From NCBI GenBank assembly GCA_000320545.1, contig ADNK01002546.1, positions 62,001-126,000 on the forward strand: a stretch of 64,000 nt of DNA, given 5' to 3'. This document shows positions 1-64,000 of the stretch, in pieces (position 1 is the first letter of the stretch; each line of letters starts with the position of its first letter). The notes under the pieces were generated by a model. That model did no database searches, had not been told where the DNA came from, and was given only the letters and a program-made list of their open reading frames with translations. A program made the position numbers and the translations under genes. The stretch comes from Bigelowiella natans CCMP2755 (lineage: Eukaryota > Protista > Cercozoa).

Positions 1-907
1 CACACCTAGCAGCATGGCTAGATAAAATCAGCTCTAGTTTGAAACATGCAGGGATAGATGCTCACATACTGGAAAAGGCAGCATATCGAAGTTAGCTCCA
101 AGAACCAAAGCTTGCACCTTAGGCGATGTTTTTCAGAGAAAATAAACAATCGAGGCGAGCAGAGGCAATTGCAAAGAAAATAACCCTGGCACCCGCGTGT
201 AGCAGATACAACAATGATTCGTAACAGTTTCGGCACATGTCGCAGCTTATTATATTCCATGCGTTGTAGAATTGGATTGCAGCAATTTCCAGCAAGCGAA
301 CCGACACTTACTTTGAACTCCCCGACCAGATCCGCATAGTCATTTGCGCACGTAAACAAACATCTAGGTTGCAAGAGTAACTTCAAAAACTATTGTTTTT
401 CCCTCCCCCCCCCCCAATTCTCTTATATACTATACTATACTACACGGCTCTAGAGGCGGACTGCCAAAGCAATAGCTAACAAATTGCCAGAACAACAATT
501 AACAAATTGCCACGAGGTAGAGCAATCATCTATATCGTTCCTACCTGAACTTCTTGTCGCTCAGGTATCTCAGGTCAGCCATCCACTCCTCCAGCAACCT
601 AGCAATACGCACACAACGTCTGTTCTCGATGCGTTTGACAGCGCCCTTACATGCCAAGGCTGGCACAGACACACCGTGATAACATGAGCAAATACAACAA
701 AAAACCCATCGGTAACAACACTACACCTTTTGTCTTTTGACTCCACGAAGTTCCCGTACCCAGTATTGAACCCCACGATGAGGGTGTTTTCGGGGAGAAT
801 CTCCCTTTTTTACCAGGGCAATAATACAGAGTGCTCATTATTAGTATCTGTATTGGTGCGCTATACAAATAAATAATAGGTATATTTTATATCTGTTAAT
901 ATAATCA

Positions 908-945
<38 letters not shown>

Positions 946-1849
946 TAATATATATATATATAATATTGTTTATGTGTGTCTGAATTCACAGTTGTTTTCT
1001 CAAGTATCAAGTATTGTTTTGCCGATGATTTTTCACCATCGAGAGATAGAACAATATTGCTATCTCAGTTCTCAATATGCAAAAATCTGACTAATATTAA
1101 CCTTTGCCGCTGTCGCAAGAAGGACCCTGTCGTTGATTTCGTCAATGAAACAACAGAGAAACCGGACGTTTTCTTGCCGCTTTTCGGCTAAGAGGGGGGA
1201 GGGGGGGGTTGATGGTTCCAAATGCGTATAAATCTTAACTTCCATGAATATCTAATGTGTGCGAGCGCGCGTATGTGTACAACTTTACAGATTTAGACAT
1301 TTACTGATATAGGATAGCCATAAAGCAGCGTTTGAGGTAACGAAAGGCATAAAACATTCAAAACGCTCTTATGCAGATGCCGATCACTCACGCCTATACC
1401 TTATCCTCAAACGTCGTAGGATGAGCAGGCAAGACCAATGGCGGAACCTGATAGCATATCCTTGCTTAAACTCGTTTCGCGCACCTTTTCCATAAGAATC
1501 GATCGATGCTTAGTTTTTGGGGAAAACACGTCGAAATGGATGGTGGGGAACAAGCACGCTCTGCGTGTGTCCATGTAGAAGAGGGTGGCGCGCTCTTGAT
1601 CCACCTCTTTGATGACAGGCTTCCGGAGCGCATGGCTGGGGGACCCTGTAACGATTAGCGACACCGAGCTGTTTATATCAAACCACCGGCCCTTTTCACT
1701 GCGCGACACAATGCGAGATTTGTACTGACCGGACTTAAACTTTCGAATCTCCACAGTGGAAAAACGCACGTGCTTCTGAACCGTGAGAAGTCAGTCAGAA
1801 GGCGCTTTACGCATCGCGGGGAGTGATCAGCAGCCCCTTCGCTTGCCCG

Positions 1850-1884
<35 letters not shown>

Positions 1885-2827
1885 GCACACATAGACACGC
1901 AAATACACTTTACACGCCTAAAGCAGCATTCTAAAGCTGTAGCCTCTAAGTCTACGATATTCCACGTTTAAATGTAGCTGCACGCCACCGCTCAGGGCAT
2001 ATTCCTCTCGACTAAAGAGCGGTAGATTCAAGATGGCTGCGTTTGATATGAAGAACGTCAGCTCTTACCTCGGCTCGTTTCGCTGTCTTGGATTTGTCTT
2101 TGCCATCAGCTTCCGACTCGCGTTTCTGGTCGCGACAATCTCGGGGCACCTTTGTGCTTTTTCTGGGAAACAACGCGCTCACCTCAGCATCGATCACATC
2201 TATGCTTGCAAAGTGGGCATATCGTAACATCTCTCTAGTAGTAGCAGTCTCTCCTACCCTCTTAGAGTGTATGGCGACGCCGAAATCAGAAACATACCTT
2301 AACCCCCCCACCCCCCCTCCCCCCCAAAATGTGCGCACGCATGAATCACGAGGACGGGGTCAGTAACTCCCCCGTATCGAATGTAGCATCGATGGCATCA
2401 ACACACATGCACGACAGTGGCAGCAAGCCACGCATGGGCTTGGCAGCTTCTAAAACGCAATACGCGAAGTACCGAAACACCTCCCTAGTACGCGACACTT
2501 CCGGTCCAACCATGTACAGCGCAAGATCGCACTCTAAGGATAACACAACGCAGATGTACTCAAGATGCAAAGCAGTAACCTTCGTTCTCCCCCCTGCACT
2601 CTTTCTTGCTAAAATTGGTGCGAGAGGGTGGGGCGGGGGCGTGTCATCGATGTTTTTTACAAGGCAAAACACGGGCATGCGACGGCTTTGCGCAGTGATG
2701 CAAACGAGTCGTTTTCTCGCTCGAATTCGCACTTTCTAACCTGTTAAAATAGCAGGGATCTCTTCCCAATAAGCAGTATCTACTAGCGTACGCTCCTCGG
2801 CCTGCAGATGGATTGCCATTGCATCAG

Positions 2828-2866
<39 letters not shown>

Positions 2867-3059
2867 TGATGGACTACCTTCACGGTAGCCCCGATTACCA
2901 CAATGTTTAATATCTTTTTGCCGCCTTCATGATATGTATGGAACGAGTTAAATCGATATGATAGCGATGACAGAATTTGGGCGCATTTGTGTTATGTATG
3001 TCATTCAAACACAAACACCTACACACATATGTATATTATATATATATATATATATATAT

Positions 3060-3096
<37 letters not shown>

Positions 3097-3506
3097 ATTT
3101 TCTTTAGACTATGCATAATCTCATAAATATATAAACAAATACTGATGTATATTTATGCATGTTGGTTTTTCCAAATAACGACGCATCAGATATCCGGCGA
3201 ATATCGGGGCAAATTCCCATGCACTTCGTCTAATAATTGTCCCTTAAAACATTTACCTTTTGACAGTGGAAGTCGCTTGAGTATTTGTTTTTGAAACTTT
3301 TTGACGATGTACAACACCTGGCGAAAACAAGCATCATCGAGTCTCCTCTCGCTGTCGTTACATATGTTTTCATTTGCACTCGTTTCAGCAGCACCAGATG
3401 CATCATCAGGTGGTTAGTAGTACCGTGAGAGGAAATGACAAGGCGTCGAGAAAGGACGGGTCGCGCTTTGCAAGGTCTACAAGATTCTCCCTAAATAATA
3501 CATAAA

Positions 3507-3545
<39 letters not shown>

Positions 3546-4210
3546 TATTCAAACATATTCTAATTGTTATGCTGTTTTATTTCAAGTAGCTTGCAAAACG
3601 ATTTATGAAGGTTGCAATATCCCCCCCTCCCCAAAAAAGGCAAACTGTTAGGGCCAACCGGAGTGAATTAGTATGGGCCTAATGGTGAAATGGTAATGTA
3701 TGTGCTCTTTTGGTTGCAAAAAGCCGTATACCCTCTTGTTTGCAAGTATTCGCCCCAGCCTCTGTCGCCTATTCTCGTCGTCTTTGGAGACTTGCATCTG
3801 ATTTTTGAGGTGTGCACAGCGTTATCACAGATTCCATCAGCAGCTATCTCCATAAACAAATTCCTCTCTCACCCTCCTTCTTCATCCTTCGTGTGGATTC
3901 GAATGAACCCATACACGAAAACTTAAGTTTGAGCGAAAATTTGTATGCAGGCCGGTTATGGGAGAAATCGTAGACGAAACGCGAGAGATTTTCGAATGCT
4001 TAGACATGAACATAAAATATTATATAATGTTATTTGTGTGCACGTTGTATGAGGCGTGCGTGGCTGACACTTACTGTGGTAAAGGAGGAAAAGACTTCAT
4101 ATCACATCGAGTTTCCCAGCCGTTCCAACGCGAACAGTAACAACCAAACACCGAATCAAAATCCAAATTGATTTTCTTTTCCAATACGTTACCAACGAGG
4201 ATTTCAAAAT

Positions 4211-4250
<40 letters not shown>

Positions 4251-5468
4251 ACGATCTTCAACAAACAAAGAAACTTGTTTATTCTCTCATCAGCAACGTG
4301 TGAAACTGGCGCGTACAGCGGGTGGATTACCTTGCCTTTCTTCCACCTAAAAGTCCCACTGTAACACATACGCATAATTGCACGATGTCAGTCAATACAA
4401 GCATACAACTTCATCTCGTGTAGTTGCAGAAGCTAATCTTACACGCTCAGGTGTTGATTAGTATATACAAACGTATCCAATCGAATCGCTGCATTCAATG
4501 AGCCCTCATCATGGAAGAACAAGGGCAGTGGTACATGGCGCGCTCTCAGTAGGAAATGAGAAAATATTAGCAATACGCAACGGTGTAAATGTATGTTTGG
4601 GTGTATCCGTGACTGTCTTTCTTTGTGTGTGCTCGGATGAGTGTGTTTCTGTTTTGAAGGCGTGATACGGTTCGGTCTTACGCATACCTGTACATCCCGT
4701 CTCCACGAGGATCCAAGTTTATCTGTATCAAAATGAATAATGAACGATGGGAAACCGAAGGCATCTTCGATTTGAAATGGTGAGCCGCGTCGCTTTTAAG
4801 GTGAATGAAAACAGCACGAATGCGCTCCGTTCATTATTGAAAACGTTGTTTGAAACATGTATTCGGTCGGAGAAGTGCTCGTTGGGATGAATATTCTTCG
4901 CAAATTTCAGTTGAAAGAAAAGGCAGAATTCAAAACCAAGAGGCGCCAGCCCCCTCCGTACCTGGCTCTGCAGTTTCTTATTCGTCTTCGTTAATAGTCG
5001 CGTGCAGCCATTACGAAAGAGAGACAAAATTAAAACATACCGCCGCACTGCAGGTTCAAAATTGCAATACTACCATTTTGAGGGCGGGCGAGACCGCCCC
5101 GCCTCGAGTTTTTTTTTTCCTCCCCATGGCCTACCAGGAGGTGTCGGGGGGGGGATGAGGGAGATGGATGTTGGCCGTTAGTGTTGGCGGTTGTTGCGAT
5201 ACTAAATTACTAAAATAACAATACTTATTGGAAGGAAAACCTAAAACAAATACAAAAATTATGCGGATCATTCTTGGAAATATATAGGTTGTTACCAGCG
5301 TGATTTTTGTTCTAAAATCAAGACCCTCGAAACAAAGAGGAGCGTCGAGAACCCAACAGGTGGGGAGGGCGAACTGTGTCTGAGCCTATCTGCCACAGCA
5401 CCTCTCATTCCAAGTTCCTCGTCATGGCATTCGTCCCTGAATCTTAAGTATGGGCGCATGCTTCGCAT
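1..5468 (-). CDS. Multi-exon gene, MSS51/ZMYND15 C-terminal-like domain protein; 3' end runs off the window, N-terminal exons uncertain
   Basis: Minus-strand GT-AG exons join into family-like motifs: ILNIVVIGATVK (~2877-2912) | AEERTLVDTAYWEEIPAILT (~2741-2802) | DLALYMVGPEVS (~2490-2535) | KILPENTLIVGFNTGYGNFVESKDK (~727-805) | LLEEWMADLRYLSDKKF (~545-598) | CLFTCANDYADLVGEFK (~312-363) | VQALVLGANFDMLP (~70-118). The pattern IxVIGA..E, MVGPE, GFNxG, W..L..L, FT resembles MSS51/ZMYND15. The start codon is a guess. Confidence 0.6.
914..960. repeat. Representative intronic (TA)n microsatellite; dozens of (TA)n, (CA/TG)n, (GA/TC)n and G/C runs occur through the window's introns
   Basis: Directly visible, e.g. 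914-960, 8439-8502 (GA), 12376-12460 (CA then TA), 22020-22110 (TA, TG, GA stacked). Confidence 0.95.
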
Positions 5469-5469
5469 A

Positions 5470-6350
5470 GTTTTGGCATCCAGAGATGCATGTGGAAGGG
5501 AACGCTGATCATGCAGTGCTGGAGTGTTCAATGCATCATCGTCTTTTCAACGTGGCAATTTTCAAGTCTCTTGCGTTCCTCAGCACTTCACTCTCACACA
5601 CCACGCAAGGCTTGCTGCGCACACCTGACCGATTCAGTTCGTGTTTGCACCAAATAGACAGAATGTTGTGGCTCCATGTAGCCATTGGCGATTGCGGCCA
5701 CACCACAACTAAGTCAAAACGTTTGGAAAGTGCTGTGATCACTCTGTGTCCGATGGAGCATTTGTGTCATAATTTCCGGGCGTGCTCAGCGTGCATACGT
5801 TTCTAGCTTAGCATTGTACATTTTGGCTAGCTAGGCAGCCAGCACGATGCGTTGCATGCATTGCTGCTGACCTGCGAAACGTGCGATCTGACGATGCGGA
5901 GATGCCTGGCTAGCTGGATGCGTGCGACGGATAGAATCGACACGCCATGCTCTGGTGCTTGCTAGCTGGCATGTCCGCGTGTCATTCAGTGGTGCTATGG
6001 TGCTCAGTAGCTGGCCAAGTCACTTTGCAATGCAACAGTGACACTCACAATGCATCAAACAAGTTGATGCGGCCGCACCACCTAGCTAGCTAGCTAGCTA
6101 GGCTACAGGTGTCTGTGCAGCTTGCAACGACGTTGCGAAACAGCTAGAACAGGTCAACTACTAGACTAGCTAGCTAACCGACTGCAGCTGCACATGCGTG
6201 TGTCTACAGCATCAGTCGTTGCACACTTGCTTCAAGCCATCCTAGTTTGAACGGTGCACACACACGAAGGAATCGCCCACAAATCTTGCATCTAGCTATT
6301 GACATGCATGTCTAGGTGTGCACAACATTCACACAACACATTTCACACAC
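5470..6350. other. TpA-depleted intergenic island 1 (TA survives almost only as CTA/TAG)
   Basis: Hand count: 29 of ~32 TA dinucleotides are CTA or TAG, and all 24 are in 5821-6350. About 7 unprotected TAs occur in the next 130 bp. The chance ORFs 5486..5806 and 5536..5742 contain no Tyr. Confidence 0.85.
6082..6101. repeat. (CTAG)5 microsatellite
   Basis: ctagctagctagctagctag. Shorter (CTAG)3 runs occur at ~40091 and ~56871, also inside islands. Confidence 0.95.
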
Positions 6351-6499
6351 AAGTATGCTGTGACTATTGTATGTCTATTTTATCTCAAACAAATGTATGG
6401 ACCCATTCTTAGCGTTGGCGCACGCACTGTTAGTATTCTTGTACATGATGATAGAAAGAAATCTTAAAGGCATGATTCTTTGCAACAATGACCACTAGC

Positions 6500-8438
6500 G
6501 AGGGTCCTGGCAATTTACAGCCTAACGGTTCTTCTTCGTTTCTACTCCTTTTTTATTCTGGGAAATTGATGTTGGGTAGCGATTGGATATAACCAAGAAC
6601 AACAAGAAGTTTATTTCTCAGGCGTGACTCAAATTCGAGTATGGAAAGAACAATTTTAAGCGTTTGCAGAATAAGGAGGGAAGAGCTTCATGCGGAACAT
6701 AGGCTGCATGCATTACAACTTGTGCGTATATCAATAATTCAAAGGCAAAGAAAAAACTCATCAGGCAAATCAAACACAATTACGCATAGTTATTCCTGAC
6801 CCTCACCTCATCGGCACATTAAAACACATATAATATTAACAACTTATACATAGAAACTGAAGAACACCACTTTAGAGCAGCTGTGTAGTACCTCTGCAGA
6901 GGGCAATACTTCCGATGATAACACGGTCTTTTCAATTCTCGCTTTGATACGATTCTGATGAGCGTGTTTTCACATAATGGGCCAGATATCGTACAGGTAA
7001 GGCATATGCACGGAAAACGGCCTCTGCCATTTTTCTCTTTCTATCACAACTAGCTGCGACGACGATGAACACTCTCATAAGGCAGTTACCTTGATTATTC
7101 CGATGAATATCAAACCTAAAAACATTATTTCAATAGAATCAACTTAGGTGCTGAGAGCTCTAACCTCTCGATGTATCCAAAGGTAAATTGGATCGACTTG
7201 GCAGCCAAATTTAAGCCATACGTCTACTAAATATCGGCGCACTGAGTAGAGCGAGCAAGGCCACGCGCGCCGCCATCATAGTGCGCAATCGTGTCTTATT
7301 ACCGATGAAAAAACTAGAGAAAGAAGCTAGGAATGTGATTTCTTGGGGAAGCAAGAAATACTTCTGGCAGAGAACACCTATGGCTGTTGATTGATATATC
7401 AAAACAGTAGGCATTAGTCAAGTACAGCTCCGAAACTCTCCCTCCCCGTCGCTATTGGGGTGACGGGCAGCAGAGCACAGTTGCGGAGTTGATTAGTACC
7501 AAAATTAAAAAAAAAATGCGTATTAAAACCAAAAACAACATCTTGAAGATACCGATCGGCATGCGACGAATATGTAGACACATAGACAAATAAAGAAGCC
7601 ACAAATATACAAACACAGACTCTTCTGTTCAAACCCTTCACGAACATTATGCAATTATTCCTTTCACATCAAAAATACGATGGCGACTGTGATAATGCCA
7701 CACGCGACGGAAAGAAGAGAAAACAGCTCAAGACGGAAATCAATGCTGCTTCTTGTACCCATGACAACTACGACGAGGATGATAGGCGCCGACTCCATTC
7801 TCTGAAGTTGATGTCCTGGCAAGGAAGAATCATGCTAAATCGCTGAAAAACGCTACAAAACCGTCTTCGAAGCAAACCGCAGGCAACACAAACAACATAA
7901 CGTATATCCCCCAAAAGTATTCATTTATTAGCAAATTGGTCAATGCATCTCTAGGTGATGCTAACAAAATCACGAAAACGCGGTAAACTGCTGACGAAAG
8001 CACGCTTAAGGCCGTTCCTTGCGTATTTCATTAAGATTTTGTATTGGCGGTGGTTGACCGATTGTGGGGCCTTGATGTTCGCTCTCCCTGTGTGGAGACA
8101 TGTAACGAGTAAATCAAAGGTTGGTGGGGAGACCAAGTGGATCGCTACATTGCAAAATGGAAGCATGCAGAGGAATAATTATGTTCCCAAATAAGCCGCC
8201 CTTTCGTCTAAAGGGATTCTTATGGCGAAGGGTTACTGAATTTTGTAGATGTTATCGATTAGTGCTACGAGGCATTGAAGGCCTACTTGCTCTTCTGGTT
8301 TGGAGGATATCCTCTTGTCCACACAGGATGAGGCTGAGCGGGGGGGGGGGGGGGATAAAGGCCATTGATGATACAAAACGACTACTATATCTGATATGAG
8401 TTATGTGAGTTTGTTATGGTGCGTAGGTTTTTGTGGGC

Positions 8439-8503
<65 letters not shown>

Positions 8504-9491
8504 TAATTGTGTAATATAAAGCAGACGGCCTTCTTTGACTGCATATCCATCATTGACAATTGTCTAATCATAACTATAAACATATAAATGTGTGGGCACT
8601 ATACGCTGCAGCATATTCACCCATGCATTAACATATATGCGCCGAACCTGATCTTCTCCTAGCAGCTTGCCTCCAATCGCTATATGGGAGAGTTCTTCTC
8701 GAATATAACAAGAAACATCACACAGCGATTTCGAGCATGCATGTGTAAAGTGCACAGAAAATAGAAGTATATGAATATATATAAATAAATATATTTAAAC
8801 GTTATCTAGTATCGTTGTAGTAAACTCATGCACATTTGTTTTGTTGTGACTGTATTTGAACGCCAAGGGGTAAATCTAGCTGTCAAATATACAAATCCTC
8901 TTCATGCCTTTCATGCGTTGTCGTAGTCTTGTAACTTACCGATTTGCGGGAAAAGCACTTGCACCCGATCTGATTATGATATGGTCATTTTATGGAGAAT
9001 ATGAGGAGTAGAAGGAAGGTTTTGGATGAGCATAATAGCAATAAGAGTAAATATTGAGATGCTGACACGAATGATGCTAGTTGTAGCTGCAAGTAATTTA
9101 GTTGTATTCTCTGTTTCGACTCTTGAAAAACCGTTTTATCAGGTCAATATCGTTATAGTACTACAACGAATACATTAATTTCACATTGGGATAATGCTTT
9201 GTACAAGCGGACGCATATAAATGCAGCACATTTTGCATTCACGTATGTGAGTGCATGCTTCGGTGTGCAACGTTGTGCTCGACGACGAAGTAGGTCAACC
9301 CCACCTGATTTGGCAAAGGGTGCTAAAGCCTTCGTGATGCCATCAGCTAATCATTATATCGAGGGGAAACGGCAGCGGAGGAAAAACAAAATGTAGCGTG
9401 TAGCGACGAATAAGAGCACGCAAATCGCAACACAATCACTAGGAGGTAAGGGACATAAAACGCATTTCAACAGTTTAATCTTCGCGAAGCA

Positions 9492-9522
<31 letters not shown>

Positions 9523-11354
9523 AATATTTGGGTCAACCTATTGCCGTTCGCTGCGCTCTCTCCAGTTGGTTGTAGATTGTCAATACCTATTTAATAATTA
9601 TCGTATCATAAACCAACACAAAAACAAACAGACATATACACATACGCAAATACAGCACGCAAAACACACTTACATGTATTCACATTCACGCGCACAAGCA
9701 CATTACTATAGAACAAATATGGATGCACAGTGTGTTACAAGAAGGGAAACCCCCACCAAAAGCAGAAGGATCTCCCGATTGAAATGAAGAAAATATGTAA
9801 AAATAAGGGACCGATACTACGGCTGCATCATCCGTGTTTCCCCCGACTGACCATGGAGAGCTCCCATAAACGGCCACGCTAACAAAATCCTACCGGCAGT
9901 ATGCATGTGTTAAAGCAGAAACGATAACACCGGACAAAAAGGCTTATTCGAACGTTCGCTTGTATGCAGTGATGCTTATGCAATTTGTTTCAGATTGGAA
10001 TGATGTAGCTATCTATCGAAGTGACGAATCAGCTTAGTTCTCCGCGATGAGAAAAGCGAGTTATGTTATTGATGATGGCATAACTCATGAATTAACTGTA
10101 AAGGTTTTTCGCCGCACCTTTTTGATACTGAGAGCAGAGCTGACAAGCCCCGCAACACTTCTACGAAGATCCTTTACTTCGTCGCCATTTATGGAACTCT
10201 GTGGTGATATATAGCGTGTGTACGTAAGGATAGTTCGAATGTTGTGACCCCCCCCTTGCTACCGCCCCCGCCTCTACTACACATCAGGCTCGTCCACCGT
10301 TGCCTCAATCCTTATCGTCGGCATTCTATTGACTTATTAAGATTTATATTTTTCATACTAATTATTAATTGTAGTAAATTGCACTGAGTATATGTACAAA
10401 AGACACAGGGTTTTAGAGATACTTTGGGAAAATGAACGAAATCTGTCCTTCTCCAGAATGTGAAGTACCGGTAGTTTGAATAATGCCAACTCAGACTACC
10501 GGATGTATTGGAAGGGGGATTCTGATAAATTGATAATAGAGGACGCTATGGTGAAACGACATATCTTATTTATCAATCCAGGAACGAAAGGCTAATTTAT
10601 TATTTTCTCAAATGCGCCTTTCGAAATTCAACTTTTGCCGGGCTCGGTTCCGGCTCTTATCTCCTTCTGCTGGATGCCTTTTCTACTAAGCGACAATATA
10701 TATGGTCCCATTTTTCCTGTAATTAGAGAAGGAAACCTATTTTTTTTAAACGAGATTAGTGTAACTCAAAGGGAGGAATCTATATGCGAATTTGTTTATA
10801 TTATCAATCTACGACATCAAAAAATGAAATATGGATGTCTAATGGGTCACTATTAGGATGTTTGTACATTCAAGGTTGAATCTTGAAGAGCTGAAAACAA
10901 ATTACAGGCCGCACATACTCCTCTCTTGTAATCTTATATGTTGCAGCTAGGTAACAATAATAAACCCTAAGTAACGTTATTATGCGAATACGACATCCAA
11001 ATTATAAAAATAAAATTGAAATTTAACTCCAATCTGCTTTACTCCATTTTTTTCAATAGAAATGATATTCGGAATTTTTGGTTTTCTCGTATGCTGAGAT
11101 GTTGTTTGCGACAATGGACGTGTTCTAATATTTTTAATTCTGTGGCATATGGGAAGTCATAGGTGTAAATAGTGATCAATTTTGGAAATTATTGAATAAA
11201 TATTTGTATTTGGTAATGTCTTACATAGAATCCACGAAGGGCTCTGGTACGATGGCACGTATGAATGGCAGGCGTACTTTATGCTGTGCTCTATATGTGG
11301 GAAAGTAGAAAGCATATAGGGAACGTGGGGAGATGTTAAGAGTGTCATATTCAT
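6500..11354 (-). CDS. Probable multi-exon gene of unknown function, divergent from IspG
   Basis: A series of short minus-strand segments flanked by AG/GT signals and separated by microsatellite-bearing introns, e.g. SSINGDEVKDLRRSVAGLVSSALSIKK (~10118-10198), ECPTIRIEATVDEPD (~10282-10326), ADGITKALAPFAKSG (~9305-9346), GHQLQRMESAPILVVVVMG (~7760-7815). No family recognised, and both termini are approximate. Confidence 0.4.
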
Positions 11355-11529
11355 CCGGGAATTTCTCGGAGCTCTGACCGCTTCTTTAAAGAGCGATGAT
11401 ATATGGCAATATGTAGCAGTAATTGCAGTACCCTATTGCGGGACGTCGTTGTTTTTGCTTTCTCTTTATATGCACGTCGATGCAAACTAACCCGCTCTCG
11501 CTGTAGGATTTCCCAGTACTACTCTAGCC

Positions 11530-12377
11530 ATGGGGACAGGGAGATCTAACAAGCATGCTCGAGTCTTTGCCCTGCTACTTGCAGTTGCCACTGCATGTGT
11601 TTGCTTCCTCTCGGTGCGGCAGGCAGGTACACCATGCTCAGTGAAAAATGTGTGTTGACCATAAATACCGAGTGTCACCTGGTTCCCTCTCGAACGATAG
11701 TGCAAACATTTAAGAGTATTGGGTAAGCAGCAAGGGGGGGCGGGGGGGGGGGGTGCGTTCCTATCGCTTCATTGATCTTAGAATTGATCGATCACGAAAT
11801 TTAACGCTAACGCTGCTCCCTGTGTGTCTTACATCAGGAACCGGCTTAGGCACAGCCGTTGCGCATACTTCTTCAAAGACCAGACGTATGTTTCAGTGAA
11901 GTATCTAAAAAAGCAACATACTTGAAAATGGATATTTGTTGTTACATTATAGTTTGTGCTTTGCCGTATGTCTATCTGCTGGGCTCTGTAGGCCGCAGAT
12001 GATACGATGAGAATTGCCACGTGCTATTTCACCTCCCAATACTGATTTAACTCGCTCTCTATAGTGTCAGGGAGCTACTCAGCCTCCATGAAGGCTTGCA
12101 TGGGTTTAAGGATGAAGCTTCTAGCGAAGCGAAATCGGGTTGGCGTTTAATATAATATTATGAGAGATATGGTCGCTGTTTTGCATATGTCGTGGTTACT
12201 TGCAATTGTTATAATCCGAGTGCAAATTTCGCTTTTGTGTCTGAATAGAATATTGCTCCTAACGCGGAAAGCCTTGAGGCCAAGATCGATGGGTAAATAC
12301 GTGTTATGAACGAGTGTTTAACCTCGTGTGTTTTTTCCCTATTGACTTAGTATTAATGCTGCATTGGCATCTATACA

Positions 12378-12464
<87 letters not shown>

Positions 12465-12654
12465 CAGCTGCATCATTAATATTGAGTTCATCGAAGATTG
12501 AATTTCCAAGTCTGATTAGGGCTTCTTTAAACCGTTTTTGATTTGGGTTGTTGCTCTTGTTATTAGCCAACGAAAATACTGCGAAAACGTCTTGAAGACC
12601 ACTCGAAGGTGCCGGCTATTACCATCACATACGTCTACACATATTGCCACAAAC

Positions 12655-12696
<42 letters not shown>

Positions 12697-13180
12697 ACGC
12701 GCGCTCACGGGCATGTACATGTCTTCTGTTATATAATCCCAAACGTGTAATTTATCACCCGACGATCTCTACCGAAACCCCGTTTGGTGTTGTATATATC
12801 GAAGAACTGCTATCTCTCCCTCCCTCTCTCCCTTTCGCTCTCTTTCTCTCGCTCTTGGTCTACTTGAGTGTACACGCATATGGTCTAGTCGCAGCAAGGG
12901 TGGTTATACAAAGTACGATTTACCGCAACAATGACGTTCTATACCAGGCCTACTCGCACGGTGAACGTTGGCCCCGTAAAGCTGGGAAGCGAGCACCCTA
13001 TTGCTGTGCAGGTGACGATGCTCCTATTTCTCTCCTCCGCCAAGTTGCATTAGCCTCGATTTCGTCGATTCTGCTCATGTTCCTTGCCCTAATGTTCTCG
13101 CCCCCCCGCACATACACACACAAACTCACACACACTTATTAGGAGAAGGTGGGGGGGGAGAAGGAGAGATACAGAGACGA

Positions 13181-13222
<42 letters not shown>

Positions 13223-16200
13223 CTACATGCCAATAGCCTCATACAAACGAGAAATATTGATACTAGAAAGTTTGCGTCGCTACACGTCGTGTGCATGTGT
13301 GATAAATAAATGCGCATGAATGCTGCTGCAAACATTTTTGCCACTAACATCTCTCCCCTGGATGACCTTGACAAACCAGACGATGACTACTTCCAACACA
13401 TTTGACGTGCGAGAGTCCGTCGATCAGGTCGGTTGCGATTAGAAACAGCACGCATAATCTGTTTTCATCACCCCTTGCGCATTCTTGGATATGGCACACA
13501 ATATGTATAAAACGTCATTTCCGGGACAGTGCTTCTTGAGTGCATCGCCTTATAACAAATAGCATTCTTATGTTATCGTTATGAACCCCTCCCGCCCCCC
13601 CCCCCCCTCCCCCTTCTCGTTCTCTCAATAGGTCATCCAAGTGGCCGACGCCGGGGCGGATATCGTCCGTCTCACGGTCCAAGGTGCTGTATAGCGAGTG
13701 TGATATGCATGTGCAATCGGCATGAGTGTGACCATGAGCGAGGCGGACAACCTAGAGCCTTATACTGCAGAGAACAACATAATAGCAGCGCATTAGCCTA
13801 TAGACACCTCGAAAGCGGACGCATCTGGGGAGGCGCGTCATTTCTTACGCCTCTGCAAGATCGTTCCCAATTAATCTGCTGAAACATGGGGCGGGGGGAG
13901 GGGGGGGGGGTTCAGGGAAGGGAGAAGAGATGAAAATTTTGAAAAATCTAGAAGTCAACGAGAAGAATAACCAACCAACAGGGAAAAAGGAGGCTAATGC
14001 TTGCATGAAGATAAAGGACGAGCTTCTTCAGAGAGGATACGACATTCCTCTGGTAGCGATATGATGATAATTAACTGATAGTAGTAGCAGCACCATCATC
14101 ATCATCATTATCGTCATCAGCATCATCATCATTATCATAATCTTCAAGCATCTTGCTAATATGCATAAAAGCTGCCGTTAGCATCACCAGTATGCATGCA
14201 TGGGGGTACTTGCGACGATGATGGCTGCGTGCATCTACGAACACTAATATCCACGCAAAGAAGGAGAGAGAGAAGAGGATGGGGGTAGGGAGAGAGATAG
14301 AGAATCAGATATTCAAATCCCACTCCCACGTTTATGATATAAGCCGATTCTTTTTGCTGCAGGTTGCGGATATCCACTTCGCGCCAGCCGTGGCAATGCA
14401 GGTCATCATAGCACACATATTGCCTCTTTCTCGTTGTCTCTCCTAGCTTTCTCGCTCTCTCGCTCGCTCTCTCTCTCTCTCTCTCCCTCTCTTTCTCTCT
14501 TTCGCGCTCTCTTTCTCTGCTCCTCCTTCACCAAGGCGCACGCATACACGCTCTTCCAACCCCCCTCCTGCCGCCTCCACTTCCCACGCTCTCACTCTCC
14601 ATTGCAGGTCGCTGATGCCTTCGACAAGATCAGAATTAACCCCGGAAACTTCTACGACGGTACGCGGGAGAAGAATGCGCATGCAAGCAATGCCATCGAT
14701 CTCGATGGGAATATGCATCTCCAGAGAAAAACAGCTGAAGCCACGCACGTTTACAAATGCGGAGTCGTATACGCACGCTTCCACACACGTTTGTTTCCTT
14801 CTTTTTTTTCAAAAGAAAATCAATATTTCGTCTCATATCCGTAACGCTGGCCTCGCTCTCTGTGCGCAGGTCGCAAAACCTTTGCGGAGGACCTCATGTA
14901 CGACGAGAACTCATACGCTGCAGAGCTTGAGAAAATCGAGGAGACCTTCACCCCCCTTGTGGAGAAGTGCAAACGGTAGGATGGGCCGGCGGCATTGATG
15001 ATATGTCTAGTGCGAGCTGGTTTCGAATTTGCCAGCTCCAACATTATTATAAGTATATAATATATTTATATTTATATTTATATTTATATATATGAATATT
15101 TATTTACATTAACCATATCGGATAATCGACGAATATAGGCTGAACCGTGCTATGAGGATTGGAACGAATCACGGCTCGCTCTCTGCCCGCACACTGTGCT
15201 TTTACGGGGACACGCCTCGAGGTGGGTGGGGATGTGTATCTCTGTGTGTATGTTTGTGTGTGTGTGTGTGTGTTTGTGCTGAGTTTCGTCATTGCTTGAG
15301 AGTCTGCTGCGTGGCACTCTCGATCGAAGCCGACTTCACGCGCCACGCATAGTTAGATGTTGTTTAGAATATATCAATGTGTATATACTGCTGTTATTCG
15401 TAACGAAACGCATCCATTGCTCTAGTGCCACGATCGTTTCGTACGTGCGTCTTTTGAAGCTAGATGTGTGATGCGTTTATCATGGGAGATCTAGCCAGTT
15501 TTTTCCCAGCGAGGACGGGGGGTGAGGGGGGGGGGAGGGTGTTAAAACTTATATTTCATCGTTCACGTCTCCCGATTCATTTTGCTACTGGAACTATTCC
15601 CCAATAGGAATGGTGGAGAGTGCCATGGAGTTTGCAGACATCTGTCGCAAGAACGACTTCCACAACTTCGTCTTCTCGATGAAGGCGTCCAACCCCCTGG
15701 TCATGGTACAGGTACAATGAGCAGCATCTTTGAGGAGGGGGGGAAGGAGGGGTTAGAATATGTATTCGGCATTTCAATGATTGTCTTTGTATTGAACGTC
15801 AATCGTGTTTTTGCATTATTAATCGTTGCAATTTATCCCTCCCCCCCCGCCCCTCTCCTCTCGTGCAGGCCTACCGTCTACTCGCTGCGGAGATGTACGA
15901 GAAGGGGTGGGATTACCCTCTCCACCTCGGTGTCACCGAAGCAGGTATTGCTGGGTGGAGAGGGGGGGCGCGACTATGTCCGGCGCTTGTTGTGATTGTT
16001 GTGCGAGCATTCGTGCACAGGCTTGCGTGTGTGTGCGTGTGTGTGTGCGGCTGTGTTATTTCTGGCATAGAAACAGGAGCTGTTTCGTTTGCGAGAAGCG
16101 CCTTAAATTTTCCACTTTGCACTGATATGATGATGTTTGTGATTGCGAGAACAATTGCGTTATGCTTCTCTCGATCTGCTGCTTTTGCGGCGGTGGTATA

Positions 16201-16250
16201 CGAGACTGGGACAGCGGGGGGAGAGAAGGAGGAAGAAGGAGACTTGCTGC

Positions 16251-16289
<39 letters not shown>

Positions 16290-16501
16290 GATTCTCGAAA
16301 TATTATTGCCAGGTGAGGGAGAGGACGGGCGCATGAAGTCGGCGATTGGAATTGGTAATAAAAGCGACATTTGAATTATTCGTGACTCCTTTTATCTTTG
16401 TAGTATAGTGCGGATTGCCTCAGAAAGACTTTTCACCCGCTATTCTCCTCTTTCTGTCTTTGTGTGTGTATGTGTGTGTGTGTGTGTGTGCGCGCGCGCG
16501 C

Positions 16502-16532
<31 letters not shown>

Positions 16533-17561
16533 GGGAGGCCGAGAACAAGAGAGATTTCCACTCGTGCATGTTTCAAAGTCTGCTAATACACGAGTCATCT
16601 TTGCTCGCAGCTCGCATATTAGAATACATCTCTCGATGCAATCATACCACAGTGGTTGCTGCTGCTGGCTGCTGCTGCTCCTTCACGTATTCCTCTCCAT
16701 TTAAATGAAAATCAGGCGCTCTGCTTGCGGACGGACTTGGCGATACGATTCGTGTGTCACTCACCGAAGTAACAAAAACAAGGCCCACTTGTCCCCCCCC
16801 CCCCGCCCCTCCCCCCATTACCTTTCCCCCCCCCCCTTTCTGCGCCTACTAGATAGATGATACTATATAGAGGATACGCGCCGCGCACACGTCCGCAAAC
16901 GCGCATCGTTGCGGGGCATCCGTACACCCCATTATGCCAGAGAACGAGCGTGGATTTATAAACAACTGTTTGGCAGGATCCCCACCTCGAAATTGCGCCG
17001 TGTAAAACCCTTCGTTCCATCGCTGAGAAGCGCTATACACGGTCGGTCCGCAGCCATTGACATTTTAGTTTTGTTTTGGCTATAGCTCTACTCGTGTTTG
17101 GTAGATACGGTGGGGGCGCTCTACACACACGCATGTAAAGAAACAGCACACAAACACACGCACACACATACAAACACACACTCACACCATTAACACACAT
17201 GAACATAATACCGACGCTGTCATCTTCGCCTTAGCGTATTCGACTTTTGATATAACCGCCGTCCTCCTCACGCTTGAATCACTATCATCATCGCCTTCAT
17301 CACCATCATCATTTGTCTCATATAACGAAACAGGGGCGAGGACACCATAACTCCAAAATGGAAGGAGGAATTTAGAAATTGGCAGAGTTACGCAAGGCGA
17401 GAATCTGATCTTCCAGAGCAGAAAGAAGGCGATAAGGTCCTCGCCGCATAACGACATGTGCGCATGCATATTAACGTCTACACACGCACACACGCACAAA
17501 CACGCATACTCTATGGTATATATTCATCAGAAGAAATATGAAATATGATCTTTCGAGCATC

Positions 17562-17599
<38 letters not shown>

Positions 17600-19246
17600 T
17601 ACTTACACACACAAGCACCCACTTGTATCTATATGAGCACACGCCGCAGGTCCAAACCCCAATACAGATTTACTTACACATCCATTGATAAAACCACCAC
17701 CACAATTCAACCATCTGATAGCTACTGTTCCAGGTTGATTTCCGCGGCGTCTTGCACCGCGACGGCTCAGTATTCAGTGTGGTAATACTAACAATAAGAC
17801 TTTGCAGTGACTTGGCAGTAACGCACATGTAAAGTGGCGTGATGAGAATGCGAGAGAAGTTTCCTCCCCTCAGCATGAAGAGAAAACCGAGATGCACACT
17901 ACTACTCGCGAATATAGATCACTTTTCCTTCGGCCCTCGCATTGTCTGATGACGTTATATTCCTCTCGTTATCGAAACGTGATAGATCTCCCCGGAAATG
18001 CTTCGAGACGAGCCGGGTCTCTACGATGCCCTCGGTTGCAAGCTTGTCCTTGGCCTTCCTTTCAAGGTCAGATAGATGTCACACACTGAAAGAAATTCAG
18101 CCAAATCCCAACGAAATGGCGAGCATGCGTGTGCGTGCGTGCGTGCGTGTGTGCGCGTATGCCTATCTTTCGCGTGGCCAGCACGGAGAGCGTTCAAAAA
18201 GTGTGTTTTTGTTGTGCTCTGCAGGACATTGCAACGTCAGACTCGATTCTCCTCACCTCCGTCCCTGCGAAGGACGACTCTGCCGCTTGGCAAACGCTCA
18301 AGCGCCTTCAGGAGGTGGAGATATGTTTTTTTTCCTTATTCGTTTCTGTTCTCCGCGTGCGTAGATGCGCGCGCGTGCGTGTGCGCGCCGTTTCGCGCAT
18401 GTGCAAGCGGTTTTCAATTGCCTTTTGTCTTTTGTTTAGCGTTACGATTAAAAATACCCTAGCTGTATGCTGATCGAATCTTTAATCGCAAAGCATTTTT
18501 TTTTGAATTTGGTAAATTGGGTCAAAATGATTGCACACGTGCAGGGGAACATGGGCGTTCTCGTCAAGGAGGCCGATTTGCGCCAGAACGAGGTGCCTAA
18601 CAGCGTGCAGGTCTCGGCGCTGAAAGACCTCCAAGCAGGTAACCGATAGTAGCTTTTCTCGACTGTTTAGTGGCGTGGGGGCATCATCCCCCGCCCATTC
18701 ATTGGCCTGTTCAAATCGATACGCATTTCGATGCAATGGCGAGGGAAACGAGGTTGGGGGTAGCGCGCTTCCGTGGTGGCACCTGGTACTTATTACGTTT
18801 CTGTTGTTTGCATCGTCGGTGTTATGTAAAGGGGACAACGCTTTATTTGGCGGGGCCGAGCGTCTTGCTGTGGAGATCACTGGTGATGAATCAGAGGTCG
18901 GTTGCGTGGAGCGTTTTGCGCGTGCACGGACGGCGCATATACAGCGAGGCGGTGTTGCAGTAGCGCGTGTTTCTTCGGTGTCTTCGTGTGGAAATGGTTC
19001 CGAATTTTAACTGTTTTATTATCGTCGAGGCTCAGAGAGATAAGTTACAAAAGTACCCAGAGGGGGGGGGATATGCTCATCGATTGCATTTGCCTTGATG
19101 TTTTCGAATGCCAATGGCTTGTCAGGAGGACCTTGCAAAGCTCGCGTCGATCTCTCCCCCCCCCGTCGTCGCCATCTTGAACCCCAGCCCTGATGCAAGC
19201 AGGGTGCACGCCTCGAGAAGGGTAGTGCATGTGTTTGTGTGCGTAT

Positions 19247-19284
<38 letters not shown>

Positions 19285-19629
19285 CGCTGTGCTTTTCCGC
19301 CGAGTCATGGTAGTTGTGCGGTATGAGAATGCGAGTGTGTGTTTCCCCTCTCCCTTTGCAGGTATTTGATAATATTCAGAAGATCGGTTCCAAGATCCCA
19401 GTTGTCCATTACTTTGCGACAAACGGACTTGAGACGAAAGAGAAGATGGTAACGGGGGGCTTTAGAGTTAGGGGGGGGGGGGGGGGGGCGAGGGAAGAAG
19501 AGATTGTAGAGAGAAGTATGCCGAGTCGTTCGTTGCTGATGAAGAGGATAGTGATGATGATGATGCAGATGATGATGATGATGATGAGAACGACGATAAC
19601 AGTTTAGAACAGGGAAAAGGAGGTTAACC

Positions 19630-19664
<35 letters not shown>

Positions 19665-20204
19665 ATATGTATATACCTGCACGTGTTGTGTTGCAATGAT
19701 GCATTTTCAGGTTCTTGAGCTGGGTTCGGATGCAGGCGCCTTACTTGTCGATGGGTCAGTTAAGAGAATTCTCCTTGCGTTTGAGCAGCAGAGGAGGAGG
19801 AGCAAGAAAAAAAGGGGGGGGGGGGGGGGCTCTAGTAGCTTTAGAATGTGAGCGTGTTTGTCTTTGCCATTGTCCTAACCGTTAAAGGCGTTTTTTTTGG
19901 GATAACATGTGCTGACTTGACTTCGGTTCTCTCTTCCTTTTTCTCTTCCTCTCTCTATCTCTTTCTCTCTCTCTCCCTCTGTTTCTATTTGCGCATATCG
20001 TTCGCAGGTATGGCGACGGTGCAATCGTAGGTCCAAACTGGCACCTTGAGGAAAAGCCTTTGATCAATGCCCCTGAGGGCGAGCAGAAGTTTGATCTTAG
20101 CTACTTGAAAAGTACGGCCTTCGGTTTGCTTCAAGGCTCGAGGATGAGGTTGGCTATGTGTTGTGTGTGTATAAATGTGTATGTGAGTGTGTGTGTTTGT
20201 GTTT

Positions 20205-20236
<32 letters not shown>

Positions 20237-20403
20237 GAGACAGAGAGAGAGAGAGGAGGTTAGAGGGGTAGGGAACAGTTTTGAATTTTACTGGTAAAAT
20301 ATTCATGTTTGCGATGACTTTTTGAGGTTGAAACGACCGGTGTGTAAGTATTTATCAGTCCTTGCATTCCGACGTATGTGCGTGTTTGCGTATTTATAAT
20401 CAT

Positions 20404-20442
<39 letters not shown>

Positions 20443-20959
20443 GCATGCCTCTTTCATGTTCTTAATTGCATATGCATTGGCTGGAGCACATATATGCTAT
20501 GTACCTGTCAGGAGCACCAAGACCGAGTTTGTCTCATGCCCATCTTGCGGCCGCACCCTCTTCGATCTGCAGGAGACCACGCAGGTAGTTCTTGCTTCGT
20601 TGAGATGGAGGGGGGGGGAGGAAGTTGGCGATGAACGAGCGAAGGAGCGATCAAACGAGGAGAAGGAGGAAATGGGAGTGAAGTTAAAGATAAAACGCTC
20701 AGTTTAGTCTGAATAATAATATACATATTATTATACATATCTATATTTATATATGTTATATTATATATATTTGTTGGTATGTGTATTGTACAATTCCAGC
20801 AATGTGAAACAGCACGATCATGTGTGTGATTAGGCCATCGCTGAGCGCACTGGCCACCTTCCCGGAGTTGCCATTGCTGTTATGGGTGAGGAGGATCTCC
20901 ATGCCTGATTGCTAACACAGACCATTCGTTACAAAGTGTTGATCATCACGGCTTTTCAC

Positions 20960-21015
<56 letters not shown>

Positions 21016-21237
21016 TATATTTATATTCATTTGAATATCAGGTTGCATCGTAAACGGTCCCGGGGAAATGGCCGATGCCGACTTCGGTATGTGTGAGCAG
21101 TAGTAGCATTCGTTGGGGGGCTGGGGGGGGGGGAGCAAGCCATGCTGCAGGAAAAAAAGCATATCGCAAAACACGATGTGGAGGATTTATGCGGAATCAA
21201 TAATGCATCTTTGCTATAAAAAAATTTATTGCAATAA

Positions 21238-21277
<40 letters not shown>

Positions 21278-21431
21278 TGATATATATCTGTATCTCAACA
21301 TGTACGCCTACATTTGCGCGTGTGTGATTGAATGGTTGTTTGTTTGTTATAACCGTTAGGATATGTTGGAGGGGCACCAGGAAAAGTGGACTTATACCTT
21401 GGCAAGGTGATGGCGTGTTATGTACAGCATG

Positions 21432-21493
<62 letters not shown>

Positions 21494-22019
21494 ATGTACT
21501 ATATATTTCATATTAACACATTACTTTTGAATATTGCGTGGCGATTCGAAGAGTGTATGTGTTACATCGGGGCTAGCTGTTTGCTATGTGACTGGTATGG
21601 TATGCATCGGCGATAATATGTTGTTTTGTGGCCTCTTCTAAACGCAGGAAATGGTGAAGAAAGGAATCCCTAATGCTGAGGCATGTGATGCTCTCATTGA
21701 GCTAATTAAGGTGTGTGGATATCGCCTTAGTTTTGTGTGTGCGGGGCTCTGAGTCGGTTGCGTCGGCGCGGAGTATTAATTTAGATGTTATGGTTTATTA
21801 CGCATGTGTGTATGTGTGTATCTGCGTGTGTGTGTGTGTGTGCGCGCGCGCGCGCGCAATGCTTATACGTGTTTATGTTCTTGTATGCATATGTGAGTTG
21901 AAAACTCTGTTTCTAAGCCGACAACTAAGTTATTTCTTCTGAGTGAATGCCATTCGTTTGCTAGGAGCATGGGCGTTGGGTTGAGCCTGAGCCTAAGGTG
22001 TGCAACTACACGTACATAT

Positions 22020-22072
<53 letters not shown>

Positions 22073-22073
22073 C

Positions 22074-22113
<40 letters not shown>

Positions 22114-22269
22114 GACACTTCCATGCTAGCATTGCAAAACAAAACACAGGTATGCCACAAGAAGATATGAAGCTTCGAGACGGTTTTCTTACTTTTCCTT
22201 CTATCCCGTGCATCTGCCCAGGAGGACTTGAGTGCAAGCAAGGAGGCTGTTGGAGCGGCTTCTGCATGA
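11530..22269 (+). CDS. ispG: 4-hydroxy-3-methylbut-2-en-1-yl diphosphate synthase (IspG/HDS/GcpE), plant/green-algal long form, plastid-targeted, ~30 exons
   Basis: Spliced exons give [12 protein letters not shown]|[21 protein letters not shown]|[10 protein letters not shown]..|[11 protein letters not shown]|..VADIHF..|[10 protein letters not shown] (14608-14659)|[12 protein letters not shown]|FSMKASNP|[11 protein letters not shown]|[14 protein letters not shown]|[15 protein letters not shown], then the insertion domain ([19 protein letters not shown]|[10 protein letters not shown]). The 4Fe-4S motifs follow: [15 protein letters not shown] (20512-20584), IAVMG|[15 protein letters not shown]|[12 protein letters not shown]. 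Stop TGA at 22267-22269. Exon 1 ([29 protein letters not shown]) is signal-peptide-like. Confidence 0.96.
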
Positions 22270-22479
22270 AACGGACAATTGAAGAGCAGCACGACAATTC
22301 TAGGAGGAAGAGAAAATGTCTCTACTAGACCATGATTTGTCGGCGTTTATTCGTAGGCTTACGGCTATCTAGCTATATTCAACCATGATGATGACATATA
22401 GCACATCTTTACTTTGCTTTAATAAACAAAAGCGATATTCTCGGTGAGAACATGGGTGTACCCATTGTACAATGCTACT

Positions 22480-24138
22480 CTCGGCGTCTTGTGTTTGGTT
22501 TGGCGCCAGGCAACCAAGCAACGCAAAGATGATTCGCTGTCAGAAAGTGTCATTCATTCGTGTGCGGACGATCTAGCGATGTCTTGGTGTGCCGTTCATT
22601 TGTGTGTTGTTTGATGTCGGGGCGCACGTCACTTCGGCGCATGCATTGCGACATGGAATCACGTTTTTTGTTAGTGTCACACAAGGAGCACCCGCCTTCA
22701 TGAGTCTCCAAAGCGATATGTCTAGCTGTACGTTGAATGGCGCCACCACAAAGCGCAATATAATAGCAATGCAGCGGGCTTGAAGTTTAAGGGAGACGAC
22801 CCGTCTGTCCTAGTGCCGAAACATTTATAAAATAACAAGAAATGAGAGCAGTAAACATGTGCTTGCTTGCCAATATCCCCAGAGTTCCACGTGTGTGCTT
22901 TGGTAACTTTTCATTTTGTTGCGGCAGCGTGCATTTTGCTCCGTGCGCTCTTCGCTGATGGCCATCACCGCTTTCTGGACCCCGTCTCATCCTAGCATCC
23001 TTCGCAGATCGACCAAATCGACGCACACTTTTTGGTCTAGCAGCGCAGCGAGTTCTTGTTCAATTTCGGATCCTTTTGCAGATTCCGAACTGTGATGATC
23101 AGCGCTTCAGGGAGGTGTCAAACGTTTTCCTCAAAAAGTGCCCAAATTTGAAAACAAATTTGGGCACTTTCTAGTGAAGAAATACACTAGTACATTCAAC
23201 AATGCTAGATTGTGCGTGACAGTTGTCGTGTTATGTCTGATGAAGATGGTTGGCACCCGCCTTGAAGCTCAGATCAAGATGCTTCTGAATCTGCAAAAAA
23301 AAAACGAAATTGGACACAAATTCGCTACGCCAGACCAAAAAGTGCGCGCGCAATTTGTCACAATCAAGACATTGTGCATGCCAGTGCACATCAATGTTAG
23401 CTGTGAGCGTGCGTACTTGCATGTGCATGGCATTGATGATGGTTTGTGCTAAGTGTGGATGACTATGCATTTTTTGATGCTGTCATGCACATGTCACATT
23501 TGTGCATACTTCTGCGCCATGGTCGATTTCATTTGGCAGCGCGTGCGCACGCGTACACGCCAAGCGTCCGCGCTGCAATGAGCGAACGTGGGTGTAGGGG
23601 AAAGCAGCATGGTGTGCAAATTCATCAAAAAATGATGCAACCCCAACGCGGAGTTCTTGAGTTAGGAAAAACTGTGATTGGGTCATTTTGAAGAGCGCAA
23701 CCACGGCGTTCGATTGCGCCCAACCTCAGCTCCAACCGACATCTGGTTGCCGAGAAAACTCATTTTTTGTGAAAATGCGCGCGTTTGAGCAAGTTGTGAT
23801 TGGACCGATTGAAGCTAGGAATGCAACTAATAACGTTCTCATATTAATGACCAGCTAGCCAGGCGCATACGCGACGAAACAAACAGCTTGGCATCATTGG
23901 AGTCGAAAAGGGCACGTCGTTCGTATATTTATACATTCAATGACATTTTATGAACCATCAGATAGGAGCAAATGATGACCATTGCCTCGCGACACTTCAG
24001 AATTCCAAGATTGGGCAGGACATCCTTGACACCTTTGCAAATCAAGAATCGAGTCACAAACACACAACGTCCTTTCGCTGCAAACTCACACCTGCACAGA
24101 GTGCGCATGGCAACACCCGCGTTTCTGTCTACTTGTGG
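22480..24138. other. TpA-depleted intergenic island 2 (patchy), between convergent ispG and DNMT 3' ends
   Basis: Depleted patches at ~22480-22715, 22910-23825 (about 18 TA in 915 bp, 12 of them CTA/TAG) and 23950-24138, separated by TA-containing patches. Confidence 0.75.
23023..23347. mobile_element. Foldback/MITE-like relic: ~110-bp imperfect inverted repeats flanking a perfect 16-bp hairpin
   Basis: 23023-23133 (gcacactttttggtctag..caatttcg..ttttgcagattc..gcttca..ggtg.caa..ttc.tca) aligns with the reverse complement of 23237-23347. Central hairpin aaagtgcccaaatttg-aaaa-caaatttgggcacttt at 23135-23170. Confidence 0.55.
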
Positions 24139-24379
24139 TTATACATTCAAAAGCTACGCACCTCGTCCTACATGCAAGAAGCGGCACTCGCCGTCCCAAG
24201 GGCATATGCGAGTGTGCTGAAACCAAGTACACTCGACTTTACCATATGTAAACACGACTGCTTGAGCAGGCTTGGGCTCGAATAAACGGCCTGGACAAAA
24301 AAAAGAACGCGTATGCATCTATCAATTAGCCTTCGCCTCAGTGCAAAGCAAAAAGGCGTTTTCCCAACACAACCCAGAT

Positions 24380-24985
24380 CTAACACAAAACCAAGCAAAA
24401 TCCCCCTTCTGCAGAGCGCGCACGAGTGAAGGTCGTTTTCAAGGGCCCCGCCCGTTGCCTCGAAAGGAAAAGAGCAGTGGCTTCATAGCAGGGTTCATTC
24501 AGCCATCGATTTAACCAAAACGAATGTGACTGTTCTGTTCGAATGGAAGCAAATACCTCCCGTTGATGAGGAGAGGCATCTCACAATCGTCCTTTCTAAA
24601 TCGGTGTGTCGTTCTGCTGGAATGCCTCGAAATAAGCTGAGTAAGCTAGCACCTACTCCTGAGAAATCGTACAAGAATCTCCTTACTCAAACATTCGTTG
24701 TGACTTGTAGCAAACCGTTGAAAATAAACTAGGAAGAAATTTGCATATGCATCGTGGGTCGCGGTACAGGACAACAACATCATCAAACGATATTCTCACT
24801 TCAAGGTAGAATTATGACATATAGCATATGACATATGACAAGACCGCATTGAGCGGCATGATCACCCAATAAACCGATGAATGAGCATGACGTTTACTTA
24901 CCAGCATCTAAATTAGGCCGAGGAAAGTTTCTTCTCTCTGCAAATTTTAAACGAGAAGATGGATATGTGAATAAAGAATACGAAT

Positions 24986-25019
<34 letters not shown>

Positions 25020-25554
25020 GCACAGATAGATACACACACTATATCTGCCTCTCCAGCGCACACTTTCAGCAAATAACCATGCCGTCTGACGAACGCGACA
25101 TCGTGAAAATACCGACCTTCATGCTTGGTAAACATCTTTTCGAGACGGGTTTTAAACTGAGCCTCCAGACGTGTCAATGTGGCGGCCTTCGTACGCTGCC
25201 CTGCGCAAGTATACGCTCATAATTAACCCACCTGCCTACACGTATCAAACCACCATTCCACCTAGCAAACCGCAGGGCATCTCTCATACCCTTTTCATGC
25301 CAAAATGCCTCGAGCATTGCCCCTCCAACCAAGGTTATCTGTATTCAGTAGAATGATGGAAACAACTCACATACAAGGAAGTTGTGCGGGTCCGAGGCGC
25401 TTGCGCAAGAGTACCATTGGCGGCGAGACGGCGTTTCCGAACAAAGACGCCATTGGGCAATCGCTGTATGATAATACCATGAGATTCATCTGCATTAACA
25501 TCTAGGCAGCCAAATCATCATCATTATTGATGCAATTTAAAATATGTACAAAAT

Positions 25555-25598
<44 letters not shown>

Positions 25599-27538
25599 TT
25601 AAAGATATATATTGCGATTATATATGCCGATGTTTACCGGTGGTATTCCTTAATGAGCTTAAAATCCTCTGGAAATCCTTGCAACCGAGCGCACTCGCGG
25701 CCTTTCAGAGACGATGTAGAGTAACATGAGTTTTATAGACTTATAGCGTATACAAGCTAAATACAAGCTCACGCATATCATAAATACATCGGGATTTCGA
25801 AACTATTCCTTTCGATTTCATTGAAACGGCATAACGACCCAATTTAGCAGACTCTTAGAACACAGCATACCGATACAATCAGACTACGACCTACAGGTAA
25901 GATAGCAGAGCTAAATGCTATTCTTATACCAGAGAAAAACCGGGGTTTGGGAGCAGCTTTCCCCTCTCCGTCCGATCGCTGCTTCTTGCTCGCAGCGGCA
26001 GCACTACTGGGAGCACAGGACGTTGTAGCAGAATGGCGCTCAGGAGCATTCGTCACCGGAACGAGTAGCTTCAGTCGTTGCTGTGTGTTGCGGAAGTGCC
26101 TCTTCCCCGCAGCCTTGCCCTGCGGCGCGGCAGCATCGAGGCGACTATCAAATCATGAAAACGAAGCTCCGCAAGAGAAATGAGCGCGCGCGACCGAATT
26201 CGGCGAGGGAGAAGCAAATGGCCCCGAGACACAAACCGACAGTGCTACGCCGTTTGAAAAAGAAAGAACGAAAGGAATAGCAGCCCTGGCGCGAGAGGGT
26301 TGCGCCGCTCCTATGCATCACATATAGGCTATAGCCCCAACGACAGGCGATTTGGTAGCTAATTGCGAGGAAAAACTACAAAATGCTCGATTTTGTTGGA
26401 ACGAATTTCCAAGCGAAATTCGCCCCGAAATCGATGGAAACGCGAGGGAAATCATAGCGTCAGCTTACTCCATTTTCCTTCGCAAAAATGGGCGCGTCGC
26501 TCTGTATTTAACATGACTCACCCCATGCCGTCGATAGCTCTTTGTTAAAGTACCTGCCGGTGGCACGAGAAAGTATGAGAAAGAATAACGAGAAATTGTG
26601 CGATTTGTTGGAAAGTCGGCGAGGGGGTAATATGCTCTTTGCACTTGGCAAACGAGATCTCGAGGAGGCGCGTTGGCGGACAAGATCTCTTCAACGCAGC
26701 CTCCTGTCAATGTTTTCAAAAGGAAGTTCTCTGTTCTCTCTGATGATGTTTCTTCGTTATTCGTTTTGTGCACGTCTTCATGCTTCTATGTAATCGTGAT
26801 ATTGACACGTGCCGCTGATAGCATCGAAGGTGTACTTGCGGGTTCTAAGTTCTCCACGAGATAAGCAGACGCGGGTGCTGCCTAGAAACACGCGTGGGGA
26901 AAAAACCTCAAGAACGTGCATGTTGGTAAAATGCCGGCGCACGCATCGTGGGCATTCTAGCCATCTCTCTTCAACTTGAATTACCTCCAATCGGGCCTCC
27001 CATTGCGAATCGTCCAAGATCAAATGTTTTAGCATGCTTTCGGCGCATTTATCATCTTGGAGAATCTGACCGACACCTTCGTGTGCATTTTAAGCGTCTG
27101 TTTGCGTTTTTTAAGGCACTATGCCTACCCCTCTCCTCTCGGTCTCTCGCTCTTGTATCTCTCTCTAATCCGGCGGCCTCGCATATCAGTAAACACAGAG
27201 CCTTGTACATAGCGCCTCTCATATGAATAACACATACACCTATAGAACGTCGCACGTGTTATTCGCGTCTTACCTCTCCTAAGGACGGGTACCCTAGGAA
27301 ACCGAAAACGCTTGCAAGCCTCTTCAAACTTCGCCATAATCTACATATTCCAAGAAACATGCCCATGAGCGCACATACGTGTTACTGGCGTGTGGCGCGG
27401 CAGCAATGCTCTGGTGTTTCAATACTACTTACTCCGACTATATAGAGCCTTTTCCTCTCCTGAGGCAGGATGGTTTTCGAGTCTAAGACCGCGGATGAGA
27501 CGCTGTAGCTGCGGAAAATGGGATATGGAACTTGTGTT

Positions 27539-27579
<41 letters not shown>

Positions 27580-27816
27580 TTGCATATTATATAATAATAT
27601 CACATAAATACTGTGTTGATAAATATGAATATATTATATATCTTGTTGGAGTACCCACAGTCCTGAAGATTGTCCACAATTATCTCGAAAACAGCCTCCT
27701 TCTCTCCTAAATACGAACATAATTGCTGCTAAGAGAAGACCATTGATTTACGAAATAAATTATCATCAAATGCAAGCATGTGGACCAATAATATATACAA
27801 TTAAATAAATATATAA

Positions 27817-27848
<32 letters not shown>

Positions 27849-27918
27849 CATTAAAATACATAGAATAATTATATAAGCACAGCAACACGTACGTCTAGAT
27901 AGAGATATCAGGAAAGTT

Positions 27919-27961
<43 letters not shown>

Positions 27962-28999
27962 GGAGAAAGAGAGAGACGACGTCAATAATAGAAACACGAT
28001 AAAATGCAATATCTATGCGTACTACTACCATCTTCGTTCTTCATCGAAGTAGACAGAAGCCCCTGGAGCACCGACGCACACCAAAAGGAATGGCAGCACA
28101 AAACAAACGCAACGATTGAGGCGAAGCGAAAATCCGATTGAGGCAAAGCGAGCACAGCCATGGTGAAACACACAGCCCACTTAGCATATCTAATCCCGAA
28201 ACAAACGCTTTTTTTTTTCAATGCCCATTTTATGCTGTTTATAGAGTCCTTGCTAGCCATAGCAGTATGCGTGTATGCACAAGGAAAGCAGATGAAATAA
28301 CAAGATCAATCAGGCGTGCTACATGCATGCGATTCTCTCTGTCTGCCGTCGCGGAGTCATACCGGCACGTTCTCCAACAGAAACCTGTGGTAGAGACAAA
28401 GAACACATCGACGTGAAAGACTCGTATACTTATATTACGCGGTTGGGTGACTATGTGGATGGTTGCTTGTATTTGTATGTGTTTGTGTGTGTTTGTGCGT
28501 AAAAGCGAAACTTGAAGAGAGTAGCACAAGCGCATCAAAACTGCCATCAATGCATATCTCGTTGATGCAATGATGCCGTGTGTTTCGTAAGACCTCCAAT
28601 CGAAATAGTTGTATCAGCAACATGCTCGCAGAGACCAATTGTGGACTAAAACTCGCACCGAATTCCACGTTCACTTCGGCTGTTTTTTTGGATCAATCGC
28701 TACGATTGTGGCGTTGTGAATTACATTGGAGGCTTCTTTGCTTTCAGTACTCGGACGATTTCGAGAAATAAATTTCCTGAGATTAGCGTATTCTCACCAC
28801 TAAATCCATTGGATGGGCGTGCTACGAATGACCAGGGGTGTGGTGAATTTGTACCTCTATTCTTCGCATCGTCAAGGCCTGGCTGAGCGCCAAGTCTTGA
28901 AAATGGCTGACAAGGAAACCCTGCAAGATGTTTCCCAAAAAAACACGAATCCACTCAACTCGCATACTAATTACCATACTTGTTCATAATGCCTCAATA

Positions 29000-29038
<39 letters not shown>

Positions 29039-29413
29039 ATGCGATGAGATATCCATGCTCATCACCTGCTGTAAGAATGTCGTGGGGTGGGATCGTGGCA
29101 GCATCCACTTTCCGGATATCTGAACAATTTGCAGTAAGGCTGAACGCTCAAAAGCCAAAAGGACGGACGGCCCTGCTAGTTGTTTACTTCACACGCTTTG
29201 TATATCAACATGTAGTGTGCCTTTTGACCGACTTTTCGCAAGTTGCCGTTTCTTCCTCCGTACTCCTTTGTTCTTGTTATCGAATTGGCAAGTGGTAGTG
29301 CTTGATGCTGCTCCTTTCTCGTGGCCTCGGCTTTGTGGTGTCTTTTCTGGGAAGTTTTCCGTATAACACTTCCGAGCCTGCAACGAGACAGGGGTTTGGA
29401 AGGAGAGAGAGAG

Positions 29414-29459
<46 letters not shown>

Positions 29460-31005
29460 ATTGGCGTTGTTGGACACACTCTGACATAGAAAGAATGCGA
29501 AGGCCATGGAAAAAAATAGAGGCGACGCCACTAGATGCACATCTGTCGCTTATCCGGTGATGGAACAGCATACGTAGACGAATAAGGGCAAAGCAGAGAA
29601 GGGGTTCCTGATTACTGTATTATCGGTACACTTGCTCGATTACATACGTGTTGGTTTATCTCGCAGCCCCACAGACATTTGCCTCCTAAAGCTTCGAGGC
29701 CAACCCGAAATCCCCCGATTCCAGCGAAGAGCTGATGCATACGTGCTGTGTGAGCTTCCCCGCGCAAAAGCTTTGAATACTACCTCGATGAATGTGAAAT
29801 CTCCAGAGCCCTCGTTCATATTATTGACAGTATCCCTGCGCTTTGGCGAATGGCGGCGTGGTCTTTTCCAGCGCAAGCGCGGCGGGCATGCTCGGAGAGG
29901 GAGGGGCACTCAGATAGATGTGAATGTGTGGGGAAAGTTGTTGCGACGGCGAATGGAAAACGTTGTTCCAGAAGATGTTGTATTATCAGAATGCATATAG
30001 AAAAAATATATAGGTTAAAATAAGGGTAATTTATTTAACTATGTTATCATTTTCTTCTCAATTTCCGAAAAGAACTTTGAACGGAACAATTTAAAGTCAC
30101 ATCATGATATAGATCTATTTCGGATAAAATATGGGTCTTCTTTTGGTGGATTGTCTACAATGGAAACGGAGGCGATATCTCCGGTCTTACGAGGGACTTT
30201 TCAGACGCAGCTGTGCTATCGGCGATGGGCACTGCAGAGAAAGGGAAAGAAGTAAGGAAAATATTTACCGACATAATATCTTATAAAATAGAAAAGTATT
30301 TCGATTATTAATTACAACGCTAACAACAATTTATTAGAGTCCGAATAAAGATCCGTTGGCATAGTGGCCCCCTTCCCCTCGCCTTTGCGGCGTCATTCGC
30401 TAATGAATGAAAAGGGTATAAATACCTTTTAGTCATGCATGGTCTTATGCTATACTCAATTTACGTCGCTTGGTATTAAAACCTTTGCGCCAGGTCGGTG
30501 GCAATGGGGCCTTCCCATCGTGATGTTGGTACTTTTCTCGATCATAGTGCGTGTTTGCCCCCCGCAAACGGCCAGGGTTGCATCCTCTGGGAGAGGCAGG
30601 TATCTCCAAGCATAAGTGAACAGCGCAGCACGCGCTATTGAAACGACGCCAGGGGGGAGAGGGCACCGAATGTATGTACACCGCCCTTCAAACGCTCACA
30701 TCCCCCACTCTTTAATTCTTCAGCATTGCTAGGAGGGCGGCTTCTTCCTCGGTCGGAAGAGCAGGAGGGCGTCGGCCCATTCGTAGTAGGCGAGATGGAC
30801 GGCGCCCTCCTCACCACCGAACTAATCAGGAGAGCCCCGTAAAAGACACCGCGTATGGTACTGTGGATATGGCCAAGGCTGGCGGAGCTCGGAATGATGC
30901 AAAATCCACGCCTGACCGGCCACTAAAGGTTTGTTACTTTCGGCCAGCGTCGGCTTTGCAATTCGAAAACATCGCTAGTAGTCTCGCCCCGCCGGGCGGT
31001 GCCAT
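24380..31005 (-). CDS. C5 cytosine DNA methyltransferase, stand-alone DNMT6/bacterial Dcm-like
   Basis: Catalytic motifs appear in order on spliced exons: I FTFIE|LFAGIGGFRVGLEALGGKCLWGCEIN (~29649-29800); DIRKVDAATIPPHDILTAG| with IV GFPCQPFSRLGAQPGLDD (~28855-28921); GNLFLEIVRVL; VI FLLENVP (~28363-28384); VIII LPQERKRLYIVG (~27433-27470); TRD TLTKSY (~26535-26552); IX PRFFS|GRECARLQGFPEDF (~25660-25700); X LFGNAVSPP (~25420-25446). Start and stop are approximate. Confidence 0.92.
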
Positions 31006-31030
31006 AGAATGATGCAGTCTATCTGAGAGA

Positions 31031-31750
31031 ATGCTGTTACGCTACTCAGGATACTGTTCTATATCCAAGAGCTACAACGTTTATTCCAGGGGATTCGGTG
31101 CGCGTTCTAGCCGCTACTCTGTCGCATTTGTGCCGTAGCTAGTAGCAGCGACCACTCTTTCTAATCCATTATATATGCGAGGATTTCGATGCACCGATGC
31201 GTCACCTCCACTCTAGATTTTGGCCATTGTCATAGATGAATATATTCTTCTTATTATTATTTTTGTTTTTTCTTGAAATGTATATTTGCATATTTGCATC
31301 ATGATCATATTGCACCATCAAGCCCTGCCGACTGATGCTGTTACTCGTCTACGACTGTCGTTAGAGGCAGAGAATGCTCGAGTATGTTCGCTCTGACGAT
31401 GCGGCGAAGATGAAGGAAACTATTTGTGGTATACATATATATATATATATATATTATATTATATTTGTTTGTTTTTTTATAATATTTGATATGCATAGGG
31501 TAGCAGGAAGCTGTTCCTATGAAATGACGCAGTTGGTATATGATGCAAAAATAGGGTTTCTCAAACAGGACAGAATAAAGATATTTCCGAACGTACGCCG
31601 CTGCACTACGCAGAGAAGAAGCAAACAGCATTTTGCATTTGAAACGGGAGGGGGAGAATAGACATGGGAATGTCACAACTTTTGCCGTGAATGTATTCTC
31701 TCAGTGTATTTCCAGTCGTTTCTTGGAAATCGATGATAAACAACACACAG

Positions 31751-31791
<41 letters not shown>

Positions 31792-32405
31792 CGCATGCAC
31801 AGCCACGCACATATACCTAAATATTCTATACTATACATATGATGAATAAATGCAATATACTATAATGTTTTATATAACATTTGCTACTCACCGTTTTAAG
31901 GACTACACCGTGATGATCAATGCTTGTCGCAAATATGGTACATATACGCTTGAATCATGCGTCGTGTGTTACTATGGCTCGGTCGCAGATTGCTCACATC
32001 TTCGTCTCACAATCATCAGGAGAATGGCAGCTTGTTCTTCAACTCGTTGAGCACGCAAGGTTCGATTGATTTCCATGCAAGAAACGCGTACAATATTTTG
32101 AAATATCGATTTGCAGACGCTGTAAGTAATGGTATTGGCCGCTTTATGAGTTAGTGTTATTCGTAATGGATCATAGAGAAATACTGTCGAAAGACTGGTT
32201 TTTTTGCTTTTTTTTTTAATAGAATTTGAAGTGTTTTTTGTGATGTTCGGTTGTTCTGTATAGTCATCATGTATCTATGCATTGAGCGGCGTTTCATTGT
32301 CATTCTGCCTCCCGCAATTCTGTTAGGAATAGAGGCGTCTTAAATGCATACCAGGTCGGAGTATTTCTAGTTTTTGTTTGTTTTATAATATTCATTTTAT
32401 ATATA

Positions 32406-32444
<39 letters not shown>

Positions 32445-34635
32445 AAATTATATATGGTTACAAGCGATGTATGATTCTCCTTTTTCGTTTATCTCTCTCT
32501 CTCTCTCCTCCTTCATCTCTCTCTATCTCTCTCTCCCTCTCTTCGCCTCTTTTTCTCTTCCATTTTATCTGCGCGTGGGCTCGAGCATCTAATGACAGCA
32601 AGTTTGCGATTATGAGAAAGCATTCGCTGGTGGCTTGCAGACATTGAATATGTGATTGTGAATGGCGATAGATATCGGCTGCATTTGCCGGGCTAGGCCC
32701 GCGTTGGAGAATGGCTCTGCGGTTGCTCCATCAGGTCCAGAAACAGACCTCTTGCACTCTGGCACACGTATATTCTGTATAGCCTTCGCAATTGGCACAC
32801 GTGATATGGAGCTGGTTTTTCGCATGAAGATCGCATTGGGAGATTTGAGCAAAGTTTGCATCTTTTTTTGGTTTTGTTTTGGCGCCATTTGCAGTGTCGC
32901 TCGGATGGTATAGCACTGGATATTGTGGCGTATAATTCTGTGATCACGTACGTGTGTTATTATATATGTATACATATTGCGCGCCGCCGTTCTTTGAAAG
33001 CCAATGCACACCTATAGGTTTAAATGTGTAATTATTATATAGATTTTACATTCATAATATATACCACATTCGTGTGCTGTGTGTGTCCTCTGCGTTGCGG
33101 TAGATTGTTTCATCTACTTTGCATCGATGATACATCTGAGCATGGGAGTTACAGAAGCCACTCACTACCGGGCTTGTGGTATATTTGCACGAACGATAAC
33201 ACAGGCAATGCTGCCGATCTCATGACTGGGAGAAGGCTTTAGGTTTATTTGTTCAACCTAAATCAACACACACACAGACACACACACGCACACGCACACG
33301 CATATGCACATACACACGCGCACATGGGCATGCGTATGTGTAACCCATGAAATTCCTCATCGAGAGAGAAATAGGCGAGATGTTAATTGGAAGTCTCTGC
33401 TGCACAAAACAACAGCGCGCGCCTTTTCCAGCGAGAATGAGCGCAATGTATCTTTTCCCCCTGATGGTTAAGGTGTGAGAGAAATGCTTCTGAACGATGG
33501 TGTAAAGCAAGACTCTTACACGATGCACAATCTCCTGGTGAGCATTTACCACAGCACGCTTATCAAACATAATAGCGCATGGCTAGTAAGGGAGAAGGGG
33601 GGGGGGGGGGGGGGAAGTAGAGAGGGGTGAAAGAGAATAGATTGGAGAGGAAAGATGCATTGGGGGATAGCATCGTAGAAAAGCATTTCGGGGTCGGAAA
33701 TATTTGGGGAAAATCTTAAAACAGACCGATTTACACACAGACAGAGCATGCTTGGTAGCTACACCTTGAGAGAGCCAATTGTACAATCTTGTCGAAACAC
33801 CACTTTGGCATCATACAGAAAGCAATATATCGGTCTCATCAATGGCAAAGAGCGGAGGAGCTTATAGGTGTCTGTCGGCAAGCGCGTATCATACCATCGT
33901 GTGTCTCATCAGAAGTGGCGCTGTGCGGTGTTGCGTTTTGTCCGGTTTGAATGAATTCTTCGGTTTTTAACGCGACTGCTGCGGTGATGATGCTCTTACA
34001 CGATGGTATGTATTCGTCTCAGCGGAGATGGATGCATGCTCTCTTCGTCGATCGGTAAAAGACTCACATCCACTGCCGTTGTCTCTTCGCGAGTACAGCA
34101 AGTTGCGGTGCAATGATATCGATAAATTCATGCTCCAACATCCTCTGAGTGTGCGTGCACGTAATTGTGTGTGTGCTGTGTTGCTTGTATGCGTGTGTGT
34201 GGGTGGGGTTCTCTTTCAGACCGAGATCTACAACATCAAACTGAGCGCGTCTTCGCAGAAAGAGGGAGGATGGCGTGAGGCCATCAGCATATTCAATGAA
34301 ATGCGGCAACAAAACGTAGATGTTTTTTCGGATAACGAGCGATCTCTAGCATGCACGATTTCATTTCGAGCGCCATTGTTACTATGGAGCTCGTACATGT
34401 CTCGTATGGTACACTTCCGATAAAATGCTGCCTCAAATCGCTGTTGGGTATGCGAGAATGAACGATGTGGTTCGGTTAGTGCCAATTGGATATGCGTGAT
34501 TGCCGCCATCACTGCCAGAGGTGGTGTGGATGTTCTTCTCTGAAAGTTCTGATTTTCCGTAGATATCAAGGACCACGTACACCTACAACACGCTGATCTC
34601 GTGCATGGTATTTAGCTGCTGCCGTTATATTATAT

Positions 34636-34685
<50 letters not shown>

Positions 34686-36215
34686 ACTCTCCACTGTTTC
34701 TGAAAGAAATCAACGTCTCAGCGCATACATCTTTTCCTCTCCCAAGACTTGAGAAGTTCAGCCATCTGGCCCTCAATGCTCATTTTTCAGGAAGAAAACA
34801 ACGCCCAGGACTTCGTGCCATCTTCGTCATCGGATGAGGATTACGATCTACACGAAGGTGATCGAGAGTCGAATGCATAAAATGTCCGGCAGTGCGGCAT
34901 TCTCCAATTTCTTTGTTTAGAACAACAATCCTGCAGTCAACTCCACCGTTGTTTTTCCCCGAAATGATTGCAGGGCAAGACCTTCCCTATGAAGGGTGGG
35001 GATTCCAAAATCGACAGCACTTGAAAGAGCGTTTTCGTCTGCTCAAAGGTGGTGGATGCAGCCGAGAGACAGCGTTAAGTTTTGAAGGGTTTCCGCGTTT
35101 GCGATTTGTTTATATTTAATTGGAATGATGGGGGAGCCGCCGAGGGGGGGAAATACCACATGCGGGCGAGTGGCCGGTTGTAGCACACTTGCGTGACTGC
35201 CCTCATCACTAAACACCATAGCGAGCAATGATGGGGACGACGACGACTGGAAAAACCCCGCGGATTCGCAAGAAGATGGCCAGTGGAACATGCAGAAGCT
35301 CACGGTGAAAATCGCACTTTTGTTTCATTGCTTCGTTTTTTCGCGCGGCAAGTGCCATTTTGCGGCGCATACAACACTGCCACCCCCCTTACCGCCTCCG
35401 TTCCAGGCTTTGATTTCTCTTGGCTCGTTGTAGGTGGAGGGCATTCTGACTTTGATGGAGAGGGACAACTTGAGGAAGGTCGGTTGCGGGTTGTTGAAGA
35501 CGTGTATACCTGATGAAAGCGCAGAAAGATGAACTTTGATGAAGCGCATTTACATGCTTGTCGTACGAGAATGATAACATTGTAAGTTCTTATCCGCCCC
35601 CCCCCCCCCCCCCCTTTTTTACCATCTTGGGTCGCTGAAACCTCGTGATATTACCCTAGGACGTCGTGACCTACAACGCCATTATGCAGCACCAGAAAAG
35701 GTGATTGAATGGATGAATTGAGAGGGAAATAAGGAAGAATCTTCGCGACATATGCGTCACTCTCTGAGCCCCGGAGTGGAATGTTTTGTGTCAGGGATTT
35801 ATTCAGTGTTCTCCCGGTCATTCTACGATATAGACGCGCAGGTAAAATGGCCAGCACGGCGAACATTAAACGCGAAGGCAAAGACGCTATCACGGTGTTG
35901 TGCGAGATTACGGATTGTCTTCTCTTCAGCCGAGCCAATTGGGGCTTCCTCCTTTTGTCTTTCATTTTATTGCGATGCAGGTTTTTCATGTAAGTTAAAC
36001 TAAATAAGTATTTTCACCCACACAATCAGGGTATTAGAAGGAACACCATATCGTTCACTAATGTCATAGCAGCGTGCAGGCATCACCAGGTCTAACAGCC
36101 TACTGAATTTCCTTACAGTCGCTGTTTTGTTATGGTAGCTAGGTATTAGTACCTCTTTCTACCTCTATCTCGCTATCTATAGTTACATATTTAAAACTCA
36201 TATTTATTAATAAAT

Positions 36216-36269
<54 letters not shown>

Positions 36270-38546
36270 ATTTACGTGTGTGCATTGCCTTTCAGATAAA
36301 CACGTCACTATCGTAACACACTGCTATGCTATCATCCTCCAGGAATGGGAGAGAGCTTTGGATTTCATCAAGGAGATGCATCAGAGCCAAATACGGCCTT
36401 CGCTGCAGGTGATTTTCTGTCTTCGGATCTTAACTATCCTGTAAGAATATAGGCAATGTACGCATCGGTGCCAATACGCACGTGTTTACGGCGCATGTTT
36501 ATACGATGTTCGCTCGGTGTTTTCTTGGCTCTCAGATAATCAACCACGTTGCCGCTGCCCTGATGGAAGAAAAACCTGCAAGGGCGATTTCATTTCTCGA
36601 TCGATACGAGGTGGGATAATGCCGCTACAGCCCAATGCGCGTGCGTTTTTTGTGTACGAGGGCGTGCAGTTTTCTCTTTTCTACCAGCATTCCCTCTCTG
36701 CAGTAGCTTTGCTGTTTCATAACTGCGGTGATTCACTCCTGTTCAGAAATCAGGGCTGAAGCTGAACGTAGTCTCGCATAGCATCAAGTTGGCCTCATTA
36801 AGGAAAACGAGAGACTGGCAGCTTGCGGTAGGTATTATTCGCGGTACGATGTTATCGCGGAGCAAAAGTACTCGGCCCGAGGCGCAAACACGTCCCACAC
36901 CCCAGCGCGTACGCACAGACATATGCATATGCCGGGTTCCTTCGTGTTATTGCGTCTTAAATTAGAAATCTGCACATTAACGAGGACTCTTTACGATTAT
37001 GTATATTTATATATATCGAAAAGTGCATCATCAATCTCTTAAATACTCAGGAGTCGTACTTCAACTCGATTCACCGCGGGGCAACCCCCCCCTCTATCAG
37101 CCTGTTCAATACGCTCTTTTCCGTACTTCAGGTGACCGCTGCCTATCCTACTAAAATCGAGCAGCTATGTGCATTACATCTATTCATACCGACGATCAGT
37201 GTTAGCATTCCGAGTGCGTGCGAGAGATAGTAAATGCATTAAAAAATCATATACATGTATAATATACACCATCATCTGCACACGATTTCACCTAAAGCCT
37301 GCTTTGATTCAGCACTCGCGCCGCTGGGAACGTGCATTCGAGACATTTCGCTTCTTGCGAAATGGGTCCTGTGTTCTTCCTGATGTAGTTCAAGAAAGGC
37401 CAGGAGACCTGCAGTCGGAAGAGGTAGGTGGCTAGTTGTTGGCGCTTCTTTCCCTGTCATTTCTGCCGCGGCGATGAGCGCAAATGCCATGTAAATAACC
37501 CATTTTTGAAAGCTCCTGGGGAGCAGAAAGTAGCGAAAATAGTAGGGTGAGTCGATTCTTGGTGTTGATTCTCGATCATATGTCGACGATAAAGGATAAG
37601 GCCTTTTCCCGGATTCTGGAAGAGGCTCGTGGAGGTGAGGCGCGACGCGCTCTTTGGCCCTTTTTGGCGTGTATGAGTAAAAATCGGTGCACGGCTGCTA
37701 ATGGTTTTGACGTATTTATTGGTGGAAGAACTTGCCAATTTCTTCATTGAACTATCGCTGTATGAGGTGCCTGTTCTGTGCAGCCCCAACGCCGTCAGAG
37801 TTTTTTTTAGGAACGGGACTCCTTCATGCATTTCTTTTCTTATGTTTCCGTATTGTTTTTCTGGTGATGGTCTCTATGAGTTTTCGATTCGTTACGAAAG
37901 ACCTTTGGCATGTGAAATTGAAGAGTATCATACTAGATGTTATATGCGCATACATACGAATAACCTACATATGTGTGTGCGTGTTTGATGAGTTTGGCTA
38001 ATGGTGGCAAATTAGTTGTGCATCCTGACGCTGTCTCGTACACGACGATGATAGCCATTTGCCGGAAGGTCAATACGAGAATGTATACATATATATATAT
38101 TTATTTGTTATTATATATATGCATGTAATATTTAATATACATAAATACTGTTGATATAAAAAACGAATATTGGCATATGAATGGTTGTGATTCATACTTT
38201 GTTTCTTCCAATGCGCTGCTGGATTTAGAGCTATGCGTTTGCGAGTGTTCAAAGATCTGCCGTGTATATAGACGATGGGATTTTGTCCAAACTTCGAGCA
38301 GTCTTGGGAACATTTTGTGTTATTTCTCTCGGGTTCTCTCCCGTTCTTCCTCTTACATCTCTGTCTGTGAAATTATGCCGTTGCGTGTGGCCCTTGTGGT
38401 ATTCTATGCCGTTTCATGGCTCTAGGAGGGGCTCTATGAAAGAGGGTTTCAGTTTATAAAAGAGGTAATTGACGATGCGTGTGTTTCGTTGGACTGCACT
38501 TGGCTTTCTCCCGCGAGATCTATAAATATTTCTATGTGTATATGTA

Positions 38547-38591
<45 letters not shown>

Positions 38592-38620
38592 GAAGACTTT
38601 CATACATATTGTCTTTGCGT

Positions 38621-38665
<45 letters not shown>

Positions 38666-38946
38666 TGCGTATGCCTTTGTTTTTATGCGTTGGCGACTCT
38701 TGGCATTTATGTGAATTTACTTTTATCCTTTATTTTCCCAAATAAATAAACACAGCTTGAGGACTCAAAGATCCGGAAGGATACTGTGACGTACAACGCC
38801 ATCCTTGCGTTCAACTCAAAATCGGTATTGCTTTAGAGGAGCATAGCGCGCATGCAAAGCTCATGCTCACTTGCCTTTTTAATGCACACAAGAAAGTCAA
38901 GACGCACACAAACACACACTAATACACACTCACGGGTATTCTAGAA

Positions 38947-38979
<33 letters not shown>

Positions 38980-39468
38980 GTTTGCTATATAGTTCTATTT
39001 CGATTGCTATTTGCAGCACGATTGTTTGATTTGGTTGTGCATGCGCCTTAACGCATATATCCGAATACACTGCTATGCACAACGCACGCTCAGTACCTCT
39101 GGGAGTCAGCTTTATCCGTGTTAGAGGAAATGAAAAGGTAGGTGAGCACGTTCCAAAAGCTCGCAACCGCATCACGCTCGTTGCGCTTCCAACGCATCAG
39201 TTTTGAAGGCAATACTAACCGCGCGTTTTCCCCTTTGCGACATCGTAAATCCAGAAAAAGAGTAAGAACGGACGCCGTCACGTACCACACTGCTATCCAA
39301 GCTGCGAATCGTGCTGGAAAGTGAGAACTCCTGTGCTATGCGAAAATATAAGTCCTGAGATATGTAACTAGGTGGTGTATGCTGCGGAAATGCATCATCT
39401 GAAGCATATTTTTGCTTGGTGAAATGCCAACACTTTTCTTTTTTTAGTATATAGCATAATATAATATG

Positions 39469-39501
<33 letters not shown>

Positions 39502-39505
39502 CGTA

Positions 39506-39544
<39 letters not shown>

Positions 39545-39955
39545 TAGGTGGGAATTAACTTTGAAGCTGTTCGATCAAATGGAAGAGGTGTTTGTGTGAC
39601 TTTTTCGCACGTTCTCCCTCAAAGTTCCTCTTTGTGTGTAATGGGTGATTAACTGTACTGCTGATGCGATAGGATGGTTTTGAAGAGAATGCAAAAACAG
39701 TGGATCTTTGGCTCGAAGCGGTTACATATTTGCTATATATATTATAATACAAGAAATATGAATACGCACACGCGCACACGGGTATTTCTATGGTATATAT
39801 TTTAGATATTTACGCATAGTTTTAGAGAGTTTATGTAACGCCCAAAGGTCGTCAGATTCTGCAATAAAAATCAAATGAAAAAAGCCAAATCTGAGACAGA
39901 GTTGTTTGGTTTGTAGGCGCGACGGCTCGCCAACGAAGACATGTCTCAAAGTTAG
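31031..39955 (+). CDS. Pentatricopeptide repeat (PPR) protein, multi-exon, probably organelle-targeted
   Basis: PPR-like exons: DYTVMINACRKYG (31901-31938), EIYNIKLSASSQKEGGWREAISIFNEMRQQ (34220-34315), TTYTYNTLISCM, DVVTYNAIM, RNTISFTNVIAACRHHQ|EWERALDFIKEMHQSQIRP, PDAVSYTTMIAICRK, KDTVTYNAIL..|WESALSVLEEMK|RTDAVTYHTAIQAANRAGK|WELTLKLFDQMEE|DGFEENAKT. Stop TAG at 39953-39955. The putative first exon MLLRYSGYCSISKSYNVYSRGFGARSSR is R/S-rich with no acidic residues. Confidence 0.88.
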
Positions 39956-40069
39956 AACCCATATTTAACTAGAACTTGCTGGAATCTGAGTATTTCAACA
40001 TTTGTTATTGGAACTACTTTGAAGTTCAAATTACGGATTTGTTTCGAATCGCAACTTTACTTGATTAAA

Positions 40070-40960
40070 ACTTTGTTGCACACTATTGGACTAGCTAGCT
40101 AGTGCATGCAACGGGCTACGTTGAAATTGAAATTTGTTTCAAATTGAACAGCCTTCTTGCACTTTGCAAAACTAGAAAACTTCGAGTAGCTCATTGCAAA
40201 TGGCAAGTCTGCTGACATGAAGGAAGAAACAACTCCGTCAAACCAGGCAAAGGCGGGGTTGTGAACAGTGCAGCGCTTCGCGACACGCTGTGAAGCAGGC
40301 GCGTTTGTTCTCTGCCACAGTTTGAATGTTTTGACGCGTGTGCTTGCTAGCTTGCACAATCCACACGTGCGCACGAAAAATCCCGAAGAAATGCGAGCAA
40401 ATTTTGCATCCATGACATCAGCTTTTGCGCGCGATCGAACACATTGGATTTTGCGGAGCTATTCCAGCATTGCAACTCAGAAACTGATGGATGACATCAA
40501 GCTAGCAAGCTAGCAAGTTGGAGGAGGACACGTTCATCGTCACAGAATTCACTTGGGATGAATCTTTGACACAGATCCGAACATCCTCTAGATCCTTCAC
40601 TTGGCAACCGATTCACCGGTAGCTGAGGCGACACGTCAGTCTGCTTCACCGATGAACAGGAATGTGGTTCAGGGATAAAGTGAAAAGCCACCCTCGTGAC
40701 CGAAACCCTGCCAGCCTGCCCATTGCTAGATTGCCACTTCGGCGAATGTGACTTTGAATCTTGATCACAGATCCGTGCATCCTTAGTCTGGCAACCGAGT
40801 CACCGGTGGCTGGGGCGACATGTCTGTCCATCCCACCGGTGAGCAGGAATGTGGTTCATGGGTAGGAGGAAAAGCCACTCTTGTGACCGAAAACCCCCCG
40901 CCCATCACCGAAGGCCCCCTTTCTTCTCTGCCACACAGCCGAGTTGCTGCTTTCGCTAAC
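40070..40960. other. TpA-depleted intergenic island 3
   Basis: Hand count: 17 of 18 TA dinucleotides are CTA/TAG over ~890 bp. It starts ~115 bp after the PPR stop codon. Confidence 0.85.
40560..40895 (+). repeat. Diverged direct repeat, two ~140-bp copies
   Basis: acagatccg..catcc..tggcaaccga.tcaccggt.gctg.ggcgaca.gtc..caccg.tga.caggaatgtggttca..gaaaagccac.ct.gtgaccgaaa at ~40570-40706 and ~40767-40893. Confidence 0.85.
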
Positions 40961-41476
40961 CCGTTAATTCTGACCCTGCGACATCATCAAATCCTCTAAA
41001 AACTCTAAAAAGTCATTCGATTTTCCCAGGAGCGCTGATACTGTGAATCCTCGAATCGGGACGCAAAATATTGAAAAAAAAGGGACATGTTTCTTACTAA
41101 TATGTGAGAAAAAGGTTATTCTTTAAGTCTGAGGAGTTCATATCTACAAAATCTCGAGAGAATCTCCTAGGATCGTCGAAAATCTTGAACTCATTGTGCT
41201 CCTCCCTCTCTCTCTCCACGTTGGAAGGGTAAAAGCCGAATGCAACTGTGGTGGATTCCGTAGTGTGTACCCAGCCAAGGGGAGGGGTCAATCACCGATG
41301 AATAGGGCGGTTAGGGGATGCACATTTCGTTTGGTTGTAGAGCAATAGACAAGTACAGATGAGGAATTCGGGATTCATTGACAAGACTCAAAAGCCCTTG
41401 TGGAACAATTTGCACCCTCTATGGGACTTCCGCTTTTTTTTCTTCTTTAGTGTCGTACTCGATATCTGAGCTAGCG

Positions 41477-43002
41477 ATGTCCGAGCCAGCCACTGAAGCC
41501 AAAAATAAAGGAGACGGAACCACCACGGTTGGTGTGATGCCCCCTTTCGAATTCTGTATTGGATGAGCATATCAACATACATCCTAAATGCATATTAAGT
41601 ACGAATCTGGACATTTTCATGTATATGACTTTTCAGTCGACGCTTATACGCATATACACTAGCACGGATAACATATCACTCGTTCTAAAACGAAAAACAC
41701 ACACACAAACGGAGGACGGATGCTTGGTCAATCAAGCCTATATAATGCATTACTGCCACTAATAGCGATATTCATACCATTCGGTCGCAATTAGAATGAC
41801 CAATCTGCCAGCTCTGGCGGTGACTCGGCGAATCCAGGGAATCGGAAGGTGGTTATTTCTGTTTGAGATAGAGGACGTACATAACGTAATACACTGTAGG
41901 AAATGTTTGAATAGTTGTTGTGCACACCGTTACACAGAATCTGGCCTTTCGGGTCTCTACAGAAGAGGTTGTGTGCTGGCTTCTTGGCCAATCCGCACAA
42001 CACACACACATTGGTTTCGTATAGAATTATTGAAATTCTATTGTATTCGGCGCTTTGCTGATAACATCTACATCCAATCGCGACTATACTAACCGTGTTC
42101 TACTTTAATAATTTCAAAATATGACGTTTGTTTCATCCAATGCGAGCTTGTATGGCGACGCTTGTGCTGTAGAGCGTGGAATCACGATTGTCATCTCCGA
42201 CTTTATTGTGCTGCAAATGCTTTATTTTTCGCATGGAGAATCGATCTTTGTAGATTTAACAGGGAATATTTAATTGTATGGTAGTTGGTATGATCATTGT
42301 GTGCAAATATCGTGATTATTCTATGTAGGAGTCAGCCCTGAAACTAGCAGACAGCCCAAAGGATTTCCTTCAAAGCCCGAAAGATGTATGTATGTATGGA
42401 AGTAGCTGCGTTTCGATTTCAAACTCATTTACATCTCAAAAATACTTAAATATTTAAAAAATTATTAAAGAATGTATACGTGTAATTATACCTGTTATAC
42501 ACGACGGTGTAACGAGAATAAACCGAGTAAATACTAATCAATTCGATTCGATCCTAACACGTTTATCTCATCTTTGCGCTAGCTATTACCGCGCCGAGAG
42601 CAAGGGCCAAGGCCGAGAAAGGTAAGCGTCTAACCATCATCGATTATCAGTCTTCATACCCCGTTTTTCAGGCGATGCCACACATGTTATACACACACAC
42701 GCAAACGCACACACGCACGCACACACGCACGCACAGAGCGTAATGCCATAATATTCATCTATAAAGAATTTATGTATGCTGCGAATTCGTTGATATGACC
42801 GTCGATAAAGAACATGAGCTAACAGCGAAACCTTAACAATGCAGGAGCTGAGGCCAAGGAGCGTATCAGCAATGGATAGTTCTTCCGTGCTTGGAAGACG
42901 GTCTTCTTCGTCTCCGATACCGATGGTACTGACTCACAATGAAGAGACATTTTCCTCTTACCACCAACCAACACGCAAATGCGGCGTGAGAGACAGAGGG
43001 AA

Positions 43003-43034
<32 letters not shown>

Positions 43035-43280
43035 CTAACGCGCTCTGAACCGATATGATGCGTTTGTTGGCACGTGTGCGTTGAACAGGTGAGGCAGCTA
43101 TTGCAAGAAGTGGCCGACTCAAAGGAAGAACACTCAATAGATTCCAGTACGTTCGTTTGATACCGAAATGATGCAGCAGATAGCGAACGATTGCATGAGT
43201 GCCTTTCTATTGACTCGAATATTTAACGCACAGACAAATCACAATAGAGAAGGCTCCATATCTACACACATATGTAATCA

Positions 43281-43314
<34 letters not shown>

Positions 43315-43570
43315 GATTGATATAAACATATATATTACATATAGTATTCAGTATGCAGTGAGCGTCCAAGCTTATGTTACACGTGAGCGCGATGTATCAA
43401 TGACACACCACGCTTGACAGTCGCCATATTCCTTGAATGATCGTTAATAGTTATGCTTTTGTGATTCCAACGCCGTTTGCAGGACCCCGAGGAAGCTCAA
43501 TCGATACAAAAGATGAGAAAGAGGTGTGAAGTGACAGAGTGCCTAACGTCAAGGCGAGGCATATAGCTAA

Positions 43571-43603
<33 letters not shown>

Positions 43604-44258
43604 TGATATATATATGAACATGTACGAATACATACTAACAATCATCAACCTATGGATCTCTCCAATTGATGCGATTGGTTATTTCGTCGCCAGGATCTTC
43701 TCGTTGGGCTGAGGAAAAAGGCTGCTGAGAAGTACACGGAAGAGGTCGGGCATAGAAGCTTGGTTTCGGCGCGCGTGACTACGGCAGTTCTTACAGCGTC
43801 TGCGGCGACGTTGCGGCGCATTATCGCCGCATGCATATTATAGTTTATCTTCTCTTTTACGAGCTTTTCTCTTTTTCAAGCGCGGCCATGCAGCTCTTTT
43901 GGTTTTGGGAGAAGGAATACGCGTGTGTTTGAAAGTGGGATGTATTCGTTTGCTAGCGTTTTGTTGATGGTGCGTTTCATCTCCTCGTTTGTGCGTGTAC
44001 AGAATGACGGGCATCATCACGTTTCGGCTTCAATGAGTGAAAGTGTGTAAGATTTTGTTTATGCAAGAAGTTGCATGTTCTCCCATTTGATTGGGACAAT
44101 AGTCCATTGACTGTTTCTGTTATTCATGCTAAATCGTGAAGATGTTACATGCCTTGTGTCTAGTGCCCAGGCACGATTCTGAGAACATGCTTCTGCTTGT
44201 ATCTTTTGTTTGAACACAAAAAACACGAGTTTAATATATTTTGGATCAATATATTTAC

Positions 44259-44297
<39 letters not shown>

Positions 44298-45205
44298 GAA
44301 AGCAAACACACACACACACACACATACACACACATACACACATATGTGTTATAATTCCGATTTTTCTCATCATTCTGGGCAAACAGTGGATATCTCCAAG
44401 CTTCGAACTCTTCAGGTCTTAACGCATCCTCCCCATTACCATTGATCATTAAATGATGAAATAAATTTATCAATACGCCTACATCTACAGCACCTTTTTC
44501 GTCGCAATACTAACAAGAACGTACCTAGAAGTTATGCATGCAATTTAAAGCCTAGCACAAACTGTTGGTTTTGCTTTTCACCAGCTCACTGCGTTAAAAC
44601 TTGCTCGAAAAACCAGAGAGTCCACAGCAAGGTTGGTTGGGATTTAGCATTTTGGCTAACGGCGGTTATATGTATTTGTGGCGGCTACTCGCTTTGAATG
44701 AGAACCAAGACTTAATGACCTTCTCCTTTGTACGCGTTGTGTTCTATTTTTCATTCAATTCCCTGCTTTTCCTTCTTTCCGATTTTCGTCATTTGCCGCA
44801 ACCGAGACATCTGTTTTCACTACACGATGCAATGCCGATCTCGTGAGCACGAGAAAATAGCGAGAAAGAACAACGCAACACAAAAGCTCTCGACGGGCTC
44901 AATGCGCGATGGATCTTACAATATTATTGGGGATGAAGCGATGGGAGTCGATCAATATATGTTTTGTAAAGTGGAACCCTTACACGCGCGCGCGCTCGCG
45001 CGCACGGCACAAATAAATCCAGCCGGCATTTTCTAATGCAAGAAGCAAGTACTATCATTGCAATTAAAATCATTATCATCGTAATGTCCATGCATTGTGA
45101 AATCAAACCTTCGTCAGATCTGGGACAAAGGCTACTGAGAATAAAGCTCATGGGGTGAGTTTGGGATATGTATATTTTTTACAAATAAATATAAAATATA
45201 ATATC

Positions 45206-45244
<39 letters not shown>

Positions 45245-46101
45245 TATATAGATATGTATAACTTATATATGTGTTGTTAAATTAAATTGAAATGTGTACC
45301 AATATTCGCTTGTTTGGCGTTGGTCGTTTGCATTGGCATCATGCTTGGTTGGGGTTCGCCTTGATTGGCATTCGTTTTATTTCATTCTTATCTTTAATCG
45401 GGCAAAATATCCATTTTTGCTCACTGGCTCCTTGCCCCTGATATACTGTCGCAAATATGAATTTTCGCGCGCACGCGAAAAACCGTAAATCAAAGAAATC
45501 TGTAAGTGCAGTAAGTCTCCACGAGATTCTAGGCCAATCAGAAAAGGCACATTGAATTAAACAAAATGTTCCGACCGCACAGCATTGCTTCGGTTTCTGT
45601 TTCTAATTTTAGTATCTACGGTGTTAGGTGTATGCTATTCTGGCCGCCAAGCGATTTGCGAAGAAGATGCACGAGAAATCAAGGCAATCACTGCCTGCAT
45701 TCAAAATCATATTTAATGCGAACATTAGTATAGATGGTGTGCGTTGTCATTTAAGTAGTATTCTACCATCGATAGTAATAAAAAGCCAACTCCGTGCGCC
45801 GTGCGTGCATGAGAAATAATCTAGTAATGCAGTACCGTGACGCAACCTGCTGTTTTTTGTTATCCCACAGGACTCTAAACGCAAGCAAATGGAGAGGTTT
45901 AATCCAGAAATCAAAGAAAGAGAAAATACCCTTGCAGACGCTGCCGGAGATTGTCGAGCTGATGAAAGCTGGTAATTTTTCAGATTATGTAGATTCCCCT
46001 CCTCCTCCCCCTTCAGTTTCAGTTGTGTAGATATCGCGGCCAAAAACGCAAATAATATGAGGAGATATATACATGTTAAAAACAATACACTGTACATCTA
46101 G

Positions 46102-46140
<39 letters not shown>

Positions 46141-47284
46141 ATCACTACGGGTGATGTTTATTACGACAAGCGATTGAGTCGATTGTTGATTTGAGACGCG
46201 TCTTGTGTACCAATGAATGCTAGGAATCCCGCCATCCATTCGAGGAGAAGTTTGGAAGGTGTGCGCGAGGAGAAACAAGCATTGTTACCTTGCACCACTT
46301 GTTGGCTTCGTTTATGCCTAATTTGTTGGCTAGATTTATGAGCTAATGATTTCAAACTGAAGATAATCTAGCCGTTCTCACGACGATCACAACCATCTTC
46401 ATCATCATCATCATCACCATCAGAAATTCCTCGCCATTGACAAGCAGAAAGCCAAGCACCCAGAGAATTACTATAAGTAAGTAGCGCAAGTCGCAGACCG
46501 TTGTGTGTAGCTGTGTGCAGGGAGAACGCGAGATTTCTGTTTTTTTTGACGTTGATACCATTGGCTGCATGGGATAGGAAGAGCGCAGTTCTACTGCGTG
46601 ACATATTGCGGTGAGCGAGCAAAGCATGAGGGTTTTTGGCCCTTCATGTGTTTGCTGTTTGTCTTTGTACGATAGCAATGAACTTGCGACAGCTAAAATC
46701 GTAAGATGGTTTCATAGGCTTGTGTGCGTGTGTGTGTGTGTGTGTCTCAGTATGTGTGTGTGTGTGTGTGTGTGTGTGTCAGTGTGTGTGGTTTTTTTCC
46801 CTCAAGAATCGATATGTTCGTAGGACACTAAAGTCGAATGCGGATTATGTCATCAAGAAGTTTTGCACAGTAAGTGCGCACATTAAACACGAATACTATA
46901 ATATCATATATACATATATATATATTTATATTTTTATATGTATATTGATATTAATATACATGTTTGAATGTATGTGTTTGTTTTTGCTTCCTTAACAATG
47001 ATGTGAGAGTGGAGATAAAGAATCTTGGCAATATCGAATCAAAGCGGTGGTTTGATGATTGCCTATTATGATCGTGTGGGCGTATGTGTGTGTGGTTCTG
47101 CCTACATATCTGCGTGTGCGTTTGATGAGTATAATACCAACCAGGGATCTTCATCCTCTTCGTCGCGTACGCAAACGGTCAGTGCAATGTTTCAAATGCG
47201 TGTTTCATCGCAATTTAGACAGTTTTATTTCTCATCTCTCTCACTCTTTATACATGTAGATATTATTAAATATATTTATATATT

Positions 47285-47323
<39 letters not shown>

Positions 47324-47719
47324 TTTTAGTATTCCTTTATATATTTTTATAGTATTTGTTTATACACATTTTCCTTATAATACCGTATATTGTTATCTTT
47401 CTCTCATTTGATCTCTTTCTCCGGCTCTCTCCCCGGCTCTTTCTCGTTCTCCTCACTTTCTTCCTACTGCGCTGAAATCATGCATACGTCGCCATTCATT
47501 GAGTCGCGCATTACTGCATCAACTGTGGAACAGAGCACTCCGGAGTGGTTGTCACAGATACAAAAGGATATTCCGAGGTCGGTAGCTATAAAAGTCCATA
47601 ACAGCAAAGTTCTATTAAGTTTCGACTCATTGGATTATTTTGTATTTTCTTGGTTTTCCGCGTGCTCGAGGTTGTCGTTGTAATAGTCACTCTTTCCATA
47701 GTCACTATTTCTCTTTTCA

Positions 47720-47759
<40 letters not shown>

Positions 47760-50700
47760 GTCTCTTTCTCTACACGCACAAAGATGTATGTAGAGAGGGA
47801 GAGAGAGAAAGAGAGAGAGCGAGAGAGAGAGAGAGAGAGAGAGAGATATCTTGTCGTAGTTTCTCTATTTCCTATTGACTCATTGTTGTATATTCCGACA
47901 AATACCAGGACGCTGCACGACGTGCAATCGCTGGAGTCGAAGGTGTTGCTTATCGCGTTTGACTTCCTTCACAAATAGGAATATGCGCCTTATACTCTAT
48001 TCATTCAATGATGCCGCTATTGCGAGTGTGCCCAACATCTAAGAGATATTTAAAGCCCTCTAAAGGCGGTTCGTTACTACCTTAACCGTTTAAAGATCTT
48101 GCACTGTTTCTACTATTATCTAAAAGGAACTAATTGATGTTTGCGAGGAAGCCTATAAAATTCGTCTGTTGTGTGTGCTTTATTATGCATATATATATAT
48201 ATATATATATATATAGGATGCGAGAGAGTCGCTTTTGCGAATACTGGTATGTTACTACTACCGAAACCCGCAAGCCGTGGGTTATTGCCAGGTCAGCTTT
48301 TTCAGGGGAGAAAAAAAAAAAAAAATGGACCATGCACGACAATGTGGGATAGGTTTTTATTGGATGCAAAGTTCCAACCCCTGCGTGTTTTTCTCTCGAA
48401 ACCTCTCTGCTCGGGTTGTGATCGATTGCATTCCCGCGTGTGCCCGCACGCGACGATGCGACGCACGATGAATTCTCTCTTAAGTCTAAGTGCACGCATG
48501 CTATCACAGGGCATGAATCTAGTAGCTGCGGGGCTTTTGAGCGTGATGGACGAAGCCGATGCCTTTTGGAGCTTGGTAGTCAAAAAGGCCAGGCAGCCAC
48601 CTTCACGCGTAGTAGAATAATACTTTGTCATTTCGCGGATACGTGAGAGAACACTTGCATGCACGTTGTTGGCGTTCGTTTTCACAACTCTCCGCGTGTC
48701 TAATTAGAGTACCGAATCACTGGAATCGAAGAAAGAATGAACCTTCCATTTGTGATGTTGTTCTTTTTGGTTTATTTTCTTTCCAAGGTGTGCGTTATCG
48801 AAAGCCGCATAGGCTACTACACGAAATCGATGGCGGGTAGTAGTTTGTTAATAGCAACCAGACCAGATCTGCACTAACATCGTCGGAATATATAAATACA
48901 TATATGATATATTATATATATAATCACAATTGTTAGTACCTAACGGGCATGCTTGTACATGACGGTGTATTGAGGTGGGGATTCATTGTGCCTATACGTG
49001 TTTCTGTGTTAAATACACGTGTGTCTGTTTAAAAACGATGAGCCGAGTATGCATTGCAAGAAAGTAAGGTTCCATGAATATAGTTTTCTTCGAGTTTTAT
49101 CAATGACAGTTTGCTAATGACTTCTGAGTCCTTGATGTTTGTTTCTCCTAGGTTTATTAGTCGATCAATGCGTGCTGGAGAGTCTCTTCTCCTACTATTT
49201 GCCCGATGTAAGTGGACCTCTGACTGTATCACCCCAAATCCCAAACGAGCATAGAGAACGGATTTATGAAAGCACCATATCGATCCCAACAAGGGAATGA
49301 ATCAAACGCAAAAAGTGGCGGGAGACTGTGGGATTCGTCGATTTTATTTTTCCCCTAAGTTTTTCAATATTGAGCGCGGCATAAGCGCTGAATGTACACT
49401 GTAGCATTACTTCTCCTTCGTAGTGGACAAAAGTGTATGCAATATACACGATTTCTGCGTCTCTGATGTGGTCTGCATGTGTGTTTGTGTTTTATGCGCG
49501 TATACTTTTCTGTTTGTTTTCCATAGTTATATGATCATATGAAGAAGCTGGAAGTGACGATTGCTTCATTTACGACGTCTTGGTAGGGATAGATAACAGA
49601 GAGCATTACAACGCCGAAACAATCCAGTGCTGCTACTATATGAGTTTTAACATGAGCGGGACATTGTCGTAGACTGCCTAGCGGTTTGCCACTATATATT
49701 AACGAAGAATCTTTTACCTTTCCAAAGGTTTATATGTTTATTCATGGAGACCCCCGTCCCATACAAAGTAAGTGGGCGGCGGTTTATATTTATACAGCAA
49801 ATTTTGAATTAGCGTACGATGAAGAGCAACCATTTATATGGCAGACGCGAGTTGAGAGCAGATGCTCTAGAAATTGCCTTTCATCGTTCAGTATATGTTC
49901 TCCGTGTTGTTTATTTTCCCGGTTTAGCGCCATCTGTGCATACGCTGTCTGTTTTCAGCAGAAGCAGTTGCCGATAACTCGATGTTAGATTGTAAAATCA
50001 ACGAAGAGATGGAGAAGGAGGGAGAATGAGGGAGGGGGAGAGAGACAGGGGGGGGGAAATAGACAGGGCGCGGAGCGAGAGGAATAAATTGAATTTGATG
50101 TTCGTTTGTTTTTAACGGATAAGGTCTGCATGGGGCTGTGGGACTATCTATTCTGTTACGGGTAGTTCTGCCTTTTGACTTGTCTAAGCCGCGCTCAGTT
50201 TGCAGTACACTAGCTATTCATATATGAATTGTATATAAATATACAATATAGAAATGATTATATAAAAATCAAATATACTGATATATAGTTTTTATGTATG
50301 CATGCATAGATTTGCATTCAAAATGGTTATTGTTGTACACATTTTTCCCTAATGTTACTAACATTCTTGTAAAATAGCTATCTCTGATGTGTGTATGTGT
50401 GTGTGTGTGTGTGTGTGTGATTATTTGTGTGTGAGTATACACGCCACTACTAACTAGCTCCATTATATAATGCGCTGATGCCGTAAATGCGTTTTCAGAG
50501 ACGAGATGCTGTTCCAAGTATCGCTAGCGTTGTTAAAGAAAAAAAGGTTGCGTTATCATCATTACGCGTGCTAAGATGACGTAATCACATATTTCCAACT
50601 GAATTCATAGATATTAGATGATATGCATAGGATTTCCGAGCGTTTTTTTCCTTTATCCTCTGACCCGCCCCCCCCCCCCTTTCCCTCTTGCCCCCTCCAT

Positions 50701-51639
50701 AGAAAAGAGATCTTGGAGCTGAATGATTCTGGCATGTTACTGATGTTCATGCTCAAGCTTGGTAGGAGACTCTGCGACGTGACAAATACGAGAATGACGA
50801 TGAGCGAATTGTTGTTTAGTTAGCGTTGGCAAGGGTTAGGCAGGGCATGTGATTGTTCCCACCTACTACTCACGATATCAATGAGCAATCGGAAGGAACA
50901 ACTCTTTCGAGTTTGTTTAGCGTGAGGGAGTAGTACACCGCGAGATCGTCGATTCAAGGACACAAGGTTTCTTGATGGATGTCTCGCCTTTTCCCTTTAT
51001 TCGCTCAGGGGCCGATTTGGAGAGGTGGATCTTGTCGGAAGTCAGTGCCAAGCTCGGTGAATCACCCCGCCGCCGCGCTGGCGCAATCTCGCATTTCCAT
51101 CGTGTTAGCAATATATACACACAGCGCCGCCTTCCTCATGCCTCGTGTGCATTTAATCAGGCGAGTTGATAACGTCCATAAGTACCTTGAGGAGGTCCAA
51201 TCAAATCAAGGTGCTTTTTCCGTGCGCATCGCGGTCGCGACCAGCGTTGTATTCGGTGGAATGATTGTCCCCCCCCCCCCCCCTCCAAACATCAAGGGGG
51301 CGGGACGACCATAGCACATTGAAGAATATGAATCAAGTCGAGAAGCTCCGTAAACGGTAAGTAGCGAGCTTGCGTTTGAAACGCCTTCCCGGGAGAGCAT
51401 TTCGCTGCCGGGGAGACACACAAAAAATCCCGTATTGCAATGATTAAGTTTTTTGCAGGTCTTCGTTTTTTTTTAACCTTTTTGAAACCGGGGGGTCCTG
51501 GTGTTCATGCGCTGACGAGATGTGATGGTGTTGAGGAATGGGAAATAGATGGTTCCCGTTTCCACTGCAGGTACCGAATCGAGACCGCCGATGAAGTTCA
51601 GGGGTAAGCAGCACAAAGATACTTCACCAATTAAAAATC

Positions 51640-51700
<61 letters not shown>

Positions 51701-53084
51701 AGAGAGGGATAGAGGGAGAGATAAAAGTATATATTTAAGATAATCATCATAATGTTCGATTCCTTGCTTTAATAGCTGTCCGCATTTGCTCCACTCCCAC
51801 CCCCCCCCTTTGCAACATAAGGCTTTGGAAAACGTTCATTTCACCAGCCCCATGGTCTATCCTGGTGAGGAGGCTATGTTCTCTCTTTGAGCGTTTTTAT
51901 AACTAAAAACTATAAAATCCATAATCGTGTCTCACATCCTCCGATGAGAGCTAAAGAGATTCCCCATTCTGCCTTTAGCTGCTTTCCTCTCCCTTTCAGC
52001 TTTCTCTCTTTAGCACGTTTTTCACTCGTGTTGTTTCTGGGCAGGTGCAAAATTGCATTCCTAGCATGGTTTGGTTCTCTTCCGCATTAGTCAAAGCTTG
52101 CTATCAAGAGGTAAGCAAGCTCTGACGTCATTTTCCATTCATTTTGGAGGACATGTGAGGAGGAGGAGAAGGAGGAAGAGGCGTGAGTGGCGCATTTGAA
52201 TGCAAGAGGCGGATTTGATTTGTATTATTTCTTTGGTTTTCGCGGCCGCGCCGTCGCGTGCGTATACCCGTTAGTGCTAGTATGAATCCTTGCCCGCAAC
52301 GGAACAAGCGGTGAAAAGATGAGAGCACCTTTCCATCATGCTTGTGCGTGTAGGAATCGAAGAACTGGCGAGCATCGGGATTACTCTCTGGGTATGGTTT
52401 GAACAAAGATCCTGTGCGTACCAATGCTGAACCCAAATCAAAAAAGTCTGTGGAATACGCGAGAGAGGCGCGAAATATGAAATAACGGATGGTAAATAAG
52501 ATCGGCGAGCAGAGGCCGAATTTGGGCGGCGTCGAGCAAGATGCGTATGCATGGATATGCGTTTGCATTAACTGATCTTGCATCTGCATTGATAGGTTTG
52601 CTCTGCAGTTGTTCAACTTGCTCGATGTACACGGCACAGGTGTGAGAGGGCTATGATTGATATGAGGGTGGCTTTCTATGTAACTCTCAAACACAGCGTG
52701 TTTACCGGCCGACGTGAAATTTGTACTCATTAGATGCCTTTAAATGATATTATATGTTTTGCCCACTCACACACATACGCACGCATTTTAATGCCTCAGG
52801 CCAAATCAGCTTCGATAACTTCGTTTGGTAAGTGAGACTTGGTGAAACCGCATCCCTCCTGTATCTGTCACCACGACGACGGCTTCGTGCAGCGAATTTG
52901 TGGTTTTTTTTAATCATCATCTAAATATGCATTAAATTTGCATTGAGATTGTACTTTGGATGTGGTATTATTATCCCTCATCAAGGCTGACTCGCATATT
53001 AAATCACGGAAGCGCTCGCGAAAGGGCTAAGTTAGCTTTTCGGTTCTTCGATTATGGTCATTAATCATAAACACGCGTTTTGCC

Positions 53085-53119
<35 letters not shown>

Positions 53120-54260
53120 GCACACAAACTTTCTACTATCAATGTCGACACTAATAATAGAGGAGTCGAAGTATGAGGGTCTTTGGTGCCAATCGCCTTT
53201 GGATTCTTTCATTGTATTCGTTTTTACATTAACCGAAAGAGAAAAAGGACGAGGAAAAGAGAGAAATGCAGCGAGGAGGCGGCTTCCCAACGCCGCTCTC
53301 TGCTCTCCCATTCCCACCCAACTCTCAGTGTGCGTTTGGGTGCTGATGGTATATATCCTCCCCATCGTGGTCGTTTCGTATTGTAGACGGGGACCGGCGA
53401 GTAGGAAAGGCCGATTTGCTAATGGGGATCAAACGGATAGGAAGAATGTACGACGGCAGGGCAAGGTATATCCGGCTAATAAATACATCCAAGCGCTTGC
53501 GTGAGGCCCGATAAATTGCGCACAGCCATACAGCGGTTTTACGCTGCGATGCGTGTTGGTTGAGAGGGCTCTCTCACCTTGAATTTAGCAGATTTCACAT
53601 TTCTGTGTATGGCAATGGTTCCAACCGTGGATGTGTTTCGTTCTTGACAGTGACCAAAGGAGGCGAATGTTTATGCTGGTGAACAGCTTTCTTTTCTGGT
53701 AATTCCCCATCGGATTCGCATGGTGCATTACACTGGTAGATGCGTGCGCATGCACAACGGTGTCGGCGTATGCGTCGAAGCTGCCTTGTTGGAAGGCAAG
53801 ATATCCGATTAGCACCAACACGACGAAGAAACGGCGAGGACGGACGCTCGCACGTTGTCAAGTGAATCCCGTTTTTAACCCTTTTGATCTCTTAGGTACT
53901 CCACATCTGGCTCGAGCTCTGCTTCGGAGGCAGCCAAGGAGAAGACTATCGTGGTTGAGCTGCCTCGCAAGCCCTTTGGATTTAGCATTGGAGAGGTCGG
54001 GTCCATCAATTCCCTTGAAGATTTCCGGCGTTTAACTGAGCCCGCATATACATCGCTCTACCTCCTTGAGCATCAACCGCACTTCGTCTTTTTGTTTCTT
54101 CAAGGAACAATGGAGAGGGAGGTTGGTTGACGACCTGAATGTACGATTTATGCTGTAGATCAATATCGGCCGGACTAAGCTACTGGAAGTGAGTGCTGTG
54201 GATGGAGAGGAGGCGCAGAAGGTGATGATGCACTCTTTGTGTTTCTATACAAATGAGTAT

Positions 54261-54300
<40 letters not shown>

Positions 54301-54363
54301 TCAATCAATCATGCGCATAATAATATGTGCATACATGCAAATCTAACCCCTCTTCGTCTTTCT

Positions 54364-54394
<31 letters not shown>

Positions 54395-55571
54395 CCCCCC
54401 CCTCTCTATCATCGTGTTTGTGTGTGCGTGTGTGCGGACGTGCGGGCGCGCGTGCATAGGCTGGAATAGAGCCAGGATGGAAGATTTGCAAGATCAACGG
54501 CAGAATCACTGACAGTCAGTAAACACGTCTTCGCGCAATTCCGCAGCGCCCTTTTGCGATTTCCCTCTCGCGCGCTTTTTTCCCTTTCCAAATACTAGTG
54601 AATCTTGAGCGCATGTTCGGCACTGCTCGCGCATTTTCTATGCGTTACAGTTTGAATGAGACTTACTTCCCGCAACCCGCCGCCCCGTGCATTGTGCGCT
54701 CCCCTACATATGCGTGCAGATATTGAAGTTCCAGAACTTGTAAAGCTATGCAGAGAGGTACTGGCATTTCGATCGGCACTGAGGCGTGCAAATGCTTGCA
54801 AACCCCAAGCTAACACCACCTATCGTTTAAAGAGTATTCTTGAATGGATTGAATTTTATCGCTCACGTCCATTAAGCCTCGGGGCTGTTAGAATACAAAT
54901 CAACACCTATCATTTAAAGACTATTCTTAAATGGATTGAATTTTACCGCTCGCGTCCCATTAACGATATGCGTGCTTGCAGGCGACTCTACCGTGCGAAA
55001 TATCGTTCCAGACGCCCCCCGATCACAGGTAGGAAGCTATAGCTATGTTGCTTATTTAGCAATGAGCAGGATGATGATGTGAGGTTATTCATCCGTGTAC
55101 ATTGTTTCGTTGTCATTCTGCGATATTCATTTTTGTGATTTTTCGTAAAATGTGAAATGATAACAACAAAGTCCCTGCGGTTTCTTTCTGGTGGTGGTGT
55201 TAGTTGCATGCGCGCACGAGATATTGTTATTTCAAGGCGTGGGTCGTTTATGTTAATATGTCTGAATATTATCTGTAGACTCCGCGCGGATGATTTTATC
55301 AAGAAGATCGATGCGCTGATTCGGTGAGTCATACAAAGTCCTTCTCACCTTTTTAAGATATATGCGGCAGTATTTTGAAAGCGTTTGTATCTGATTTTCA
55401 TATGTCATTGGTTTCTTTTTGCGTTTTTAAATCAAGTTACCTTGAAACATCTATTTCGCGTATTTCTCATAATTTCGTATGCGTCATCTGTAATGCCGAT
55501 TTCTTTGTTACCACAGCTTGGAACCGAGGTTGATGAATCTATTCTTTGGTAAAAATACGCCGTCAAAGCTT

Positions 55572-55613
<42 letters not shown>

Positions 55614-56126
55614 TTCTCTTTTGCCTTCGCTAGTTTGATTACATTGCATCTTCCTTTGTATGGAAGAAGGGTGCACTATCGTTGTTTCGATGTATGCTTT
55701 ATTGGGGGTTTGTTGTTTTGTAAGCTCCCGCCCGTCCTTCCTCGACGCAGTCACATCTCCCTCGTTTTGGCTGCGATGTATATTTTTAGGAAACTATCAC
55801 AAGCGACGAACGTCAGGCGGTGAGAAGTCGTCATCACCGGTAAGTGTAAGTCCGAGGGAGTTATAACCTGGTGCGGGAGGCAGAAGAGGGGGAGGAGAGG
55901 GGGGGAGAGGTTTCGGAAACATTGTTCAGAGTAATCAACGCTATGCATGTTTGTAATGTAATGAGCGTCACAGGATAACATGGTGTGATATTTATTCTTG
56001 ATAAATTATTTATAGAACCAGGGGAAATTGGGAGCCGCTTCTGAGCGATTAGCTAGGTAGTCAGTCGCATATTCTTTCATACCATTCTGTATTCGCGCAA
56101 ACGCGCGCGCGCGCGTGCGCCCACTG

Positions 56127-56158
<32 letters not shown>

Positions 56159-56339
56159 GCACTCACACACACGCACGCACTCACACACACGCACTCACAC
56201 ACACACTTGCACACATCCATAGACAAATGTACGCCGTGGGTATGTATGTGAGAAAAATTCCGCACGCATGTAAATCATGCCGTTGCCATTTCCCAGGTGG
56301 TTTAAAGGGAAACAAAGCGAAAAAACTAGCGGAAAATAG
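41477..56339 (+). CDS. TBC-domain Rab GTPase-activating protein with a C-terminal EF-hand-like segment, many exons
   Basis: Exons give ELMKAG|IPPSIRGEVWK (46224-46259), WLSQIQKDIPR|T (IxxDxxR, ~47545-47577), RILVCYYYRNPQAVGYCQ|GMNLVAAGLLSVMDEADAFWSL (YxQ, ~48238-48575), IGYYTKSMAG|LLVDQ, LYDHMKKLEVTIASFTTSW, LWDYLFCYG, LFQVSLALLK, KEILELNDSGMLL and DGDRRVGKADL (~53388). Stop TAG at 56337-56339. The start may be 41477 (MSEPATEAK) or 42839. Confidence 0.9.
54811..54963 (+). repeat. Intronic ~64-bp direct duplication
   Basis: cacctatcgtttaaagagtattcttgaatggattgaattttatcgctcacgtcc-attaa (~54816-54874) vs cacctatcatttaaagactattcttaaatggattgaattttaccgctcgcgtcccattaa (~54904-54963). Confidence 0.9.
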
Positions 56340-56744
56340 AAGTCTCACGACTCGAATCGTTGTAGCATAATGATGTCACGTAAGGATCACGGTGTAGGGC
56401 ACATTGTTTAGGCATTGCTGCGTGCAGTGTTCGCGTACAATGAGAATTGATGTAGTCGCCAAAAGGGTGATAGCTCGCAATGCATGCAGGATCAACCTCA
56501 TTTAAAAAAATCGGCAATCTCCATGAGTCAGTAGACTATTTCATGTGTGATGCGTTGCGTGCTCAAACATTTGCTTCCAATTGCTATGTCTAATATTTCG
56601 TTCGTCTACACAGTACATCGAAGCACCAATCTAGCAATGTATGTCATTAAACTCGCGCAACATTGTGCATGCATGTGTGTGTACGTGTGTGTGCGCGCGT
56701 GCGCGCGTGTGTGCGTGTGTGCGTGTGTGTGTGTAATTCATTAT

Positions 56745-57470
56745 GGCGCACTAGCTGCATGCACAGCATGCTAGCATCTAGAGCATGTCCAAAAAGATGG
56801 ACACAAGTCAGGAATTGTGCTCGCATAGGAAGCAAAAGGGTCTCTAACGAGCTCTACCAAGCAGCCCCCTCTAGCTAGCTAGCCATAACTACCTAGTCGA
56901 TCAGCAAGAATCTCTGTGTCTGTTAGCTAGCCCTCCTCGCAGAGCTAGAGCACATCTTCCTCAGCATATCTGAATGTGTGGCCCCACAGCGCAATGCACA
57001 CTGCTAGAGTACGCGTGGCATTTACACGATGACAAACATCATGCTAGCATGCGAATTTAGTCATTCCGCAGTCCTCTTGCCACAAAATTAATGGATGTGA
57101 CATCACATGCTCACAGCATTTGTGCGTCTAGGGACGTGCTGCTAGAGCAATCGTGAAAGCGATCATGTGAACACATGAGCAGTGTAGGCCACGTGTTACA
57201 CAATCTGTAATCGTTGCATGCATCTGTGTGAGTCGGTGACGGGCTAACACGCTAGCAAGCCTGTAGCACATATGTTATTTTACCGACAACCTGCAGAATA
57301 TGCATGTGAATTCGCAAATACAGCTACAATGCGAAGCCACCATGCATTGTGCCGCATGCAACTGAGCGCACGCACGTAGATGCCGCTCACCTTGACTAAA
57401 ATGCACGACGAATGCACATGTTGTCAAGTTGCCAAATGAAGTTCAGTGCGGTCTAACTTCTTCAATCGGC
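56745..57470. other. Partially TpA-depleted, CTAG/CATG/TGCA-rich intergenic island 4, between convergent genes
   Basis: Dense gctagc, gcatgc and tgca motifs. Most TA in 56745-57190 is CTA/TAG. The depletion is weaker than in islands 1 and 3. Confidence 0.65.
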
Positions 57471-57787
57471 GATGTGAATAGGAAACGTGGGATTTCAAAA
57501 CATAGAACTCTTAACACGTCTTCCCGGAACTGCATTGCAATGCTTGGAAAAATACAAAAGTTATTTATTTCAGTGATAATTTTTCCCTTAATAGGTTGTA
57601 AAACCTCCAGTGAATGGATGCCTTTTCACGGCTAGATTTTGAGACCGCAAGTAGCATTGCATTTGCCTATATTTCTAGTTGTTGATATCTTTACAATCAG
57701 CGGATGCAAATCTATAATCTTCACAGCTGCTTTTCGGCTCGAGCCTTCCCTCATTAGTTTCGTTTATCATCATCATCATCATCCTCA

Positions 57788-58519
57788 TCATACTTGTCTT
57801 TTCCTCCTCCTTCTAGCACTGCCTCTATTCGACTTCGGCGCCATTGCCCCCGCTTCGTTGCGGTCCTTCCTCATCTTATTTATTCTGTTACATGGAGAAA
57901 ATCGATGCAGGGGGGGGGGGGGGGATAGGGGAGGGGAATGACAGAGAGAGGGCGAGAGGAGCAATGAGATAACGCTGTCCGTGGATTTCGAGCTTCGGCA
58001 CCAACAAGCTAGCTGCACAGAACGAAAAAGAGCACTTCTTTACTAATAGATCTAAAATACAGGGGAAACCCATCCTCGCATCCCCTTCCGTGCTCGAGGC
58101 GCGGTGATTTATCCAGTTTTTCTTGACGGGTAGCGCTCTCTTCGGTGTATCAGCGACGATGAGCGAGCTCGCGTGCAATTCGATTACTCGCAGAGTATGA
58201 TGATACTCGAGAGGAGGGGGTGGGGGGGAAACCCCGCATATCACCGCTACCTTGACTGTACTGAGACGCCGAAGTTTCCATTGACGATGTAGTTTGCCAC
58301 TGCAATGGCAAAATCATCATCATCACCAACAACAACAAGAACAAACAATAGCGATTATGATGATGGTGACGATGATGATGATGATACGACGGAGTATGTA
58401 TGGAGGCAGGAAGGAGGCAGTGTTTTTGGTTTGGGGAACATCGTCCGGAAAAACGGTGGTTTTAACAGCTCGTGTGCTCAAGTACGCGTGTCACCACAAA
58501 ACTAGAGCACATAGAATCG

Positions 58520-58556
<37 letters not shown>

Positions 58557-58917
58557 GCCTCTGCCTTATCCCCCATCCCCCCTTGCGTCTTTGCTCATAT
58601 CCTGCTTTCAATCCCTCCCTCTCTCCCCCTCTTGCTCTATCGTTCTCTCTCCGAGACACAGGTCGACATTTACCACTCGACGCCGCCCAAGCTTCTGGCT
58701 TTGCCTTTGCCTTGAACCCCGCAGATCTGAATTGACCCCACACAACATCGCTATCAGCTGAACACGCTGATTGCGTAAAAAGAGCTTTTCTTCATCGTGA
58801 CTGATGAAGAGAGCAACGCGTCTTGCCGACGAATTCCAGTTTACACGCGCCGAAAACATCGGTGGGACTTATTTGTTGTAAAGCTACCAAACGTTATGAT
58901 ATGCTATTCATACATAT

Positions 58918-58983
<66 letters not shown>

Positions 58984-59712
58984 AGGAAAAAATGGAGAAA
59001 CGGGGTTGAGAGAAAGAGAGAGTCAAAGATAAAACGGGAGAGAGAGAGAGAGCGAGAGAGAGAGAGAGAGAGCATGCGAAAACTTATGTTGTCGTTCTTT
59101 CATTACTTAATCCAGCCGACCCCCGAATTATATATCGAATGGCTCAGATGCGAGGGCTATTCAAAGTCAAAGGAAGGTTGGTGTCCTCATTAAAACAACA
59201 CACGCCAACATCAGCATGCCAGAGACCATCTTCTATTCAGCAGCCGCGCATCGGTGCCGAAAGCAGAGCGCATACCAAGATTTCTCAATTTTTCAATCGC
59301 CCCCCTCAAACGAGGGAGGAAACGATCAAAAAAGCGAAAATATATATAGTGCTGGCCCTGCGCATCCACGGAAATGCGTGCGGGGATACGCGGCAATCAT
59401 GTACACGACGCCAAATCGTCGCTGCTTACGATGTTGCCCAAACGAATGAAACGACGAATGAAACGGTGATTTAGCTTTCGCGAGATCAAAATAGACAATG
59501 GTACTGCTAGCCACCACTACCTCAGGGTTACAGTCGATATGAACCTGATTACGTGCGTTTTGGAGTGGGGAAGGGGGGGGGGGGAGGGGAAGGGGATGTT
59601 CGTCAGTGTGATTTAAACTCTTTCCGTATGAGATAATGTGTGTGTAGAGGTATATCGTATATTATTACATATACTCTAGAGAAACTCTCTCTCACTCTCT
59701 CTCTCTCTCTCC

Positions 59713-59754
<42 letters not shown>

Positions 59755-59978
59755 CTATATAATGTTGTAGATATCATAATATATAAACATAAATATCACT
59801 ATATACACATATATAAAATATTTATACATCATGTACATGTTATACTCAATGATAACTAAAAACAGTTTCTAGGAAACATTCCGTACGAATATCACCGTGA
59901 TCTTCTCCGATTTGAATGACGCATTTAATTCATCTGCCACTGCAAGCGCTTGACTACACTCAAAAACGCACACACACA

Positions 59979-60012
<34 letters not shown>

Positions 60013-60659
60013 CACGCACACACGCAAAGAGCATGCACGAACCCCTTTAAAAAAACGTGATATCCTAATTATACCTAATTATCACTGTCTACAATGAATA
60101 CATAAAAGGTTCTGTGTATCATACTATATTATCTCTCGTCATCGTCTCAACTTCCCCCGCCCTTCCTCACGTCGCGCGTGTGCGCGTGTGAGTGCGTGCA
60201 TAAATCGAGAGAATAAGAGAGGTGTTGGGATAAAAGACTACAAGGCATCGTAACCACGACTCTGCATATTCACAGAAGAATTGAGCATTAAAAATCGAAG
60301 CTCCATCACTCGCCCTCCCTCCTTCCCTCCCTCTCCCTCCCCCCTCTGACCTCCTCTAATAGCCTACAATGCACTAAGTTCTTCCTCGATCCTTGGTAAG
60401 GCACCTTCACAGCACATGACAACGACGATGAGTGATGATAACGTCAATAGCGGCATTGGCGATCTTCACGGTGACAATAAAGATAATCATCGCGTTGGTA
60501 ATGAATCGGCATCAGGCTTTGCGCCTACACCTCGCTCGCTCTAAGGCAGTAGAACTCACTTTGAGCTTTTTGTAAAGCACATGGCCCCCTTCCGACTTCT
60601 GGTATAAACACACGGCTACCTAGCAAACCGTAATGAACGACACACACACACGCGCGCGC

Positions 60660-60698
<39 letters not shown>

Positions 60699-62770
60699 CT
60701 GTTATAAATTAACATGCAGACTCTAGGATACAGGATTGATGCTGGTAGTTGATATGTCTATTTCCCCTCTATCCCGGGTGATAAATGGGATGAAGCATAA
60801 AACGCACATATCGCCTTTGGCAGCGTATTCGAGGACGTCCAAGGCGTTTCGTCCAAGGCGTTTATCGACGCCTTGGACTGCCCACATTTTTTTTAAACGC
60901 GTCAATATGTAATATTGGTGCAATACCCAAAAATTTGTAAGGTTACCGCGAAGATGATGACGCCCTCCACAGATTTCGAGTCAGCTCCGATGTGAATCTC
61001 TCTAAACCAGGGCGGGGGGGCACAAATTCAGTCTTAGATAAGGTAATAACTGCGAATGTGCTTTCTGCTGCTTTTGCTATAAGACTCGTCGCATTTCCTC
61101 CTCTGACATTCACTAGTCATATGAAGCAAGCGGTAAGGACTGGAGAGATATATACCCCCACCTCCCTCCCCCCTCCCCCCTCTCTATCTCCCTCTCTCTC
61201 TCTCTCTTCCTTTTTCTCCCTTTCCGCAAACTACTATGAATCTACCCAAGAGGGTTGTCGTTCAGCCATGAAGACACATACGACGTGAGGTCACCAATAG
61301 CAGCACCTGCATCAAGTATACAAGGTTAGAGCATGAATGACGAGTATATACCTCTTCTACAGACAAGATAGGAAAAAGGTATTAGCTCTCCAGTTGGAAT
61401 GAACATAGCCGCGCGCGTGTTCGAGATATCCAGGACTACACTACGACTAAATGGCTTATTCGAGGTGTTTGCCCCAATATGTGATGATTCTAGTGTGGCC
61501 AACACGGCTAGGGAGGTGCACAAACCAACCGCTCTCTTTCCGGAAGGTTTCGAAAGTGTTTTCTAGAGGCTGCTTCGACGATAAAGGCCCTCCCATACGC
61601 CCTCCTATTGCATGAGCCGCCTCGATAGACGAGGAAAAGAGGTTCTAGATTACCACCACCACATAATCTCCGATCAACGATAACTCTAAAGGCGCGGTAA
61701 AGCAGGGGCGTGGCGGAAAATCATTCTCTCAACCTACTCCGCGAAGTCCCAAGCGAGATCCCCAACAAAAACGCACGATGTGTGTAAATTATCACATGCA
61801 TATGCAAGCAACACGTGCGTCTGAAAGCGCCTTACGGTAACACGCGTATTAAAAACCGACACGGCCAAACGCTGGGCGATCCTTTTGGTGAAAACACCGT
61901 GTGTGTACCCACCCCATTTGTTCCTGTGTAATTTGCGCGCATCCCTTTTCGGAGAAGGCGTCGGGACATAATCGTAGCTCTTGTGGCGGGAAACATCGGA
62001 TGTATTTCTGTCTTGCTCGTACACTATGTAACCCCCCCACGAAGGCGTGTTTCTGCGATCAGAAGTCAATCAAAAGAGATATCGAATCAAGAGGCAACCA
62101 GCCTTCAAGGCTGATGCCGTATCTACTGGAAGGGTAGATCAAAGCGCTCCGGAATGACAAAGTACCCTGGCTTGTGCACCTCTCCCGAAATTTCGAAAGG
62201 AAAAAATGCTTAATAAAATTACTTCCCATCGTGTTGCCACACCCATCTCCCGGTATTTAATTTCAAAGGGGCTGACCCATCATGCCCTTGCAACGCGCCC
62301 AACCCCCCCCCCCCCCTCCCCCCTTCTGTTCCCGATCTCAATTGACCTCAAATCGACTTTTGTCTTCTCACGTTGAAGCTGCTCTTAGAATGAATTCTTC
62401 AAAGTTTTGTCGGTATTGCGTCAACGTGGGACATTTAAGAAGAGCGACAACCCAAAAACTAGCATTCAAATTAGAAAAAAACGCTTCGATCTATTTCTGC
62501 TAATATTGTTCCACAAATTATGTCGTATTCTAAAAATGCACGCTTTTATTCGTAAACTACGCCTGCGCCTGCGATATCTCCTGGACAACAGAGGTTTGGC
62601 GTTCCGTATCCATCGAAGCCACTTACGAATATTACTTGCGACTTAACTAATGTTTAATAATTGAAATAAATGGACTGCGTTAAAGATATCAATTTGAGAA
62701 TGGAGAAAGTTCTTCGATCTTACTTTGCCCTACGTCGAAGCTTCCTCTCCCTTCTTCCGCCTTTGAACAT
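57788..62770 (-). CDS. Probable multi-exon gene of unknown function with basic N- and C-termini
   Basis: Putative first exon MFKGGRRERKLRRRAK|GTAAG (62770 down). Internal AG/GT-flanked segments include KYIRCFPPQELRLCPDAFSEKGCAQITQEQMG, GAAIGDLTSYVSSWLNDNPL, VQGVDKRLGRNALDVLEYAAK, EVGRGHVLYKKLK and PMFSARVNWNSSARRVALFISHDEEKLFLRNQRVQL. The last exon reads ..PKSNRGSARRRRKRQV*. No family recognised. Confidence 0.5.
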
Positions 62771-62972
62771 GTGAGTGGAAGGCCGATATGGGGCCACCCC
62801 ATACACCCAATTTCACTGAAGTTCATGTTTGGCATGTGTTTATTAATGTCCGAAAGACATCATTTGCTGCGCGTGATGATATAGTTACGATACCCCCCCA
62901 TCCCCGCTGCGACATTGACTGAGCTATCTTTTGATGATTGATTCCTAAGAATCTCCATTCTTCCCTCTTATA

Positions 62973-64000
62973 ATGAGCTCGGCTCGGAAAAAGAAACAGG
63001 TACGGGAGAATGTACTGTTGAAAAACTGTTCTCGGTTATTTTCCCTTTGTCGTATGGGTATGTGCATCTGTGTGCTGTTTGTTGTGTGAGTGCAATGCTA
63101 TTCTCTATTTAATTTCTCTGTGGTAGCTTGAAGAGGAGGTTCAGAAGCTGAAGAAGAAGTCTTATAATAAGAAATGCTTCGGATGTGTTGGAGGGGTAAT
63201 GACGTCTTCGCTTTTACATGCTGACGTTTCACTGAGTTCCGAGATATTAACCTGGCGGAGCCACTGCTTATTTGTCAAGTCGAAGTTGCATGCTCGCGCA
63301 TTTTCGAGCATTCATACATACTGTACCCACCGTCTCTCGTTCGATCAAACCGATGAATATCCTACAGGTGTCAACGTACGTTGTTCCAAACCTCTGGATT
63401 TTCGTCTGTGATAAAGTGGCTGGGCTCATGTAGATAACAACACAACACAGAAACACTAATACAGGGACGACCTACGTGTGCTTTGTTAGACTTTGCTCAT
63501 CATGCATTCATATCGTCCTGAAGGCGCGAGGTTGGCTTCAAAGCGAACGGCATAGCGATGACTTCATGGACAAAAGAAGATGTCAGTATCACCTACACAC
63601 CATCAGTCGCACGCATGGCGATTTAGTTTTCTCGTTTTCGATAGAACTTTCTCCCCACGCGCAGACGATGCAAGAATCGTCGTTGGCCATGCACGATTAG
63701 TTAAATTAACAACGCTAAACAACTCAGGTTGAGAACATCAAGGCTGGGGGAAACAAGGTCAAGTCGTAGTAGCAATAACCGCAAATGTATATTTGTCTCC
63801 CAACAACAACTTATATTTCCAATGCACACCAATGTATTGTTGTTCTCTGCTATAAACACAAGTGTGATATAAGTATCTTGTGTTTAGAATGGACGCAAGC
63901 AGTGGCTGAAAGGGTTAGTTCGCACACACGCACGCACATACACACACGCGTACACATATAGTATGATATATTCATAATCAAAGTATTCCTCAGGACATTT
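62973..64000 (+). CDS. ArfGAP-domain protein (AGFG/AGD14-like), 3' end beyond the window
   Basis: MSSARKKKQ|LEEEVQKLKKKSYNKKCFGCVGG|VSTYVVPNLWIFVCDKVAGLM|REVGFKANGIAMTSWTKED|VENIKAGGNK|NGRKQWLKG. This fits the ArfGAP CX2CX16CX2C-X4R spacing and the downstream W...E...GGN motif. Confidence 0.85.

Follow-up and report, generated by a model that had tools for sequence, protein, structure and literature searches.

TpA hypermutation and CTAG insertion as likely sources of the composition of an untranscribed spacer in Bigelowiella natans

TpA-directed hypermutation and its described relatives

The closest described system comes from the same organism. In a mutation-accumulation (MA) experiment with Bigelowiella natans, 231 of 302 nuclear point mutations were located in two viral inserts, one of 186 kb from a giant virus and one of 25 kb from a virophage (Mettrop et al., bioRxiv 10.64898/2026.01.13.699255). 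These 231 de novo mutations, collected from 15 MA lines, are nearly without exception T→C or A→G changes at TpA (Mettrop et al., 2026). The giant-virus insert hit by hypermutation is silent. Hypermutation was found only in viral inserts, and the process was linked to viral and transposon-like sequences (Mettrop et al., 2026). An ADAT2-like adenosine deaminase was proposed to act in defence against foreign DNA, and the candidate carries residues linked to DNA editing (Mettrop et al., 2026). Footprints were defined by Rho CpA+TpG ≥ 1.52 and Rho TpA ≤ 0.43 in at least three consecutive 1-kb windows; flanking bases, CTAG and host spacers were not part of that analysis (Mettrop et al., 2026).

Here, a 64-kb stretch of B. 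natans DNA (the window; all coordinates refer to it unless stated otherwise) was analysed, which contains an island almost devoid of ordinary TpA. This island shares with the hypermutated viral inserts the organism, the loss of TpA, the gain of CpA and TpG, the rise in G+C and the strand symmetry. Its CpA+TpG value of 1.71 exceeds the published threshold of 1.52. In contrast to the 186-kb and 25-kb viral inserts, however, it is a 1.06-kb single-copy host spacer between two transcripts, and it is far nearer saturation than the published target (CA+TG observed/expected 1.71 vs 1.29). No sign of a foreign origin was found for the island: it is single copy, its ORFs have no significant Pfam match, and its edges lie at the ends of host transcripts.

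Fungal RIP introduces C→T changes mainly at CpA, depends on duplicated sequence, takes place before meiosis and reduces G+C. The B. natans process resembles it: both are hypermutations restricted to one dinucleotide and to transitions, and both leave islands of altered composition outside genes. The B. natans process differs in that T:A is converted to C:G at TpA, in single-copy DNA, in asexually propagated MA lines and with an increase in G+C. A test for the direction of RIP yielded the opposite: TA is depleted, CA+TG is enriched and the de novo changes are T:A→C:G.

Among deaminases, ADAT2/TadA, ADAR and APOBEC are similar in their strict need for a particular 5' neighbour, their restriction to transitions and a proposed role in warding off foreign nucleic acid. 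In ADAT/TadA substrates, a U precedes the edited A. APOBEC clusters are strand-coordinated and arise on single-stranded DNA, whereas neighbouring hits in the B. natans MA lines lack strand coordination. In B. natans, the enzyme is only a candidate.

Anatomy and composition of the spacer

The island lies between two genes, both with spliced RNA coverage and both on the minus strand, their introns appearing as CT..AC in the plus-strand letters:

5074..5186, minus strand: first exon with RNA support in the left-hand gene (RNA contigs and raw reads)
5294..6353, no strand: TpA-erased tract filling the intergenic spacer; residual DTAH only at 5445, 5449, 5770, 5796 and 5817
5470..6350, no strand: stretch under study, with 32 TA, among them 29 in CTA or TAG and 17 in CTAG
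6367..6559, minus strand: 3' end of the right-hand gene, with poly(A) tails visible as runs of T to the left of 6409 and 6430

Over 5273-6060, RNA coverage is essentially nil in both RNA contigs and raw reads. The erased tract begins just past a TATATAT run (5281-5287), which may be the TATA box of the left gene. It stops 13-55 bp short of the 3' end of the right gene, one RNA contig of which extends to 6367. Since the RNA-free interval matches the tract, the erased tract corresponds to the untranscribed spacer that separates the two genes, which are arranged in tandem on the minus strand. The RNA-defined borders concern one island (5294-6353). Low-depth RNA contigs at 6061-6257 match up to 6103 inside a (CTAG)5 array and then diverge. 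This signal probably belongs to another locus that shares the CTAG array, and not to transcription of the spacer.

The flanking genes (3731-5186 and 6409-9349) contain internal exons of only 19-34 bp, e.g. 4076-4094 and 4963-4985, and introns of 88-375 bp, all of them GT..AG. At position 6638, towards the 3' end of the right-hand gene, 3 of 17 raw RNA reads have A>T, for which strain variation or error is possible. A weak GcpE (IspG) match in the exon at 15863-16291 fits a plastid-bearing host.

In 5470-6350, TA occurs 32 times and is found 29 times within CTA or TAG; in 5821-6350, this applies to 24 of 24. From base composition, 44% of TA would be expected in this 'protected' context (binomial p = 6e-8). 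DTAH, i.e. TA in neither context, occurs 3 times compared to 29.8 ± 4.6 in 5000 mononucleotide shuffles, where the lowest count was 15. For 881-bp stretches of the window the median is 41, and just 10 of 1263 sliding stretches contain at most 5. Downstream, the next DTAH stands at 6354; four are found in 6354-6396, and the count reaches 7 by 6465. The observed/expected ratio of TG+CA is 1.71 in 5470-6350 and 1.60 in 5280-6350 vs 1.14 in the whole window, and that of CpG in 5470-6350 is 0.73. G+C amounts to 0.50, f(CA+TG) to 0.200 and DTAH to 3.4 per kb. Rho_TpA is 0.60 in the intact stretch and 0.30 after removal of the CTAG tetramers (published cut-off ≤ 0.43). The ORF at 5486-5806 (106 aa) lacks Tyr altogether and encodes 10 His and 7 Cys, a trivial consequence of the loss of TA and the gain of CA and TG.

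These values bear out what an initial annotation had read from the letters: 29 of ~32 TA in CTA or TAG with 24 of 24 in 5821-6350, abundant TG and CA, roughly retained CpG and an ORF lacking Tyr but rich in His and Cys. Its figure of about 7 DTAH in the 130 bp downstream agrees closely with the 7 found by 6465, and the depletion of DTAH persists in the comparison with shuffled DNA. The annotation underweighted, however, the complete CTAG among the surviving TA. CTAG accounts for 17 of the 32 TA, several of them inside GCTAGC, and reaches 19 per kb in 5470-6350 and 10.2 per kb in four islands together vs 1.8 per kb in the remaining window. Among the 12 one-sided CTA/TAG survivors of the island, 8 belong to the two slowest mutation classes (see below).

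No paralogue of 5470-6350 by which substitutions could be polarised is present in the 91.4-Mb assembly, where the 881 bases match themselves alone. A search for internal repeats in this stretch found none, and a Pfam search of the island ORFs gave no significant match (best E = 0.076). As the island is single copy, the designation 'RIP-like' in its repeat-induced sense does not apply to it.

At least three more tracts in the window share high TG/CA and many CTAG, and the four islands together make up 9% of it:

22904..23841, no strand: second tract; TG+CA observed/expected 1.43-1.62; 5 exact CTAG scars (see below) peeled from 22250-23900
40006..41068, no strand: third tract; 610-bp stretch free of DTAH, 7 CTAG scars, a diverged tandem duplicate inside
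56000..57300, no strand: fourth tract; TG+CA observed/expected 1.56, 17 CTAG, 5 scars, flanking (CA)n/(CG)n microsatellites

The two copies of the tandem duplicate in the third island (40592-40708 and 40779-40895) are 79% identical, and several of their differences are TA vs TG or A vs G. At the edge of the second island (22018-22112) a compound (TA)n-(TG)n-(GA)n repeat is located whose TA-to-TG junction resembles a partly converted (TA)n. The fourth island contains long compound (CG)n/(CA)n and (TG)n/(CG)n microsatellites at 56093-56226 and 56657-56734, the CG units of which are not accounted for by TpA conversion.

Context dependence of the mutations and their fit to the island

The viral insert was located via its capsid gene, and 200 kb of contig G000:C3187 were used to anchor the published coordinates. 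All 206 TpA mutations of scaffold_10 fall on TA in this contig at one single offset, and the TA count (6169) and Rho_TpA (0.45) of the anchored region equal the published figures. After remapping, 154 of 3650 DTAH (4.2%) were mutated de novo compared to 52 of 2296 one-sided CTAH/DTAG (2.3%; odds ratio for DTAH 2.1, p = 2e-6) and 0 of 223 CTAG (p = 1.4e-4 vs DTAH). By class, the de novo rates are:

ATAT: 6.5%
CTAT/ATAG: 5.0%
TTAA: 5.0%
GTAC: 2.4%
CTAA/TTAG: 1.9%
CTAC/GTAG: 1.1%
CTAG: 0

The strongest influence is exerted by the base adjoining the mutated one: 20 of 2742 sites with G at +1 were hit vs 67 of 2532 with T. To our knowledge, such an aversion to G at +1 is not among the rules described for ADAT. 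A multiplicative model of the two flanks predicts 2.3 hits at CTAG, so that the observed zero goes only weakly beyond it (P = 0.10). CTAG may thus stand at the far end of a general effect of G/C flanks instead of being a specially protected word. The sparing of CTA/TAG is real but graded, and CTAT/ATAG is not spared. This means, the proposal that DTAH is converted and CTA/TAG spared holds for the lower CTA/TAG rate and the 0/223 at CTAG, but fails for CTAT/ATAG, which mutate as fast as any. The strand-symmetric T:A→C:G process at TpA that the initial annotation had postulated does exist in B. natans, where it is seen directly in the MA lines. It is not an uncharacterised mechanism, since the 2026 preprint had already reported it.

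T→C and A→G changes are balanced in the MA data (115 vs 91). Mutations are mildly clustered, with 16 neighbour pairs within 200 bp vs 7.3 expected. Only 4 of these 16 same-line pairs are of the same type vs a permutation mean of 8.1, and the orientation of opposite-type pairs is mixed by eye. The lack of strand coordination speaks against an APOBEC-like sweep over a single exposed strand; adenine deamination and thymine modification fit it equally well. With 206 hits, 6169 TA and 3132 generations, the rate is about 1e-5 per TA per generation. Three hits per TA would be reached in about 3e5 generations, and targeted DNA would therefore saturate quickly.

As for the chemistry, the most probable reading is adenine deamination by an ADAT2-like enzyme, as the preprint proposes; a modification of thymine at TpA would leave the same footprint. 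TpA is self-complementary, and therefore the thymine and the adenine route both yield TpG and CpA. An attack on the thymine, e.g. a hydroxylation that yields a 5hmU-like base mispairing with G, appears rather unlikely, although the MA data (115 vs 91; 4/16 of the same type) cannot separate it from the adenine route and dinoflagellate 5hmU is enriched at TpA, a parallel in its favour. A six-frame search of the genome for Tet_JBP (PF12851) had no match, which weighs little because the genes are highly split and the controls of this search were unmatched, too. For adenine speak the ADAT2-like candidate with its DNA-editing residues and the tRNA substrates of ADAT, in which U33-A34 corresponds to TpA. 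The search for A_deamin (PF02137, ADAR/ADAT1-type) found a single, ordinary-looking locus (G000:C2414:14438-15741) that is uninformative on DNA editing.

To relate the measured spectrum to the island, the context-specific rates were applied to introns of the locus itself, with about 3 hits per TA. The simulation yielded a TG+CA observed/expected ratio of 1.68 vs 1.60-1.71 in the island, an f(CA+TG) of 0.209 vs 0.200, 1.7 vs 3.4 DTAH per kb and a G+C of 0.47 vs 0.50. The same rates were also applied to the remaining DNA of the window, and the resulting 4-mers were compared with those of the islands:

CATG: predicted enrichment 3.4, observed 2.5
TGCA: predicted enrichment 2.2, observed 2.3
GACA: predicted enrichment 2.2, observed 2.1
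GTCA: predicted enrichment 2.1, observed 2.25
GCAC: predicted enrichment 2.1, observed 2.2

The correlation of log frequencies with the islands rose from 0.21 for unmutated DNA to 0.79 after simulated mutation, and for TA-free 4-mers predicted and observed enrichment are correlated as well (Spearman 0.55, p = 7.5e-10). The abundance of TGCA and CATG results from double hits on TATA-like runs. A single-step test comparing NTGN enrichment with NTAN abundance found the two uncorrelated (Spearman 0.06 and -0.21); double hits, e.g. TATA→TGCA, are not considered in such a test. The multi-hit simulation fits. These results support that the process accounts quantitatively for the loss of TA and the excess of TG, CA, TGCA and CATG in the island. 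From this composition, we infer that hypermutation acted on the single-copy spacer itself. As only 3 DTAH are left there, no de novo hits would be expected. A first reading as motif or microsatellite enrichment without mutation was dropped in view of the preprint data and the fit of the simulation.

Three 4-mers are left unexplained by the simulation: CTAG, GCTA and AGCT. For CTAG, 1.6 per kb were simulated vs 19 in the island. One-sided CTA/TAG survivors amount to 13.6 per kb in the island vs 3.7 simulated, an excess that is tentatively attributed to decayed CTAG scars.

CTAG insertion and the interpretation of the locus

When transposons excise, they can leave footprints: Tc1/mariner elements leave TA-plus-end scars, and piggyBac leaves TTAA. 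The CTAG of the islands resemble such footprints in that a short target duplication surrounds constant bases, in non-genic DNA and in nested and tandem arrangement. In the window, 15 of 148 CTAG carry identical 4-mers on both sides, vs about 1% for 15 other palindromic 4-mers. The fixed-length arrangement XXXX-CTAG-XXXX is hence found at 10% of the CTAG. The 4-bp duplication dominates, and 5 bp form a minor class. The four islands hold 14 of the 15 matched-flank CTAG, and iterative peeling revealed 5, 5, 7 and 5 CTAG events per island vs 0-1 for control cores. In 5470-6350, the following are found:

5906..5917, no strand: insertion scar CTGG-CTAG-CTGG (4-bp target duplication plus CTAG)
6082..6101, no strand: tandem array (CTAG)5, which fits repeated insertion of CTAG into a CTAG target, or slippage
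6139..6152, no strand: insertion scar AACAG-CTAG-AACAG (5-bp duplication)
6157..6168, no strand: insertion scar ACTA-CTAG-ACTA

Genome-wide, 12-mers with matched flanks occur far more often than mixed ones:

CAAG-CTAG-CAAG: 1815
CTGG-CTAG-CTGG: 1125
CTGG-CTAG-CAAG (mixed): 17
CAAG-CTAG-CTGG (mixed): 22
reversed control 12-mers: 4-13

In the third island, copy A of the tandem duplicate alone carries a 9-bp insertion, ATCCT-CTAG-ATCCT (40583-40596), where the other copy has a single ATCCT. This difference is a polarised insertion. Targets preferentially have C as first base (10/15) and G as last base (7/15). CTAG itself fits such a C-N-N-G target, which explains the (CTAG)n arrays.

The initial annotation had ascribed the surviving CTA/TAG to sparing. 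For CTAG, this does not suffice: sparing gives the 1.6 instead of 19 per kb of the simulation, and matched flanks (1815 + 1125) far outnumber mixed ones (17 + 22). Since CTAG is about 10-fold enriched and sparing cannot enrich a word, its excess stems from a separate 8-bp insertion, i.e. CTAG plus a 4-bp target duplication. In the viral insert, scars were found at only 4 of 221 CTAG; insertion and hypermutation are thus separable. Extrapolation from the 15 scars in 64 kb suggests about 10^4 scars genome-wide.

The most economical reading would be that CTAG insertion is the excision scar of a cut-and-paste element. In no superfamily known to us does excision leave a constant CTAG flanked by 4-bp duplications. 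The scars differ from described footprints in that they have no known parent element and that none of the 21 de novo indels of the MA lines is of this kind or contains CTAG. A literature search for a published account of CTAG scars or of a CTAG-leaving transposon found nothing relevant. Among the 13 de novo insertions of the MA lines, 7 end in ACA (+GACA, +CAACA, +ACA, +ACACA and three longer ones), on which the preprint does not comment (Table S2 in Mettrop et al., 2026).

It is quite likely that two separate DNA-level processes acted on the untranscribed spacer, a near-saturated TpA hypermutation and a stereotyped insertion of CTAG. In the first, each TpA would be turned into TpG or CpA, by which G+C would rise and chance ORFs would lose Tyr and stop codons. 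TATA-like runs would become TGCA, CATG, (TG)n and (CA)n. The rate would be set by the two flanking bases, with A/T flanks fastest, CTAC/GTAG slow and CTAG at zero; due to this context dependence, CTAG and its slow neighbours would be the survivors. The second process would add CTAG together with a 4-bp, sometimes 5-bp, target duplication, preferring C-N-N-G. As the inserted CTAG is immune to hypermutation, it would accumulate and seed (CTAG)n arrays. The spacer itself, and not just viral inserts, would accordingly have been a target of hypermutation, and targeting would follow transcriptional silence or the chromatin state.

It is unlikely that the spacer is degraded foreign DNA, a transposon or virus fragment hypermutated for that reason, with host spacers as such not being targets. 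The preprint ties the process to viral and transposon-like sequences, the CTAG scars indicate repeated use of spacers by mobile DNA, and saturating mutation would wipe out recognisable coding remnants, all of which would suit such an origin. However, the 91.4-Mb assembly contains the stretch only once, its ORFs lack a significant Pfam match (best E = 0.076), the edges of the tract match the ends of two host transcripts instead of an element boundary, and four such tracts are present in 64 kb. Very improbable is a selected composition in which GCTAGC, TGCATGCA and CATG are functional (factor binding, boundary, termination) and TA is avoided for function without any special mutation process: the words are indeed palindromic and recur in several spacers, and a TATA-like run is kept at the tract edge, but the 4-mer spectrum is predicted from ordinary DNA and the measured mutation spectrum with no fitted motif, the duplicated CTAG flanks of arbitrary sequence are the signature of insertion and not of a motif, and the shift from TA to TG/CA arises in real time in silent viral DNA.

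Starting from the two processes acting on the spacer, a wider reading may be offered tentatively, as one that could well prove wrong. Hypermutation would be aimed at the untranscribed, silent DNA between genes and would stop at transcript ends, and viral inserts would be hit on account of their silence. Roughly 10^5 generations would be enough to saturate host spacers, so that only TA words that cannot be attacked persist, CTAG being the extreme. A second activity would have placed CTAG with a 4-bp duplication about 10^4 times in the same spacers, and it may be a mobile element that recruits hypermutation.

The locus is one more footprint of the already reported 'inverse RIP' at TpA. Beyond the preprint, the analysis adds the tetranucleotide rule, a saturated host spacer bounded by transcripts (one island checked) and the co-located insertion of CTAG. 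Inserted CTAG raises Rho_TpA, and therefore a TpA-based scan as used in the preprint misses such tracts. The tetranucleotide order, with ATAT fastest, CTAC/GTAG slow and CTAG at zero, constrains any candidate enzyme. A saturated host spacer between a promoter and a poly(A) site would move the question from the recognition of foreign DNA to the marking of silent DNA.
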